Origin: an uncultured Clostridia bacterium
Lineage (GTDB): Bacteria; Bacillota; Clostridia; Christensenellales; CAG-917
Reading direction: 5' to 3'
Assembly: GCA_937885645.1 (NCBI GenBank)
Contig: CALABJ010000017.1
Span: 107,641-171,640 of the forward strand
Length of the DNA stretch: 64,000 nt
The notes beneath the pieces are model-generated. The model saw nothing but the letters and a program-made list of their open reading frames with translations. It ran no database searches and had not been told where the DNA came from. Position 1 is the first letter of the stretch, and every line of letters begins with the position of its first letter. Position numbers and translations under genes: made by a program. Positions 1 through 64,000 of the stretch are shown here, one piece after another.

Positions 1-884
1 TTGACACGCATTGACTTTCTTTCCACTTGCTTCAAGACAAGTCCACCAAGTCGTGCAGACAACTCCTTCACTCTCTTCACGTTGTCGTAGTAGTCGTATC
101 CAACCAACTCACCTGCTGCGGTGGGAGTGGCTGCGCGGACGTCTGCAACAAAGTCGCAAAGTGAAAAGTCTGTTTCGTGGCCTACTGCAGATATGACAGG
201 AGTTTCCATTTTGTAAACCGCACGAACAAGTGTTTCATCATAGAAAGGTGCAAGGTCTTCAAGAGAGCCTCCCCCTCTTGCGATGATGATTACGTCGAAG
301 CCTAGTCTGTCCACTCTCGCAAGGACACTTGCTATTTCCTTGCCTGCGCCCTCACCCTGCACGCGTACGTCACGGACGACGATGTTGATGACAGGATTCT
401 TTTTGCGGATGGTGGTGACAATGTCTCGTATGACTGCGCCCGTCTTTGAGGTGACAACCAAAACGTTTTTGGGATACTTGGGGATTGGCACTTTGTGGGC
501 TTCGTCAAAGATGCCTTCCTTGGTCAGTTGCTCTTTGAGTTTTTCAAATTGTAAGAAAAGAAGCCCCTTGCCTACGGGGGTGATTGAGGACACTTGCAAA
601 GTCAGTCTTCCACCCTTTACGTAGTAGTCAAGTCTGCCACGAAGGATGACGCTTTCGCCGTCTTTGGGCATATAATCACGTGAGGCATAAAAACGCACAC
701 AGGAAATTTGGGCATTTTGGTCCTTCAAGGTGAAATATGCGTGAGGGCCTGAAAGTTTGTAGCCTGAAATCTCCCCAAAAACTTCCAAACCTTGGAATAT
801 TGGGGCGTCCATACAAGCGTGAATTGTTGCGTTCAATTCACTTACAGATATGGCATTTTTCAAAACAGGCACTTTATCTTCCAT
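1..884 (-). CDS. xseA: Exodeoxyribonuclease VII large subunit, 3' part cut off by the window edge
   Basis: Missing from the ORF track because it runs off the window. My manual reverse translation from the ATG (cat at 882-884) gives MEDKVPVLKNAISVSELN...GRLDYYVKGGRLTLQVSSITPVGKG...VVTSKTGAVIRDI...IARGGGSLEDL...SAVGHETDFSL, which fits XseA. Its position after nusB matches Firmicute synteny. Confidence 0.85.
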   Translation of the reverse strand, partial: MEDKVPVLKNAISVSELNATIHACMDAPIFQGLEVFGEISGYKLSGPHAYFTLKDQNAQISCVRFYASRDYMPKDGESVILRGRLDYYVKGGRLTLQVSSITPVGKGLLFLQFEKLKEQLTKEGIFDEAHKVPIPKYPKNVLVVTSKTGAVIRDIVTTIRKKNPVINIVVRDVRVQGEGAGKEIASVLARVDRLGFDVIIIARGGGSLEDLAPFYDETLVRAVYKMETPVISAVGHETDFSLCDFVADVRAATPTAAGELVGYDYYDNVKRVKELSARLGGLVLKQVERKSMRV

Positions 885-981
885 TTTTGATGTATTATCT
901 TCCTTTTTTGCAACTACAAACGTTTTTTTCGAGTTTTTCCACTGATTTTTGCCTATTTTTGGGCAAAAAAAAACCTATTTT

Positions 982-1371
982 CTAGGTTTTTATCATTTTT
1001 GCAAGGACGCCGTTGACAAACTTGCCCGATTTTTCGGTGCCGTAGCGTTTTGCAAGGTCCACTGCCTCGTTGATGACCACCTTGTCAGGGGCATCTCCCC
1101 TTTCAAGTTCATAAGTGGCAAGCATCAAGACGATGAGGTCGGGACGATAAAGTCTTTCAATGCGATAGTTTTCAAGACGTGCGGAAATCTTCTCTTTCAA
1201 TGAGTCTGCTGAAAGAATGACGCCGTCATAGGTGCGCTTGATATAGTCCTTGTCATCTTCAGTGAAGTCGTCGGCAAGCATCAAAAGTTCTATGCCGTCG
1301 TCGTTGCGCTCGTTCAAAAAGGAATGTTCAAATAAAAGTTTGAAAACTGTTTCTCTTGCGATCTTTCTCAT
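982..1371 (-). CDS. nusB: Transcription antitermination factor NusB
   Basis: 129 aa, MRKIARETVFKLLFE...RLYRPDLIVLMLATYEL...VINEAVDLAKRYG. Typical NusB size and motifs, and it sits in the asp23-nusB-xseA order. Confidence 0.9.
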   Translation of the reverse strand: MRKIARETVFKLLFEHSFLNERNDDGIELLMLADDFTEDDKDYIKRTYDGVILSADSLKEKISARLENYRIERLYRPDLIVLMLATYELERGDAPDKVVINEAVDLAKRYGTEKSGKFVNGVLAKMIKT

Positions 1372-1374
1372 AGG

Positions 1375-1701
1375 TTATTGAGGCAATACGTCCTTGACGT
1401 GGACGTTGATTGAATGTACGTGATATTTGGTTGAGCCTTCAACCTCTGCTTTCACTTTCTCTTGTACTGCTGCAACAAGTGCGGGCACTGTAAATCCAAA
1501 GTGGATGTTGACAGTCAGGTTGATGCTGACTCTGTCGTTGGGCAAAAATTCAACGGAAACTCCGCCTTCACGGATTGATTTCCTGAAGCCGTCTTTGCCA
1601 CGGAGGACGATGACACCCTCCACGCCCATTGCTGCGTCAAAAGCAAGTGATTTGATGACGTCCGAAAATACGGACATATTTTTATTGTTGTCGTTTGCCA
1701 T
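1375..1701 (-). CDS. Asp23/Gls24-family alkaline shock protein
   Basis: MANDNNKNMSVFSDVIKSLAFDAAMGVEGV...INVHVKDV is Asp23-like. The ORF-track start at 1767 is probably too far upstream; there is an ATG at 1701. Confidence 0.8.
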   Translation of the reverse strand: MANDNNKNMSVFSDVIKSLAFDAAMGVEGVIVLRGKDGFRKSIREGGVSVEFLPNDRVSINLTVNIHFGFTVPALVAAVQEKVKAEVEGSTKYHVHSINVHVKDVLPQ

Positions 1702-1785
1702 GGCAGTATTATAACATACTGAAAAATTTATAGCAAGAAAAAAATGAAGCCCACTATACTTCTTCAAATATAATGGGCTTTTCTT

Positions 1786-2274
1786 TTAGTTGTAAGGGAT
1801 GATTTTTACGTCGTTTGCTGTGTAATCCGTTTCGTCTGTGATGATTGCAAGGATTTGAGTGGCTTCCTCTTGGGATAGTTCCTCTGTGCCAACAACCACA
1901 CTGACACCGTTGTCGCCTATTGCCACGATGGCGTCGTCAAAACCCTTTGCTTTGATGAGGGTTTCAAGGGTCAACTCCTGCTCCATTCTCATGACGAGAG
2001 CAAGTTTTTGCTCTTCGGCAAGTGCCTTGCTTTCTGCTGATGAGTCCGCCGATGTGATGATGGCATCAAGATAGAGATACTCTGACTCTCTTGTTGAATC
2101 TCTATCACTGCGGTAAGTTGCAAAGAAGGTTTCAGTGACAGTGTCCGCAGATGCTGGCTCATCTTTTGACAAAAGTTTGTCGTTGAGTGCCCAGTTGAGC
2201 ACACCTGTTGCCACAAGCAAAACCACCATAACTGACAGGACGATTGCTTTTTTTGTTCTTGGTTTTATTTTCAT
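1786..2274 (-). CDS. spoIIIAH: Stage III sporulation protein AH
   Basis: Last gene of the contiguous spoIIIA operon. One N-terminal TM helix followed by a soluble domain, 162 aa. Confidence 0.8.
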   Translation of the reverse strand: MKIKPRTKKAIVLSVMVVLLVATGVLNWALNDKLLSKDEPASADTVTETFFATYRSDRDSTRESEYLYLDAIITSADSSAESKALAEEQKLALVMRMEQELTLETLIKAKGFDDAIVAIGDNGVSVVVGTEELSQEEATQILAIITDETDYTANDVKIIPYN

Positions 2275-2282
2275 AACTCCTC

Positions 2283-2687
2283 CTAAACTTGTTCCATTTG
2301 ATATACTTCAACAACGCTCTTGTCAACACCCATAACCGTGGACGTGGCGTCTAAAAGTTTCAGCATTACTCCTATATCTTTTGCCCCTTCTGCCACCACA
2401 AGGACTCCTGTGACTACGCCGTCCTCACGGACTATCATCACTTCCACCTGCCCTGCCCCCTCAATTGAGGACAGCACCTTTGAAAGCCGTGTTTCTTCTT
2501 CGTCCATAACGATGCTTACTTCTTCCGTCTTTTTTTCGCTTACACCAGAGTATATGATGAGGGCTAGGGCGATTATGATTGCAGAGATGACAAGTCGTAG
2601 TTTTTTTGAGCGGAAAACCTTTTTCACAAAAGGATTGTCCTTTATTTTGTCAAGGACTGCCGCCCGTCTGTTGTCAACCACTTCCAT
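2283..2687 (-). CDS. spoIIIAG: Stage III sporulation protein AG
   Basis: 134 aa with one TM helix and a C-terminal VEVMIV...GVLVVAEGA motif. Operon position fits. Confidence 0.85.
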   Translation of the reverse strand: MEVVDNRRAAVLDKIKDNPFVKKVFRSKKLRLVISAIIIALALIIYSGVSEKKTEEVSIVMDEEETRLSKVLSSIEGAGQVEVMIVREDGVVTGVLVVAEGAKDIGVMLKLLDATSTVMGVDKSVVEVYQMEQV

Positions 2688-3153
2688 CTTCTACACCCAC
2701 TGATATTTTGTCCTCGTCCACTCCAGTGACCTTGGCTAGGGTGGATTTCACCCTTGATATATGTGTATTCTCTTCGCTGGCGGTTATGCCTGAAAGAAAG
2801 ATTTTCACTGAAATCATCTCAACATCTTTCACACTTCCCTCTTTTACGACAACTTTCACCTCTGCCTTGTAGCCCTCTTTCAAAAGGATTTGTTCAAGAT
2901 TGTTTTCAAGATTGCTTTCGTATTCCTCACCCTGTGAGGTGAGATAGGCGCTGTCAATTTCATAACTTACGCCGTCAAAAACAAACTCAAAATCACCGCC
3001 GAATATCTTTGGCAAGGGGGCTATCACCGCCACGATAACCAATAGTGAAAAAGCACCGCGGACGTATTTGGTGATTTGTCCGTCTGGCAGGACGATTTCT
3101 AGAAGAAGCCCTAGTGCTATTATCCCTACAATCCCAAGAAGCCACTCACTCAC
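2674..3153 (-). CDS. spoIIIAF: Stage III sporulation protein AF
   Basis: 159 aa with two N-terminal TM helices (MSEWLLGIVGIIALGLLLEIVLP). Operon position fits. Confidence 0.85.
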   Translation of the reverse strand: MSEWLLGIVGIIALGLLLEIVLPDGQITKYVRGAFSLLVIVAVIAPLPKIFGGDFEFVFDGVSYEIDSAYLTSQGEEYESNLENNLEQILLKEGYKAEVKVVVKEGSVKDVEMISVKIFLSGITASEENTHISRVKSTLAKVTGVDEDKISVGVEDGSG

Positions 3154-3154
3154 G

Positions 3155-4360
3155 CTACACCCCGTTGAATACGCCTATGACAAGCATAATAAGAACGAAA
3201 AACATAAACGCCACCCCTGCAAGAGCGGATATGAGAAGTGAGCAGTTGTCTGCAACCGTGGACAGCATATTTGACACTCTGTCGTCACCTATTGGCTCTG
3301 CCACCGCTGAGGCAAGGCGCAGTGAAAAGATGAATACCACAATCTTCAAAAGAGGAAACATAACCGTTGCAACAAGGACTATGACTGCAGTGTAGCCAAA
3401 GGCGTTTTTCACCAGCATCATTGATGCACCGACTAGGTCAAAGCCGTCTGAAAGATAACCGCCTAAGATAGGCACGTAGCTTGAAAGAGCAAATTTTGCC
3501 GCACTGTACCCTACTTTGTCCACAACTCCCCCTGCTATGCCACCTACGGTGAGGAAAGTGCCGTAAAGCCCAAACACTATGCCTATAAGCCAACTGGACA
3601 CTGACTTGAACATTTTGTTCATTTTGGTCAGTTTTACGTTTTTGGACAGGTTGCCAACTACCGCAAACACCACGCAAGCAATAAATGCTGGCAAAATCAC
3701 CTTTGATATGAGTGCCATAACTCCGCCCCCTAGCACTGCCATCATAGGTTGATAGGTGGCAACTCCCGTTGTTGCACCAAGCCCTGCAAGCAAGGTGAGA
3801 AGCACTGGAAATACGCCCTCTGCAAAGGCGGTCATATTGTTTATGGTGGTGACTGTCACCTGCACTACGCTGACTATGGCTGAGGACAAAACTACAACTA
3901 TCACTGCATAGCACACTACGTGGACAATCTCGCTGGTGCCTGTCTTCAAAAACCCTGAGGTCATGCCTGACAGCATACTTTTCAAGAGGGATACCACTAA
4001 AATTGTGATAATAGCGGGCAGAAAACCTACGAAATATTTGCCTAGGGACTTTAATAGTGCGGTGAGAAAGTTTGAAAAGAAGTCCTCTGTTTCACCCTTT
4101 GTAAGCCCTTTGATAAACTCCTTCAAGTCGTGAAAAGGCACTGCGGATTTTTGCTCATCTTCTAGTGAATCCAAAAACCGCTGAAAGGCGTCTGTGTCAA
4201 GGTTTTCTATGGCTTTCACCGTGCTTGAAGACAAGTTGTCAAAAAGGTCATCTTCGTCTTTTGCGACAGCAACTCCTTCACTTGAAAAAAGGGCTAGCGT
4301 AATCACCGCCGCCGTCAAAAACAAAAATGTTGCTCTCCACTTCCCTTTCACCTTTTTCAT
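3155..4360 (-). CDS. spoIIIAE: Stage III sporulation protein AE
   Basis: 401 aa with a signal-like N-terminus followed by a polytopic membrane domain. Operon position fits. Confidence 0.9.
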   Translation of the reverse strand: MKKVKGKWRATFLFLTAAVITLALFSSEGVAVAKDEDDLFDNLSSSTVKAIENLDTDAFQRFLDSLEDEQKSAVPFHDLKEFIKGLTKGETEDFFSNFLTALLKSLGKYFVGFLPAIITILVVSLLKSMLSGMTSGFLKTGTSEIVHVVCYAVIVVVLSSAIVSVVQVTVTTINNMTAFAEGVFPVLLTLLAGLGATTGVATYQPMMAVLGGGVMALISKVILPAFIACVVFAVVGNLSKNVKLTKMNKMFKSVSSWLIGIVFGLYGTFLTVGGIAGGVVDKVGYSAAKFALSSYVPILGGYLSDGFDLVGASMMLVKNAFGYTAVIVLVATVMFPLLKIVVFIFSLRLASAVAEPIGDDRVSNMLSTVADNCSLLISALAGVAFMFFVLIMLVIGVFNGV

Positions 4361-4746
4361 ACCATATTTACAAGTTCCGTCACCACATCTATCAAGGCAG
4401 ACACAATGGATATGCTCATTGCAAAAATGGTCAGTTTGCCTCCAAACTGCAACTTTGATGCGATACTCCCACAGCCTGCATCGTTGGCTATTGACGATGA
4501 ATACTCGGTGAGATAGCCTATGCCTATGATTTTCAGCACGGCGGTGAAAATGCCCTCGTCAACTCCGCTCTTTTTCACAATTTTGTCAAAGGATAATATG
4601 ACGTCTTGAAGGGTGGACAACAGCAATATCACCATAACAACTCCCGTCACTATGGTGGCAAACACCGCAAACTCCGGTTTGGTGGACTTCAAAAGCAACA
4701 CTACCACCACTCCTATCAAGGCTATTGAAATCAGTTTGAATATCAT
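4357..4746 (-). CDS. spoIIIAD: Stage III sporulation protein AD
   Basis: 129-aa polytopic membrane protein between AC and AE. It overlaps AE by 4 nt. Confidence 0.9.
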   Translation of the reverse strand: MIFKLISIALIGVVVVLLLKSTKPEFAVFATIVTGVVMVILLLSTLQDVILSFDKIVKKSGVDEGIFTAVLKIIGIGYLTEYSSSIANDAGCGSIASKLQFGGKLTIFAMSISIVSALIDVVTELVNMV

Positions 4747-4943
4747 CAGTACAAGGACAGCAAGGATTTGATGGTGTCAAAAAGTCCGCTTATCATGTCT
4801 ATCACAAGGACTATGACAACGATGAGCCCTGCAAGGGTTGCAAAAGTGGCGACGTCATCTCTGTCGCTCTTTTTGAGAATCATACTGACTATGGCAGTCA
4901 ATATGCCTATGCCTGCAATTTTCAAAATTATATCAATGCCCAT
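4746..4943 (-). CDS. spoIIIAC: Stage III sporulation protein AC
   Basis: 65 aa, MGIDIILKIAGIGILTAIV..., closely resembling SpoIIIAC. Confidence 0.9.
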   Translation of the reverse strand: MGIDIILKIAGIGILTAIVSMILKKSDRDDVATFATLAGLIVVIVLVIDMISGLFDTIKSLLSLY

Positions 4944-4944
4944 A

Positions 4945-5454
4945 CTAGCCCAATATCACAAGGAGTGCCACCCCAAGAAGGGCAAACAACTTGAAGTACA
5001 TACTCCCCTTTTTCTTCATATCTTCCTCCGCCTGTTTTAGACGAGAGGTGAAAGCACCATTGCATTTGTCAACAAAAGATATTTGCTCGGTGAGAGAGGT
5101 TTTGCCTATGCCCTGCAAAAAGTGGAGAATTTCGCTCTTTTCCTCCTTTTTCAAGTGCAAAACTTCCCATTTGTCTAGGTCGCGGTCAAACTTACCTTTG
5201 GTGGTCAGGTCGGTTTGGTATTCCTTGACTACGTCAACCCACTTGCCCTTTTTGTCCTTAACGTACTTGGTGCAGAAGTCGGTGACCGTTGGCATACTGA
5301 AAGACAACTCTCCCTTGAAAACTCCGCAAAACTCCACTAAATCCTTGTAGAATTTCACCTTTTCGGCGTATCCTCTCTTCACCATAAGCCCTATATAAGT
5401 GGACACAAGGGCAAGCACGCCCCCTGCCACAAACCGCAAAATCTCACTTTTCAT
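4945..5454 (-). CDS. spoIIIAB: Stage III sporulation protein AB
   Basis: 169 aa with TM helices at both the N- and C-terminus. Operon position fits. Confidence 0.85.
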   Translation of the reverse strand: MKSEILRFVAGGVLALVSTYIGLMVKRGYAEKVKFYKDLVEFCGVFKGELSFSMPTVTDFCTKYVKDKKGKWVDVVKEYQTDLTTKGKFDRDLDKWEVLHLKKEEKSEILHFLQGIGKTSLTEQISFVDKCNGAFTSRLKQAEEDMKKKGSMYFKLFALLGVALLVILG

Positions 5455-6331
5455 ATATTGACACTATCTTTCCTATGGGTGCAAGGGTGACAAAACACTG
5501 AAAACACTCCTCTATCCCAACGAAAGTTTCACTGCGTTTCAAATCATCCAAATTTTTGCCGTGGACTGAGGCAAACACCTTGACGCCACACCTCATAATG
5601 TCCTTGACCGCCTCGATATCTTCACGGCGGAATAACTCGTCTGTGACGATAAGCTGAGGTGAGGATGACCGCACGGCAAACTCGTAGGCTACCGCCTTTG
5701 ACACTCCGCTCATAACTTCGCTTTCACCAAGGTCTAGAGTGCCGTCAACACCCCCTAACTCAAACCTTTCATCTATGACAAGGGTGTTGAGGTGTGAGGA
5801 CACTTGCCGTGCCATATCACGAAGCAGAGTTGTTTTCCCTGCCCCGGGCGGTGATATGACAAGGGTGGATTTCAAGTGGGAATAGCCATCGCCTACAACC
5901 CTTTCTGTCACTTTGTCCGCACAGCCTTTCACCTCATGTGGAATGCGAAGCACAAGGGCGTTTACGTCCTTTACAGTGACAATTCTGCCCCCTTCAACAA
6001 CTCCCCTGCCCACAACTCCTATTCGTATGCCGTCCTTGACAAGATAGCCTTTTGTCAGTTGGTCGTTGACGGCGTAGATAGAAAAATCACTGGCAATGCC
6101 AAGCACCCTATCTACGTCGTCACGGGTGACAACGTAAACTCCGCTCTCAGTCCGTGGACAACACCTTACACCCCCTTGAAAGAGGATTAGAGGCTTGCCA
6201 ACACGAAGCCTAACCTCGGTGACTAAACCCTCGTCAAAGCCCTCTAAAACCCTTTCAAGACGTCCGTCTATAAGTCCGCGAAACATACTAAAAGATATGT
6301 GGTGGCAGTGAGCAAAATTCAGCGGTGACAA
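5444..6331 (-). CDS. spoIIIAA: Stage III sporulation protein AA (AAA+ ATPase)
   Basis: Walker A ISPPGAGKTTLLRD and Walker B LIVTDE. The track start is a TTG; an ATG at 6286 (MFRGLIDG...) is an alternative start. Confidence 0.9.
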   Translation of the reverse strand: MSPLNFAHCHHISFSMFRGLIDGRLERVLEGFDEGLVTEVRLRVGKPLILFQGGVRCCPRTESGVYVVTRDDVDRVLGIASDFSIYAVNDQLTKGYLVKDGIRIGVVGRGVVEGGRIVTVKDVNALVLRIPHEVKGCADKVTERVVGDGYSHLKSTLVISPPGAGKTTLLRDMARQVSSHLNTLVIDERFELGGVDGTLDLGESEVMSGVSKAVAYEFAVRSSSPQLIVTDELFRREDIEAVKDIMRCGVKVFASVHGKNLDDLKRSETFVGIEECFQCFVTLAPIGKIVSIYEK

Positions 6332-6489
6332 AGCAAGACAAAATCCGTCAAATAAAAAGTGCGCTCAAATGATTTTTGAGCAAAATTCACCTTGTATATA
6401 ATGTAAACTTAAACAAGCGATAACTATATTAAATTATCGTGTGCGGGCACGCGCAAGTGAATTTTTTATTCGTTTTCATTTTTTTGGCA

Positions 6490-6515
6490 ATAAAAAACCC
6501 ACTCCGTGGAGTGGG
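6490..6515 (-). terminator. efp terminator
   Basis: CCCACTCC-GT-GGAGTGGG stem followed by TTTTTT on the minus strand. Confidence 0.75.
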
Positions 6516-6540
6516 CGTTTTATAAACACAGGGGTTTAGA

Positions 6541-7104
6541 TTAGACACGTGACATATATTCGCCTGTTCTTGTGTCAATGCGGATGGTGTCGCCTTCGTT
6601 GACAAACATAGGAACCATAAGTTCGTAGCCAGTTTCAACGGTTGCGGGTTTGGTTGCGTTGGTTGCGGTGTTGCCAACAACTGCGGGTTCGCAAATGGTG
6701 ATGAGGAGTTCAACAAAGTTTTCGGGTTCAACTGAGAAGGGTGAGCCTTGGAAGAACTTCATCTTCACGGTGCCGTTTTCTTTGACGAATTGGAGTGCGT
6801 CTTCAACTTGGCTGTGGTTCAAAGGAATTTGCTCGTAGGTTTCTTTGTCCATGAAGTAGTAGAATTCGCCATCGGTGTAGAGATATTCCATTTCCTTTGT
6901 TTCGATGTGTGCAAGTTCAAGTTTGTCGGTGGGGTTGAAGGTGTTTTCAAGAGTTCTGCCATCAACGACGTTCTTCATCTTTGTACGGACGAATGCTGCG
7001 CCTTTGCCGGGTTTGACGTGTTGGAACTCGACGATGGTCATGATTTTGCCTTCATACAAAAAGGTCACGCCTTTTCTGATGTCGCCTGCCATAATTTGTG
7101 CCAT
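6541..7104 (-). CDS. efp: Translation elongation factor P
   Basis: 187 aa, ...[20 protein letters not shown]...; an AGGAG Shine-Dalgarno lies 9 nt upstream of the ATG. Confidence 0.95.
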
Positions 7105-7153
7105 AATATTTTTCTCCTGTTAATTAAATTTCTTATTTGTCGCCAGAGGCGGA

Positions 7154-7855
7154 TTATTTGATGGTGATGAGTTCAACCGGTTGACGGCTGACGGGACCCT
7201 TTGTGCCAACGATGATCATATTTTCAATGCGGACGCCAAGTTTGTCTTGGAGATAGATGCCGGGCTCGATGGTGATGACTTCCCCATTTTTGAGGAATTC
7301 TTCACTGCGTGCGTTGACAGTGGGTTTTTCGTGGATTTCTGTGCCTACGCCGTGGCCTGTGCCATGGATGTAGTTGTCGCCATATCCACAAAGTGAGATA
7401 TAGTCGCGGGTGAGAGCATCAACTGCCTTGCAAGATGCGCCTTCCTTGACGCCGTCCATGCCAAGCTGGTATGCCTTCAATACGATTTCATAGACCTTTC
7501 TTTGTTCGTCAGTGATGTCACCGTATGCCATTGTGCGGGTGAAATCTGAGCAGTAGCCATCATAGATTGCGCCCATATCGATAGTGATGAGGTCGCCCCA
7601 CTTAAGTTTTGTGTCGGTGGGAACGTGGTGAGGTTCGCATCCGCCTGCGCCAAACGCTACGATTGTGTCAAAGGACACGTCTGAGCCACCAAGTTCAAGG
7701 ACCTTTGCTTTGATTTTGTCTGCGATTTCAATCTCGGTGACACCTGCTTTCAGTTCACCAAGAATATAATCAAAGACGTCGTCAATGATTTCTGCTGCTT
7801 TTACGATTTTTGCTATTTCTTCTGCGGTTTTGACCGTGGTCACGTTATTTTGCAT
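7154..7855 (-). CDS. M24-family metallopeptidase (Xaa-Pro peptidase-like, catalytic domain only)
   Basis: 233 aa with pita-bread-fold metal-ligand motifs (DFTRT, IDMG, GHGVG, EPG, ENM). Upstream of efp, as yqhT is in Bacillus. No N-terminal creatinase-like domain. Confidence 0.8.
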
Positions 7856-9458
7856 ATTCTACACTTCTCACTTCACGGATTACGTTGACTTTGATTTGGC
7901 CGGGATATTCCAGTTCATTTTCAAGCTTTTCAGCAATTTCCTTTGCAAGGAACACTGTTGCTTCGTCATTGACTTGTTCGGGCTTGACGAGAACGCGGAT
8001 TTCTCTGCCTGCTTGCACTGCGAAGGTTTGTTCCACACCGTCAAAGGACTTGGCGAGGACTTCCAACTTTTCAATACGCTTGACGTAGTTTTCAAGAGAT
8101 TCACGACGTGCGCCGGGACGTGCTGATGAAATTGCGTCTGCTGCTTGGACGAGGACTGCTGAAATGGTTTCAGGTTCTACGTCGTTGTGGTGGGCAGCGA
8201 TTGCATGGATGACTTCACCACTTTCACGATATTTCTTGGCAAGGTCAACACCAATTTGGATGTGTGTGCCTTCCACTTCGTGGTCGATTGCTTTACCTAT
8301 GTCGTGGAGCAAACCTGCTCTCTTTGCAACTCTGGGATCAATGCCCAACTCTTGTGCCATAAGTGAGGCAAGATAGGACACTTCCAATGAGTGCTTGAGG
8401 ACGTTTTGGCCATAGCTGGTGCGGTATTTAAGTCTGCCGAGGATCTTGACGATTTCGGGGTGGACGCCGTGGAGTCCTGCTTCAAACACTGCTTCTTCAC
8501 CTGCTTCCTTGATGCCTGCTTCAACTTCTTTGCGGATTTTGTCTGCGATTTCTTCAATGCGTGCAGGGTGAATACGTCCGTCTGCGATGAGTTTTTCAAG
8601 GGTGAGTCTTGCCACTTCTCTTCTCACAGGGTCAAAACTTGACAATGTGATGACGTCGGGAGTGTCATCGATGATGAGGTCAACACCGGTGGCTGATTCC
8701 AATGCGCGGATGTTGCGACCCATTCTGCCGATGATTCTGCCCTTCATTTCGTCACTGGGCAGTGCAACAACTGAAACTGTGTTTTCAGTTGCGTGGTCTG
8801 CTGCGCAACGTTGAATTGCAAGACCGATAATGTTTTGTGCTTCCTTCACTGCATTGTCTTTGACGTCTGCAATGAGTTGTTTGGCTTCTGCTGTTGCACG
8901 CTTTTTGACCCCTTCGAGAAGTGCATCTTTCAGTTCTTGTGATGCCTCTTCCTTGGTCATGCCTGCCACACGTTCAAGTTCCTTTTGGACACTTTCTTGT
9001 GCCACGTTCAGTTCTTGCTCGACTGCTTTCAGCCTTTCTTTGTTTTCTTCAAGGGCTTTTTGAGCCTTTTCGAGGTCTTCCAGTTTTCTGTCAAGAGTTT
9101 GTTCCTTCTTGTCAATGGAATCCTCTTTCTTTTCAAGTGCCGCTTCCTTTTGGGCAAGACGATTTTCAGTACGTTGCCAGTCGGCTCTGCGTTCCTTTGT
9201 TTCCTTTTCAAACTCTGAACGCATTCTGTTTTGTTGTTCTTTTGCTTCGAGAAGACCGTCCTTGCGGATGTCTTTTGCTTCGAGATTTGCTTCTTCTATG
9301 ATTCTTGCTGCTTCTCTCTTTGCCACGCCAATTTTGTTTTGTGAATACAATCTATACACAAACAGCCCGATAAGCGCACCTACAACGAGGGTTGCTATGG
9401 CTATTCCAACAACAGGACCGGCGTCAAGTGCAGCAAGCAAAATGAGATTGCTTGTCAT
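7845..9458 (-). CDS. rny: Ribonuclease Y
   Basis: N-terminal TM helix, coiled coil, KH domain ([15 protein letters not shown]) and HD domain (LLHDIGKA). The ATG at 9458 with GGAGG 6 nt upstream is preferred over the GTG at 9461. Confidence 0.95.
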
Positions 9459-9480
9459 CACTGACCTCCATATATATTAT

Positions 9481-9498
9481 CAAGAGATAAATCTCTTG
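9481..9498. promoter_or_regulatory. Perfect 8+8 palindrome in the rny 5' leader
   Basis: CAAGAGAT-AA-ATCTCTTG lies immediately downstream of the rny -10 box. Confidence 0.5.
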
Positions 9499-9506
9499 TT
9501 ATCAAC

Positions 9507-9535
9507 ATTATAGAACACAATAGTTCAATAGTCAA
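9507..9535 (-). promoter_or_regulatory. Sigma-A promoter of rny
   Basis: TTGACT, 17 nt, TATAAT. Confidence 0.75.
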
Positions 9536-9675
9536 TTTTTTCGGCGCTCATAATACACAAAAAAAGCATATTATAAGCACTTACGTGCGCGTATTCGGGG
9601 ATAAAATGGCTTTTCAGCACGAAAACGCCACTTCTCCCTCAATACATTTGATGCTTAAAGTGGTCAGGTCAATGA

Positions 9676-10656
9676 CTAGAAACCAAGTTTTTCTCTGACT
9701 TTTGCATTGATTTCTTCTGCAACGTCAGCGTTGTTTCTAAGATATTCAAGGACTCTTTCTCTGCCTTGACCGATCTTTTCGTCATTGTAGCTGAACCAAC
9801 TGCCACTCTTTTGGATGATGCCCTTTTCAACTGCAACGTCAACCATACAGCCAAGTGCTGAAATGCCTGTGCCGTAAAGGATGTCAAATTCTGCAACTTT
9901 GAAAGGAGGTGCAACTTTGTTTTTGACGATCTTTGCCTTGACGTGGTTGCCAACGATTTCGGTGCCGTCCTTGAGGGCGTCTGTCTTGCGGATGTCAATG
10001 CGAACTGATGCGTAGAATTTCAGTGCCTTGCCGCCTGTTGTCACTTCGGGGTTTCCGTACATGACGCCAACCTTTTCACGAAGTTGGTTGATGAAGATGA
10101 TGGTGCACTTTGACTTTGATGCAACTGCGGTCAGTTTGCGCAGTGCTTGTGACATAAGTCTTGCTTGAAGACCAACGTGGCTGTCACCCATTTCGCCGTC
10201 GATTTCTGCTTGAGGAGTGAGGGCTGCAACTGAGTCAACGACTACGATGTCGATTGCCCCACTTCTCACAAGAGTTTCGAGGATTTCAAGGGCTTGCTCA
10301 CCACTGTCGGGTTGTGAGATGTAGAGGTCTTCAATTTGAACACCAAGTTTTGATGCGTACATAGGATCAAGGGCGTGCTCTGCATCGATGAATGCTGCTG
10401 TGCCACCTTTCTTTTGCACTTCTGCAACAGCGTGGAGTGCCACCGTGGTTTTGCCTGATGATTCAGGGCCGTAGATTTCCACAATTCTGCCTACGGGAAA
10501 ACCGCCGATGCCAAGAGCGCTGTCAAGGGTGAGGCAACCTGAGGACACGGCTTCAACTTGTTGCACCATTTCGCCGTCCATCTTCATGATTGAACCTTTG
10601 CCATATTTCTTTTCGATTGCCGCGAGGGCAAGTTCGAGATTGGTTTTTTCTGCCAT
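9676..10656 (-). CDS. recA: Recombinase RecA
   Basis: 326 aa, GPESSGKTT Walker A and other typical RecA sequence. AAGGAG Shine-Dalgarno present. Confidence 0.97.
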
Positions 10657-10689
10657 TAGAGTTCTCCTTTTATCTATATTTTCACCGAC

Positions 10690-11427
10690 TTACAAGAGCA
10701 AAATGTCACCGCGTAAGTATCTTACGAGATAGAATAATGCCAAGTTTGCCGTTGCGTTTCTTATTTGATTTCTGTCGCCAGAAAGTCGTCTTTCAAAGGT
10801 GGTGATAAACTCTCCTCCACCTACGCCGATATACACAAGCCCGACGGGCTTGCCTTCGTCCCCTGTTGGACCTGCAAGGCCTGTTGTGGCAAGGCCGATG
10901 TCCACTTTGGGGCTAAGAAGACCTTTCACCATCATGTGAGCGGTCTCTTTTGACACGGTGCCGTATTCCCCTATAAATGCACGAGGAATATTCAACCTGT
11001 CCATTTTGGAGTGGCGGTTGTAGCACACTATGCCCTCATAAAAGTTTTCACTGATGCCTGCAACTGAGGTGAGGCGGGAGCATATCTCCCCTCCTGTCAA
11101 ACTCTCTGCCACTGCAAGCACCTTTTTGTTGCGTTTGAGAAGTTTTGCTGCAAGGACGTGAAGTTCAACGTCCTCCGTTGCGTACACTTGCTCGTTGAAG
11201 CAGTTATACACATAAGACTTGACCATTTCAAAACTTTCTCTTGTGCCCGCTGAAGTCATTGTAATCTTTGCGTCAAGACAATTTTCCTCTACGTCAAAGG
11301 TGACTCCCATGCCGAGATAATCACTGAGTTTGAGACGTATTGTGGCCATATCTAGCCCGCAAATTTTGACAACTTCTTGTATCATTGCTTGTTCTTTTGT
11401 GTAGATTTTATTTTTTTGATTTAACAA
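10690..11427 (-). CDS. cinA: CinA-family protein (PncC-type nicotinamide-nucleotide amidase domain; no MoCF-like N-terminal domain)
   Basis: LAVAESLTGGEICSRLTSVAGIS...GLVYIG motif. Only 245 aa. Sits in the pgsA-cinA-recA order. Confidence 0.85.
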   Translation of the reverse strand: MLNQKNKIYTKEQAMIQEVVKICGLDMATIRLKLSDYLGMGVTFDVEENCLDAKITMTSAGTRESFEMVKSYVYNCFNEQVYATEDVELHVLAAKLLKRNKKVLAVAESLTGGEICSRLTSVAGISENFYEGIVCYNRHSKMDRLNIPRAFIGEYGTVSKETAHMMVKGLLSPKVDIGLATTGLAGPTGDEGKPVGLVYIGVGGGEFITTFERRLSGDRNQIRNATANLALFYLVRYLRGDILLL

Positions 11428-11440
11428 GTTAAATCACTTA

Positions 11441-12082
11441 TTATGCTTTTGCTTCTTCGGTGGCTTCCTCGACTTCTTCCTTTTTGGGCTCGTCAACAAG
11501 GACTGATTTGTTCTTCAAAATATAGTTGAGCCCTGACACAACTGTCATCACTGCACCTGCATAATAGACGATTGTGCCCATCCAGCCGATGACTTCGTGG
11601 ACGCCTGCCATGATGAGGAAAGCAAGGGATATGTCAAGAAGCACTGTCTTCACTTTGCCGTAGATGTCCGCCGCCAAAACAAGACCTTTCTTGGCTGCGA
11701 TTGAGCGGAATGCGCCAACGATAAGTTCTCTTGACAAAATCAGTCCGCCACAAAGGGATATGACAAGGGTGTTGTAGGGGAAAACCTCAAGCCCTGCCCT
11801 GTGTGCTATCACAAGGAAAAGCATGATGACCACAACCACTTTGTCTGCAATCGGGTCAAGGAATTTGCCAAGGTCACTGACTGTGCCTGTCTTTCTTGCA
11901 ATGTGTCCGTCAACAAAGTCTGTTGCGCAGAGCACGATGAAGAGGAAACATGCCACTGTCATAAGTGCAACGTATGCTGCATAGTTTGCGCTGAAAACCA
12001 TACCCAAAACGTACACGATGACGGTGGGGATGATGAGGAATATTCTTGCTATCGTGATTTTTGTCGCTAACGTTATTTTCAT
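11441..12082 (-). CDS. pgsA: CDP-diacylglycerol--glycerol-3-phosphate 3-phosphatidyltransferase
   Basis: CDP-alcohol phosphatidyltransferase motif DFVDGHIARK...GKFLDPIADK in a polytopic protein. Confidence 0.9.
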   Translation of the reverse strand: MKITLATKITIARIFLIIPTVIVYVLGMVFSANYAAYVALMTVACFLFIVLCATDFVDGHIARKTGTVSDLGKFLDPIADKVVVVIMLFLVIAHRAGLEVFPYNTLVISLCGGLILSRELIVGAFRSIAAKKGLVLAADIYGKVKTVLLDISLAFLIMAGVHEVIGWMGTIVYYAGAVMTVVSGLNYILKNKSVLVDEPKKEEVEEATEEAKA

Positions 12083-13383
12083 AATACCTTCCCGACAAGG
12101 TCAATGCCGTCGACACCGGTGATTTCCACGTCATAGAATTCACCTATGTGGACTTCCTTGTCTGCTGTAAAGTAAACTACGTTGTCAATGTCAGGGGTTT
12201 GGAAACCTGCTCTGCCCAAAAACAACTGCTTGTCATAGTCAATTTCATCGTAGATGACCTTGACCGTCTTGCCAATCAACTGTTGATTGCGATTGTTGAT
12301 GACTTCAGTTTGAATTGCTCTAAGTCTTTCTGCTCTTGCCACTTTGATTTCATCGTCAAGGTGGTCGGTGAGTCTGTCTGCAGGTGTGCCCTCTTCTCTT
12401 GAGTAGGCAAAGAATCCTGCATAGTCAATGTTGCCTTCGCGGATGAATTCCACCAGTTTTTCGTGGGCTTCTTCACTTTCACCAGGGAATCCGCAGATGA
12501 ATGATGAGCGGAGGGTGATGCCCTTTTCTCTCATCTTCTTTATCAGTGCGCGGGTGTAGTCTTCTCCTGCCCGTCTGCCCATACGTTTCAAGGTGTCTCC
12601 GTCAATGTGTTGGAGGGGTACGTCTGCGTATTTTGCCACTTTGGGGTTTGTGACAATCATATCAATTATGCTGTCGTCAATGGCTTCAGGCTCAAGATAC
12701 AGCAAGCGGATAAGGTCAAAGTCCATTTGACTCAGCGCGTCAACCAACTCTACAAGGTGGGATTTGCCGTCAAAGTCAACGCCGTATCTGGTGACGTCTT
12801 GCGCCACCAAAATAAGCTCCTTGACTCCTTCCTTTTCAAGCCCTTTTGCTTCAAGAAGCAAATCTTCCATCTTTTCAGAGCGGTATTTGCCTCTTATTGA
12901 GGGGATTGCGCAGTATGTACAATGGTTGTTGCAACCGTCTGCGATTTTGAGATAGGCGTAGTGATAAGGTGTGGTCAACACTCGTCCGCTGTAAAACTCA
13001 TCACCACATGCGCCGCCAAAGATTTTGTCGCCTTTTGTGATTTTCTCCACGGTGTCGAGGATGTTGTCGTAGTCGGCTATTCCCAAAAATGCGTCCACTT
13101 CGGGGAATTCCTTTTCAAGGGTTTCCATATATCTTTGAGGAAGGCAACCTGTGACGATTATCTTCTTCTTTTTTGAGTGCTTTTTGTGGCCTACTGCAAA
13201 CAAAATCTCGTCTATTGCTTCGCTTTTTGCATCATCAGTAAATGCGCAAGTGTTGACAATGATGACGTCTGCGTCTTCTTCATTGCCAACAAGGGTGTGT
13301 CCGCCACTTACAAGGCGGGCAAGCATCTTTTCAGTGTCCACTCGGTTTTTGTCACAGCCAAGTGATATTGCGCCAATTTTCAT
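12079..13383 (-). CDS. rimO: Ribosomal protein S12 methylthiotransferase RimO
   Basis: 434 aa with an MTTase N-domain (SLGCDKNRVD), radical-SAM motif CNNHCTYCAIP, and a TRAM-like C-terminus. Confidence 0.9.
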   Translation of the reverse strand: MKIGAISLGCDKNRVDTEKMLARLVSGGHTLVGNEEDADVIIVNTCAFTDDAKSEAIDEILFAVGHKKHSKKKKIIVTGCLPQRYMETLEKEFPEVDAFLGIADYDNILDTVEKITKGDKIFGGACGDEFYSGRVLTTPYHYAYLKIADGCNNHCTYCAIPSIRGKYRSEKMEDLLLEAKGLEKEGVKELILVAQDVTRYGVDFDGKSHLVELVDALSQMDFDLIRLLYLEPEAIDDSIIDMIVTNPKVAKYADVPLQHIDGDTLKRMGRRAGEDYTRALIKKMREKGITLRSSFICGFPGESEEAHEKLVEFIREGNIDYAGFFAYSREEGTPADRLTDHLDDEIKVARAERLRAIQTEVINNRNQQLIGKTVKVIYDEIDYDKQLFLGRAGFQTPDIDNVVYFTADKEVHIGEFYDVEITGVDGIDLVGKVL

Positions 13384-13392
13384 ATTGTACCT

Positions 13393-16300
13393 TTATTCTT
13401 CTTCGTCGTTTGAATTGACAAGCTCTTCATACTCCTCGTCTGTCAAGTTGACGCGAGAGCGTTTGGGGTCTTTGTCATCGGGCACAAGAATGCCCATTTC
13501 TTTCATGGTATCAAAGATACGTGCTGCCTTTTGGAAGCCAAGACCCAGTCTTCTTTGGAGATATGAGATTGAGATGGGCTCTGCCATGCCTATCTTCATT
13601 GCGTCAAAGAGTTCGGGAGGCAATCCCTTTTGCTTGCGCTTGTCTGCCTTGCCCTCTTCCTTTTCGGGAGTGTCGCTTTCTTCCTTGAAGATTTGCTCCT
13701 TGACACTGGGGTCATAGGTGGCAACGTTGTTCTTTTTGATGAATTCTACAACCGCTTCAATTTCCTTGCTGTCCACAAATGAGCCTTGCATACGGACAGG
13801 AAGAGGTGTTTTTGCGGTCATATACAGCATATCGCCATAGCCGAGGAGTTTTTCTGCTCCGCCTGCGTCAAGGATTGTACGGCTGTCAGGACCTGCGGTG
13901 ACACGGAATGCAATACGTGTGGGCAGGTTGTTTTTGATTGTACCGCTGATGACGTCAACTGAAGGACGTTGGGTTGCCAAAATAAGGTGTATGCCAACTG
14001 CACGAGCAAGACGTGCAATGCGGTTGATTGCATCTTCAACTGCTCTCTTGCCAAGGGACATAAGGTCCGCAAGTTCGTCAACCACAACCACGATTCGAGG
14101 CATCTTTTCATTGCCACTCTTTGCGCAGTCCGCGTTGTAGTCGTCAATGTTTCTATACTTGTTGGCTTCAAGGAACAGAATGCGTCTGTTCATTTCAGTG
14201 ATTGCCCAGTTGAGGGCGCGGATTGCCTTGTCAACGTCACAGATGATTTCATCAAGCATCAAGTGAGGAAGTCCAGCATAGTCCGTCATTTCAACACGTT
14301 TGGGGTCAATGAGGATGAATCTCACGTCCTCGGGGCTTGCCTTGTACAGCAAACTGATGAGGAGCGTGTTGATGCACACACTCTTGCCTGCGCCGGTTGC
14401 GCCTGCAACCAACATGTGAGGCAGGTCTTTTATGTCGCCTACGTGGACTTGGTTGTAAAGGTCAACGCCAAGTGCGAAGGTTGACGGTGAATTTGAGGCA
14501 TTGAATTTGGGTGAATTGAGGATTTCACTGAGGCGCACCATACGTTTTTTCTTGTTGGGCACTTCAATGCCAACTGCGTTTTTGCCGGGGATAGGTGCGA
14601 TGACGCGGACACTTTCCTCTTCCATACGCATTGCAATGTCGTTTTCATAGGACACGATGCTGCTGACCGACTTGCCTCTGGGCATATTGACAGACAAGGT
14701 GTACAGTGAGAAGGTGGGGCCAACCTCAATGTTGGTCACTTCTGCCTCAATGCCAAAGAAGTTGAGGGTGGACACAAGGGCTTCCTTCTTTGCTTCGTAG
14801 TCCTCGTTTTGGTCAACTTCAGGTGCAGGAGGCTTCAAAAGACTCATAGGAGGTGCAACGTAAGGCTTTTTGGGAGTGGCTTGATAGATGGATTGGTCGA
14901 TGGTGACTTGTGCCACTCTTTCCTTTGAGGTGTCAATGGATTCCATCTTCTTGACCTTGTTTTCCATAGCCTTGGTTGAAGGCTCTTTGGGGAGAGATAT
15001 CTTGCGCTTTTCTCTTGCCCTTTCCTTTTCAATTTCAATTTGAGCGCGCTCTGCTCTTGACAGCGCAGGGGCTTCCTTTCTTGCCTTTGCAATTGAGTCT
15101 GCTTGTTGCTTTGCAAGGAAGGAGGTTTGATACATCGTGCCTTCATCGTCAAGGGATTTATCTTCAACGCCCACTGCTCCAACCACGTGTTGGTTGGTGG
15201 GTTGGGTGGACATACGCTCTTCAAGGGGCTTGCCACTTTGCTCGGCAAAAATCCTACGCCAGTCGGGCTCTAATGTGGGAGTCTTTTCCTCAACAGGCTT
15301 GCTCTCCACAGGCTTGGTGGTTGCAGGCTTGCTGGGCGCAGGTTGCACAGGTGCAGGCGTGGGCATAATACGTATAGGTGCGGGGGCGGGCTCAACAGGC
15401 GCAGGTTGCACGGGTGCAGGCTCGCTTACGCGCACGTTTGTGATTTCATTATTTTCAGGCTGAACAGGAGTCTCTGCCCTCTTTTCCATAAAGGATTGAC
15501 GGGCGCGTCTTGCTCTTTCTTCCTCAACAGGGTCAACAACAGGAGTTGCAGGATAGACCATCTTTGATTCGGCAGGAGCAACAAACTCTGCGGGGAGGAC
15601 TGTGCCTTCATAGGCTTCTGCTTCAACCTCGTCCTTGTAGACAGGGGTCTCCACCTTCTTTTCACCGGTGATTGCACGGACAACGTCCCCTTGCAGACCT
15701 GCCATTGTGCTTGCTTTGTCAAGTTGACGTGCCTTGGGCAGTTCGGGCTTTTGAACAACCTTTGTAGGACGGACAACTTCAAGTTTTTCAACCTCGCCTT
15801 GCACAGGGTTTGCGGTCTGTTGCTTGTTGTATGCAACGGCGTCAAATTGAGGTTTGACCTCTCTCTCCTCCATTGCTCTTGCGCCGAATAGACGGAGTTG
15901 ATCCTTTTTGAGGTCTTCAAATGATGAATAGCCAAGAGGGCCACTCTCGTCCTTCTTCACGGAGTTGCGGAGGGCTTCCATATCAAGAGTGTCCGCCTTC
16001 TTCTCTTCCTTGACAGGCTCGGGGATAGGCTCGGGCTTGACCTCTTCACGAGGAATCATATACGACTCGGCGGTTGAGGTGCTGTCAATGCCAAGACGAT
16101 TGCGCATTTCCATACGTCTTGTTGCGCTATATGATGCGCCGGGACGTGAAAATGCAGTTTCGGGATTTTTGATTGTGTTGAAACGCTCTAAGCTGTCACC
16201 ATAGGAATCTCTGCCAAAGAGAATATCTCTTGCAAGACCTCTTGATGAATATTTGTCAGGGATACTCCTGCGCTCTTCATCTTCAACCGCTCCTGCTCCG

Positions 16301-16986
16301 TTGGGATAGAGGGGGTTGAATGCGGTGTTGTCACTGAGCCAATCTTCGTCGTTTTCTGCAAGATACAGCTCTTCAGTGGGTGCTGAGGCTTCCTTTTCAA
16401 GCTTTCTTTCCTTACGTGACTTGCGCTCCTTGACAGGCTTTTCTGCCTTGACCTTTCTTTCCTTGGCAACGTAAACAACGTTCTTTTTGATGACGGGATA
16501 AAAACCGAAAAATGCCACCACGAAAAATGCTACGCAAGTGACAACCAGCGCGCCAACTGTGGTGATGGCTTTCATCATAGGAAATGCGGTAAGGCCGTAA
16601 AGCATACCGCCTGCGGTGTTGGTGTTGTTGTAGCAAAGGGCGAGATATTGACTGTAGTTTTTGTCAATGACGTAGGGGCTTGATGTCCAAATTTGAAGGG
16701 CAAGCACCGCTAGGGCAAACAGCACTGCGAAAAATGCAACCTTACTTAGGCGCATACGAAGGCGGAAATTGAACATAATGGCAAAGCCGACTATGACACC
16801 TACAATGCAGTAGGCATAGTCCGCAAGGCCAAAAAAGCCAATGGTGAAGCGGGACACCGCTGCCCCAACTGAGCCAAATGCTCCTAGGTCACAAATAAAA
16901 CAAAAGACAGAGGCAAGGACAATGAGAATGCCTAGCCCGATTTTGTATCCTGTATTCGCTCTGACGTGTCTGGTGTTTGATTGCAT
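13393..16986 (-). CDS. ftsK: DNA translocase FtsK/SpoIIIE, unusually long at 1197 aa
   Basis: N-terminal TM helices, a roughly 570-aa charged and Pro-rich linker, a motor domain (LVAGATGAGKSV, VVVVDELADLM) and a C-terminal winged-helix gamma-like domain. Confidence 0.95.
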   Translation of the reverse strand: MQSNTRHVRANTGYKIGLGILIVLASVFCFICDLGAFGSVGAAVSRFTIGFFGLADYAYCIVGVIVGFAIMFNFRLRMRLSKVAFFAVLFALAVLALQIWTSSPYVIDKNYSQYLALCYNNTNTAGGMLYGLTAFPMMKAITTVGALVVTCVAFFVVAFFGFYPVIKKNVVYVAKERKVKAEKPVKERKSRKERKLEKEASAPTEELYLAENDEDWLSDNTAFNPLYPNGAGAVEDEERRSIPDKYSSRGLARDILFGRDSYGDSLERFNTIKNPETAFSRPGASYSATRRMEMRNRLGIDSTSTAESYMIPREEVKPEPIPEPVKEEKKADTLDMEALRNSVKKDESGPLGYSSFEDLKKDQLRLFGARAMEEREVKPQFDAVAYNKQQTANPVQGEVEKLEVVRPTKVVQKPELPKARQLDKASTMAGLQGDVVRAITGEKKVETPVYKDEVEAEAYEGTVLPAEFVAPAESKMVYPATPVVDPVEEERARRARQSFMEKRAETPVQPENNEITNVRVSEPAPVQPAPVEPAPAPIRIMPTPAPVQPAPSKPATTKPVESKPVEEKTPTLEPDWRRIFAEQSGKPLEERMSTQPTNQHVVGAVGVEDKSLDDEGTMYQTSFLAKQQADSIAKARKEAPALSRAERAQIEIEKERAREKRKISLPKEPSTKAMENKVKKMESIDTSKERVAQVTIDQSIYQATPKKPYVAPPMSLLKPPAPEVDQNEDYEAKKEALVSTLNFFGIEAEVTNIEVGPTFSLYTLSVNMPRGKSVSSIVSYENDIAMRMEEESVRVIAPIPGKNAVGIEVPNKKKRMVRLSEILNSPKFNASNSPSTFALGVDLYNQVHVGDIKDLPHMLVAGATGAGKSVCINTLLISLLYKASPEDVRFILIDPKRVEMTDYAGLPHLMLDEIICDVDKAIRALNWAITEMNRRILFLEANKYRNIDDYNADCAKSGNEKMPRIVVVVDELADLMSLGKRAVEDAINRIARLARAVGIHLILATQRPSVDVISGTIKNNLPTRIAFRVTAGPDSRTILDAGGAEKLLGYGDMLYMTAKTPLPVRMQGSFVDSKEIEAVVEFIKKNNVATYDPSVKEQIFKEESDTPEKEEGKADKRKQKGLPPELFDAMKIGMAEPISISYLQRRLGLGFQKAARIFDTMKEMGILVPDDKDPKRSRVNLTDEEYEELVNSNDEEE

Positions 16987-17015
16987 AGTTTCGCCCTATA
17001 TATATTCTTCTAAAA

Positions 17016-17044
17016 ATTATAACATAGTATAACTAGAATTTCAA
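17016..17044 (-). promoter_or_regulatory. Sigma-A promoter of ftsK
   Basis: TTGAAA, 17 nt, TATAAT about 30 nt upstream of the ATG. Confidence 0.7.
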
Positions 17045-17073
17045 CAAGTTTTTGAAAACAAAATCACATTTTT

Positions 17074-17105
17074 TGAAAAATAAAAAAGCACCAAGAGGTG
17101 CTTTT
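17074..17105 (-). terminator. M16 peptidase terminator
   Basis: AAGCACC-TCTT-GGTGCTT stem followed by a T-run. Confidence 0.7.
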
Positions 17106-17135
17106 CTTTTTGCGGTTTTTTGCCGTTTGCCTCTA

Positions 17136-18389
17136 TTATTTCAAGAAATCAAGGGCGTTTTCGGGGGGATTTCCAGACACGATTGACAGGGTCACTTTGT
17201 CAAAATTGAAGACGTATTTTGCCACTTCGTTTATCTTTTCTATGGTGGCAGAATCGTAGAATTCCAGCATTCTATCCGTGTCGTATAGTTCACCTGTGAT
17301 GGATGCGTATCTGCCAAATGCACGCATCATTGCGCTTGTTGATTCCTGTCCTAAAACAAGAGAGGTCTTCAGTTGCTCCTTGCCCTTTTTCAACTCCTCT
17401 TCGGTGATGCCCTTTTCTACAAGAAGGTCGATTTCCTTTTTGATTGCACGGAGGGCGGACTCGGTGTTTTCGGGGCTTGTTGCGGTGTAAATGATGTATG
17501 CTCCGTTCTTTTCATAGGCAGATGATGAGCCGGAGATTGTATAGCAAAGCCCAAGTTTTTCACGTATGCTTTGGAAAAGCCTTGATGACATTTCGGCTGC
17601 GAAAACTGCGTTCATAAGATTGAGGGTGTAAAGACCTTCATCACCAAATCCGTATGAGGGGAATGCGATTGCTATGTGGGCTTGTGAAATATCTTTCTTT
17701 ACACCGTTGTACACTGCTGTGGTGTTGTGGGCGGTGTGGACTCTTGAGGACTGAGTTTTGGTCAGTTTGCTTTCAAGATATTTGTTGACAAGATTGACAC
17801 AAGTGCTTTCATCAACGTTGCCTGCAAATGCCACCACTGTGTTGTCGGGGGTGTATCTGCGCTTCATATAGTCGAAGAGGTCTTCCCTATTAAGTTTTGA
17901 AAGGGCTTCCTTATATCCCAAAATAGGCTTGCCGAGGGGGTGTCCTTCATAGCGAGAATTCATCAGCGTTTCAAGGCAGACGTCATCAGGCATATCGTCA
18001 CTTTCGTTGATTTCCTCAAAGATAACCTTCCTTTCGCTTTCAAGGTCGGCAGGGTCAAATTTGGGGTTGAGATACATATCAGTCAGCACCTCAAAGCACT
18101 TCTCCACGTGGGTGTCAAGAGAAGTTGTATAGAAACAGGTGTGGCTCTTTGTGGTGTAGGCGTTGATGAGTGCGCCGATGCTGTCCGTTTCGTTGGCAAT
18201 GTCAAAGGCACTTCTTGTGGCTGTGCCCTTGAAAACCATATGCTCAATGAAGTGAGAGATGCCTGCCTCACGAGAGGTTTCATACTCGGTGCCTGCGTTG
18301 ACAAATATGCCGATTGAAACACTGCGAACTGCGGTGTTGGGCACAAGCACCACTTTAAGTCCGCTGTCAAAGGTGATGATTTTTCTCAT
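17136..18389 (-). CDS. M16-family zinc peptidase (pitrilysin-like)
   Basis: HxxEH zinc motif HFIEHMVFKGT. The start is set at ATG 18389 because the mapped promoter (18430-18458) lies downstream of the track start at 18461. Confidence 0.88.
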   Translation of the reverse strand: MRKIITFDSGLKVVLVPNTAVRSVSIGIFVNAGTEYETSREAGISHFIEHMVFKGTATRSAFDIANETDSIGALINAYTTKSHTCFYTTSLDTHVEKCFEVLTDMYLNPKFDPADLESERKVIFEEINESDDMPDDVCLETLMNSRYEGHPLGKPILGYKEALSKLNREDLFDYMKRRYTPDNTVVAFAGNVDESTCVNLVNKYLESKLTKTQSSRVHTAHNTTAVYNGVKKDISQAHIAIAFPSYGFGDEGLYTLNLMNAVFAAEMSSRLFQSIREKLGLCYTISGSSSAYEKNGAYIIYTATSPENTESALRAIKKEIDLLVEKGITEEELKKGKEQLKTSLVLGQESTSAMMRAFGRYASITGELYDTDRMLEFYDSATIEKINEVAKYVFNFDKVTLSIVSGNPPENALDFLK

Positions 18390-18429
18390 ATAGTCCGTCC
18401 TTGCCTGCAGGTGCAGGAAATATATGGTT

Positions 18430-18458
18430 ATTATAACACATAACCCCCGCTCCGTAAA
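18430..18458 (-). promoter_or_regulatory. Sigma-A promoter of the M16 peptidase gene
   Basis: TTTACG, 17 nt, TATAAT. Confidence 0.65.
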
Positions 18459-18471
18459 CATATTTTAGAAT

Positions 18472-19203
18472 ATGAAATTCAACTGGAAAAAATCTAAGGT
18501 CTTCACCGCTGTTTCAAACGTGGTCATCATTGCCGTGCTTGTCAGCACTTTCGCAGTCACACTGTGGGCGGTTGCACCAAAAGAAACAACCGCTGAACCC
18601 ACCTCTGCAATCTACGTTGGAGATGAAAATTCGGGAAGTGTTGCACTTATGTTCAACGTGTATGAAGACGCAGAAACGGCACTTAAAATAGCGGAATTGC
18701 TTGTTGAACACGGATTTCGTGCAACTTTCTTTGTTGGAGGCAAATGGGTTGAAAGGAACGGGACTGCCCTCATACGGCTCTACAATATGGGTATGGAGAT
18801 AGGCAATCACGGTTATCTTCATCGTGACCATAGCACCCTCAATTACGATAAAAATCTGGATGAAATCACCCTTGCAGAAAGGCTCATTGATGCCAATCTC
18901 AAAGACTTTCCAGACTACAAAAACAGCAAACTTTTTGCCCCTCCCTCAGGGGCTGTGGGCAAGGATATGTTCACTGCCTGCGAAAGCCTAAATTACAAAG
19001 TCATTATGTGGACGAGGGATACCATCGACTGGCGCGACCAGGACAAAGATCTCATCTTCGCCCGCGCGACAAAAGATATAAAGGCTGGTGACCTTGTGCT
19101 TATGCACCCCACAGAAGCCACCCTCTCTGCCCTACCCCAAATCCTTGAATATATAAAAAGTGTCGGCCTCAAAGCCGACACCGTGACCAACGTCCTTGGA
19201 TAA
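18472..19203 (+). CDS. Polysaccharide deacetylase (NodB-homology) family protein with an N-terminal TM anchor
   Basis: 243 aa, ...FFVGGKWVERN...GNHGYLHRDHS...MWTRDTIDW...LMHP, which is the NodB-domain pattern. Confidence 0.8.
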   Translation: MKFNWKKSKVFTAVSNVVIIAVLVSTFAVTLWAVAPKETTAEPTSAIYVGDENSGSVALMFNVYEDAETALKIAELLVEHGFRATFFVGGKWVERNGTALIRLYNMGMEIGNHGYLHRDHSTLNYDKNLDEITLAERLIDANLKDFPDYKNSKLFAPPSGAVGKDMFTACESLNYKVIMWTRDTIDWRDQDKDLIFARATKDIKAGDLVLMHPTEATLSALPQILEYIKSVGLKADTVTNVLG

Positions 19204-19207
19204 AAAG

Positions 19208-19229
19208 AGGCGTGGCAATCGCCACGCCT
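19208..19229 (-). terminator. Hairpin between the convergent deacetylase and zinc-ribbon genes
   Basis: AGGCGTGGC-AATC-GCCACGCCT. A T-run follows on the minus strand only. Confidence 0.6.
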
Positions 19230-19248
19230 AACCGTTGTTCATTGACAT

Positions 19249-19548
19249 TCACACGGCTGTGCCTATAAGCGCAAACACTGCCACCATGTAAATTATCACT
19301 GCAACGACCTCAAGAATAAAGCCAATCAATGCGCCCTTTCCTGCACTCTTTGCTTTCAAAGGGGTTTTGTCCTTCCACACGCAATAAAGAATAAGACCAA
19401 TCAAAGGAAAGAAAAATCCTAAAACACCAAAACCGGGACTCTTTTTGTCCTCTTCTTGATAAGGCGCTGACTCTACTCTACATCCACAGTGAATGCAAAC
19501 CACTGCTTCTTCATTGATTTCTTTTCCGCATTTACTACAATATTTCAT
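19249..19548 (-). CDS. Zinc-ribbon domain membrane protein
   Basis: MKYCSKCGKEI...CIHCGC (CxxC...CxxC) followed by two hydrophobic helices. 99 aa. Confidence 0.7.
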   Translation of the reverse strand: MKYCSKCGKEINEEAVVCIHCGCRVESAPYQEEDKKSPGFGVLGFFFPLIGLILYCVWKDKTPLKAKSAGKGALIGFILEVVAVIIYMVAVFALIGTAV

Positions 19549-19569
19549 AGTTGCCTCCCTCGTATATTT

Positions 19570-19586
19570 TACAGCGATTTGCTGTA
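19570..19586. promoter_or_regulatory. Palindromic operator-like site O1 (TACAGC-N5-GCTGTA)
   Basis: Perfect 6+6 inverted repeat. On the minus strand it abuts a TAAAAT box for the zinc-ribbon gene. Confidence 0.6.
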
Positions 19587-19597
19587 TAACTACATAT

Positions 19598-19614
19598 TAC
19601 AGCACTGTGCTGTA
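19598..19614. promoter_or_regulatory. Palindromic operator-like site O2 (TACAGC-N5-GCTGTA)
   Basis: Second perfect copy, 28 nt centre to centre from O1. It overlaps the TATAAT box (19613-19618) of the XRE gene. Confidence 0.6.
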
Positions 19615-19616
19615 TA

Positions 19617-19847
19617 ATGTCAAGTATGGAAATCAATGTAAATGAATTTTTCCCTAAAAGATTGAAGGAATTGCGATTGCAATTTGGCTATACACAGACG
19701 CAACTTGCTGAGTTATTGCATATCAAGCAACAATCCTACATCCGCTATGAATACGGAACAGGAGAGCCGAATTTGCAGACACTTGTAAATTTGAGTTTGA
19801 TATTCAACGTTTCCGTAGATTTTTTGCTTGGAAAAGCAGATTATTAA
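19617..19847 (+). CDS. XRE-family helix-turn-helix transcriptional regulator
   Basis: LKELRLQFGYTQTQLAELLHIKQQSYIRYEYG is a Cro/C1-type HTH. The ATG at 19626 is an alternative start and could be leaderless, because a TATAAT box spans 19613-19618. Confidence 0.8.
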   Translation: MSSMEINVNEFFPKRLKELRLQFGYTQTQLAELLHIKQQSYIRYEYGTGEPNLQTLVNLSLIFNVSVDFLLGKADY

Positions 19848-19860
19848 ACCGCATAAATAA

Positions 19861-19888
19861 AACCCACTCAAACGAGTGGGTTTTTTGT
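19861..19888 (+). terminator. Terminator of the XRE gene
   Basis: AACCCACTC-AAAC-GAGTGGGTT followed by TTTTTT. Confidence 0.8.
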
Positions 19889-20033
19889 TTGTTTCATGAT
19901 GATTTTTAAGATTATACACATTGAAAAATGAACTTAAAACGCGATAAATCGATAAAGAGCGCGATGTGTTTTACGTATGTTTGCACTTTGTTCTTTTCTT
20001 GTTCTCACACAAAAACGTGATATTTGGATGCAT

Positions 20034-20099
20034 AACAAGAAAGAAACACCGAGGGCAGACCGCAGTGTACTTGTCGTACATAAGGGTTGCACTCGGTGT
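20034..20099 (-). terminator. Long imperfect hairpin plus U-rich tract downstream of pnp
   Basis: ACACCGAG...CTCGGTGT encloses an inner TGTAC-GACAA-GTACA hairpin and is followed by TTCTTTCTTGTT. Confidence 0.55.
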
Positions 20100-20132
20100 G
20101 TCTGACGAAGTTAGGCGCCAAATAGCGCGTTT

Positions 20133-22247
20133 TTAGGCTTTTTTGATGACCTCTTTCAACATAAGATCAACGCGGTGCTTTTCGTCGATCTTGATGACTT
20201 TGACGAGAACTGTGTCACCAACGTTGACAACGTCTGTCACCTTCTCTACTCTTTCCTTTGAAAGTTTTGAGATGTGGATCATGCCGTCTTTGCCGGGTGC
20301 AAAGTTGACGCTTGCGCCAAATTGTCCCTTGTCATTTTCCATGATCTTGACAACTTTGCCTTCATAGATGTCGCCGATTTCAACGTCACGGACGATGTTT
20401 TCAATGATGGTGCGTGCCTTCTTGATTGCTGCTGCGTCATTTGATGCAACAAACACTGTGCCGTCTTCACTGATGTCAATCTTGACGCCGGTTTCTTCGA
20501 TGATCTTGTTGATGGTCTTGCCACCCTTGCCGATGATGTCGCCAAGTTTGTCGGGATCAACTGCAAATGACACGATCTTGGGTGCCCATTTGCTGAGGTC
20601 TGCTCTGGGTGCATCGATGACTTCCATCATCTTGGAGAGAATGTGCAGTCTGCCTTGACGTGCTTGTTCAAGTGCTCTTGTCAAGATTGCTTCGTCGATG
20701 CCCTTGATCTTGATGTCCATTTGGATTGCGGTGATGCCTTCTGTTGTGCCTGCAACCTTAAAGTCCATATCGCCGAGGAAGTCTTCAAGGCCTTGGATGT
20801 CGGTGAGGACTGCAACCTTTCCGCTTTCGGTGTCTTTGATAAGGCCCATTGCAACGCCTGCTACGGGTGCTTTGATGGGCACGCCTGCATCCATAAGTGC
20901 AAGGGTGCTGCCACACACTGATGCTTGGCTTGTTGAACCGTTTGATGAAAGGATTTCACTGACTGTGCGGATTGCATAGGGGAATTCCTCTTCGCTGGGA
21001 AGGACGGGTTCAAGTGAGCGTTCTGCAAGTGCGCCGTGACCGATTTCACGTCTGCCGGGGCTCTTCAAGGGCTTTGCTTCCCCTGTTGAGTAGCCGGGCA
21101 TGTTGTATTGGTGCATATATCTCTTGTAGTAGTCTTCATCAAGACCCTCAAGCTTTTGCACTTCGCTGATTGTGCCGAGAGTACAGGTGGTCATTGCTTG
21201 GGTTTGGCCACGGGTGAACACTGCACTGCCGTGGACTCTGGGGAGCATACCGACTTCACACCAGATAGGTCTGATTTCGGTGAGTGCTCTGCCGTCAGGA
21301 CGGACGCCGTCGTTGACGATCTTTGCTCTGACCTTTTCTTTCTTCAAATAGTAGAGGCTGTCAAGGATGAACTTGGTCTTCTTTGCAACGTCGTTGAAAT
21401 CGTCTGCAAAGTGTGCGAGGACGTCTTCGTCAAGTGCATCTTCTGCAACTTCACGGGCGCTTCTGTCAAAGTTTTCGAGGACTGCGTCCATCTTTTCATT
21501 TGCGTATGCGCGGACTGCTGCGTCGATGTCTTCGGGGATCTTTTCAAGTTCAACTTCTGCCTTAGGCTTGCCCACTTCTGCTTGGATTGATTCGATGAAT
21601 GAGACGAGCTTTTTGATTTCTTCGTGACCGAAAAGGATTGCATCAAGCATTTCCTTTTCTGAAATGATGTTTGCGCCTGCTTCAACCATCATGATTGCAT
21701 CTTTGGTGCCTGCAAGGTTCAAATGAAGCTTTGACTTGGCTCTTTGTTCAAGGTCGGGGTTGATGACGTATTCACCATCAACGTAGCCAACAACTACTGA
21801 ACCGGTGGGGCCTGCAAAGGGAATGTCTGAAATTGAGAGTGCAACTGAGCTTCCAATCATGCCGAGGACTTCGGGTGAAATGTTGACGTCAACTGAAAGG
21901 ACGGTTGCGATGACTGTCACGTCATTGTAAAGTCCCTTGGGGAACAAAGGACGGATGGGTCTGTCGATGAGACGGCTGGTGAGGATGGCTTTGTCTGATG
22001 CTCTGCCTTCTCTCTTCTTGAAACCGCCGGGGATTTTGCCTACGGCATACATCTTTTCTTCATAGTCAACGCCGAGAGGGAAATAGTCCATTCCTTCACG
22101 AGGTGCTTTTGCCATGGTTGCGTTGACCATAACAACTGTGTCGCCACAGCGGACGATACAACTGCCGTTTGCTTGGCCACAGTATGCGCCTGTTTCAATG
22201 ACGAGTTCTCTGCCGCCGAGTGTTGTTTTGAAAATTTTTCTTTCCAT
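20133..22247 (-). CDS. pnp: Polyribonucleotide nucleotidyltransferase (PNPase)
   Basis: 704 aa with two RNase PH domains plus KH (GKGGKTINKI) and S1 domains. Follows rpsO. Confidence 0.97.
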   Translation of the reverse strand: MERKIFKTTLGGRELVIETGAYCGQANGSCIVRCGDTVVMVNATMAKAPREGMDYFPLGVDYEEKMYAVGKIPGGFKKREGRASDKAILTSRLIDRPIRPLFPKGLYNDVTVIATVLSVDVNISPEVLGMIGSSVALSISDIPFAGPTGSVVVGYVDGEYVINPDLEQRAKSKLHLNLAGTKDAIMMVEAGANIISEKEMLDAILFGHEEIKKLVSFIESIQAEVGKPKAEVELEKIPEDIDAAVRAYANEKMDAVLENFDRSAREVAEDALDEDVLAHFADDFNDVAKKTKFILDSLYYLKKEKVRAKIVNDGVRPDGRALTEIRPIWCEVGMLPRVHGSAVFTRGQTQAMTTCTLGTISEVQKLEGLDEDYYKRYMHQYNMPGYSTGEAKPLKSPGRREIGHGALAERSLEPVLPSEEEFPYAIRTVSEILSSNGSTSQASVCGSTLALMDAGVPIKAPVAGVAMGLIKDTESGKVAVLTDIQGLEDFLGDMDFKVAGTTEGITAIQMDIKIKGIDEAILTRALEQARQGRLHILSKMMEVIDAPRADLSKWAPKIVSFAVDPDKLGDIIGKGGKTINKIIEETGVKIDISEDGTVFVASNDAAAIKKARTIIENIVRDVEIGDIYEGKVVKIMENDKGQFGASVNFAPGKDGMIHISKLSKERVEKVTDVVNVGDTVLVKVIKIDEKHRVDLMLKEVIKKA

Positions 22248-22289
22248 TTATATTCTCCTTCTGGGGATTCCATCATCCCCTATTATTAA

Positions 22290-22324
22290 CGAAAATAAAA
22301 TAAGCGAGCGTCAAACGCCCGCTT
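22290..22324 (-). terminator. rpsO terminator/attenuator ahead of pnp
   Basis: AAGCGGGCG-TTTGA-CGCTCGCTT followed by ATTTTATTTT. A rpsO-pnp intergenic hairpin is a conserved arrangement. Confidence 0.7.
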
Positions 22325-22329
22325 GATTT

Positions 22330-22593
22330 TTACTTACGAAGTTCCAGTGCTGCAATGATTGCACGATAACGCTCAATGTCTGTATCCTTGAGATAGTTGA
22401 GCATATTCTTTCTTTGACCAACGAGTTGGAGAAGACCTCGACGTGAGTGGTGATCCTTCTTGTGAACCTTGAGGTGTTCAGTGAGTTCGTTGATTCTTGC
22501 TGTGAGCAATGCGATTTGAACTTCGGGTGAACCGGTGTCGCCTTCTGAGCGGCCGTACTTTGCGATGATTTCTTGCTTTGTTGTCTTATCCAT
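22330..22593 (-). CDS. rpsO: 30S ribosomal protein S15
   Basis: [31 protein letters not shown]...HSRRGLL. The ATG at 22593 is preceded by AAGGAGG, so the track start at 22635 is too long. Confidence 0.95.
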
Positions 22594-22682
22594 TTTTTTG
22601 CCTCCTTCTTTGGATAGATGATTCGCTTTCAACAAAGTGGAGATTTGGAGATTATCTAGACCTTGTAGAAAGTACGTTGATT

Positions 22683-22711
22683 ATATTATCATATAAAAAA
22701 TTATTTGTAAA
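22683..22711 (-). promoter_or_regulatory. Sigma-A promoter of rpsO
   Basis: TTTACA, 17 nt, TAATAT. Confidence 0.6.
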
Positions 22712-22785
22712 ACGTTTTGAGGGCGTTTTTCAAGGAATTTTCTATGATTTTTGCCTTATTTTCGGGTTTTATCCTTTGCTAGCCC

Positions 22786-24180
22786 TTATTCCTCTTCAAG
22801 CCAGAAAGCATGCTGACGCTCCATAACCGTGTCAAAGTGTTTGACGTATTCAAGGGGCTCTTTGAAATTGGCGTTCCTAGTGATGAGGTTGATGTCTTTT
22901 CTCCACTTTTTGGAGATTGCGGCTGCGCCAGCGGCGAGGATTGAGGTATCCTCTTCCATAATGTCCACGTTGTAAACGCAGATTTTGTCGGGTTTTGCGT
23001 AGCCCACGTTTTCGAGGTTTCCGCTTGTATATTTTTGGCGGTACATATAGTACGGCACGTAGCCTGCCCCTGTGAGTGCGGTGTAGGCATAGTCCACCAT
23101 TTTTTCTGCGGTGTCGTTGTCAACAGATTGATAGCCACCAACTTTCAGCGCCGAGCCTTTTTTGAGGTACAAGGTGTGGACGGTGACGTTTTCTGCGTCA
23201 AGTTCTACTGCCTTGTCAACGGTGCGCTTAAAGTCCTCAAGGGATTCGCCGGGGAGCATGGCGATAAGGTCCATATTGACGTCAAAATCGTCCTTGGCTT
23301 CACGATAGACTTCTTCTACCATTTCTGCCTTGTGACGGCGTCCAATACGCTCCAAGGTGGCATCGTTGAAGGTTTGAGGATTAATGGAAATTCTGGTGAT
23401 TCCGTTCTTCTTTAACACGTTTAGAACACTGGAATTGATGGTGTCGGGCCGACCTGCTTCAACGGTGAATTCAAAGGGTTTGAAAGGCACAAGTGCGCTG
23501 AGGATTTTGTCCAAATACTCGGTGGGAATTGAGGTGGGTGTGCCACCGCCCACGTACACTGTGCGGATTTTGAGAGACTTCTTTTCAACCACTTCTTTCA
23601 AGAATTCAATCTCTTGAAGAAGGCAGTTGACGTAAGGCTCAATGAGTTTCTTTTGCTTGTCAATTGCAACGGACACAAAGGAGCAATAGGCGCATCTTGT
23701 GGGGCAAAAAGGTATGAAAACAAAGACGTCGTGGCCATCGCCGTCATTGCGGACGGGCTCTTGCACTCTCACTATGGTTTCAACCAAATCCGCCTTCTTT
23801 TTGGACACTGAAAACTCCTTTTCAAACATATCCCTTGCTCTTGCACCTAACTCTCTAAACAGTTTGGTGGGACGAATGCCTGTAAGACAGCCGTAAGGGA
23901 GTGATATGCCCGTGAAGTCCACAACCGCATTGTAGATGGATTCTTTGAGGTAGCGTTTTTCAAGACGCTTTCTTTCCATCTTGTCCTTTGCAGTCACATC
24001 ATACTCAGTGTTGTATGCCCTATTTTCTTCACCTAAAACTACTGAAACAAGCATTCTATCCCCGTCAAATTCATATTTCAAGGATAGGTCAAAGTCCTTG
24101 TCCAATCTGCCGTTGAGGGCGCGGACAAGTTCCATAAGGTCGTTGGTGTAGTTGTCTTCTGTTGCAATAAAATTAATCAT
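22786..24180 (-). CDS. HemZ/HemN-like radical SAM protein (coproporphyrinogen dehydrogenase family)
   Basis: Radical SAM motif FIPFCPTRCAYCSF and a HemN-like C-terminus. 464 aa. Confidence 0.8.
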   Translation of the reverse strand: MINFIATEDNYTNDLMELVRALNGRLDKDFDLSLKYEFDGDRMLVSVVLGEENRAYNTEYDVTAKDKMERKRLEKRYLKESIYNAVVDFTGISLPYGCLTGIRPTKLFRELGARARDMFEKEFSVSKKKADLVETIVRVQEPVRNDGDGHDVFVFIPFCPTRCAYCSFVSVAIDKQKKLIEPYVNCLLQEIEFLKEVVEKKSLKIRTVYVGGGTPTSIPTEYLDKILSALVPFKPFEFTVEAGRPDTINSSVLNVLKKNGITRISINPQTFNDATLERIGRRHKAEMVEEVYREAKDDFDVNMDLIAMLPGESLEDFKRTVDKAVELDAENVTVHTLYLKKGSALKVGGYQSVDNDTAEKMVDYAYTALTGAGYVPYYMYRQKYTSGNLENVGYAKPDKICVYNVDIMEEDTSILAAGAAAISKKWRKDINLITRNANFKEPLEYVKHFDTVMERQHAFWLEEE

Positions 24181-24790
24181 CGAAGTTGATCATATTGTGC
24201 TTTCTTTCGTCATCAAGGGTGGTTGAAAAGCCGTGACCGGGGTGCACTTTGAAGTTGCCGTCAAGGGCGAAAAGTTTGTGGATTGATTTTTTCAATTCAT
24301 TGTAGTTGCCTGTGGGCAAATCCGTTCTGCCATAAGAGGTTTGAAAGAGTGTGTCTCCTGAGAAGATTTGGTCTTCAAGGATGAAACACACTCCCCCTGA
24401 AGTGTGGCCGGGAGTGGCAATGACTGTGATGTCCATATCACCTATGGTGATATGATCGCCGTCTTCAAGAAGGACGTCTGGGGTGAAAGGGTCCATGACA
24501 CAACCCATTTCTATTGCCATATTTCTGCGGTCATTAGCAAGAGTGCCGTCAAGAGTGCTGACGTAAATCTTTGCGTCAGTCAAGTCTTGAAACTCCTTCA
24601 CTGCCCCTACGTGGTCATAGTGGCCGTGGGTGAGAAGTATGCCTTCAACCTTCAAGTTTTGGCTGTCGCAATAGTCCTTTACCTTTTTTGCATTTGCCCC
24701 TACGTCAATAACAAAAGCAACGCCGTTTTTGGAAACGACGTAGCAGTTTGTGAGAAGTTGGCCTACTCTAATTCGTTTGATTTCGGTCAT
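24173..24790 (-). CDS. MBL-fold metallo-hydrolase
   Basis: LLTHGHYDHVGA (HxHxDH) and PGHT motifs. 205 aa. Confidence 0.88.
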   Translation of the reverse strand: MTEIKRIRVGQLLTNCYVVSKNGVAFVIDVGANAKKVKDYCDSQNLKVEGILLTHGHYDHVGAVKEFQDLTDAKIYVSTLDGTLANDRRNMAIEMGCVMDPFTPDVLLEDGDHITIGDMDITVIATPGHTSGGVCFILEDQIFSGDTLFQTSYGRTDLPTGNYNELKKSIHKLFALDGNFKVHPGHGFSTTLDDERKHNMINFDD

Positions 24791-26919
24791 CTATACACCT
24801 CGATTACTCCGCTAAGGTTGCGGATTCTGCCCATCAAGTCATCAACCTCGTTTGCATTGTTGATGAGGATTGAAATGACTGTTTCGGCAGTGCCTTGTGC
24901 ATTGTCTGTTTTGATTGTTGCGCTGGTGATTGAAATTTTTGCAGCGGCAATGTATGCGGTGATTTGAGCAAGAAGTCCGCTCTTGTCTTCAGATATGATG
25001 TGTAGGGTTGCGCTAAAGGACTCTGCTCCGCTGTTGTCCCAGCTGGCTTCAATAAGTCTTTCCTTGCCAAGTCCTGCCACGTTGGGGCAATCCTTGCGGT
25101 GGATTGCAACACCTCTGCCACGGGATATATATCCAACGATTTCGTCCCCGGGGACAGGTGAGCAACAGTGTGCCATACGGACGGTGAAAGATGAATCTCC
25201 ACCGATTAGAATGCCTGTTTTGGAGTGCTTTTGCACTTTCTTCTCCGCAACGACGGGCACTTCGATTGTTTCGATTGGGTGCTCCTTGCGGTGGGCGTCT
25301 ATAAGCTTTGTCAGCACTTGGTTGGTGGTGACTCCGCCAAAACCAACGTTGGCGTAAAGGTCCTCTTCGTTGGTCATTGTCATGCGTTGCAAAATGCTGG
25401 GGAGCGCTGAAACTGACAACAAATCACTGAGTGAATAACCGCGTCTGCGGGATTCTCTTTCAAGCATATCCTTGCCACGACGGACGTTTTCTTCCCTCTG
25501 CTCTTTCTTGAAATATGCACGGATACGTGAGCGAGCACTTGAGGTGCGGACAAATTTGAGCCAGTCAAGGGAGGGTCTGCTGTTTTGTTGTGTTATGAGC
25601 TCAACAATGTCGCCCGTCTGCAATTTTGTGGACAAGGTGACCATCTTTTTGTTGACCTTTGCACCTGTACAATGGTTGCCCACTTCAGAGTGAATCTTGT
25701 AAGCGAGGTCAATAGGCGTTGAGTTGACGGGCAAGTCGTAGACGTCGCCCTTGGGGGTGAACACAAAGACTTCGTCATCAAAGACGTTGATGCGGATGGC
25801 GTCCATAAATTCTCTTGCGCCACCTGCGTCTTTCTCTGCGTCCATAACTTCACGAAGCCAACGGACTTTGCTTTCCATATCGCTCTCCACCCCAGAGGTT
25901 TTGCCCTCTTTGTATTTCCAGTGAGCGGCGATACCATATTCCGCAATCTTGTGCATTTCGTAGGTGCGGATTTGGATTTCAAAGGTTTCGTTGAAGCCTG
26001 TCACCACGGTGGTGTGCAAGGATTGATAGTTGTTTGCCTTGGGCATTGCGATATAATCCTTGAATCTGCCCGGCATAGGCTTCCAAAGATTGTGGACAAG
26101 GCCAAGAAGAGTGTAGCAATCCTTCACTGAATCAGTGATTATGCGGACGGCAAGCAAGTCATAGACTTGGTCTATGTCGATGTTTGCCTTTCTTATCTTT
26201 TTGAGTATGGAATAATAGTGCTTAGGTCTGCCGTTGACTTCACCATGAATGCCCAAATTTTTCAGTTCTTCGGTGAGAGTGTTGCAGATTTGCTCCAAAA
26301 ACACTTGACTTTGACGTCTTATCTCTTGAGTGCGGGACACGATGTCCTCATATTCCGCAGGATAAAGGTATTTCATTGCAAGGTCTTCCAGTTCACACTT
26401 GAAGAAAGAGATACCAAGTCTGCCTGCAAGAGGGGCGTAAATGTCCAAGGTTTCCTTTGAAATGTATTGTTGCTTTTCGGGAGGTAAATACTCCAGCGAG
26501 CGCATATTGTGCAATCTGTCCGCAAGTTTTATGATGATGACACGGAGGTCTCTTGCAAGGGCCATAAACAGTTTGCGGAAGTTTTCTGCCTGTGCTTCTT
26601 CACGGTTGTTGAATTGCAGTTTGTCCAGTTTGGTGACGCCTTCAACAAGGGACAATATTTCTGCTCCGAACATATCACGAAGTTCGTCGGCGGTGACGGG
26701 AGTGTCCTCAAGAACGTCGTGCAAAAACGCGGCTATGACGGTTGAGCTGTCAAAGCCGAAGTCCGCAAGAATTTCGACGACGGCGCAAGGATGGATGAAA
26801 TAGTCCTCTCCTGAACTGCGCTTTTGCCCTGCGTGGGCTTCCCGTGCGAAATCGTGAGCCTTTTTGATCTCACCATAGCGGTCTGGATATGCTTTTCGAA
26901 GTTTGAGCAACAGGTCCAT
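24787..26919 (-). CDS. relA: Bifunctional (p)ppGpp synthetase/hydrolase RelA/SpoT homolog
   Basis: HD hydrolase (HDVLEDT), RelA/SpoT synthetase, TGS and ACT-like C-terminal domains. 710 aa. Confidence 0.95.
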   Translation of the reverse strand: MDLLLKLRKAYPDRYGEIKKAHDFAREAHAGQKRSSGEDYFIHPCAVVEILADFGFDSSTVIAAFLHDVLEDTPVTADELRDMFGAEILSLVEGVTKLDKLQFNNREEAQAENFRKLFMALARDLRVIIIKLADRLHNMRSLEYLPPEKQQYISKETLDIYAPLAGRLGISFFKCELEDLAMKYLYPAEYEDIVSRTQEIRRQSQVFLEQICNTLTEELKNLGIHGEVNGRPKHYYSILKKIRKANIDIDQVYDLLAVRIITDSVKDCYTLLGLVHNLWKPMPGRFKDYIAMPKANNYQSLHTTVVTGFNETFEIQIRTYEMHKIAEYGIAAHWKYKEGKTSGVESDMESKVRWLREVMDAEKDAGGAREFMDAIRINVFDDEVFVFTPKGDVYDLPVNSTPIDLAYKIHSEVGNHCTGAKVNKKMVTLSTKLQTGDIVELITQQNSRPSLDWLKFVRTSSARSRIRAYFKKEQREENVRRGKDMLERESRRRGYSLSDLLSVSALPSILQRMTMTNEEDLYANVGFGGVTTNQVLTKLIDAHRKEHPIETIEVPVVAEKKVQKHSKTGILIGGDSSFTVRMAHCCSPVPGDEIVGYISRGRGVAIHRKDCPNVAGLGKERLIEASWDNSGAESFSATLHIISEDKSGLLAQITAYIAAAKISITSATIKTDNAQGTAETVISILINNANEVDDLMGRIRNLSGVIEVYR

Positions 26920-26924
26920 AATGT

Positions 26925-29195
26925 TTACTTCTTTACGTTCAAATAAATTGCGGATTTATTCAGGTCTGTTTTGTCGTTTGATACGTTGATCACGCCCTTG
27001 TCACTGACTGTGACCAACTTCAATTCCTTGAAGACGGCAAGGATAATCATAAGCTCAATATAATTCAAGCTCTTCACTGAATTGACGGCAGAAAGCAGGC
27101 GGTTGTAGCCTACAAGACGCTCCTTCATAAGAGCCATACGACGCATTTCTCTAAACACAACGCGGAATGCATCGTCATCTATTGTGATATGGGTGGGGGT
27201 GCAATCACCCAGTGTGTAAACTTCGTTTACAGCGTCCTTTATCCACGCCATATAACCCTTTGAGAGGGGTTTGCCGGCAAAGATAACTCTGTCGTAGTAG
27301 GAATACTCAAAATTCTCTTGGGGACACACTATGACTGAATTGACGGGGCCAAGCATTCTTGCCCCTGCCACAAGCATAGGAAGTGATGAAATCTTTTCAC
27401 TCTTTGATGAAAGGACATCGTACTCGTCTGCGCTGAAGCAGACGATGAGAGTGCCGAAGGGTTTGTCAAGACACTTTTCAACTTGCTCTACCGTTGCTGA
27501 GGGGATTTCACAATCACCTTTATAGGACAGTTGATGCAGGTTGACAAGGGTGCTTTCTTCCTTGGTCATTGTCACTTTGTTTGCCTTGAAGGCACGGATT
27601 ATGCCTTGGGCGGTTTGACGATTTTGATATACGTTGACACCGAGCGTGACGTTGAATTCCTTTTCGCCCCTCGTTGAGCCGAGGCTGTGCTCGTATTTGC
27701 CGAAGCCCACAAGGTCAACACCTTTCAGTGAGCATTTGACGTGCTTTGACACGCCTATGCGGTCAAACTTGAAATCACCTTTGATGAGGAAACTAGGTTC
27801 GGGATTGCCGTATCCTGTGGGCTCAAGCAAGGCAAGTTCCTTTGCAAAGGGCAAAAGATTGGTGCTTGCGTCAAGCTCCATATCATAATCAAAGGTTGGC
27901 AGGAATGCTTCCTTATCTATACGGGATAAAATCTCGTTGTTGATGCCTTCCTTGAAAGTGTCAAAGTTGTCAACAGGTAAAGTGACACCTGCCGCTTGTG
28001 AGTGTCCACCAAAAGTGGTGAACAAATGTGAAAACTTTGAAAGCTCTTCAAAGAGGTTGACTTCCTTTATTGAACGGGCTGAGCCCTTGTATTGGTCTCC
28101 GCTTCTGGTGAACAGAATTGCGGGGAATTTGAACTCCTCTACAAGCCTTGCTGCGGCGATGCCAAGGACACCTGCTTCCCAGTTTTCACCGGCAAGCACT
28201 ATTGCGCCTATTTTGTTGAAATCCGTGTTTGAAAGCATTGATTTGGCTTCATTAACCACGGTTTCGCAAATGTTTTGGCGTTTTTGGTTGTCGCTTTCAA
28301 GGTCTTCACAAAGGTTGCGAAGGAGGAATATGTCGTCTTCAAGAAACAGGTCAACTGTCTTCATGGCTGAGCCAAGTCTGCCTGCTGCGTTGATGCGAGG
28401 GGCAAGTTTGAACATGACGTCGTGAGAGGTCAGTCTTTCTGTGCCAAGCAAGAGTTTGATGCCCTTTCTTGGTGAAGTTGCCATCTGTTTCAATCCGTAA
28501 TATGCGATGATACGATTGTCGTCTTTGAGGGGCACAACGTCTGCAATGGTGGATATGGCGGCTATGTCAAGATACTTCTTTATCTCTTCTCTGCCTGCCA
28601 TAGCTTCAACCAGTTTCAGTGCAACTCCTGCACCGCAGAAATCGTAAAAGCCTTCTCTTTTCACCTTGGGGTCAATGACTATGCAGTCTGGCAAAACGTC
28701 CTGAGGCTCGTGGTGGTCGGTGACGATGACGTCAATGCCTTCCCCTTTCAAATATTCCACTTCCTCACTGGCGGTGATGCCACAGTCAACGGTGATGACA
28801 AGGTCGGGACGACGGCGGGAAATCAAGCTCTTCAAGGTGTCCACGTTCATGCCATAGCCGTCTGTGACACGGTTGGGGATGAAATATTTGACGTCAAGTT
28901 TGTCACGGAGATACAACATCAAAATGGATATTGCGCCTATGCCGTCACAGTCGTAGTCGCCAAAGATGAGCACCTTTTCTCTCTTCAAGATTGCCCTTTT
29001 GATTCTCTCTGCGCCTTCACGCATGCCGTCAATGTCAAAGGGTGAGGACATCTTGTCAAGTGAAGGACGGAGGAAAGACAAAATCTCGTCTTCGGTGTCA
29101 AGACCACGCATTGCCAAAATGCGCATGAAATCATCGGACAAGCCGAGTTTTCTTGCCATTGCGGTTTGGGTGGGTGTGAGTGCCGTTCTTTCCAT
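26925..29195 (-). CDS. recJ: Single-stranded-DNA-specific exonuclease RecJ
   Basis: DHH motifs (GDYDCDGI, TVDCG, VTDHH) and a DHHA1 domain. 756 aa. Confidence 0.93.
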   Translation of the reverse strand: MERTALTPTQTAMARKLGLSDDFMRILAMRGLDTEDEILSFLRPSLDKMSSPFDIDGMREGAERIKRAILKREKVLIFGDYDCDGIGAISILMLYLRDKLDVKYFIPNRVTDGYGMNVDTLKSLISRRRPDLVITVDCGITASEEVEYLKGEGIDVIVTDHHEPQDVLPDCIVIDPKVKREGFYDFCGAGVALKLVEAMAGREEIKKYLDIAAISTIADVVPLKDDNRIIAYYGLKQMATSPRKGIKLLLGTERLTSHDVMFKLAPRINAAGRLGSAMKTVDLFLEDDIFLLRNLCEDLESDNQKRQNICETVVNEAKSMLSNTDFNKIGAIVLAGENWEAGVLGIAAARLVEEFKFPAILFTRSGDQYKGSARSIKEVNLFEELSKFSHLFTTFGGHSQAAGVTLPVDNFDTFKEGINNEILSRIDKEAFLPTFDYDMELDASTNLLPFAKELALLEPTGYGNPEPSFLIKGDFKFDRIGVSKHVKCSLKGVDLVGFGKYEHSLGSTRGEKEFNVTLGVNVYQNRQTAQGIIRAFKANKVTMTKEESTLVNLHQLSYKGDCEIPSATVEQVEKCLDKPFGTLIVCFSADEYDVLSSKSEKISSLPMLVAGARMLGPVNSVIVCPQENFEYSYYDRVIFAGKPLSKGYMAWIKDAVNEVYTLGDCTPTHITIDDDAFRVVFREMRRMALMKERLVGYNRLLSAVNSVKSLNYIELMIILAVFKELKLVTVSDKGVINVSNDKTDLNKSAIYLNVKK

Positions 29196-29242
29196 TGACG
29201 AGTTTGTCCTTTTTCAGTGTGTTTTCAGTGGGTTTCGCCCAC

Positions 29243-29279
29243 AAAAAATAGAACTACCCCCAAAGTGACTTGGGGGTAG
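29243..29279 (-). terminator. secF terminator
   Basis: 9-bp stem CTACCCCCA/TGGGGGTAG followed by TTCTATTTTTT. Confidence 0.75.
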
Positions 29280-29293
29280 CATAAGAAACGTGA

Positions 29294-30478
29294 TTATTTC
29301 TTCTTTTTGAAGGTTGTGTTTTTCTTTGAGTATTTGTGGATTGCGTTGGACTTGTTGTTCTTGGGTTTGTCAGCCTTGGGTGCTGCAACAACTTGTTCTT
29401 CGCCGTAGTATTCCTTGATGGCTTCGCCTCTGTAGACGGTTTCGTCTTCATCGTCAACCTTTGCGCCTTCGTAGGCAGGCTTTGACTTGCGGTATTTTGC
29501 CATAAGTCTGTCAAATTCCTTGCTGAGGCCAACCCACATAGGTGTTGCGAGAAGGACTGATGAATAGAGACCAGCAACAAGACCGAGGATGATAGGCACG
29601 CAGAATTCGCGGATGGTGTCGCTTCCGAAGATTGCGAGGAAGATGACTGTCACCATTGTGGTGAAAGTGGTGAACAAGCTTCTGCGCATATTTTCGCGGA
29701 CTGATTGGTCACCGATTTCTGCATAAGGAATATCCTTTTGACCTTTGAGAGGTTTGACGTTTTCACGACAACGGTCAAAGATGATGATGGTGTTGTTGAT
29801 TGAGTATGCAATGATTGTGATGATTGCTGCAACAAATGATTGGTTGATTTGGACTCTGCAGATCACTGACAAGCAGAACATGATGACCACGTCGTGGATC
29901 AGTGCAAGGATTGCTGCGATACCACTTGCAGGGGTAAATCTGATGATGATGTAGATGAGGATCAGTGCAAGTGAGATTGCAAGTGCAATGCCTGACTTTG
30001 AGAGCAAATCTTGTGCTGCTGTTGCACCGATTGACTCGTAAGTGACGTTGTCCTTGATTTCTGCATACAGGCTGTTGTTGAGTTCTTCACGGATGACTTC
30101 GTTGAGGGCTGAGATTTCATCATCGTTCTTTGAAATGTTCTTGTATCTGAAACTGATTGAAGTTTCATTTACGTTTTGTGCCTCTTGAAGTTGGACGTAG
30201 CTGACCACAACGCCGTGCTTTTCAATGGCGCTGGTGATGCGATCCACGTGATAATCATAGTTGTCAATGGCGTCTTGACCGATGGTGACGGTGACAAGTG
30301 TGCCGCCTTCAAAGTCGATGCCGATGTTGACTGCATTGGTGTAGCCGATTTGTGAACCGAGTGCTGCGATGAGAACAACTGCAACCACCAAAATCACGAT
30401 GGGAGCAATGATCCAGAACTTCCAGTTCTTTGCAATGGGCATACTGCTAAGAGAAGACAAAAGTTTGTTGTTTTTCAT
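29294..30478 (-). CDS. secF: Protein-export membrane protein SecF with a charged C-terminal tail
   Basis: SecF-like six-TM core directly after secD. The C-terminal 70 aa or so are low-complexity and Lys-rich. Confidence 0.9.
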   Translation of the reverse strand: MKNNKLLSSLSSMPIAKNWKFWIIAPIVILVVAVVLIAALGSQIGYTNAVNIGIDFEGGTLVTVTIGQDAIDNYDYHVDRITSAIEKHGVVVSYVQLQEAQNVNETSISFRYKNISKNDDEISALNEVIREELNNSLYAEIKDNVTYESIGATAAQDLLSKSGIALAISLALILIYIIIRFTPASGIAAILALIHDVVIMFCLSVICRVQINQSFVAAIITIIAYSINNTIIIFDRCRENVKPLKGQKDIPYAEIGDQSVRENMRRSLFTTFTTMVTVIFLAIFGSDTIREFCVPIILGLVAGLYSSVLLATPMWVGLSKEFDRLMAKYRKSKPAYEGAKVDDEDETVYRGEAIKEYYGEEQVVAAPKADKPKNNKSNAIHKYSKKNTTFKKKK

Positions 30479-30479
30479 A

Positions 30480-31808
30480 TTATTTGCCCTCCTCTACTGA
30501 TGCGGAACGTTTGAGACCGTACAGCTTTTCATTGAGACCTTTGTGTTTCTTGTCAAGTTTTGCTGTCAAAGGCAGGAATGAGTTGAGCACCAGTCTTGTG
30601 ATGAGCAATGACGTGACCATTGAAAGGATGATACCGATGAACAGGGTGACTGCAAAGCCTTGGATTGCTGCTGAGCCAACTGCCCAAAGAACGATTGCAC
30701 CAATAAGGGTTGTGACGTTGCCGTCGATGATTGCTGCAATTGAACGCTTGAAGCCTGCTTTGACTGCTGACTTGATGGGCTTTGAAGTGCCACGATATTC
30801 TTCACGAATTCTTTCAAAGATAATGACGTTGCCGTCAACTGCCATACCGATTGAAAGGAGAAGACCTGCAATGCCGGGGAGTGTAAGTTGCACCCAAGGA
30901 AGCAGTGCGCTGAACCAAAGCAAAAGGACAATGTAAACACAAAGTGCAACGTCTGCTGCAAGGCCCATACCACGATAGACAACTGCCAAGAAGACAAAGA
31001 TGAGTGCGATGCCGATGACACCTGCGATCAGTGCGTTGCGGACTGCGTTTGCACCAAGTGTAGGTGAAATGCTTCTCACTTCTGCTTGTTGCAGTTTGAC
31101 ACCGAATGTGCCTGATTGAAGACGTGTTGCAAAGTCCTTGGCTTCTTCAAAACTATAACCTGCTTGGCTTGTGATGATTGCACTGCCGTTGGTGATTGCA
31201 CTGTTGATGTTGACTGTGGTGTACAGTTCACCATTGATGTAGATGTAAGTGCTCTTGCCAACGTTTGCTGAAGTCATGTCTGAGAAGACCTTTGTGCCTT
31301 CGTCGTTAAACTTCAAACCAACTGCGTATGCGCTGTTGTCGTCAGTTGTGACGTATGCGGTTTCAAGGTGCTCACTGCCGATGATGACGGCTTCTGCTGT
31401 GTCACTTTCTTCAAGCTTGAATTCAAGGGTTGCGGGACGTCCAATAAGTGAAAGGACGGTTTCGGGATCGTCAACGTCGGGGACTTCAACACGGATGGTG
31501 TTCATACCGTTTGAGTTTGTGCCCTTTGTGACGGTGGCTTCTGTATAGCCCTTTGAAACAAGCAATTCTTGCAATGATGCGACCGTGCCGTCAATGCGGA
31601 CATCCAAATCGGGATGACCATCGTCAATGACGTTGAACACGGCGGAAACGCCACCTGACATATCAAGACCCAGCTTGATTGTCTTTGCGTATCCGTGATA
31701 GTCGTAAACTGTGTTGCCAATGGGGAAATCAACGACTGCGAAAACTGCCATCAAAATGATGAACACTGCAACCAATGACAACACGATGATTGATTTCTTC
31801 TTACTCAC
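30480..31808 (-). CDS. secD: Protein-export membrane protein SecD
   Basis: 442 aa with a periplasmic-type loop plus a C-terminal TM bundle. GTG start with GGAGG upstream. Confidence 0.9.
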   Translation of the reverse strand: MSKKKSIIVLSLVAVFIILMAVFAVVDFPIGNTVYDYHGYAKTIKLGLDMSGGVSAVFNVIDDGHPDLDVRIDGTVASLQELLVSKGYTEATVTKGTNSNGMNTIRVEVPDVDDPETVLSLIGRPATLEFKLEESDTAEAVIIGSEHLETAYVTTDDNSAYAVGLKFNDEGTKVFSDMTSANVGKSTYIYINGELYTTVNINSAITNGSAIITSQAGYSFEEAKDFATRLQSGTFGVKLQQAEVRSISPTLGANAVRNALIAGVIGIALIFVFLAVVYRGMGLAADVALCVYIVLLLWFSALLPWVQLTLPGIAGLLLSIGMAVDGNVIIFERIREEYRGTSKPIKSAVKAGFKRSIAAIIDGNVTTLIGAIVLWAVGSAAIQGFAVTLFIGIILSMVTSLLITRLVLNSFLPLTAKLDKKHKGLNEKLYGLKRSASVEEGK

Positions 31809-31839
31809 GAGTTAACCTCCATAATAGTAAAACATAGAT

Positions 31840-31868
31840 ATTATAACTATAAGACAAACATTAGTCAA
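31840..31868 (-). promoter_or_regulatory. Sigma-A promoter of secD-secF
   Basis: TTGACT, 17 nt, TATAAT. Confidence 0.7.
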
Positions 31869-31994
31869 CAAATTGAAAGCAGGAAATGAACAAAAAAATT
31901 GCAAAAAAGACGTACACCGATTTAGAAAACCGCTTTCGCAAAAGGCAAGAAGCAAAAAAGTCATAACTTGGGCAAAAACCACATAAAATTTGGT

Positions 31995-32396
31995 ATGAAA
32001 AACAAAGAAAATTTCGTCCTTGACCTAAAAGACATCCTCCGCAGTGTGCTTGTGGCAATCATCTCTGCCCTCGCTTTCGTCCTCATTTTCGCTCTCATTT
32101 TGAGGTGGGCTTCTCTTCCTGACACGGTCATCACTCCGGTGAACTACGTCATCAAGTTTTTGTCACTTTTGCTAGGCATTATGATAGGGTTCAAACACCG
32201 CAAAAACGGCATTCTAAAAGGGGCAATCGTTGGTTTGGCCTTTATGCTTCTCTCTTGGCTTATCTTCACCGCAATGGACGGTTTCAAGAGTGTAAACTTC
32301 CGTCCTCTTGACCTTGTTTTCCTCACTCTTGGCGGTGGAATCATTGGTGTCATCAAGGTCAATTTGAAAGGATTAAAGAGAGGTCGTGCCCAGTAA
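31995..32396 (+). CDS. Small polytopic membrane protein (TIGR04086/YrzE-like)
   Basis: Four hydrophobic helices. The family call is from memory of YrzE-like proteins in this neighbourhood. The start is ambiguous (TTG 31968 or ATG 31995). Confidence 0.55.
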   Translation: MKNKENFVLDLKDILRSVLVAIISALAFVLIFALILRWASLPDTVITPVNYVIKFLSLLLGIMIGFKHRKNGILKGAIVGLAFMLLSWLIFTAMDGFKSVNFRPLDLVFLTLGGGIIGVIKVNLKGLKRGRAQ

Positions 32397-32468
32397 ACAG
32401 CACAAAAAACACTTGATTTTGAAAGTTTTTTGCCTGAAACAAAATTGACTTTGCACACAAAATTGCAC

Positions 32469-32510
32469 AAAAAAAAAGAGCAACCGAGGTTGCTCTTTTC
32501 TTCATTTTTG
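32469..32510. terminator. Bidirectional terminator between the membrane-protein gene and yajC
   Basis: AGAGCAACC-GA-GGTTGCTCT flanked by an A-run and a T-run. Confidence 0.75.
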
Positions 32511-32515
32511 TGATT

Positions 32516-32914
32516 TTATTCTTCGGTGGTTTCTTCGACAACTTCTTCAACAACTTCGATTGTTTCGGTTGTTTCTTCTGCTGTGGGTGCTTCGGGGGCT
32601 GCGGGTGCAGGTGCTGCAACTGCTTCGAGGACGAGGCCCACTGCTTGTCTGTCGATGACGATGAGGGTGGGGTTGTCGTCTGTGCCGACGTTGACCACGA
32701 GAGTGTTGTCTGCGTTGACTTGTGCGATCTTGCCAACCATTCTGCCGATGGTCATGATCTTTGTGCCAACTGCAAGGCTGTTCATCATTTGTTCTTGTTG
32801 CTTTTTGCGCTTTCTTTGAGGAATGATTGAGAGTGCAATCATGAGGACAAGAACGACACCGATGACGATATACATAATTGTTTGTTGTGAAATTGCGAGT
32901 GCGGATGCGAACAT
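32516..32914 (-). CDS. yajC: Preprotein translocase subunit YajC with an acidic C-terminal extension
   Basis: TM helix followed by IPQRKRKKQQEQMMNSLAVGTKIMTIGRMVGKI. ATG at 32914 with AAAGGAG upstream. Confidence 0.88.
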   Translation of the reverse strand: MFASALAISQQTIMYIVIGVVLVLMIALSIIPQRKRKKQQEQMMNSLAVGTKIMTIGRMVGKIAQVNADNTLVVNVGTDDNPTLIVIDRQAVGLVLEAVAAPAPAAPEAPTAEETTETIEVVEEVVEETTEE

Positions 32915-32968
32915 AATTTCTCCTTTATTCATGCAACATTTTGTCACATACTTTTATTAATCGTAAAC

Positions 32969-32996
32969 ATTATACACTATTTTTTGCTCTTTGCAA
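32969..32996 (-). promoter_or_regulatory. Sigma-A promoter of yajC
   Basis: TTGCAA, 16 nt, TATAAT. Confidence 0.55.
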
Positions 32997-33061
32997 GCAA
33001 AATTTGCCCGTGTGTCGGCATTTAATTCTATTTTAAGTTGTTGCGGTGAGGTTTTGAACAA

Positions 33062-34171
<1,110 letters not shown>

Positions 34172-34280
34172 TTACCTATCTATTTTGGGTGTGTAAACCC
34201 ACTGTTGTGTGATTTTATTGAATTTTGTCTAGTTTGTGTATGTTGCCGTAAAGGTGCGTGATTGCACCTCGTCAGTGCCT

Positions 34281-35312
34281 CTATTCAAAGAAGCAAGAGT
34301 CACCAAATGAGAAGAATCTGTATTTTTCTTCAACGGCTTTGCGGTAGATTTCAAGGGTCTTTTCTCTGCCTAAAAGCGCACTGACGAGCATAATCAAAGT
34401 GCTTTCGGGAAGGTGGAAATTGGTGATGAGAGCATCCACCGTCTTAAACTTGTAGCCGGGGTAAATGAAGATGTTTGTGTTGCCTTTGCACTCTCTCACA
34501 AGTCCGTTTTCATCGGCTACGCTTTCAAGGGTGCGCACTGAGGTTGTGCCCACTGCGATGACTCTTCTGCCCTCTTTTTTTGCGCGGTTTATCTTGTCCG
34601 CATTTTCCTTGTCAACCTCGTAATACTCGGTGTGCATATCGTGGTCAAGGATGTTTTCTGCCTTCACAGGACGGAACGTGCCAAGGCCTATATGAAGAAG
34701 GACGGAGGCAAACTCCACGCCCATTTCTTCAAGTTTTTTCATAAGTTCGGGGGTAAAGTGAAGCCCTGCCGTGGGGGCTGCTGCACTGCCGTCAACTTTG
34801 CTGTATACCGTTTGATATCTCTCCTTGTCTTCAAGAGTTTCGTGGATGTAGGGAGGGAGAGGCATATTGCCCACTCTGTCCAAAATGTCCTCAAATACTC
34901 CGTCAAATTGGAAGGATATTGTGCGGATGCCATATTCACCTACGTCTTCAACTGTGGCAGAAAGTTCATCACTGATTTTGATGACACTGCCCTTTCTTGC
35001 CTTGCGGGCGGGGCGCATAATGCCCTCCCAATGGGTGTAGTCAAGACGTTTCAAAAGCAAAATTTCAAAGGTGGTTTGCTTGCCGTCAATGTGTCCAAAT
35101 ATGCGGGCAGGGATAACTCTTGTGTTGTTGATGACAAGAAGGTCACCCTTCTTCAAATGTTTTGTTATATCGTAAAAATGCTCGTGGGAGAGAGTGTCTC
35201 TTTCTCTGTTGTACACGAGCATACGACTGCTGTCCCTAGGCTCTGCCGGTGTTTGGGCGATAAGCTCCTCAGGAAGGTCATAGTAAAAGTCACTAGTTTT
35301 GAGATCTGTCAT
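34281..35312 (-). CDS. queA: S-adenosylmethionine:tRNA ribosyltransferase-isomerase
   Basis: MTDLKTSDFYYDLPEELIAQTPAEPRDSSRMLV... is a typical QueA N-terminus, so the start is set at ATG 35312 rather than the track start at 35417. Confidence 0.94.
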   Translation of the reverse strand: MTDLKTSDFYYDLPEELIAQTPAEPRDSSRMLVYNRERDTLSHEHFYDITKHLKKGDLLVINNTRVIPARIFGHIDGKQTTFEILLLKRLDYTHWEGIMRPARKARKGSVIKISDELSATVEDVGEYGIRTISFQFDGVFEDILDRVGNMPLPPYIHETLEDKERYQTVYSKVDGSAAAPTAGLHFTPELMKKLEEMGVEFASVLLHIGLGTFRPVKAENILDHDMHTEYYEVDKENADKINRAKKEGRRVIAVGTTSVRTLESVADENGLVRECKGNTNIFIYPGYKFKTVDALITNFHLPESTLIMLVSALLGREKTLEIYRKAVEEKYRFFSFGDSCFFE

Positions 35313-35374
35313 TGTTTCTTGGGCTACTGCCCTATTCCTTATATATGCGGTGCGCTGTTGCGTGTCCGCGGAGA

Positions 35375-36424
35375 TTAGTGTTTCAGTTTCAAGTGTCTGT
35401 ATGCGCCAAGGGTGCAAACTCTGCCTCTAGGGGTGCGTTGAATAAAGCCCAGTTGGATGAGGAAAGGCTCGACAACGTCTTCAATGGTGGTGGCGTCTTC
35501 ACCGGTTGCTGCGGCAAGGGTGTCAAGGCCGACAGGTCCACCGCTGAACTTCTTGATGATGGTGTCAAGGATGTTTCTGTCCACAGCGTCAAGGCCAAGT
35601 TCGTCAACGTCCATAAATTCAAGGGCTTTTCTGGTCAGTTCAAGATTTATGCAATCAAGTCCTTCATATTCTGCAAAGTCACGGACACGGCGCAAAAGTC
35701 TATTGGCAATACGGGGAGTGCCACGGCTTCTGCGTGCCAGCTCAAAGGCGGCGTCCTCGTCAATGGGTATGTTGAGGATTGTGGCTGAACGGCGTACGAT
35801 TGAGGTCAACTCCTCGTTGGTGTAAGGCTCAAGGCGGAACTTGATTCCAAATCTGTCACGGAGAGGGCTTGAAAGCATACCCTCTTTGGTGGTTGCACCG
35901 ATGAGAGTAAAGTGCTTCAGTTGCATACGAAGGCTTGATGCCATTGCCCCTGCCCCCGTCACCATATCAAGGGTGAAATCTTCCATGGCAGGATAAAGAA
36001 TTTCCTCAATGTTGCGGTTGAGGCGGTGAATTTCGTCTATGAACAAAATGTCGCCCTTTTCAAGTTTTGAAAGCATTGCGCTAAGGTCCAGTGCCTTTTC
36101 AATGGCAGGACCACTGGTCACTTTCACTTGTGCGCCCATTTCGTTGGCTATGACGTGAGCAAGAGTTGTCTTTCCAAGTCCGGGAGGGCCGTAAAGCAAA
36201 ACGTGGTCAAGGGCGTCTCCTCTCTTTCTTGCGGCGTGCATATACACGTCAAGGTTGTGCTTGACCTTTTCTTGTCCAACGTAGTCCTTGAGCATTTTGG
36301 GGCGGAGTTTGTTTTCTTGATCATCGTCATCACGATAGACGGCGGTGATCACTCTGTCCTCTTCTTGCAACATGTTGTCACGATTGAATCTGCTGATAAT
36401 TCCGTTGTTTTCCATAATTTTCAA
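35375..36424 (-). CDS. ruvB: Holliday junction branch migration DNA helicase RuvB
   Basis: Intact [28 protein letters not shown] and [16 protein letters not shown] motifs, plus a RuvB C-terminal winged helix ([10 protein letters not shown]...[17 protein letters not shown]). Confidence 0.96.
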
Positions 36425-36435
36425 AGTATAAGTTG

Positions 36436-37407
36436 TTATTTTATCTCTTCATCCAATTTATATGGATGCACTTCTTCTACCGATATATTTTTCATCGCTT
36501 TTTTTGCTAAAACAATATCAATTTTCTCTAGACCCTCATATTCCGCATAGTCTTTTACTCTATCTAGCATTTTTTTTGCAACAATGGGAACTCCTTCACA
36601 ATATTTTGCGATTTCTAATTCCGCATCTTCATCAATCAATACATTCTTTTCTTTTGCAAAAATTTTAATAAATTTTTGCATTTCCTCAATAGAGTAATGT
36701 GTCAAGCGAAATTTCATGCCAAATCTTTCACGCAAATGTCTAGAAACCATCTCCTCTCTTTCTGTTGTTCCTATCAAAGTAAATGGTTTCAAATTCATCG
36801 TTAAGCACGAAGTCATCGCTCCATAACCTGCCACCATATCAATGGTGAAATCTTCCATGGCAGGATAAAGAATTTCCTCAATGTTGCGGTTAAGGCGGTG
36901 AATCTCATCTATGTACACGATATCACCCTTTTCAAGTTTTGAAAGTATTGCGCTTAGGTCAAGTGCCTTGCTTATTTCTTTTGCTTTAATAACTTTTACA
37001 TGCACGCCCATTTCGTTTGCTATTGCATATACCAAAGTTTCCTTTCCTGTTCCTGGAGGCCCATAAAGCAAGATATGATCAAGCGAACTATCTCTATTTT
37101 TAGCAGATGAAATATACACCTTTAAATTTTTGACTATCCGTTCTTGACCGATATATTCATTTAATCGGATAGTTGTTTTCTTTGTTTTGCTTTGTGTTTC
37201 TTGATTGACTGATTTATAATCAAACTTGCATTTCGGATTGTCGGAAACTATTGTCGTGACATTTCGTTCTTCTTGTGCTTTATGCACATCTTCCTTAACA
37301 TCAGTACTCGACATTGTTTGTTGTCTTATATTAACAATGTCGTCTATCCCACCATTCTGTCGGTCATCTAAATATCCTTTTTTTTCTTTTCTGCGAAATT
37401 TAAACAT
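36436..37407 (-). CDS. Divergent RuvB-like AAA+ paralog (degenerate Walker A and sensor-2 region, no RuvB C-terminal domain, new N-terminal tail)
   Basis: 323 aa that aligns to RuvB from about residue 85. It reads [10 protein letters not shown] where RuvB has [10 protein letters not shown], keeps YIDEIHRL, and reads [12 protein letters not shown] where RuvB has [12 protein letters not shown]. It ends right after the lid domain. Visibly AT-richer than its neighbours. Confidence 0.85.
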
Positions 37408-37409
37408 TT

Positions 37410-37994
37410 TTAGGGTAAGCGTTTCAGTGCTTCTCTGATGATGTTTTCAAGGCCTGAGGTGGTCTTTGCAATCTCTGCGACCAACTTCACTGCCTCTGTA
37501 TTTGACATGCCAAGGGATACGAGCGCGAAGACTGCTTCACTTTGATCCTTGTCTGCATACTTTTCAAGAGGTGAAATGGCACTTGCCATATCGGCGGACA
37601 CTTGGTCACGCATGCTGACAACAATGAGTTCTGCCGTCTTCTTGCCAAGTCCTTTGATTTTTGAAAGGGTTTTGATATCCCCTGTGGCGATGGCAACCGT
37701 CAAGGAGTTCAGGTCCATACCGCCGAGGATTTGCATTGCAAGTTTAGGGCCTACACCGCTGATGTCAATGAGACGGAGGAACAAGGTCTTTTCTTCAAGC
37801 TTTGAAAAGCCGTAAAGTGCGAAGGTGTCCTCTCTCACATACAGATAGGTGTAGATTTTGACGATTTCGCCGGGGGTGCAACAGTCGTAAAGGGTTGTTG
37901 CGCTGACGCCGATTTCATAGCCTATGCCGTTGTTTTCAACGACGAGGGTGTTGCCAATGGCATAGGTCACTTTGCCGATAATATAGTTGTACAT
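37410..37994 (-). CDS. ruvA: Holliday junction branch migration complex subunit RuvA
   Basis: 194 aa, MYNYIIGKV...GIGYEI...ISGVGPKLA...LSKIKGLGKKTAE (OB fold plus HhH motifs). Confidence 0.95.
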   Translation of the reverse strand: MYNYIIGKVTYAIGNTLVVENNGIGYEIGVSATTLYDCCTPGEIVKIYTYLYVREDTFALYGFSKLEEKTLFLRLIDISGVGPKLAMQILGGMDLNSLTVAIATGDIKTLSKIKGLGKKTAELIVVSMRDQVSADMASAISPLEKYADKDQSEAVFALVSLGMSNTEAVKLVAEIAKTTSGLENIIREALKRLP

Positions 37995-38019
37995 ATTTCA
38001 CCTTTCGGGCTGAGCCCAA

Positions 38020-38517
38020 TTATCTTACTCTAAATTGTTTTGACATGCCTGCCACTTGTCCGTGACACAGCGCAACCGCAAGGGCGTCTGCTGCATCGTC
38101 GGGACGAGGGATTGCTTTGAGCCTAAGAAGCGCTTGCACCATAAGTTGCATCTGCTTCTTCTCTGCACCGCCGTAGCCAGTGATTGTCATCTTGATTTGG
38201 TTGGGGGTGTACTCATACACCTCTTCACCTAAAAGTTTGTTGCAAGTGAGGAGAATAACCCCTCTTGCCTCTGCCACCGCAATGCCTGTGGTGACGTTTT
38301 TTGAAAAGAACAATTCTTCAACGGCAACTTGGTCAGGCTTGTAGGTTTTTATGAGGGTTTCAATGCCACTCTCCACCTTGCCAAGACGGACAGGAAGGGT
38401 GTCATCTTTGGGTGTTGAAATGATGCCGTAATCGAGGACCGTGTAGTGTCCTCTGTCAGCCTCAATCACTCCAAACCCCACCGTTGCAAGACCGGGATCA
38501 ATGCCCAAAATTATCAT
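38020..38517 (-). CDS. ruvC: Crossover junction endodeoxyribonuclease RuvC
   Basis: MIILGIDPGLATVGFGVIE...VAVEELFF...DAADALAVALCH, with the catalytic acidic residues present. Confidence 0.95.
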   Translation of the reverse strand: MIILGIDPGLATVGFGVIEADRGHYTVLDYGIISTPKDDTLPVRLGKVESGIETLIKTYKPDQVAVEELFFSKNVTTGIAVAEARGVILLTCNKLLGEEVYEYTPNQIKMTITGYGGAEKKQMQLMVQALLRLKAIPRPDDAADALAVALCHGQVAGMSKQFRVR

Positions 38518-38627
38518 AAACTTTCCTTCCGTTTTACGTTTTTTTTTTGTTTATAGTTGCAACCTTTCGTTGCGTTTTTTCGTATCTGTTTTTTGCGGTT
38601 TTTTTTCCGCTTGAAGAAGGCTATCCG

Positions 38628-39701
38628 CTAGTTTCTTTTCATCACGCTGTTTTCACGGACGTCAAAAAAGTGCACCTTGTCCGCCCCCGGCAAAAATGAG
38701 ATTTGGTCACTAAACTGGTCAGTGACAACCTTCAAGCGGTCAAAAATGTCCGCCCCTTCAAGGACAAATTTGTCCTCTATTCTCTTTGAGAAGATGACGT
38801 CCATTTTGATGCCGTCCTCAGTCATCACCACGTCTTTGCCGTGCCAACCACAGAGGACTTCTTTGCCGATATAGTCCTCTTGAATTTGGTCTTTAAGGCA
38901 AGTGACGTCAAGGGATAAATTTTGTCCAAACACACTGAAAACAAAGTTTAAGTTGCCGTTTTCAGCAGTTAAAGTGCCTTTCCGTGCATTATAGTTTTCA
39001 TCAACTGCTTCTGCTGACCACACCGTATGAGGGTGGTTGTAGATGTCAGTGTAAGTGCCGATTTGCTTAACGTCACCACCAACAAGCACCATTGTCCTAT
39101 CCCCAAAACTGAAAGCATAGCGGGGGTTGTCGGTGACAAAAATGACACTTGTGCCTTTGTCCTTTGCAAGGGTGTAAAGGACTTTTGTCACTTCCTCAAA
39201 GAGGTCGTCAGCGTCCTTTCTTGTGAGGTCGCTTAGGAAGTCATCAAGGAGGATAAGCTTGACGTCACGCATCAAAATGCGGGCAAGGGATACCTTCCTC
39301 TTCTCCACTGCGCTGAGGGTTTTAGGACGCATTTTGAGGCAAGCAACAAGGCCAAACTTTTCTGCTGCTTGCACCACTCTTTTGGCAATCTCAACCTTGT
39401 CAACTCCGCGTATTTTGAGGGGGTATGCAAGGTTGTCAAAAACTGTCTTAAAGGGGAACAATGCACCGTCGTCAAAGACCATGATGACGTCGTCCGTCTT
39501 TGCCTTTAAAGGTGTGCCGTCAAGGGTGATAGACCCCTCGTGGTCGTCTATGCCGGATATGGTTTTAAGAAGAGTGGTTTTGCCACTTCCTGTGCCACCA
39601 AGCACAGACAAGATCTCGCCGTTTTCCACGGTCAAATCCACCGCTCCGTAGAGCCGTTTGCCGTAGGAATATTGCTTGACCACTCCTTCAAGTTTCAGCA
39701 T
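38628..39701 (-). CDS. MalK/PotA-like ABC ATPase homolog with degenerate catalytic motifs, orphan
   Basis: Walker A GGTGSGKTT is intact. The Q-loop region reads VFDDGALFPF, the signature reads LSAVE, Walker B reads LLDDF and the switch region reads FVTDN. It has a TOBE-like C-terminal domain. No permease or binding-protein gene is adjacent. Confidence 0.8.
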   Translation of the reverse strand: MLKLEGVVKQYSYGKRLYGAVDLTVENGEILSVLGGTGSGKTTLLKTISGIDDHEGSITLDGTPLKAKTDDVIMVFDDGALFPFKTVFDNLAYPLKIRGVDKVEIAKRVVQAAEKFGLVACLKMRPKTLSAVEKRKVSLARILMRDVKLILLDDFLSDLTRKDADDLFEEVTKVLYTLAKDKGTSVIFVTDNPRYAFSFGDRTMVLVGGDVKQIGTYTDIYNHPHTVWSAEAVDENYNARKGTLTAENGNLNFVFSVFGQNLSLDVTCLKDQIQEDYIGKEVLCGWHGKDVVMTEDGIKMDVIFSKRIEDKFVLEGADIFDRLKVVTDQFSDQISFLPGADKVHFFDVRENSVMKRN

Positions 39702-39710
39702 ATCCGCCTC

Positions 39711-40331
39711 TTAAAGTAGGGTGTCGATGGGCTCTGCAAAGCCGTCGAGGAAATTGTCCACGAAGTATTTGAGTTCGGGATATTCCTCTTTCAGTTTGTC
39801 GATTGAATTGCCAAGGGTGATAAATGCCTTGTCAAAATCGTGGTTGCCCACGTGCTTTTCTTCAAGGCTCTTGACGTAGGCAGACAACTTGTCCGCCACT
39901 TTCATAAGTTTGTATTCCTCGGTGGAAACGTCGGGTTGGAGATAGTCCGCATAACTCAACCTCAACTCCTCGGGAAGGGAGTTGATGATCTTCACGTTGA
40001 TGACGTCTTCGATTTCTGCATAGGCGGATTTCATTGCGTCATTGTAGTATTTGACAGGTGTGGGCATATCCCCTGAAAGCACCTCTGCCGTGTCGTGATA
40101 AAGGGCAAGTGATGCCACTTTGTCCACATCAACGTTGCCCCCAAACATTTCGTTGCGGATGATGGCAAGGGCTTGACCAAAGATGGCAACGCAAGCGGAG
40201 TGTTGCATAAGGTCTTCACGGATGTTGGTGCGCATAAGACTCCAACGAGTGATATACTTCATCCTGTTCATAAGGGCAAAAAAGGTGTGGGAGTTGTTTG
40301 TTTCCATAGTGTCCTTCACCGCCGCCGACAC
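39711..40331 (-). CDS. HD-domain phosphohydrolase (YfbR-like 5'-deoxynucleotidase family)
   Basis: H...HD...D pattern (QHSACVA, LYHDTAEVLSGDMPTPVKY). 206 aa. Confidence 0.8.
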   Translation of the reverse strand: MSAAVKDTMETNNSHTFFALMNRMKYITRWSLMRTNIREDLMQHSACVAIFGQALAIIRNEMFGGNVDVDKVASLALYHDTAEVLSGDMPTPVKYYNDAMKSAYAEIEDVINVKIINSLPEELRLSYADYLQPDVSTEEYKLMKVADKLSAYVKSLEEKHVGNHDFDKAFITLGNSIDKLKEEYPELKYFVDNFLDGFAEPIDTLL

Positions 40332-40416
40332 AGTCGGCGGGGCTTTTTCGATTTATTGTTTTTGCTTAGGATTTTGCGTTTATGGGTTGTGCATATTGCA
40401 ACTGCACTGCCCTATA

Positions 40417-41808
40417 TTAGATGATGAATCTGTCTTGCTTTTTGGGTGCAGATTCAAGTTCTGCCTTCTTCTCTTCGTATCCCTTGCGGTTGAAGAGTGC
40501 GTAGGTTGCGTTCTTGCCTTCTTCAACACCGGGTTGATTGAACGTGTCAATGTTGAGCATTGCGCCTGCATATGCGGTTTCAAGTTGGAAGAACCAAAGA
40601 AGTTGTCCAACGGTGTTTGCATTGACTTCAGGCAGGATGATTGTGTTGTTCATATGCTTGCTCTTGGTGAGGGCATATTCAGTTGCGCGTCTTTCGGTGT
40701 TGATGAGTTCGCCCATGGTGTGTCCGCAAAGGAAATTGACGTCGGGGAACTCCTCTGCTCCGTCTGCTATGACAACATCGCCACGGAATTTGTCCACTGC
40801 GATCATTGTGATGACCTTGTCAAAAGGACCTTCTGTGTAAAGTTGGACTTGGCTGTGTTGGTCGGTGACACCGAGGGATTTGACAGGGGTTTGACCTACG
40901 TTGACCACGTTGCCATTGAGATCCACTGCCTTGCCAAGGCTTTCGCCCCAAAGTTGGCAATACCAGTCTGCTATGTAGCGGAGGCTGTCTGCATAAGGCA
41001 TCATAACTGAAATGTTTTTGCCTTTGCTCATTGCCACAACTTGAAGGAGTGCTGCCATAAGTGCAGGGTTTTCATAGGGGTTTGCGCTGACACAAGCCTT
41101 GTCCATTTCTCTTGCGCCTTTGAGGAGACCTTTAATATCGATTCCGAGGACTGCTGCAGGAAGAAGACCAACGGGGCAAAGTTCACTGAAACGTCCGCCT
41201 ACTCCGTCGGGGATGAAGAAGAGTTTGAATCCTTCCTTCTTTGCAAGTTTGATAAGGTTGCCCTTTGCGCTTGAAGTGGTTGCAATGATATTCTTTTGCC
41301 AGCCTTCACCGATTGCTTTCTTCAAAATGTCGCTGATGATGAGGTATTGGCTCATTGTTTCAGAAGTTGCACCGCTCTTGGTGATGACGTTGAACATTGT
41401 GCGTTTGACGTCTATGACGTCAAGAAGTGCCAACATTCTTTCAGGGTCCACGTTGTCTTCAACGAAGAACTTCACACCGCGCTTCTCTTTGGGAAGGTCG
41501 TTGTAGCGGAAATGGCAGAGTGCATTGAACACTGCTGTGGGGCCCAGTGCGCTTCCGCCGATGCCGAGGACGACAAAGTTGTCATAGTTGGCTCTGACGT
41601 CTGCTGCGGTTGCAATAATATCGTTTACGATTTCGTCTTGGTTGTAAGGAAGTTCCGCCCAGCCGGTCATGCCGGTGCCACGGTTGTCTTCAAAATAATC
41701 AAACGCTGCTTCTGCAACGCCCTTGACTGCTTCGATGTCTTGAGTTGAGATGCCTTGTTCGCCGATGAAATCAGTCATCATGTTGTTGAAATCAAATTTA
41801 ATGAGCAT
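40417..41808 (-). CDS. pgi: Glucose-6-phosphate isomerase
   Basis: 463 aa, VVLGIGGSALGP...ITKSGATSET...GGRFS...DQHSQVQLY. Confidence 0.95.
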   Translation of the reverse strand: MLIKFDFNNMMTDFIGEQGISTQDIEAVKGVAEAAFDYFEDNRGTGMTGWAELPYNQDEIVNDIIATAADVRANYDNFVVLGIGGSALGPTAVFNALCHFRYNDLPKEKRGVKFFVEDNVDPERMLALLDVIDVKRTMFNVITKSGATSETMSQYLIISDILKKAIGEGWQKNIIATTSSAKGNLIKLAKKEGFKLFFIPDGVGGRFSELCPVGLLPAAVLGIDIKGLLKGAREMDKACVSANPYENPALMAALLQVVAMSKGKNISVMMPYADSLRYIADWYCQLWGESLGKAVDLNGNVVNVGQTPVKSLGVTDQHSQVQLYTEGPFDKVITMIAVDKFRGDVVIADGAEEFPDVNFLCGHTMGELINTERRATEYALTKSKHMNNTIILPEVNANTVGQLLWFFQLETAYAGAMLNIDTFNQPGVEEGKNATYALFNRKGYEEKKAELESAPKKQDRFII

Positions 41809-42592
41809 AAATGCCTCCGATAATGTTGTTCAAATATTGTACACTGTCTCCAACTTGGTCGTAGGAGTCATAGTCTTTTGCGTATTGTTCGATGATGATA
41901 GGGCCTTGATAGCCGTCTTCTTTGAGCCTTGCAATCAGCTTGTCAAAGGGGAAAACGCCCTTGCCTATCATACATATATTTCCGTCTTTGTCGTGGTCGC
42001 AGAGGTGAACGTTTTTGAGGCGGTCACCGATGACGTCAAGATATTCATTCCAGTCATATCCGCTTTGCCACGCTTGTTTTACGTCAAGGGTGACACCGAT
42101 ATTTGGCGCATATTCCTTGACCACTTTGAAAAAGTCCGGTGTGCTGAAGGCGCACCAGTGCACTGTTTCAAGGCACAACGTTATGCCGTATTCAAGGGCG
42201 ATGTCACCAAGTTCCTTCATACGTTTGCCGAAAAAGACGGGGTCAATGACTTGGGTCTTTTTCATACGGGTTGAGCCGTGGAAGGTGTAGCACTTTGCCC
42301 CTATGATTTGTCCTACACGAAGAACCTTGCGGAAGAACTTTTCCGCATCCTTTCTCGTGCGCTCTGCCTTGTTGAAAAGTTGAGGCTCAAAGGCAGTGGA
42401 AAGTGAGTGAATTGAGTAGATTTCCGTGTCACCTTTGACCTCGTTCAAAAGGTGGCCGAAATCCTCCTCAAACTCACTGTATGTAGTGAGAAAAACCTCT
42501 GCGATTTTTCCCCCATTGCGGCAAATGACCGAGAAAGAATTCTCGGTCACCAGCTTAGTAAAATATGTTGCAGTAGAAATTCCTACGAGCAT
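41798..42592 (-). CDS. Sugar phosphate isomerase/epimerase (xylose-isomerase-like TIM barrel)
   Basis: 264 aa with an AP-endonuclease-2/TIM-barrel pattern (HGS..., LCLETVH, HLCD, IIEQY). Confidence 0.75.
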   Translation of the reverse strand: MLVGISTATYFTKLVTENSFSVICRNGGKIAEVFLTTYSEFEEDFGHLLNEVKGDTEIYSIHSLSTAFEPQLFNKAERTRKDAEKFFRKVLRVGQIIGAKCYTFHGSTRMKKTQVIDPVFFGKRMKELGDIALEYGITLCLETVHWCAFSTPDFFKVVKEYAPNIGVTLDVKQAWQSGYDWNEYLDVIGDRLKNVHLCDHDKDGNICMIGKGVFPFDKLIARLKEDGYQGPIIIEQYAKDYDSYDQVGDSVQYLNNIIGGIYAH

Positions 42593-42966
42593 TATTCTCT
42601 GGTATCCTCGATAATAGGTTCAGGTTTTTTTGCTTTTCTCTTGCCAACTGCAATGCCTCTTCTGCCCCAGATTGACTTTTGCTTGCGAACTTGTCCAAGC
42701 ACCTTGGGGATCACAAGGTCAAGGTTGGTGTAAGGAGAGTCTGATGCGGCTGATGCACGATAGACAAGACCACGGGTTGAAACAACAAGGTCTGTTTCAT
42801 AGGTGTCGCCTTCAAGGGTGACTGTGATGTTGACCTTTGCGTTTTCGTCGTCCTTGAAATAGTTGTCCAGTTTGCTGCACTTCTTCAGGGTGACATTGGT
42901 GAGGCCGTCGCTTACCGTGTAGTTTTTGCCGAAGATTTCAATGTTGAGTACGCTTTCGTTCTTCAT
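42592..42966 (-). CDS. hpf: Ribosome hibernation factor, short HPF/RaiA form with a basic tail
   Basis: S30AE-like N-domain (IEIFGKNYTVSDGL...KLDNYF...VNITV...ASAASDSPYTNLDLVIPKVLGQVRKQK). 124 aa with no long-form C-terminal domain. Confidence 0.8.
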   Translation of the reverse strand: MKNESVLNIEIFGKNYTVSDGLTNVTLKKCSKLDNYFKDDENAKVNITVTLEGDTYETDLVVSTRGLVYRASAASDSPYTNLDLVIPKVLGQVRKQKSIWGRRGIAVGKRKAKKPEPIIEDTRE

Positions 42967-42995
42967 AGTAGTACCTCCTGAGATTTTCTAAGGTC

Positions 42996-43024
42996 ATTAT
43001 AACAAAAATCTTTTGTTATTACAA
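42996..43024 (-). promoter_or_regulatory. Sigma-A promoter of hpf (and the downstream TIM-barrel and pgi genes)
   Basis: TTGTAA, 17 nt, TATAAT. Confidence 0.65.
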
Positions 43025-43065
43025 TACCGAATTTTCAAAAAGGAGGTTGAACGCCTACTATTCAG

Positions 43066-45600
43066 TTATTTTCCAACGTTGTAGGTGAGAGAGAAACCTT
43101 CAAATCCTACGGTCACTTTGTCCCCGTCCATGAGAGAGCCTGTCAGCACCATCTCGCTGAGTTTGTCCTCAACAAGACGTTGGATTGCTCGGCGCAAAGG
43201 TCTTGCACCATATTCGTCGTTGAAGCCTTGTGACACGATGTATTGCTTTGCTTGATCGGTGAGAACGAGGGTGATGTCCTTTTCGTCAAGACGCTTTTCA
43301 AGGTTTTTGAACATAAGTTCTGCAATGGCTTCAATGTTTTCTTTGTTCAGTTTGCGGAAGATGATGATTTCATCAATGCGGTTGATGAGTTCGGGCTTCA
43401 TTGCCTCTTTAAGCGCGTTCATTTGACGCTCTTTCATCATTTCGTAGTCGTCCTTTTCACGATTGTCACCGCTGTTGAATCCAAGGGGCGCTTTCATCTT
43501 TGAGATTTCGCTGGCACCGATGTTTGAAGTCATAATGATGACAGTGTTTTTGAAAGACACCACTCTGCCGTGACTGTCCGTGAGGCGTCCGTCTTCAAGG
43601 ATTTGAAGAAGTATATTGAACACTTCGGGGTGGGCTTTTTCGATTTCATCGAAAAGGATGACTGAATAAGGCTTTCTGCGGACTTTCTCGGTCAGTTGAC
43701 CGCCCTCTTCAAAGCCTACGTAGCCGGGGGCTGAGCCGATGAGTTTGGACACGTTGTGTTTTTCCATATACTCACTCATATCCACTCTTATCATCAGGTT
43801 TTCGTCGCCAAACATTGCCTCTGCAAGGGCCTTTGAAAGTTCGGTTTTGCCAACGCCTGTAGGGCCGAGGAAGATAAACGAGCCGATGGGGCGTTTGGGG
43901 TCTTTGAGACCTGCGCGGGCACGTTTGATTGCCTTACTGACTGCCACAACTGCTTCGTTTTGTCCAATAACTCTCTTTTGAAGGATATCTTCAAGGCGGG
44001 AGAGTTTTTCACTTTCGCCTTCGGTGATTCTCTTGACGGGAATGCCTGTCCACCCTGAAACGATTTCTGCAATTTCGTCTTCTCCGATTGACAACTTGAC
44101 GTCCTTGCACTTTTCTCTCCACTCCACTTCCATCTTTTCCTTTTCTTCAAGAAGGGAGTCGCGCTCTGCTTTCAGCTTGTCCGCCTTTTGATATTGCTCA
44201 CGGCGAGATGCCTCACTCTTGTCCAACTCAACTTGCTTGATTTTGTCTTCAAGGGCGCGGATTTCTGGCGGAGTTGTGTAGTGGATAATCTTCTTGCGAG
44301 AGGCGGCTTCGTCAATGAGGTCGATGGCCTTGTCGGGCAAGAATCTGTCTGTGATATATCTGTCTGAAAGGATTGCTGCCGATGAGATTGCTTCGTCTGT
44401 GATTTCCACTTTGTGGTGGTTTTGATATTTTTCTCTAAGACCTTGCAAAATCTCAATGGTGTCGCTGACGGTGGGTTGCTCAACCAGTATGGGTTGGAAT
44501 CTGCGCTCTAATGCGGCATCCTTTTCAAAGTATTTGCGATATTCGTCAATGGTGGTTGCGCCTATGGTTTGGAGTTCTCCTCTTGCAAGCATAGGTTTCA
44601 TAATGTTGGCAACGTCAAGTCCGCCCTCTGCACTGCCTGCTTTGAGGATTGTGTGGATTTCGTCAATGAAAAGGATGATATTGCCCTTTTCTTGCACTGC
44701 GCTCAAGGCGTTTTTCAGTCTTTCTTCAAAGTCACCGCGGTATCTTGTGCCTGCAACCATACTTGTCACGTCCAGTGAAAAGATGATTTTGTCACGGAGT
44801 ATGTCGGGCACTTTGCCTTCAACGATTGCTTGTGCAAGGCCATCTACTATGGCAGACTTGCCCACACCGGGCTCGCCCATAAGGATAGGATTGTTTTTTG
44901 TGCGACGGCAAAGGATTTGAATTATGCGTTCAATTTCTGCACCTCTGCCAATGACAGGGTCCAACTTGCCTTCCTTTGCTTTTTCGTTGAGGTTTGTGCC
45001 AAAAGCGTCAAGGGCATCGTCAATGCCACCTTGCTTTTTGTCCTCTTTCATATCGTATTTTGCCTTGTCTTGGCGTGCCATATCGGGACGCTCTACTGCC
45101 TCTGAAAAGGTTTCAGGTTTTACAACACCGCCAAAGGCGAAATTGAGAAAATCCGTCAACACTTCGTCAAGAGATGCGTTTCTCTTTTTGTCATTGCCGA
45201 TGATTGACTCATACAGCTGTCTTTGAAGGGTGGTGACGTCCACTCCTCTTGATTGAATAAGACCAACTGCCACTGAGGATTTGTCGTCAATGAGGGCGTA
45301 AAGAAGGTGCTCCGTGCCTACGTATTTTGAGCCAAGTTGCTCTGCAACATATTTTGCGCCGTTGACGGCACGAGTTGCACGGGAAGACATCTCCACTTGT
45401 GAGCGGATATTTTTCCTGACAAAATGTTGGATAAGATATTCGGGATTGAGACCGTATGCTCTCAAAAACTTGTTGGCTTTGCCTGTATCTACGGCGGATA
45501 CGCCGTAAAGCAAGTGCTCGGTGCATATCACACCGCCTGTCCTTGCGGCAAGTTGACCTGCCATTTCAAGAGCGTTTTTCAAATCTACGGAAAACTCCAT
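43066..45600 (-). CDS. clpC: ATP-dependent Clp protease ATP-binding subunit ClpC
   Basis: Clp N-repeats, two AAA+ modules (GEPGVGKSA and GPTGVGKTE) and a UVR-like linker. The ATG at 45600 overlaps the mcsB stop (TGATG), so the track start at 45669 is too long. Confidence 0.95.
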
Positions 45601-46643
45601 CAAATTACCTCCGAGAGAATTTCGCGCACCAGTTTGGCACGGGTTATGTCCCTGACCGAGGGGGCGCATTCTCCAATTTTAAGTGTTAATGACGACGCTG
45701 AAAACAGAACTGTCAGTCTGTCTAGGGGTGCGGTGTCGTCAAGGGGGACAAGCCCCAAAATCACCCCTAATTTCACATCGGATATAAGCGCCATAAGAGC
45801 GTCCGACGTCAGTGAATATGCTGTGCGCAAAGTGTTGAAACTGCGCTCTATTCTGTCTTTGATTTCTTGTCCACGTTCAAGGACTAGTTTGTCACGGGCA
45901 ACCTTTTCTGCGGTGCACATGGCAAGGGTTGCTTTCTCTATCACTTCAATTATGTCCATCTCGGTCATTCCAAGACTGCGTGTGTTTGAAAGTTGATAGA
46001 CGTCACCAAGGGCGGAACTGCCCTCTCCGTATATGCCACGTATGGTGAGGCCGTATCTTTCGCGGAAAACCTTGACCGTGTCCTCTATGGCATTTGCGTG
46101 GCGGAGTGCGGGCAAAAACAACATTGTGGATGCTCGCATACCTGTGCCTAGGTTTGTGGGACAAGCGGTGAGGAAACCAAGTTGACTGTCGTATGCGACG
46201 GGCAGAGTGTTCACGATGATGTCATCGTATCGGCTGAGCCTGTCGTATGCGCCACGCAGATTGAATCCCCTTTCCACACACTGCTCACGGATGTGGTCTT
46301 CCTCATTTATGAGGAATGCAAGACCCTCGCTTCTCTCCACAATCCCCGCCGCCTCTTCACGATTGTGCACAAGAGTGGGAGATATGATATGCCTTTCAAC
46401 AAGGGCTTTTATCCTCACATCATCAAGGTCACGAAGGCGGAAATAGTCATAGTCAAAAGTGCCTCTAAGAAGCCTCTCTATGCCGTCAGGGAGTCGCATA
46501 CGCTTCAAGTGGTCTATGCCCTTTCGGTTGCCTGTGAAGGCTATGCCTTCAATGTTTCTTGCAAGGCGGATACGTGATGATATGACGTTGAAACGTGTCA
46601 GCTCATCCACGGTGCACCTCCTTCCCTCTGTGGACAAGGTCAT
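45600..46643 (-). CDS. mcsB: Protein arginine kinase McsB
   Basis: Guanido-kinase motifs SSRIRLARNIEG, FLINEEDHIREQ and CPTNLGTGMRAS. The start could instead be the GTG at 46610. Confidence 0.92.
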   Translation of the reverse strand: MTLSTEGRRCTVDELTRFNVISSRIRLARNIEGIAFTGNRKGIDHLKRMRLPDGIERLLRGTFDYDYFRLRDLDDVRIKALVERHIISPTLVHNREEAAGIVERSEGLAFLINEEDHIREQCVERGFNLRGAYDRLSRYDDIIVNTLPVAYDSQLGFLTACPTNLGTGMRASTMLFLPALRHANAIEDTVKVFRERYGLTIRGIYGEGSSALGDVYQLSNTRSLGMTEMDIIEVIEKATLAMCTAEKVARDKLVLERGQEIKDRIERSFNTLRTAYSLTSDALMALISDVKLGVILGLVPLDDTAPLDRLTVLFSASSLTLKIGECAPSVRDITRAKLVREILSEVI

Positions 46644-46926
46644 CTTGCACTTTGTCCGCCAAGGTGAGGGCTAGGCCTCGCATATATTTGTAGCAGTCCG
46701 CACAACCAAACTTGAAACTTTCTGCCACGTCCTTTTCCGTCGTGCCACAAGTTGGGCAATATCTGCCCTGCGACTCTTTAAGAGTGACAAGCAAGTCAAG
46801 AGGTGTCAGTCCGTTTTTGAGGGCTGAACTACGGCATCTTTCACAAAGATGTATCTCAATGATTTTGTCACCAGTGCGGACTCTTTCCACGTATCTTGTG
46901 GGCGCACCGCATACGTCACAGGTCAT
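46603..46926 (-). CDS. mcsA: McsA-like zinc-finger activator of McsB (short, no UVR domain)
   Basis: Two CxxC...CxxC pairs (CDVCG...CERC; CPTCG...CADCY) and VHRGK. Only 107 aa. Confidence 0.8.
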   Translation of the reverse strand: MTCDVCGAPTRYVERVRTGDKIIEIHLCERCRSSALKNGLTPLDLLVTLKESQGRYCPTCGTTEKDVAESFKFGCADCYKYMRGLALTLADKVQDDLVHRGKEVHRG

Positions 46927-47786
46927 TATCTTTTTGTCTTCAAATAGTCGGCAAAGGTTTTGCCAAGTTTTTCATCACGAAGGGCAAACTCTACAACCGC
47001 TTCAAGATAGCCTTGTTTGTTGCCTACGTCATATCTTCTGCCGTCAAAGAGGCAAGCCACTGCTCCGCCATCTTTTGCCACGGTGCTTATTGCATCGGTG
47101 AGATAAATCTCACCGTCCTTTGAAAGGGCTGTGTTTTCAAGAGCATCAAACACCTCGGGGGTGAGGATAAATCTGCCAAGTGAAACAAGCTCGCTGGGAA
47201 GGTCACCTGTGGGTTTTTCAACTATGCCAGTGATTTCAGTAACTCTGCCCACTTCACCTTTTGTCATCATAACACCACAGCGTCTTGCCACTTCTTCTGA
47301 AGTGCGTTGGACACCCACAACGGTTTTGCCCGTTGATGAAAATGCATTGATGAGCTGTTTGGTTGCGCACTCCCCTGCACCTGTGTACACGATATCGTCA
47401 CCAAAGAGCACGGCAATAGGCTCACCGCCAGCAAAGTCCTTGGCAAGATAGACTGCGTCACCGCTTCCCTTTTGGCTCATTTGCACCTTGAAAGTGACGT
47501 TGACACCAAAATCGTGGTTGGCAAGTGAGTATAACTCATCTGCTCCTCTATCTAGAAGGCGTGCGTTGAGTTTGTCGTTTGGCTCAAAGAATCTTTGCAC
47601 CGCTTCCTTGCCCTCTGCAATGATGATGAGGACGTCGGTAATGCCGGCTTTTGCCGCCTCTTCAACCACGTACCAAAGGGTGGGTTTGTCCACTATGGGC
47701 AACAACTCCTTTGGCAAAACTTTGGTTGCAGGCAAAAATCTTGTGCCAAAACCTCCGCAAGGTATAACTGCTTTTGAAACTGTCAT
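46926..47786 (-). CDS. galU: UTP--glucose-1-phosphate uridylyltransferase
   Basis: AVIPCGGFGTRFLPATKVLPKELLPIVDKP. Confidence 0.95.
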   Translation of the reverse strand: MTVSKAVIPCGGFGTRFLPATKVLPKELLPIVDKPTLWYVVEEAAKAGITDVLIIIAEGKEAVQRFFEPNDKLNARLLDRGADELYSLANHDFGVNVTFKVQMSQKGSGDAVYLAKDFAGGEPIAVLFGDDIVYTGAGECATKQLINAFSSTGKTVVGVQRTSEEVARRCGVMMTKGEVGRVTEITGIVEKPTGDLPSELVSLGRFILTPEVFDALENTALSKDGEIYLTDAISTVAKDGGAVACLFDGRRYDVGNKQGYLEAVVEFALRDEKLGKTFADYLKTKR

Positions 47787-47799
47787 AATCCCCCTTGTT

Positions 47800-47816
47800 G
47801 ATTAACAAAGTTAATC
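47800..47816. promoter_or_regulatory. Perfect 7+7 palindrome between galE and galU
   Basis: GATTAAC-AAA-GTTAATC occupies most of the 31-nt intergenic gap. Confidence 0.45.
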
Positions 47817-47817
47817 A

Positions 47818-48801
47818 CTATTTGTTGAATCCGTCGGGGTGGGTGCTGTGCCACTTCCAAGCGGATGCTACGATTGAGTCAAGAGTGTCGTATTTGGGCT
47901 TCCAGCCAAGTTCCTTTTGAATCTTCTCGCTGGATGCAACAAGTGATGCAGGGTCACCGGGTCTGCGGTCTACAACTTGCTTTTTCACAGGGCTTCCAAC
48001 AACCTTTTCAACTGTGTCGATGACTTCCTTCACTGAGAAGCCGTTGCCGTTGCCAAGGTTATAATAAGTGCTCTTGCCACCGTTTTTGAGATATTCAAGA
48101 GCCTTGATGTGTGCGTCTGCAAGGTCGGTGATGTGGATATAGTCTCTTATGCAGGTGCCGTCATGGGTGGGATAATCGTCACCGAAGATGTTGATTTGTT
48201 CCCTCTTGCCGTTGGACACTTGCAAGATGAGAGGAATAAGGTGGCTTTCAGGATTGTGGGCTTCACCGATTTCTCCGCTGGCGTGTGCGCCTGCTGCGTT
48301 GAAATAGCGAAGTGCAACATATTTCATACCGTATGCCTTGTCGTAGTCTTGCATGAATTGCTCCATCATCAGTTTGGTTTGACCATAGACTGAGGTGGGG
48401 TTTTGAGGGCTGTTTTCGGTGATGAGCCCATCTCCGCAGTCGCCGTAGGTGGCGGCAGATGATGAGAAGACCAAATATTTGACGTTTTCTGCCAGCATTG
48501 CGTCAAGAAGTGCCAAAGTGCCTGCAACGTTGTTGTGATAGTACTTGGCAGGGTTGACCATGCTTTCACCAACCAGTGAATATGCGGCAAAGTGAATCAC
48601 TGAGTCAACGCCGTATTCACGGAAAGTCTTGCGAAGAAGTTCAACGTCAAAAAGTTCACCTTTGACAAAGGGTGTGTCGCCGATGGACTCGATATGGCCT
48701 GTGGAAAGATTGTCATAGACCACAACGTCCATGCCTCTTTCACGAAGTTCTCTTACTGTGTGTGAGCCGATATAGCCGGCTCCGCCTGTGACAAGAATCA
48801 T
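47818..48801 (-). CDS. galE: UDP-glucose 4-epimerase
   Basis: ILVTGGAGYIGSH, SSSAATYG and YGQTK motifs. Confidence 0.95.
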   Translation of the reverse strand: MILVTGGAGYIGSHTVRELRERGMDVVVYDNLSTGHIESIGDTPFVKGELFDVELLRKTFREYGVDSVIHFAAYSLVGESMVNPAKYYHNNVAGTLALLDAMLAENVKYLVFSSSAATYGDCGDGLITENSPQNPTSVYGQTKLMMEQFMQDYDKAYGMKYVALRYFNAAGAHASGEIGEAHNPESHLIPLILQVSNGKREQINIFGDDYPTHDGTCIRDYIHITDLADAHIKALEYLKNGGKSTYYNLGNGNGFSVKEVIDTVEKVVGSPVKKQVVDRRPGDPASLVASSEKIQKELGWKPKYDTLDSIVASAWKWHSTHPDGFNK

Positions 48802-48832
48802 AAAAAATGCCTCTCTAATATTTTATTGAAAT

Positions 48833-48861
48833 ATTATACTCCAAAACCACTTGTTTTGCAA
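48833..48861 (-). promoter_or_regulatory. Sigma-A promoter of galE (possibly driving galE-galU-mcsA-mcsB-clpC)
   Basis: TTGCAA, 17 nt, TATAAT. Confidence 0.7.
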
Positions 48862-48891
48862 CGGTTTGTGGGTTATAATAAAAATAAGTTT

Positions 48892-50118
48892 ATGGAAAAG
48901 GTCATTCTACACTGCGATTTGAACAATTTTTACGCTTCAGTGGAGCAAAAAAATCATCCCGAATACGTCGGGATGCCTCTTGCCGTGTCGGGAAATCCTG
49001 AAAACAGACACGGTATTGTCCTTGCAAAAAACTACCTTGCAAAAGAGGCAGGTGTTCAAACTGGTGAGGCCATTTGGATTTCACGGAAAAAGTGCCCTAA
49101 CATCATCTTTGTACCCCCTCATTTTGAGGAATACGTCCACTACTCCAACCTTGTCCGCTCAATCTATACGGAGTTTACAGACAGAGTGGAAAGTTTCGGC
49201 CTTGACGAGTGTTGGCTTGACGTCACCGGTTCACTGAAATTCTTCGGTATGACAGGCCCGCAACTTGCAGACCATATCCGTGAAGAGGTGAAGCGCAGGA
49301 CGGGGCTTACTATATCCGTGGGTGTGTCCTTCACAAAGGTACTTGCAAAGCTGGGCTCTGACCTTAAAAAACCCGACGCAACCAGTGTTCTAATGCGGTC
49401 AAATTATATGGATATCATCGGTGAGATGTCACCTAGCGAGATGATTATGATCGGCAGAAAAACCGCAGAAAAACTGAAAAAACTGAATATCCACACCATA
49501 AGACAACTGGCAAATGCTTCACGAAAAATGCTTCGCGACCACTTCGGCGTTGTGGGTGAGCATATGGTGGATTACGCCCAAGGCATTGAGCATGAAGAGG
49601 TGAAACACTACTACGACACTCACGTGCCGAAGAGCATATCAAACGGCACCACCACCCCTCGTGATATAACCACAATGGCTGACGCAAAAACAGTCATATA
49701 CGCCCTTGCGGAGTTGGTGGGCACTAGGCTGAGAAAATACGGTCTTGTGGCAAACGGAGTGTCTTTATCCATAAGATATGCGGAAACTTTGGACGGGGTT
49801 TCTCGCCATAAAACCCTTGAATTTCCGACATCTAACTCGGCGGATTTCGCAAAAGCGGCAGTTGAACTGCTGAAAGAAATGCACTCCTTCCCCACCCCTC
49901 TCCGTGCTATGACAGTGGGAGCAATCCGCCTTGACGACAAGTGCGTGAAACAACTCTGCCTCATTGACGACGGCGAAAGAGAGGAAAGACTTGAGGACAG
50001 CGTTGACAAAATCCGTGGCAAGTATGGATATAATGCAATAACCCGCGGTGTTGTCCTTGCCAACAACCTTACAGGCAATCTTCACGAAGAAGACGGCTTT
50101 GAGCCTTTCAAACGATAA
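48892..50118 (+). CDS. dinB: Y-family DNA polymerase IV
   Basis: MEKVILHCDLNNFYASVEQ...SLDECWLDV... The start is set at ATG 48892; the upstream track start lies in the promoter region. Confidence 0.92.
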   Translation: MEKVILHCDLNNFYASVEQKNHPEYVGMPLAVSGNPENRHGIVLAKNYLAKEAGVQTGEAIWISRKKCPNIIFVPPHFEEYVHYSNLVRSIYTEFTDRVESFGLDECWLDVTGSLKFFGMTGPQLADHIREEVKRRTGLTISVGVSFTKVLAKLGSDLKKPDATSVLMRSNYMDIIGEMSPSEMIMIGRKTAEKLKKLNIHTIRQLANASRKMLRDHFGVVGEHMVDYAQGIEHEEVKHYYDTHVPKSISNGTTTPRDITTMADAKTVIYALAELVGTRLRKYGLVANGVSLSIRYAETLDGVSRHKTLEFPTSNSADFAKAAVELLKEMHSFPTPLRAMTVGAIRLDDKCVKQLCLIDDGEREERLEDSVDKIRGKYGYNAITRGVVLANNLTGNLHEEDGFEPFKR

Positions 50119-50148
50119 CGGCAATCTAACCGCATAGATTATAAAAAT

Positions 50149-50176
50149 ACGCTTGAATTTCAAGCGTGTTTTTTTG
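50149..50176 (+). terminator. dinB terminator
   Basis: ACGCTTGAA-T-TTCAAGCGT followed by GTTTTTTT. Confidence 0.8.
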
Positions 50177-50193
50177 TTTTCACGCACATTTGT

Positions 50194-50222
50194 TTTACAA
50201 TTTGCGTATTTTTAGATATAAT
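50194..50222 (+). promoter_or_regulatory. Sigma-A promoter of the SIS-domain gene
   Basis: TTTACA, 17 nt, TATAAT. Confidence 0.7.
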
Positions 50223-50249
50223 CTAATCAATATCCATTTGAGGTTTATT

Positions 50250-51263
50250 ATGTCAATAATGATGCAGGAACTTTTTGAAGCACCTTTTGTGGTGGAAAAG
50301 GCACTTGAGTCCAACTTGTCCACTGCAAAACAAATTGCTGACGTATGCAAAACACGTGGCATAAAACGTGTTATCCTTGCAGGCCGTGGCAGTTCACTTC
50401 ATGCAGGCATTGCTTTCAAGTTTTTCCTTGAAAAGCAAACCCCTTACGTCTTGTCCTTTGAGTATCCGTCAATGGTCACTCTGTTTAAAGCGGAGCGTGA
50501 CTTGACGGATTCTTTGTATATTGTGGTTTCACAGTCCGGCGCAGGCCCTGACACCCTTGCCTTTGCACAAAGTGCAAAAAATCAAGGTGCTCTCACCGTT
50601 GCTTGCACCAACTATCCCGACTCTGCCCTTGCAAAGGTGTGCGACTTCACCCTTCATATCTCAGCAGGTGAGGAAAAGGCTGTGGCTGCAACAAAGACTC
50701 TCACCGGTGAAATCGTGGCACTTCAAGTCCTTGCAGACGCTCTTGCCGGCAAGACTACAACCTACCACCTTGACCACGTGAAAAAAGCCCTTGACGTCAC
50801 TCTCCCCCACTTCACTGACGAAACCCTCACCGCCACACAAATGGTCAGTTTGTCCCGTGGTGTCACTGAGGCAGTGGCAAAGGAAAGTGGCTTGAAATTG
50901 ACTGAAACTTGCTATCTCTTCACCTATGCTTCATCAACAAATGAATTCCAACACGGACCTAAAGCACTTATCCGTGAGGACTTGCCCGTCATCATCTTTG
51001 CACCTGACGGAATCAATCGTGACAACTACGTGAAGACTGCAACAGACCTAAGCGACAGAGGTGCGTATATTGTGGCTTTCACTGATATTGAGGGCGTCAA
51101 AGCGGTGGCAAAATCCGTCATCGATATGCCAACTCTTCCCGAAGATGAGCAGACAGTGTGCTATCTTGTTGCAATGCAAAAGTGGGTGGCAACCTACTGC
51201 GAAAAACGAGGCCTCAACCCCGACTCCCCTAGAAACCTTAATAAGGTGACAATCACCAAGTAA
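50250..51263 (+). CDS. SIS-domain sugar-phosphate isomerase/aminotransferase-like protein (GlmS C-domain, FrlB or AgaS-like)
   Basis: Two SIS repeats (ILAGRGSSLHA..., VVSQSGAGPDT). ATG at 50250 with GAGG upstream and a promoter at 50194-50222. Confidence 0.8.
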   Translation: MSIMMQELFEAPFVVEKALESNLSTAKQIADVCKTRGIKRVILAGRGSSLHAGIAFKFFLEKQTPYVLSFEYPSMVTLFKAERDLTDSLYIVVSQSGAGPDTLAFAQSAKNQGALTVACTNYPDSALAKVCDFTLHISAGEEKAVAATKTLTGEIVALQVLADALAGKTTTYHLDHVKKALDVTLPHFTDETLTATQMVSLSRGVTEAVAKESGLKLTETCYLFTYASSTNEFQHGPKALIREDLPVIIFAPDGINRDNYVKTATDLSDRGAYIVAFTDIEGVKAVAKSVIDMPTLPEDEQTVCYLVAMQKWVATYCEKRGLNPDSPRNLNKVTITK

Positions 51264-51322
51264 TCTTATAGACCACTCACAAGGGAAAAACGCTACAACT
51301 ATTTATTTACACAAGAAAAATT

Positions 51323-53122
51323 ATGGCAGGCACAATCGCAAATGCAGTTTTGGCTCTCGTGGCAGGCATAGGTATCTTCCTCATCGCCTGTAATATGATG
51401 AGTTCAAACCTTGAATCGGTCAGTTCAAAAAAACTCCGCGCCCTATTTGCTAAGACTTCAAACAGCAAGCTAGTGGGCGTTGGTATTGGTACGGTGGCCA
51501 CGGCGGCAATCCAGTCATCTGGTGCAACCTCCGTCATGGTCATCGGTTTTGTCAATGCAGGCATAATGTCCTTGACACAAGCCGCATCAATCATATTCGG
51601 CGCAAATATCGGCACAACAATAACCGGTCAAATCACCGCCCTTGGTATGTTTGAAAGCGCAGTGTCCACAGGCACTATCTTTGCAACCTTTGCAGGCATA
51701 GGCGCATTTATCAACGCCTTTGCAAAAAAGGACACCGTCAAGAAAGTGGGTGGCATTATGGCAGGCTTCGGCATGCTCTTTGTGGGCCTCTCAATGATGA
51801 GCGGTTCAATGGAATCCTTTGCAGAACTTGACGTAGTCAAGAACTTCCTTGCAAAGATAACAAATCCTATACTTCTCGTCCTCATCGGCGCGGTCATCAC
51901 CGCAATAATTCAAAGTTCCTCCGTCATGACCTCCGTGGCAATCACAATGGTCTTCACAGGGCTTATTTCACTTGATCAAGGCATCTACCTCACAATGGGC
52001 TCAAATATCGGCTCTTGCGTGGTGGCAATCATCGCAGGTATCACCAGCGGTACAAATGCAAAGCGCACCGCTCTCATCCACCTCACTTTCAACGTTTTCG
52101 GCGTCGTTGTGTTTATGCTTGTGGGCATGGCAATCCGCCTTGGCTCAAAGGGTGCCGTCACCTTTGGCACTCTCTTTGAAGATATGTTCCCCGGCGTGCC
52201 TCAAACACAACTGGCTATGTTCCACACCATATTCAATGTGGCAACCGTCATCATCGTGTTGCCTATCACAAAACTTTTCGTCAAGTTTGTCACAAAGGTC
52301 ATACCCGACAAGAAAAAGAAGGAAGAGGACAAGCATCACTTCAAATATCTTGACGAGCACTTCCTCTCCACCCCTCCTATTGCTGTGGCACAAGTGAGAA
52401 ACGAAGTCCTCTATATGGCTGAAAAGGCTATGGCAAACTTGAATATATCCCTTGACACCATCTGCTCTCTTGACTTGTCAAGAGCGGAACAATTCAAGGA
52501 AAATGAGGAATATATCAACTTCCTCAACAAGGGCATCACAAAATTCAACGTGAAACTTGCAAAACTGGACCTCAGCAACGAGGATAGCAAATATACCTCA
52601 ACAGTGTTTAAGACCGTCACAGACTTCGAGCGTGTTGGCGACTATGCGGAAAACATCATGGAATATGCAGAAAAATTGCAGGCTTCTGAGTCCGCTTTCT
52701 CTCCTGACGCTCAAGAGGAAATCAAGAAACTGCAAGGGGTTGTGGGTGAACTTTATCAAAAGATAATGCAAATCTACTCCACTCAGGACACAACCGCTTT
52801 CCGTGAAGCATACGTCCTTGAAGAAACCATCGACCGCCTCACTGAGCATATGTCAAATATGCACATTGAGCGCCTTGCCGAAGGCACTTGCACCGCTGAC
52901 GTGGGCGCACTCTATCTCGCCCTCACCTCAAACGTGGAACGTATCGCTGACCACTTCATCAACGTGGCAGACGGTCTCCTCCCCCTTGTCAAGTCCTCTG
53001 TGAGACACTCAATCAAGGAAGTCAAGCACGAAATCAAGGACGAATTCAAGTCCGCAGAAGAGTCCGCAAAAGTGTTTGAAGAACACCTCGACACCAACAA
53101 CGAAACAGATTTGAATGCATAA
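51323..53122 (+). CDS. Na/Pi cotransporter family protein with C-terminal PhoU-like repeats
   Basis: 599 aa with paired NptA repeats (QSSGATSVM... and QSSSVMTS...) followed by a helical PhoU-like domain. Confidence 0.88.
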   Translation: MAGTIANAVLALVAGIGIFLIACNMMSSNLESVSSKKLRALFAKTSNSKLVGVGIGTVATAAIQSSGATSVMVIGFVNAGIMSLTQAASIIFGANIGTTITGQITALGMFESAVSTGTIFATFAGIGAFINAFAKKDTVKKVGGIMAGFGMLFVGLSMMSGSMESFAELDVVKNFLAKITNPILLVLIGAVITAIIQSSSVMTSVAITMVFTGLISLDQGIYLTMGSNIGSCVVAIIAGITSGTNAKRTALIHLTFNVFGVVVFMLVGMAIRLGSKGAVTFGTLFEDMFPGVPQTQLAMFHTIFNVATVIIVLPITKLFVKFVTKVIPDKKKKEEDKHHFKYLDEHFLSTPPIAVAQVRNEVLYMAEKAMANLNISLDTICSLDLSRAEQFKENEEYINFLNKGITKFNVKLAKLDLSNEDSKYTSTVFKTVTDFERVGDYAENIMEYAEKLQASESAFSPDAQEEIKKLQGVVGELYQKIMQIYSTQDTTAFREAYVLEETIDRLTEHMSNMHIERLAEGTCTADVGALYLALTSNVERIADHFINVADGLLPLVKSSVRHSIKEVKHEIKDEFKSAEESAKVFEEHLDTNNETDLNA

Positions 53123-53132
53123 TAGGTGAAAT

Positions 53133-53735
53133 ATGAAACTGGCAATCGCATCCAACAACAAGCATAAATTGACCGAAATCAAAAGCATCCTCGGTGGTTG
53201 CTTTGACGAACTCCTCTCCATCAAGGATTTGGGGCTAGATATTGAAATCGACGAAACAGGCACTACCCTCCTTGAAAATGCTCTCATCAAGGCGCGCACT
53301 ATCCGTGATATGACAGGTATGGTTGCTCTTGCTGACGACACAGGTCTTATGGTTGACGCTCTGGGAGGTGAGCCCGGGGTGTACTCCGCTCGCTATGCAG
53401 GTGAGGAGCATGACGACCAAAAGAACAACCAAAAACTCCTCAAAAACCTTGCTGACGTCCCCGATGAAAAGCGTACCGCTCACTTTGCAACGGTCATTGC
53501 TGTGTGCTTCCCTGACGGCACAGAGTTGACCTCAGAAGGCAGAGTTGAAGGCAAAATCACCTATGCCCCTAGTGGCACAACTGGCTTTGGATATGACCCT
53601 CTCTTCTACTGCTTTGATATGGGCAAGGTTTTCGCAGAAGGCACTCTTGAAGAAAAAAATGCAGTGAGCCATAGAGGCAGAGCTCTCCGCAAAATGCTTG
53701 AAATATTAAAGGAAAACAACCACCTTCTTAAATGA
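53133..53735 (+). CDS. rdgB: Non-canonical purine NTP pyrophosphatase (RdgB/HAM1 family)
   Basis: MKLAIASNNKHKLTEIK...ETGTTLLENA...DDTGL...GFGYDPLF...SHRGRA. Confidence 0.93.
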   Translation: MKLAIASNNKHKLTEIKSILGGCFDELLSIKDLGLDIEIDETGTTLLENALIKARTIRDMTGMVALADDTGLMVDALGGEPGVYSARYAGEEHDDQKNNQKLLKNLADVPDEKRTAHFATVIAVCFPDGTELTSEGRVEGKITYAPSGTTGFGYDPLFYCFDMGKVFAEGTLEEKNAVSHRGRALRKMLEILKENNHLLK

Positions 53736-54196
53736 AAAAAATAGTTGTGTTTTCAGACATACATTACAATTGCGTTCCCGACAAAATAAAGTCCGTCGCA
53801 AATGAGGCGGACTATTTGTTTTTCCTCGGTGACGGCGGAAGTAGGCTTGGTGAACTTCTCTTTCACGATGGTCTTGTGGCGGTGAAAGGCAACTGCGATG
53901 ACACCCCCTTCCCTCGTGAAACCGTGATGGAAATTGAGGGCGTCAAATGCCTCGTCACCCACGGGGATTTATATTCAGTGAAAAGAGGTCTCCTCCCCTT
54001 GTCATATAGGGCAAAGGAACTTGGTTGCACCCTGGTGTGCTACGGGCACACCCATTACGCAGAAATCGTTGAAGAAGACGGCATCACCTTTTTGAACCCC
54101 GGCGCAATCCACTCACCTATGACAGGCACTCCGTCATATGCATACGTGGTCATACAAGGCGATAAAGTGACCGCCAAAATTGTGGACATATATTGA
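53732..54196 (+). CDS. YfcE/MJ0936-family metallophosphoesterase
   Basis: VVFSDIHYN, LGDG, GNCD, THGD and GHTH motifs. Overlaps rdgB by 4 nt, matching the ysnA-ysnB pairing in Bacillus. Confidence 0.88.
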   Translation: MKKIVVFSDIHYNCVPDKIKSVANEADYLFFLGDGGSRLGELLFHDGLVAVKGNCDDTPFPRETVMEIEGVKCLVTHGDLYSVKRGLLPLSYRAKELGCTLVCYGHTHYAEIVEEDGITFLNPGAIHSPMTGTPSYAYVVIQGDKVTAKIVDIY

Positions 54197-54216
54197 TATC
54201 TTGATATCTTGATATC
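54193..54216. repeat. 3 x 8-nt tandem repeat TTGATATC
   Basis: Read directly from the sequence. It begins in the stop codon of the yfcE-like gene. Confidence 0.9.
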
Positions 54217-54249
54217 AGCATAAATCACCAAACAACCACTTTAATACGC

Positions 54250-54286
54250 AAAAACCCACGGACAAACGTGGGTTTTTGTTGTTTTT
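54250..54286. terminator. Bidirectional terminator after the yfcE-like gene
   Basis: AAAACCCACG-GACAAA-CGTGGGTTTT followed by a T-run. Confidence 0.8.
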
Positions 54287-54332
54287 CAGTTTTTGTGCTT
54301 GTTGTGAGCAGTGCCTAAATAGGCAAATGATT

Positions 54333-54773
54333 TCACATTATTCCACTGCCTTCGACGGCGATTGCTATGGCAAAGCAGGTCCAGAGAGCGATGATGAAAA
54401 GGCCTTCGGCAGGGATTGCAAGTTTGGTGTAGGGGCATTTCCAACCCTTGTCCACAAAGGTGAAAATGAGGCGTGTCCAAAACACTGCGTTGGCAAAGAA
54501 GAGTCCGCCACAAAGCGAATAGAAGGGTCTTGCACAAGCAAAGGCAAGGAAGCCAAGGAACAAGCCTAGCGCCGCTGAAATCGCGCCGTAATAGACTCTT
54601 ATCTCGGTTTTGCCTGCGTTGTCAACAGGTTGCACTGAATAGTTTTTGCCGTATTTCAAAGGGTTTTTGATGAACACAAATGCCGTGCCGAAAAAATACA
54701 ACATAAGGCATATTGTGGCTATGGTTGCTGTGATGTTTGTTTCAATGGCGTGATGCAAAATTTCTGCTGTCAT
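54333..54773 (-). CDS. Hypothetical four-TM membrane protein
   Basis: 146 aa and uniformly hydrophobic. I do not recognise a family. Confidence 0.55.
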   Translation of the reverse strand: MTAEILHHAIETNITATIATICLMLYFFGTAFVFIKNPLKYGKNYSVQPVDNAGKTEIRVYYGAISAALGLFLGFLAFACARPFYSLCGGLFFANAVFWTRLIFTFVDKGWKCPYTKLAIPAEGLFIIALWTCFAIAIAVEGSGIM

Positions 54774-54840
54774 AGTTGTCCCCCATAAGTTGATGACTTA
54801 TTGTAGCATACAACCAAAGCAAAATCAATGCCCTATCCAT

Positions 54841-55050
54841 TTACTCAAAGAAGAACACGTCCTCAAACTTTACATCAAGAGCAATGCACAAAAGCAATGC
54901 CAGTTTTGCAGAAGGATTGAATTGGTTTTTCTCTATTGCAATAATTGTTTGACGTGTTGTGCCCACCGTCTTTGCCAACTCTTCTTGTGAAAAGCCTTTC
55001 TTTGCGCGCAAATCTTTAAGGTTATTTTTGAGTATAACGTCGTTCATCAA
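54841..55050 (-). CDS. XRE-family HTH transcriptional regulator (69 aa)
   Basis: LRAKKGFSQEELAKTVGTTRQTIIAIEKNQFNPS. Confidence 0.85.
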   Translation of the reverse strand: MMNDVILKNNLKDLRAKKGFSQEELAKTVGTTRQTIIAIEKNQFNPSAKLALLLCIALDVKFEDVFFFE

Positions 55051-55382
55051 ATCACCCCCACAACTGTAAGAGCAAAATTGACGATCATAACCACTGCCCC
55101 AAAAGTTTCAAGAATTGCGCCTATCAAGATGCCTACTTTTTTGCGTTTAGCAACGAAATATTGGCAGAAATAGAACACGCAAGCCCACGTCAAGCAAATT
55201 GCTGCGATGGCAAAGCAGACCTCTTTCATATTAAGTGCACCAAACACTATGATGAACACCACTGCCACAATGCCTGCCACAATTATGCTTATCCAGTTTG
55301 ACTTGTTGATGCCTTGATTTTCATACTCACCAACGTAAGCCTTTTTGCCACTTACCTTTTCAAGGATTTCTTTGTTGTCCAT
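55047..55382 (-). CDS. Small three-TM membrane protein co-transcribed with the XRE regulator
   Basis: 111 aa. Its stop overlaps the regulator's start in an ATGA overlap. Promoter at 55446-55474. Confidence 0.65.
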   Translation of the reverse strand: MDNKEILEKVSGKKAYVGEYENQGINKSNWISIIVAGIVAVVFIIVFGALNMKEVCFAIAAICLTWACVFYFCQYFVAKRKKVGILIGAILETFGAVVMIVNFALTVVGVI

Positions 55383-55421
55383 AATTCACCTCGTTTTAGT
55401 TTTTGTTAATTTTGCACCGCG

Positions 55422-55443
55422 ATGTCAAGTTTTGTTTACATTT
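55422..55443. repeat. Direct repeat copy 1 (ATGTCAAGTTTTGTTTACATTT)
   Basis: 22 nt, matching copy 2 at 21 of 22 positions. Confidence 0.8.
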
Positions 55444-55445
55444 AC

Positions 55446-55474
55446 AATATATGACGGCGCGCTGAAAATGTCAA
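55446..55474 (-). promoter_or_regulatory. Sigma-A promoter of the membrane-protein/XRE operon
   Basis: TTGACA, 17 nt, TATATT. The -35 box lies inside direct repeat copy 2. Confidence 0.65.
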
Positions 55475-55489
55475 GTTTTATTTACATTT
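55468..55489. repeat. Direct repeat copy 2 (ATGTCAAGTTTTATTTACATTT)
   Basis: Lies 46 nt from copy 1 and contains the -35 TTGACA on the minus strand. Confidence 0.8.
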
Positions 55490-55510
55490 TTTTTGGAGAT
55501 TTTTTGTTGT

Positions 55511-55540
55511 AAAAAAGAAAACCACTCAACGAGTGGTTTC
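55511..55540 (-). terminator. Terminator of the TIGR04076-like gene
   Basis: GAAACCACTC-GTTG-AGTGGTTTTC followed by TTTTTT. Confidence 0.75.
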
Positions 55541-55561
55541 CCTGAAAAAATAATTTTGAAT

Positions 55562-55873
55562 TTAGTCCTCTATTCTTTCAAGATAGAAGCTGACGGGGCG
55601 GAAGCCGTCGTTGCAGGATATCATTGCGCTATACGGGTTTTTCATCCAACCGTCATAGAAGTTGCCCTCGCCTTTTGCCAAGGCGGTGACAAACTCCACC
55701 ATACTGCCCCATGCGCTGTCGCAAAACCCCTCGGGCTTTTGTCCGTCAACAGACAGGAAAACGTCGCCCTCATTTAGGTCACAGGCGTGGGAAATAGGAT
55801 TTTCATATACCCCTTGCAGGTCGGTGTAGTTCGCTTTGCGGATTGCTGTAATCTTCACTTTGTACATAGGCAC
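55562..55873 (-). CDS. TIGR04076-like small Cys-containing protein
   Basis: 103 aa, ...HACDLNEGDVF...PEGFCDSAW...ISCNDGFRPVSF. Family assignment is from memory only. Confidence 0.55.
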   Translation of the reverse strand: MPMYKVKITAIRKANYTDLQGVYENPISHACDLNEGDVFLSVDGQKPEGFCDSAWGSMVEFVTALAKGEGNFYDGWMKNPYSAMISCNDGFRPVSFYLERIED

Positions 55874-55935
55874 CTCTACAACACTATTTTAGCACTTTTC
55901 AGCAAAAACACAATACCATTTTTATATACACCATA

Positions 55936-55964
55936 TTGACATATTGCGCAGGCGTGCGTATAAT
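55936..55964 (+). promoter_or_regulatory. Sigma-A promoter of the lipoprotein gene
   Basis: TTGACA, 17 nt, TATAAT (full consensus). Confidence 0.8.
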
Positions 55965-55994
55965 TGTAGTATCAATTCGTTTTGGAGGGATAAT

Positions 55995-56402
55995 ATGAAA
56001 AAGACTATATCCGTCATCAGCCTTGTGCTGGTGCTTGTCATCCTCACCGCTTGCCTCGTGGGTTGCGCTCCCGCAAATGAGAATAAGGCAAAAGCAAAAC
56101 TTGAAAAGAAAGGCTACACCGTTGAGATTATGTCCGGCGAAGAAATGAATGAAGTGCTCCTACAATATGCAGGTATGCCTTTGAATTTCGGCGCAAAAGG
56201 CATGTTGAGTGCAACAAAAGGCATGGATGAAATCGCCGCAATTTGGTTTGAAAGCAAAGAAAAAGCAGAAGATTTTGAAGGCATCATCAATTTGGCAATG
56301 GATGCAGTGGGAGGTCAAATGGGCGAAATCGACTTCATCTACGGCGTGAAAGGCAAAGTGCTCTATTTTGGCACTGAACAAGGCGTCAAAGACTTCTTCT
56401 AA
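55995..56402 (+). CDS. Lipoprotein, function unknown
   Basis: MKKTISVISLVLVLVILTACLVGC lipobox. GGAGG Shine-Dalgarno and a consensus promoter at 55936-55964. Confidence 0.75.
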   Translation: MKKTISVISLVLVLVILTACLVGCAPANENKAKAKLEKKGYTVEIMSGEEMNEVLLQYAGMPLNFGAKGMLSATKGMDEIAAIWFESKEKAEDFEGIINLAMDAVGGQMGEIDFIYGVKGKVLYFGTEQGVKDFF

Positions 56403-56430
56403 GCCATAAGCAACTTAATAAAAACAAACG

Positions 56431-56457
56431 AAAAGAGAGGCTCTGCCTCTCTTTTTT
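56431..56457. terminator. Bidirectional terminator between the lipoprotein and DUF4375 genes
   Basis: AAGAGAGGC-TCT-GCCTCTCTT flanked by an A-run and a T-run. Confidence 0.8.
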
Positions 56458-56463
56458 TGTTTC

Positions 56464-56925
56464 TTATTGCAAATTGGTTTCAGCAAAGGTTTGCAAAAAT
56501 TCTTCCAAATCTATCAAATCATAAAGTGCGTCGTCAAAGTCATCAAAAGGATAGGCGTTTGCCTTTGTTTCGTATTCAGACAAATCCTCAAAATCAAAAA
56601 ACGACAAATCGTTCAAGTCGATTTTGTTGTTCTTGACAAAATCATCAAACAGCAATTTGTGATCTCTTGCCCCAACTTTATCTAAATAATCACTAATTAG
56701 GGGAGCATAAATGCTGGTGGAGTTTACAAAAAATTGACAAAGTCCGCCATTTTGCACTTCCATATTGAACAAATACAAAACGAAAAATACTTTTTCATCA
56801 TCAGTAAGACGATTGATGTCATCATCTTTCTTAGCAGGATCATATGCTTTGTCAGCAATTTCGTCAAATTTTGTTTCGACCAATGACTTATTGCTGTCAT
56901 TAAACAAAAAATCAAAAAATCCCAT
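56464..56925 (-). CDS. DUF4375/DMP19-like acidic protein
   Basis: FVLYLFNMEVQNGGLCQFF core and a very acidic sequence. ATG at 56925 with GAGGTG upstream. AT-rich gene. Confidence 0.65.
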   Translation of the reverse strand: MGFFDFLFNDSNKSLVETKFDEIADKAYDPAKKDDDINRLTDDEKVFFVLYLFNMEVQNGGLCQFFVNSTSIYAPLISDYLDKVGARDHKLLFDDFVKNNKIDLNDLSFFDFEDLSEYETKANAYPFDDFDDALYDLIDLEEFLQTFAETNLQ

Positions 56926-57005
56926 AAACACCTCAAACTTGTTCCTATAAGCATATTGTAGCACAAGTAAATAACCAATGCAATAAGTAAAACGCTATCT
57001 ACGTG

Positions 57006-57022
57006 GGTGACCCACCGGAGAT
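57006..57022 (-). repeat. 17-nt direct copy of the tRNA-Lys 3' end (T-stem and acceptor 3' strands)
   Basis: GGTGACCCACCGGAGAT is identical to 57252-57268 inside tRNA-Lys. Confidence 0.9.
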
Positions 57023-57127
57023 ACGCGACTATTCTATAACTTATTATAGGCGTATTTTAATATCAAACAAATAACTCACACATATTGCACAGCACGCGGA
57101 GTCTGCTCTACGCAGACAACGAACTAC

Positions 57128-57154
57128 GTTCTCATCTCCAGTGGGTCACCAAGC
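57128..57154 (+). pseudogene. Inverted partial copy of tRNA-Lys (3' 27 nt including CCA and trailer AAGC; 3 mismatches)
   Basis: GTTCtcATCTCCaGTGGGTCACCAAGC compared with the tRNA sense sequence GTTCGAATCTCCGGTGGGTCACCAAGC. No D or anticodon arm lies upstream. Confidence 0.7.
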
Positions 57155-57187
57155 CACACAACATAGTTGTGTGCTTTTTGTTTTTTG
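57155..57187 (+). terminator. Orphan plus-strand intrinsic terminator
   Basis: CACACAAC-ATA-GTTGTGTG followed by CTTTTTGTTTTTT. No plus-strand CDS lies upstream. Confidence 0.65.
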
Positions 57188-57202
57188 ATGGCTAAACCAG
57201 CA

Positions 57203-57247
57203 AAATACAAAAAGAAAATCCCAACGAACAATGTTCTGTTGGGATTT
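57203..57247 (-). terminator. Terminator of the tRNA operon
   Basis: AAATCCCAAC...GTTGGGATTT stem followed by TTCTTTTTG on the minus strand. Confidence 0.75.
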
Positions 57248-57250
57248 GCT

Positions 57251-57326
57251 TGGTGACCCACCGGAGATTCGAACTCCGGACCATCGCATTAAAAGTGCGG
57301 TGCTCTACCGGCTGAGCTAGTGAGTC
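57251..57326 (-). tRNA. tRNA-Lys (anticodon TTT)
   Basis: Manual fold of GACTCAC-TA-GCTC..GAGC-A-CCGCA-CTTTTAA-TGCGA-TGGTC-CGGAG-TTCGAAT-CTCCG-GTGGGTC-A-CCA. Confidence 0.9.
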
Positions 57327-57357
57327 AATTTAATGCCCAGCACTTGCTGGGCATCGT

Positions 57358-57432
57358 TGGCAGGGGTAGCTGGATTTGAACCAACGAATGACGGAATCAA
57401 AATCCGTTGCCTTACCGCTTGGCGATACCCCT
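57358..57432 (-). tRNA. tRNA-Gln (anticodon TTG)
   Basis: AGGGGTATCGCCAAGCGGTAAGGCAACGGATTTTGATTCCGT...GGTTCAAATCC...CCCCTGCCA forms a cloverleaf. Confidence 0.9.
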
Positions 57433-57457
57433 ATATGTAAGGTTTTGTTTGTGTGTT

Positions 57458-57535
57458 TGGGGTGAGTAGTGGGACTCGAACCCACGGCCTCCAGGGCCAC
57501 AACCTGGCGCTCTAACCAACTGGGCTATACCCACC
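57458..57535 (-). tRNA. tRNA-His (anticodon GTG, encoded G-1)
   Basis: GGTGGGTATAGCCCAGTTGGTTAGAGCGCCAGGTTGTGGCCCTGG...GGGTTCGAGTCCC...CCCA. Confidence 0.9.
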
Positions 57536-57583
57536 ATCATTTCTGCAAGATGGGGAGAGCTTCTCCCCATACTCGCTGCTAAT

Positions 57584-57660
57584 TGGCGAGCCTGGAGGGA
57601 TTCGAACCCCCGACACACGGCTTAGAAGGCCGTTGCTCTATCCTGCTGAGCTACAGACTC
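57584..57660 (-). tRNA. tRNA-Arg (anticodon TCT)
   Basis: GAGTCTGTAGCTCAGCAGGATAGAGCAACGGCCTTCTAAGCCGT...GGGGGTTCGAATCCCTC...GCCA. Confidence 0.9.
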
Positions 57661-57665
57661 ATGTT

Positions 57666-57739
57666 TGGAGCGGGTGATGGGAATCGGACCCACGCAACCA
57701 GCTTGGAAGGCTGGGGCTCTACCATTGAGCTACACCCGC
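57666..57739 (-). tRNA. tRNA-Gly (anticodon TCC)
   Basis: GCGGGTGTAGCTCAATGGTAGAGCCCCAGCCTTCCAAGCTGG...GGGTCCGATTCCC...CGCTCCA. Confidence 0.9.
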
Positions 57740-57785
57740 ACTTTCATACGCTACTAGCGCACCACATTCATTGAATGCTTGAAAA

Positions 57786-57814
57786 TCTTAGCACATCAAA
57801 CTGCCATTGTCAAC
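57786..57814 (-). promoter_or_regulatory. Sigma-A promoter of the tRNA operon
   Basis: TTGACA, 17 nt, TAAGAT about 45 nt upstream of tRNA-Gly. Confidence 0.75.
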
Positions 57815-57898
57815 GATTTAAGGGAAAATGATGAAAAAAATAAGTTTATTCTTTGAATACATCGTCAAATCCGTGACAAACTACCCTTGGAGGTGAAT

Positions 57899-58087
57899 AT
57901 GAAAAAGAAGAAAAAGAAATATGCAAATAAATCAACTGGTATGCCTGCCCTTGCTGACGGCAATATGGGCAACTTCTCAATGAAAAACGCAATGTACGAC
58001 CCAAACGGTATGTGGACGGGCACTCCCGCAGACGTTGCGTTTGGCTATCTAGATCCTACACCTGAACAAGACGTGGACGATCTTTGA
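57899..58087 (+). CDS. Small hypothetical protein (62 aa; Lys-rich N-terminus, acidic C-terminus)
   Basis: GGAGGTG sits 4 nt upstream of the ATG. MKKKKKKYANK...GMWTGTPADVAFGYLDPTPEQDVDDL. I do not recognise a family. Confidence 0.5.
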   Translation: MKKKKKKYANKSTGMPALADGNMGNFSMKNAMYDPNGMWTGTPADVAFGYLDPTPEQDVDDL

Positions 58088-58116
58088 TACACGCATCGTG
58101 TGATTTAGATTGAATA

Positions 58117-58145
58117 TTGTACACTTCTCGTGTATTATGTTGAAA
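58117..58145. repeat. Repeat A1 containing the palindrome TACAC-TTCTC-GTGTA
   Basis: TTGTACACTTCTCGTGTATTATGTT closely matches A2. Confidence 0.7.
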
Positions 58146-58197
58146 AAACAACCAAAAACAAGGACGGCACAGATGATGTTGCCGTCCTTTGCATTTT
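58146..58197. terminator. Bidirectional terminator between the small ORF and the flavoprotein gene
   Basis: AAGGACGGCA...TGCCGTCCTT stem flanked by an A-run and a T-run. Confidence 0.75.
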
Positions 58198-58322
58198 CAT
58201 TGATTTCAGCGGATATTTCATCAAAAACCGCTTGTTTTGATATGTTTTTGAGGAATTTACCTCATTTTCTACCCTATTCTGCGAATTAAACTTTGGCGAT
58301 TAATTTAAGCGATGAATTTTGC

Positions 58323-58354
58323 TTGGTACACTTTTCGTGTTTTATGTTTTGAAA
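58323..58354. repeat. Repeat A2 (TTGGTACACTTTTCGTGTTTTATGTT)
   Basis: About 22 of 25 positions match A1. It lies on the other side of the bidirectional terminator. Confidence 0.7.
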
Positions 58355-58376
58355 TTGACAAACGACAATTTTTGGT

Positions 58377-59735
58377 TTAATCTTCCTTGGTCAACTTTTG
58401 ATAAGGCATCAACATACCCTCTTCAAGCATATTGGGCATCTTCTTTTGAAGGGCCTTTATCCTGAGCACTCTGCCCAGAAACTTCATTGCAAGCATTGTG
58501 CCACGTTGCTTTTGAGGGAAATCAAGGAGGCCTTTCTTTTTGTAGAAGTCGTAGTCAAGTTTCATAATGCCTCGCATAATCCATATCATATCACGGAAGA
58601 TGCGCATACCGCCTACCTCATAGAAATTCTTGTGAGGTGTAAGACAGTTTTCAAGGGCGTAGGTCAGTTTTGTCACAAGTTGCTCGATATCGGTGAGGGT
58701 TGCGTTTTCGTCACATACAACGCCTACGTTCATATTGCCACCAACTGCGGACTTGGCTTCAACGTACATTTGAAGATTGGCTTCCCCTTCATAACTGCCA
58801 CTGACAAGGTATGCGGTGGGTTTGCCTGCGGTGACAGGGCGATGTCCGTTGACAAATTGTCTGTCAAAGAAGGCTTTGAAGGTCGAGGACACTGTGTGCA
58901 TTGTCACCTCAAAGGCCATGATGACTGCATCGGCACGATTGATTTTGTTGTTGAGCAAATCCTCAAATCCGTCTTTGATGACACACTCACCTGTTGCGGC
59001 GCACTTGAGGCAACCTCTGCAACCGCTCTTTGGTCCGTCTTTCTTCAGGTCGATAACTTCAACCTCGTAGGGGCAAAGGTTGACAAAATCTGTGACCATT
59101 GCCATAAGGCTGGCGTTTTCAGTGTTGTCGGTGACTACGATTATCTTTTTGTCGCCCTTCTTTTCAACGGGGGTTGATGATGAAAGGTAGGTTTCACGAT
59201 GAGGAGCGATGGCGTCCGCCTTTTCATATATATCGTTTTCTATTTGGAAATGGACATATCTCCACCACTCGACGAAGTTTTCACGAAGGTCTTCCTTCAA
59301 AAGGTCGTCCATATCCGCCGAATAACCGCCGATATACTTGCCACCTAGTGACAAAATCATATCACGGACAGCACGATGGGCGGTGACGTCATAAAACTTC
59401 TTTGAAGTGGTCAGTTGGGTGACGTATTTGCCACTGAGGTCAACGTGATTGTCACGGAGGATTTCAAAGAATTTGTGCAGTTGCGAAGGGGCTAAAAAGG
59501 TATAGACGGGATAGGAAAACAACAGCATATCTGCTGATGTAATGCTGTCTAAAACAACTTGCAGTTTGTCAGGTTTTGTCAAGGAATAGACTGTTTTGCC
59601 TACGTCTAATACGTCAAAATCTGCCTTTAATTTTTCATGGTTTTTTGAAATCTTTGCAAGATACTTTACGTACTGCAAAGTGACGCTGTTTTGCCCCTTG
59701 GGGCTTCCGTTTATTACCAAAATCTTCATAGTCAT
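58377..59735 (-). CDS. Two-domain flavodoxin-fold NAD(P)H-dependent oxidoreductase with an Isf-like Cys cluster
   Basis: KILVINGSPKG N-terminal motif, a second flavodoxin-like half, and CRGCLKCAATGEC (Cx2Cx2Cx5C). 452 aa. Confidence 0.7.
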   Translation of the reverse strand: MTMKILVINGSPKGQNSVTLQYVKYLAKISKNHEKLKADFDVLDVGKTVYSLTKPDKLQVVLDSITSADMLLFSYPVYTFLAPSQLHKFFEILRDNHVDLSGKYVTQLTTSKKFYDVTAHRAVRDMILSLGGKYIGGYSADMDDLLKEDLRENFVEWWRYVHFQIENDIYEKADAIAPHRETYLSSSTPVEKKGDKKIIVVTDNTENASLMAMVTDFVNLCPYEVEVIDLKKDGPKSGCRGCLKCAATGECVIKDGFEDLLNNKINRADAVIMAFEVTMHTVSSTFKAFFDRQFVNGHRPVTAGKPTAYLVSGSYEGEANLQMYVEAKSAVGGNMNVGVVCDENATLTDIEQLVTKLTYALENCLTPHKNFYEVGGMRIFRDMIWIMRGIMKLDYDFYKKKGLLDFPQKQRGTMLAMKFLGRVLRIKALQKKMPNMLEEGMLMPYQKLTKED

Positions 59736-59758
59736 TTCCTCTTGCCTTTGGTGTAAAT

Positions 59759-59787
59759 ATTATAACAACATATATCCCTTTTGTAAA
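59759..59787 (-). promoter_or_regulatory. Sigma-A promoter of the flavoprotein gene
   Basis: TTTACA, 17 nt, TATAAT. Confidence 0.7.
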
Positions 59788-59789
59788 TA

Positions 59790-59823
59790 GCAAAATAAAA
59801 CAACCACGCTTTTAGCGTGGTTG
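59790..59823 (-). terminator. spoIVA terminator
   Basis: CAACCACGC-TAAAA-GCGTGGTTG followed by TTTTATTTT. Confidence 0.75.
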
Positions 59824-59850
59824 AAAATCCTCATCTTTTGCAAACGGTGG

Positions 59851-61329
59851 TCAAAGAAGTATGCAGATGACTCCGCCCTTGCCCTCGTTGACAATTCTGC
59901 CAAGAGTCTTTTTCAGTTTGACTTCCGCCTCGGCAGGCACTGAGGCAAGTTTGCTCATAATTCCATCTGCAACCAAGGAGGATAATGACCGTCCAAAAAT
60001 GTTGGTCTGCCATATTGCTTGTTTGTTTTCCGCAAAGTCGCTGAGCATATTGGACACCAACTCTTCACTTTGTTGCTCGGTGCCTACAATGGGACTGACC
60101 TCGGTTTCTACGTCCACTTTCATAATGTGGAGTGATGGGGCGGATGCACGGAGTTTGACGCCGTATTGTTGACCTTGACGGATGATTTCGGGCTCCTTCA
60201 ACTCCATGTCGCCAAGGTCAGGGGCAACTATGCCGTAGCCCACCGCATCAACTTGATCAAGAGCGGACAAAATTCGGGCGGTTTTTTCACGGGCGTATGC
60301 CATATCACGAACTGCAAGATAAAGCCCAAGTTGATCCTCGACGCCTATGCCACATTCGTCGTTTAGCACCCTGACGAAAACGTCTTCTTTGGGGCTTAAA
60401 TAGACAGTGATTTTGCCTGTGGCGGTGTCCAGGTTGACCTTTGAAGGAGTAAGCCAAAACTCGGCATCTTCAAAGTGTCCGTCAAGACGCTCGTAGTCCT
60501 TCATTTTGGTCAGTTCATCGGCAAAGGATTTTGCCCTTGAAATCAACTCTTTGACAACATAGTTGTCAATGTCAAGCGCTTGCACCCATTTGGGCAGGAC
60601 AAAATCCACTGTCCTTGCGCCAAATTCAAGAAGTATGTTTTCCATAATTTCACTTATGTCACTTTCATCCATTTTGAGGGCGTTTTTGACTATGACGGGA
60701 GCATCGTATTTTGCCTCTAAGCTTTCCTTCAATCCTTCAACGTGAGGGGCGTTTTCATCTCTTACGTTGAGGATGATTGCAAAGGGTTTTGTGGTGGCTT
60801 TGAGCTCTGCAATCACCTTTTCCTCGGCAGGCTCGTATTCGCCTCTTGAAATGTCCGTGAAACTGCCGTCTGTGGTGATGGCAAGGGCTATTGTGCTGTG
60901 GTCACGTATGACCTTGTCCGTGCCAATCTCCGCCGCCTTTGAAAAGGGCATTTCATCGTCACTCCAAGGGGTGCGCACCATGCGCTCTTTGCCCTCTTCT
61001 GCACCGCCAAGTGCGCCGTCAACCATATAGCCTACGCAGTCGATGAGGCGCATCTTTACGTTGATTCCGTCACCAAAACACACCTTCACCGCCTCGTTTG
61101 GTACGAATTTCGGTTGGGTTGTCATAATGGTTTTGCCGTCTGCAGACTGAGGTAATTCATCAATGGTCCGTTGCCTTGCATCGGGGTTTTCTATGCCCGA
61201 CAAGGCGATTTCACTCATAAATTGCTTGATAAAAGTGGATTTGCCCGTCCTCACCGGACCGACAACTCCAACATACACTTCTCCGCCCGTACGGGTTGCT
61301 ATGTCACGGTAAAGGTCAAATTTGTCCAT
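59851..61329 (-). CDS. spoIVA: Stage IV sporulation protein A (spore coat morphogenetic ATPase)
   Basis: MDKFDLYRDIATRTGGEVYVGVVGPVRTGKSTFIK. The ATG at 61329 has GGAGGA 6 nt upstream and is preferred over 61341. Confidence 0.95.
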   Translation of the reverse strand: MDKFDLYRDIATRTGGEVYVGVVGPVRTGKSTFIKQFMSEIALSGIENPDARQRTIDELPQSADGKTIMTTQPKFVPNEAVKVCFGDGINVKMRLIDCVGYMVDGALGGAEEGKERMVRTPWSDDEMPFSKAAEIGTDKVIRDHSTIALAITTDGSFTDISRGEYEPAEEKVIAELKATTKPFAIILNVRDENAPHVEGLKESLEAKYDAPVIVKNALKMDESDISEIMENILLEFGARTVDFVLPKWVQALDIDNYVVKELISRAKSFADELTKMKDYERLDGHFEDAEFWLTPSKVNLDTATGKITVYLSPKEDVFVRVLNDECGIGVEDQLGLYLAVRDMAYAREKTARILSALDQVDAVGYGIVAPDLGDMELKEPEIIRQGQQYGVKLRASAPSLHIMKVDVETEVSPIVGTEQQSEELVSNMLSDFAENKQAIWQTNIFGRSLSSLVADGIMSKLASVPAEAEVKLKKTLGRIVNEGKGGVICILL

Positions 61330-61383
61330 AAAGTCCTCCATTTTTCTTTGTATAACCTTATGCTACTAAATTCCGCACTATGA

Positions 61384-61414
61384 CAAAAAATAAAACGCAC
61401 CTTGCGATGCGTTT
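61384..61414 (-). terminator. Aminotransferase terminator
   Basis: AAACGCA...TGCGTTT stem followed by TATTTTTTG. Confidence 0.55.
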
Positions 61415-61460
61415 GATATTTCGGTTTGTATTTGTATTGTTTGTGCCTTACACTATACCC

Positions 61461-62753
61461 TTATGCGCGGGCGTCGTAGTGGTATATCTTGCGGAGGACA
61501 AGTTCCATACGGGCTTGCTTGATTGCGCTGATGAGGACGTCCACTGCATAGTCCATTTCTTCAAGAGTGGGCACGGAAGGTGCAATGCGGATGTTTTCAT
61601 CAAGGTCGTCAATGTGATATGGGAAAGACGAGCCTGCGGGAGTGAACTTGACTCCTGCTTCTGCGGACAACTCTACAACACGTTTTGCGCAGGTTTTGAC
61701 GTCTAAGGATACAAAGTATCCTCCACGGGGTCTTGACCATGTAACATAGCGGTCACCTTCAAATACTGCGGTCATTTTTTCATTGAAAAGTTCAAACTTG
61801 GGGCGCAAAATGTCTGCGTGGCGCTTCATAATTGCCTTGACGTTTGACAGGTCTTTCAAGAAGTTTACGTGCATCACTTGATTGATTTTGTTGGGGCCGA
61901 TGGTCTTGTAGAAAAGCTCCTTGGTGATGGCGTTTACGTTGTCAACTGAGGATGCAAACACTGCAAGTCCGCTGCCTGCAAAGGTGATTTTTGAGGTGGA
62001 CGTAAAGGCATAAACACGGTCAAGGGTGCCTGCCTTTCTTGCCACATCAAAGATGTTTTTCAGTTTGTCACCCTTGTCGTAAAGGTCGTGGACTACGTAG
62101 GCATTATCCCAGAAAATGCGGAAGTCACTTGCCGCTGTCTTCATGGTGGCAAGACGCTCTACGACCTTGTCTGAGAAGGTGATGCCTGAGGGGTTGCTGT
62201 ACTTGGGTACACACCAAATGCCCTTCACTGAGTCGTCGTCACGGACAAGGCTTTCAATGATGTTCATATCAGGGCCGTCTCCGCGCATACGGACTGCTAT
62301 CATCTCTATGCCAAGACGCTCGCAGATTGAAAAATGTCTGTCATAGCCAGGGGTAAGACAGATGAATTTCACCTTTTTCAGTTTGTTCCAAGGGGTTGAG
62401 CCAAGGACACCAAATTGCATTGCGAATTGAACGACGGTGTACATAAGGTCAAGAGAACTGCCGTCTGCCACGATGACTTCATCTTCCTTGCAACCCATAA
62501 TTGATGCAAAGAGTTCGCGGGCAGGTTTGATGCCTTGAAGTCCGCCATAGTTTCTCATGTCAACGCCGTCTATAACATAGTTATAGCCACCTGCATTTTC
62601 AAGCATAGGCATACTGACGTCCAGTTGGCTTGATTCAGGACGGCCTCTTGTCATATCAACGGATATATCTCTCTTTTGAAGGTGTTTGAAGGCTTTGCGC
62701 TCTTCGTCAAGCATCTTCACCAGTTCATTTTGATCATATTGGGAATATTCCAT
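61461..62753 (-). CDS. Class I/II PLP-dependent aminotransferase
   Basis: 430 aa with a TSTSKITFAGSG Lys motif and an aminotransferase fold pattern. Confidence 0.8.
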   Translation of the reverse strand: MEYSQYDQNELVKMLDEERKAFKHLQKRDISVDMTRGRPESSQLDVSMPMLENAGGYNYVIDGVDMRNYGGLQGIKPARELFASIMGCKEDEVIVADGSSLDLMYTVVQFAMQFGVLGSTPWNKLKKVKFICLTPGYDRHFSICERLGIEMIAVRMRGDGPDMNIIESLVRDDDSVKGIWCVPKYSNPSGITFSDKVVERLATMKTAASDFRIFWDNAYVVHDLYDKGDKLKNIFDVARKAGTLDRVYAFTSTSKITFAGSGLAVFASSVDNVNAITKELFYKTIGPNKINQVMHVNFLKDLSNVKAIMKRHADILRPKFELFNEKMTAVFEGDRYVTWSRPRGGYFVSLDVKTCAKRVVELSAEAGVKFTPAGSSFPYHIDDLDENIRIAPSVPTLEEMDYAVDVLISAIKQARMELVLRKIYHYDARA

Positions 62754-62771
62754 ATATCTCCTAAAAGACGA

Positions 62772-64000
62772 TTAGTCTTCACTATTCTTCCTTATCAGTA
62801 TACGAATCGGGGTGCCCTTGAAGTCAAAACTTTTGCGAAGGGAGTTTTCGATGTATCTCTTGTAGCTGAAGTGCATAAGTTCGGGGTCGTTGACCTTGAT
62901 GACAAAGGTGGGGGGAGTCACTGCCACTTGGGTGATGAAATAAATCTTCAACTTTCTGCCAAGACGTGCAGGAGGTTCGCTTATGCGGATTGCCTCTGTC
63001 AAAACTTCGTTGAGAAGGCCTGTTTGGATTCTTCTACGTGCCGCTGCCACAACTTCCTTGCAGGCGGGGAGCACCGCGTCTGCTCTCTTCCCTGTCTTTG
63101 CGGAAATGTAGAGGGATTTGTAGTAGTCCATAAACTTCAAATCCTCACGGAGTTTTCTTTCAAATTGCTCACGGGTGTAGGTGTCTTTGTCAACGAGGTC
63201 CCACTTGTTCATGACGATGACTGAAGGCTTGCCTTCTTCGTGAACAAGGCCTGCAATCTTCACGTCTTGCTCGGTCATACCTTCGTCTGCATCACACACC
63301 ATGACCACAACGTCTGCTCTGCGGATGGCAAGGATTGCGCGGATGACTGAATATCTTTCAACGTCTTCACCCTCTGCCACTGCCTTCTTCTTGCGCATGC
63401 CTGCGGTGTCGATGATGAGATATTTGTCATCACCGATGTCAAGGGCGGTGTCAATGGCGTCACGAGTTGTGCCTGCGATGTCGCTGACTATGCAACGATT
63501 GTAGCCAAGGAGTTTGTTTGTCAGTGAACTCTTGCCTGCGTTGGGCTTGCCTACGATGGCAATCTTCAATCTGTCGGGCTCGTCTTCGTGAGGCACTGCG
63601 TCAACTGTTTCAACGATGGCGTCAAGAAGGTCACCAAGGCCTTTGCCTTGCTCTGCGGAAATGCCGTAAGGCTCGCCAAAGCCAAGGGCGTAAAAGTCAT
63701 AGAGAACGTGAGTTTCATTGTTGTCCAACTTGTTGACTGCAAGGATGACGGGCTTGTCTGTCTTGCGGAGGAAGTTGGTGATGGTTTGGTCATCAAGGGT
63801 GAGTCCTGTCTTTCCGTCCACAACGTAAAGGACTGCATCTGCGGCTTCCACTGCAATCTCAACTTGGGTGCGGATGTGTCCCCACATTTCGTCTTCGCTT
63901 TTCAGTTCAAGACCGCCTGTGTCTATCATTGTGAAAACTTTGCCACACCACTCAACGTCACGATACACTCTGTCGCGGGTGACACCGGGGGTGTTTTCAA
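62772..64000 (-). CDS. der: Ribosome-associated GTPase Der (EngA), N-terminus beyond the window
   Basis: The frame continues upstream of the track start (…NTPGVTRDRVYRD). The first G domain is cut by the window edge (DTGG motif present), the second is complete (GKPNAGKSS), and a KH-like C-terminus follows. Confidence 0.93.
   Translation of the reverse strand, partial: ENTPGVTRDRVYRDVEWCGKVFTMIDTGGLELKSEDEMWGHIRTQVEIAVEAADAVLYVVDGKTGLTLDDQTITNFLRKTDKPVILAVNKLDNNETHVLYDFYALGFGEPYGISAEQGKGLGDLLDAIVETVDAVPHEDEPDRLKIAIVGKPNAGKSSLTNKLLGYNRCIVSDIAGTTRDAIDTALDIGDDKYLIIDTAGMRKKKAVAEGEDVERYSVIRAILAIRRADVVVMVCDADEGMTEQDVKIAGLVHEEGKPSVIVMNKWDLVDKDTYTREQFERKLREDLKFMDYYKSLYISAKTGKRADAVLPACKEVVAAARRRIQTGLLNEVLTEAIRISEPPARLGRKLKIYFITQVAVTPPTFVIKVNDPELMHFSYKRYIENSLRKSFDFKGTPIRILIRKNSED

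Follow-up and report, generated by a model that had tools for sequence, protein, structure and literature searches.

A strain-variable, head-less RuvB-like gene between ruvA and ruvB in an uncultured ruminant-gut Clostridia genus

Genes at the ruv locus

The window, by which we mean the whole 64,000-nucleotide stretch of DNA that we analyzed, carries a ruvC-ruvA-ruvB string on its reverse strand (Table 1). An earlier note on this DNA had described a third open reading frame, of 323 codons, between ruvA and ruvB, and we find it there, intact. We will call it X. As the note had stated, its start codon follows the ruvA stop by two bases (AA). The distance from X to ruvB had been given as 11 nt, but this figure counts from an upstream TTG: all homologs begin at MENNGII, which in the window corresponds to an ATG that is 20 nt past the X stop. 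X lies between ruvA and ruvB in each of the lineages that contain it (3/3). In the L008 lineage, X also starts 2 nt past the ruvA stop, so the spacing is equally tight; in L100, there is an in-frame ATG farther upstream, 4 nt past the ruvA stop.

The neighbors of X are core genes, and X is inside a core operon. On the coding strand, we saw no terminator-like site from ruvA to ruvB. In agreement with the note, inspection of the DNA before X and before ruvB revealed no evident Shine-Dalgarno sequence. X had also been described as visibly AT-richer than its neighbors. This holds for the gene overall (GC of ~0.33-0.36, versus ~0.48 for the flanks) but not for its central stretch, whose near-identity to ruvB keeps it from being AT-rich.

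The possibility that X is a duplication introduced by assembly, which the note had raised, can be excluded. Many contigs that were obtained independently, from different samples and by two assembly pipelines, contain X. Also, the longest identical run between X and ruvB is 48 consecutive bases, which counts against an assembly duplication.

Table 1. Features of the ruv locus in the window, and a related protein from another organism
Feature	Position in window	Strand	Description and evidence
ruvC	38020..38517	-	Upstream member of the ruvC-ruvA-ruvB string; Pfam RuvC (1.2e-48)
ruvA	37410..37994	-	194 aa; Pfam RuvA_N, HHH_5, RuvA_C
Gene X	36436..37407 (stop codon included)	-	323-aa head-less GKE-type RuvB-like protein; ORF, Pfam, AF2, Foldseek
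N-terminal tail of X	37165..37407	-	Codons 1-81; polar/basic, predicted disordered, lineage-specific; AF2
Walker A of X	37039..37047	-	G121-K122-E123 (Thr-to-Glu at the Mg2+-coordinating position); DNA GGA AAG GAA
Conversion tract in X	36832..36969	-	Codons 147-192: helix α3, Walker B, helix α4 with E185/D186, first presensor-1 strand
Presensor-1 β-hairpin of X	36793..36846	-	Residues 188-205; model strands E188-193 and E200-205
R228 of X	36724..36726	-	Retained counterpart of the trans-acting arginine finger (S. thermophilus R171, P. aeruginosa R175); does not vary in X or RuvB
Sensor-2 block of X	36583..36597	-	Degenerate: E271 and I275 in place of both Arg of RSRGTPR; alignment
ruvB	35375..36415 (ATG at 36415)	-	346 aa, canonical; Pfam RuvB_N, lid, and RuvB_C; NCBIfam 504 bits
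Counterpart tract in ruvB	35960..36097	-	Codons 107-152; conversion partner
P0312 (L118, GCA_016648615.1)			246-aa head-less GKE RuvB-like protein of another organism, beside a BREX-type-4-like gene set

Domains and motif residues of X

Pfam places RuvB_N (PF05496; 1.1e-57) at residues 81-235 of X and AAA_lid_4 (PF17864; 5.6e-13) at residues 238-310. There is no Pfam match to RuvB_C (PF05491) in X, which ends 13 residues past the lid; the neighboring RuvB has all three domains. This is the domain content that the note had predicted, including the missing winged-helix domain. By BLASTP, X is 52% identical to the host RuvB, and the two are collinear from about residue 82, close to the residue 85 that was first proposed. 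X falls under both of the NCBIfam equivalog cut-offs for RuvB: it scores 276.9 for NF000868 (cut-off 282) and 251.8 for TIGR00635 (cut-off 299.05). NCBI's name for one fragment of X is “AAA family ATPase.” In the AF2 model, the core of X (residues 82-316) is confident, and its best Foldseek matches are to RuvB (8efv and 7pbl), with an rmsd of ~2 Å over ~230 residues. X keeps 64 of the 89 near-universal positions of RuvB; in the lid, it keeps 15 of 28.

Three cis nucleotide contacts of RuvB are lost in X. First, the Walker A motif reads GKE. The DNA confirms the note's reading, and E123 is invariant across all X lineages. The equivalent residue of S. thermophilus RuvB, Thr66, coordinates Mg2+ (PMC9477746). 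Second, the sensor-2 block has lost both of its arginines, as had been claimed. The sensor-2 Arg218 of S. thermophilus corresponds to I275 of X, and the other lineages have L or I at this position. Third, the N-terminal Arg21 of S. thermophilus corresponds to T78, and the other lineages do not have that N-terminal segment. All X lineages share the GKE motif, lack the sensor-2 Arg, and end at the same C-terminal point.

Mapping X onto the solved RuvB shows that it keeps K122, D167/E168 of Walker B, the trans-acting E185/D186, R228, R105, and D286. It also keeps the P-loop G-x-x-G-x-GK and a sensor-1 Thr. X has the combination that marks a pseudo-ATPase, which is an AAA+ fold with degenerate cis catalytic residues. 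The earlier suggestion that X is impaired as an ATPase is plausible, given the cis contacts that it has lost. However, the glycines and the lysine of the P-loop do not vary, so some nucleotide binding may be kept, and “dead” may overstate the case.

In RuvB, helix α3 and the presensor-1 hairpin bind domain III of RuvA (PMC9477746; PMC2628435). Both elements are present in X, according to the sequence and the AF2 model, and they are partly identical to those of the host RuvB. The hairpin of X corresponds to L135-L152 of E. coli RuvB (PMC2628435); in the lineage of the window, it departs from RuvB in its second strand (residues 193-207). RuvB binds DNA with arginines of its winged-helix head, the domain responsible for its main DNA contacts (PMC9477746). 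Since X has no such head, it has none of these arginines.

X begins with a tail that had been described as basic or polar and about 85 aa long. The tail is real and has this composition, but it is about 81 aa long. Its residues 1-76 have a pLDDT of ~30, without predicted structure. The X orthologs P0012 and P0005 do not have the tail, and its similarity to the N-terminus of RuvB is not significant (P = 0.34). The segregating sites of the tail within the species are 0 synonymous and 4 nonsynonymous, so no purifying selection is visible there.

Gene conversion, selection, and strain variation

A central tract of 46 codons in X is kept nearly identical to the adjacent ruvB by gene conversion. Across this tract, X and ruvB are 82-100% identical at the nucleotide level, third positions included. 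There are 20 consecutive identical third positions in the tract (permutation P < 5e-5). If we consider just the codons that encode the same amino acid in both genes, then 32 of 40 are identical inside the tract, versus 35 of 89 outside it (Fisher P = 2e-5). Also, within the tract, the X and RuvB of one genome are more alike than orthologs of X are to each other. The L008 lineage is the only one in which the whole presensor-1 hairpin is inside the converted tract, and in that species, conversion variants are polymorphic. Because Walker B lies within the tract, its retention says little about X.

X is selectively maintained. As the note had advised, we computed dN/dS. Its value is 0.13 for comparisons between species and 0.22 for those within the species, both below 1. 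In the core of X, the segregating sites within the species are 13 synonymous and 7 nonsynonymous. The ratio pN/pS is 0.2-0.5 in every region, also outside the converted tract; the lid, at ~0.5, evolves fast. When we shuffled the bases of X, 0 of 20,000 shuffles stayed free of stop codons. We rejected a decaying duplicate as the main reading, given the intact ORFs in three lineages and in all alleles and these values of dN/dS.

X also diverges quickly, with a dN that is about four times that of RuvB. Between species, alleles of X share only ~58% identity, while the housekeeping proteins of these species share 91-95%. Synonymous sites have reached saturation, and this is so even for sister species with 95% identical housekeeping proteins. 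Within the species, the diversity of X is below that of its flanks.

The note had proposed a search of related genomes for the same gene order. Intact orthologs of X are found at the identical site in three species-level lineages, all from one uncultured genus of ruminant-gut Clostridia. Ten sampled contigs of the window species, which are ~97% identical in the flanking genes, cleanly lack X, and three sister lineages lack it as well. The presence or absence of X is polymorphic within at least two species. We looked for fixed differences in ruvA and ruvB between the X-positive and X-free strains and found none. Frameshifted remnants of X, which the note had named as the sign of a dying duplicate, were not found among the relatives: copies are intact or the site is cleanly empty. 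The absence of X from the ten contigs of the same species and from the sister species implies that it is dispensable and possibly costly. X is an accessory, strain-variable cassette, rather than a plain third gene of the operon.

Broader searches returned few relatives. A full HMMER scan of 1.84 billion representatives found just two clusters of X. A profile search with the X-specific C-terminal part found only P0121, which is a fragment of a known X. In a scan of GTDB genomes, which used patterns that are common to all RuvBs, the matches listed were generic ruvB loci, none with a tandem paralog. We rejected three candidate relatives, two of which (P0164 and P0166) proved to be RuvBs with assembly errors and the third of which (P0165) is another protein. 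The note's author knew of no described arrangement of this kind, and in the papers that it covered, our literature search found nothing relevant on a bacterial RuvB paralog or on a gene between ruvA and ruvB.

On two short contigs of 1.5-2 kb (L101 and L102), a chimera of the N-terminal part of X and the C-terminal part of RuvB is the sole ruvB-like gene between ruvA and queA. Both reciprocal types of X/ruvB chimera exist (P0004 and P0024). On short contigs, this is the pattern expected of assembly mis-joins in a shared repeat.

Possible roles and origin of X

X is an undescribed variant of the known RuvB family. Both proteins have the large and small AAA+ domains, the presensor-1 β-hairpin, Walker B, the trans-acting ED, and the arginine finger, and both are encoded next to ruvA. 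Unlike RuvB, X has the GKE motif, has lost the sensor-2 Arg and the equivalent of Arg21, scores under both curated cut-offs, is AT-rich and about four times faster evolving, and is present in some strains only.

We tentatively propose that X is a selectively maintained, strain-variable accessory of the ruvC-ruvA-ruvB string, which would dock on RuvA, be blind to DNA and impaired as an ATPase, and restrain or modulate RuvAB. We consider this quite possible, if somewhat short of probable. X would be produced together with RuvA, because it starts 2 nt after the ruvA stop. It would then dock on domain III of RuvA, or occupy a place in the RuvB ring, or both. The surfaces that are predicted to face these partners are kept: helix α3 and the presensor-1 hairpin, the trans-acting Glu-Asp, the arginine finger, and the conserved inter-subunit residues. 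Gene conversion from the adjacent ruvB would repeatedly overwrite this partner-facing middle of X, so that it stays matched to the RuvA and RuvB of its host. As X has no grip on DNA and probably no ATP turnover, it might titrate the docking sites of RuvA or stall the sequential motor. Either effect could make X a brake on, or a modulator of, branch migration and fork reversal. A regulator, a partner in a heterohexamer, or a decoy would each fit the pattern of residues, in which X retains the trans-acting residues and the predicted RuvA-docking surface but has lost cis contacts to ATP as well as the contacts to DNA.

It is not obvious what a cell would gain by constitutively inhibiting a repair motor of such importance, and this counts against the brake model. 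Also, the converted tract could simply mark the part that remained similar enough for conversion, which would reinforce itself, instead of reflecting selection for matching RuvA.

Engineered variants of RuvB offer a comparison. Hishida and colleagues are said to have found in 1999 that substitutions of the Walker-A Thr or Lys abolish the function of RuvB and are dominant negative, poisoning the wild-type protein. RuvB constructs with just the N and M domains (a deletion of the C domain) reportedly still bind RuvA and interact with other subunits but no longer bind DNA, according to the summary in PMC12691675 of Ohnishi et al. 2005 (J Biol Chem 280:30504). In X, the C-domain deletion and the Walker-A mutation look as if they had been combined by nature. 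The engineered variants are laboratory mutants, whereas X is an evolved, separate gene under purifying selection, which is known from its sequence.

Another comparison is to clamp-loader δ' (HolB), which is a catalytically inactive AAA+ subunit within a complex of active paralogs. Like X, it keeps the AAA+ fold and has a degenerate cis nucleotide site. X is encoded beside its active relatives, and a structural or regulatory role as a subunit is plausible. In contrast to clamp-loader subunits, which are universal and essential, X is accessory and strain-variable, is found in one genus only, and is a candidate for co-assembly with its relatives.

To our knowledge, the textbook RuvAB motor had been taken to comprise two proteins only. 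If our proposal is correct, then X is the first natural candidate for a regulator of branch migration that is encoded within the operon. It would also be a ready-made probe of RuvA domain III and of inter-subunit control in the RuvB hexamer. X combines presence/absence variation within species, alleles whose age exceeds that of the species, and a mosaic structure in which one tract evolves in concert with ruvB, which makes it a clean case of an accessory paralog that is kept compatible with its essential neighbor. The scope of these statements is one uncultured ruminant-gut genus, as seen in DNA sequence alone.

A different account of the biological role of X, which is compatible with docking on RuvA, is that X is a conflict gene of phage defense or counter-defense. 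It might be a decoy or guard of RuvB, or a brake on the Holliday-junction processing that phages need, with frequency-dependent selection keeping the polymorphism. We consider this unlikely, although several observations are in its favor: the presence/absence polymorphism between flanks that lack fixed differences, the low identity of alleles and the saturated synonymous sites between close sister species, the AT-rich composition, and a diversity below that of the flanks, as expected of a recently spreading cassette. On the other hand, X has no effector domain, and it is outside of any defense island. PADLOC reports only generic, short P-loop matches for X (such as IetA, 9e-9 over 60 residues). 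The DNA pattern for GKE had no match in viral contigs, and the matches in phage and plasmid collections were to ordinary bacterial ruvB.

A further link to conflict is P0312, a shorter protein from another organism. Its neighbors are a PAPS-reductase, a 1394-aa gene, DUF7862-4, BrxL, and a HIRAN gene. Like X, P0312 has the GKE Walker A, and its N- and C-terminal limits are as in the short forms of X. The two share derived residues at positions that are conserved in RuvB (I140, A142, K143, T214, V221, C270, and N/E271), and outside the converted tract they group together, with a neighbor-joining bootstrap of 99.5%. Unlike X, P0312 has also lost Walker B and the arginine finger, and it is not beside ruvA or ruvB. 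P0312 is a singleton in 5.8 billion clustered proteins, and it is ~41% identical to X, which is no higher than its identity to ordinary RuvB. The link to X rests on this one singleton, and long-branch attraction may account for the grouping. A bolder and rather improbable idea is that X and P0312 represent a family, as yet undescribed, of head-less GKE pseudo-ATPases that derive from RuvB and act in phage-host conflict. The member from this genus would have lodged in the ruvAB operon, where conversion would update its mimicry of RuvB towards RuvA, and the polymorphism would be balanced because X blocks or decoys either an action of phages on the Holliday-junction machinery or something that they require of it.

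X might instead be functionless: a RuvB-like remnant that is carried along by an essential operon, is partly rescued by conversion from ruvB, and is being removed by recombination. This would explain why X is missing from ten contigs and three sister lineages. The relaxed constraint (the elevated dN, the pN/pS of the lid, and the loss of many near-universal positions), the tail without purifying selection, and a drift towards AT, as expected under weak selection, also agree with it. Nevertheless, we think it quite unlikely. ORFs are full-length in three lineages despite the saturation of synonymous sites, while no shuffled version of X is stop-free. Furthermore, pN/pS is low outside the converted tract as well, synonymous polymorphisms outnumber nonsynonymous ones in the core, the three derived features described above are invariant, and no frameshifted copy was seen.

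It is very unlikely that X is still an active ATPase, with Glu123 replacing Thr for Mg2+, which acts as an alternative or mixed motor while RuvB supplies the DNA-binding heads. The P-loop, the DE of Walker B, the sensor-1 Thr, and the arginine finger are all present, and if the chimera of L101 and L102 is real, then a GKE protein is the sole RuvB there. But three cis nucleotide contacts were lost together, Walker B is in the converted tract and is little informative, and the chimeras have the marks of mis-joins. Also, the corresponding Walker-A mutants of RuvB are, as mentioned above, reportedly non-functional.

Least credible is a role in cis, in which the translated ORF shifts translational coupling and the RuvA:RuvB ratio and the protein is irrelevant: X-free strains do have an AGGA-like element (formed by the ruvA stop, TAG, and GAAATT) at 7 nt upstream of the ruvB ATG, where X-positive strains have TTTGAAAATT, and neither X nor ruvB has an evident Shine-Dalgarno sequence, but other X-free species likewise have no clear Shine-Dalgarno before ruvB, and the purifying selection on the amino acids of X and its invariant derived residues would be left unexplained.

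As for its origin, X was first described as a RuvB paralog inserted between ruvA and ruvB. The position stands, but an origin by duplication is no more than a possibility. In the sequence beyond the converted tract, X and the RuvB of its genus do not group together, and with the insignificant similarity of the tail to RuvB, a recent tandem duplication in situ is not supported. The one hint of duplication that we noticed is ATTATGGAAAACAA, which occurs at both ends of the L100 cassette.

A headless RuvB relative between ruvA and ruvB

A 323-aa ORF, which we will call X, lies two bases after the ruvA stop and ahead of a complete ruvB, as first reported (table). The earlier note had counted 11 nt from X to ruvB, but that was to an upstream TTG. 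All homologues start RuvB at an ATG (MENNGII...), which is 20 nt from the X stop. As predicted, X matches Pfam's RuvB_N (1.1e-57) and RuvB AAA lid (5.6e-13) but not RuvB_C, which fits the claim that it ends after the lid; the neighboring RuvB has all three. X is 52% identical to this neighbor and collinear with it, from residue 82 rather than about residue 85. The Walker A motif does read GKE (GGA AAG GAA), both arginines of the sensor-2 block have been replaced, and X is AT-richer than its neighbors (GC ~0.35 vs. 0.48 in the flanks). In an AlphaFold2 model built from a 50-sequence alignment, residues 82-316 are confident and residues 1-76 are modeled as disordered; the closest structures are RuvB chains (8efv and 7pbl, ~2 A over ~230 residues). 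Together, the ORF, domain, motif, model and GC data confirm the original observation, with small corrections.

Coordinates of X, its neighbors, and related features
Feature	Contig	Position	Strand	Remark
ruvC	window	38020-38517	-	
ruvA	window	37410-37994	-	
X	window	36436-37407	-	323 aa
X-ruvB spacer	window	36416-36435		
ruvB	window	35375-36415	-	
queA and tgt	window		-	after ruvB
tRNA cluster	window	57254-57739	-	five genes; sole Rfam matches in the window at the gathering threshold
14-bp direct repeat	L100	391-404 and 1172-1185		brackets X cassette
P0024	L101	514-1434		X/RuvB chimera
P0024	L102	505-1425		X/RuvB chimera
P0312	L118	1476-2216	-	246 aa

X derives from RuvB and may work like it, but it lacks the head (the C-terminal winged-helix domain), the Walker A Thr, and the sensor-2 Arg. 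It also scores slightly under both curated NCBIfam cut-offs for RuvB, and NCBI labels an X fragment "AAA family ATPase". Because X fails several defining features of RuvB, it should not be filed as one. In our literature search, we came across no account of a degenerate RuvB paralogue, nor of any bacterial gene that lies between ruvA and ruvB.

The X orthologues in the protein database are of three kinds: a 323-aa form, 95-97% identical (P0001-3, P0140, P0141, and P0143, which is identical to the window's X protein); a 237-aa form (P0012 and variants); and a 246-aa form (P0005). They were recovered on many contigs, from different samples and by two assembly pipelines. Every one lies within ruvC-ruvA-X-ruvB-queA-tgt-yajC, so the proposed synteny holds in relatives, and all share GKE, the loss of both sensor-2-block arginines, and the same end point after the lid. 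The decayed copies expected of a dying duplicate were not found: none of the X copies seen has a frameshift or stop. Also, dN/dS, which the earlier note had suggested computing, is below 1 in both comparisons that we ran. Between the window and the L008 lineage of the same ruminant-gut genus, dN is 0.32, dS is saturated, and dN/dS is ~0.13 (0.07 for RuvB); within the species, it is 0.22 (0.03 for RuvB). The within-species segregating sites in the X core are 13 synonymous and 7 nonsynonymous. By region, pN/pS is ~0.3 for the N-domain, 0.2 for the central tract (codons 147-192), and 0.5 for the lid. Of the 89 positions with 90% or greater conservation in RuvBs from outside the genus, X keeps 64 and the host RuvB keeps 88. 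X is a real, maintained gene, under purifying selection that is far weaker than on RuvB.

Gene conversion and conserved residues

In a codon-by-codon comparison, the DNA for X residues 147-192 shows 82-100% identity to that of the adjacent ruvB, with third positions counted; the remainder of X is saturated. Up to 20 third positions in a row are identical (permutation P<5e-5), and exact matches reach 48 nt. Where X and ruvB encode the same amino acid, the codons are identical at 32/40 positions in the tract vs. 35/89 outside (Fisher P=2e-5). In the tract, a genome's own X and RuvB resemble each other more than X orthologues from different species do; beyond the tract, X orthologues are one another's nearest relatives.

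With secondary structure taken from the model and residues numbered as in Wald et al. 2022 (PMC9477746), the tract is predicted to cover helix α3, the Walker B strand, helix α4 with the trans-acting Glu-Asp, and the presensor-1 β-hairpin. In RuvB, α3 and this hairpin form the docking surface for RuvA domain III (PMC9477746); the E. coli counterpart of the hairpin is L135-L152 (PMC2628435). The window's allele reaches only the first strand of the hairpin. In the L008 species, the tract runs through the entire hairpin and varies among X alleles: P0012 has SSLRMQLKH, while P0148 has SVIRLPLKH, as in that species' own RuvB. X is thus a mosaic gene whose conversion with ruvB is recurrent and ongoing.

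P0004 (on a 1478-bp contig) and P0024 are reciprocal X/RuvB chimeras joined inside the tract. The two contigs with P0024, L101 and L102, read ruvA - (X-N::RuvB-C) - queA, with no separate ruvB. Mis-joining in the repeat during assembly probably explains the chimeras; if they are real, a GKE protein would be the sole RuvB in the L101 and L102 strains.

We mapped residues by gap-free alignments to solved RuvBs, using those named in PMC9477746 and PMC10071043. X has lost the Mg2+-coordinating Thr66 (E123 in X), the sensor-2 Arg218 (I275), the Arg before it, of "SRG" (E271), the cis Arg21 (T78; the entire segment is missing from the short forms), and the whole head domain, including its DNA-binding arginines. 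It keeps the Walker A Lys (K122) and the P-loop glycines, Walker B D167/E168, the trans-acting E185/D186, the arginine finger R228, and the inter-subunit R105 and D286 (R52 and D233 in P. aeruginosa). As summarized in PMC12691675, Ohnishi 2005 assigned RuvA binding and hexamer assembly to domains N and M, and DNA binding to domain C. Given this summary and these residues, X looks able to face RuvA and neighboring RuvB subunits. It also looks to be without a RuvB-type hold on DNA, with its own nucleotide pocket crippled.

A strain-variable cassette and its relatives

The contig collection lists P0125, a RuvB allele with a single residue different from the window's, in 96 indexed blocks. Our X-free sample was 10 contigs, standing for 18 of the 24 contigs examined among these blocks. 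They share ~97% identity with the window across ruvC, ruvA, ruvB, queA, and tgt, as do the flanks in X-positive contigs of the species. In all 10, ruvB follows ruvA after 6 nt at a clean empty site, with no remnant of X. We found no site in ruvA or ruvB with a fixed difference between X-positive and X-free contigs, and the RuvA and RuvB proteins are the same in both. In a second species, X is in L100 but not in L090-L093 (flanks 97% identical), and two more sister lineages lack it. In a tree of concatenated RuvC, RuvA, QueA, and Tgt, X-positive and X-free lineages are interleaved.

Between species, X alleles are ~58% identical, with saturated synonymous sites. This is so even for L008 and L100, although their housekeeping proteins are 95% identical and their RuvB genes are unsaturated. 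Within the window's species, the flanks vary more than X does; X is identical in 5/8 contigs. Given the polymorphism, interleaving, and divergent alleles, X behaves like an old accessory gene, and the cassette behaves as if recombination in its conserved flanks carried it between strains and species. X appears to be dispensable and confined to one uncultured genus.

On either side of the L100 cassette is a copy of a 14-bp direct repeat, ATTATGGAAAACAA, which includes the ruvB start. The repeat provides a means of exact excision, and it could be a relic of how the cassette arose. In L100, an in-frame upstream ATG would give X a RuvB-like start (MEN...). In the X-free contigs (L105-L114, near position 2495), an AGGA-like element, formed by the ruvA stop TAG together with GAAATT, lies 7 nt upstream of the ruvB ATG. 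The X-positive counterpart reads TTTGAAAATT, so initiation of ruvB translation may differ between haplotypes.

Among the matches listed, 80 ruvB loci of diverse species representatives, there was no tandem RuvB-like gene. When 1.84 billion representatives were scanned in full with HMMER, only two X clusters came up before scores dropped to the level of ordinary RuvB. Of the intervening matches, P0164 (476 aa) and P0166 (514 aa) are mis-assembled RuvBs with exact internal self-duplications; such artefacts rank high in profile searches and can be mistaken for tandem paralogues. P0165, an unrelated protein of 1230 aa, has another RuvB-derived architecture: it lacks the head domain and joins two tandem degenerate large+small modules, of which the first carries GKR and IDEID and the second carries GKT, to a long, unrelated C-terminal region. 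In the phage collection, MT838428.1 (L127, "UNVERIFIED: Bacteriophage sp.") is a mislabelled bacterial ruvC-ruvA-ruvB-queA fragment from related human-gut Clostridia, and it lacks X.

A DNA pattern for G-x-G-K-E-T-L-[AV]-x-A-I-A had no match in viral contigs and one RuvB-like match in JGI metagenomes, P0312 (JAEEGL011927242.1 / GCA_016648615.1). This headless protein, a singleton in the protein database, has a GKE Walker A but no Walker B (it reads FFGNIQ) and no arginine finger. It shares derived residues with X at RuvB-conserved positions and clusters with X outside the converted tract, where long-branch attraction is possible. Its neighbors are PAPS_reduct, a 1394-aa gene, DUF7862-4, BrxL, HIRAN, a cysteine-desulfurase-like Aminotran_5, and a 449-aa coiled-coil protein with an HPD motif. 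We take this neighborhood to resemble a type 4 BREX island, given the genes that make up such islands.

Outside the tract, X does not cluster with the genus's own RuvB, and the resemblance of its tail to the RuvB N-terminus is not significant. Thus X could have arisen either by an old duplication in place or by arrival from elsewhere.

Possible roles of X

As the best-supported reading, we tentatively propose, from the anatomy of X and published structure-function data on RuvB, that X modulates RuvAB, most likely as a brake. X would be made together with RuvA, and would then dock on RuvA domain III and/or join the RuvB ring. Being DNA-blind and probably not cycling ATP, it would titrate docking sites or stall the sequential motor. 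A role in phage-host conflict is unlikely overall, but the polymorphism, old alleles, fast change, AT-richness, and the relative beside a defence-like island would be in keeping with it; such a role is compatible with the same molecular mechanism as a brake. It is quite unlikely that X is a functionless hitch-hiker, partly rescued by conversion: its ORFs are intact, pN/pS is below 1 outside the tract, and its derived residues are invariant. Retained ATPase activity seems very unlikely, and a purely cis effect on ruvB translation even more so.

As a modulator, X would be a surprising addition to the textbook two-protein motor and a natural probe of RuvA-RuvB coupling. X is like a natural combination of two laboratory RuvB variants, the C-domain deletion and the Walker-A mutation; its likeness to inactive AAA+ partner subunits, such as the clamp-loader δ', is looser.
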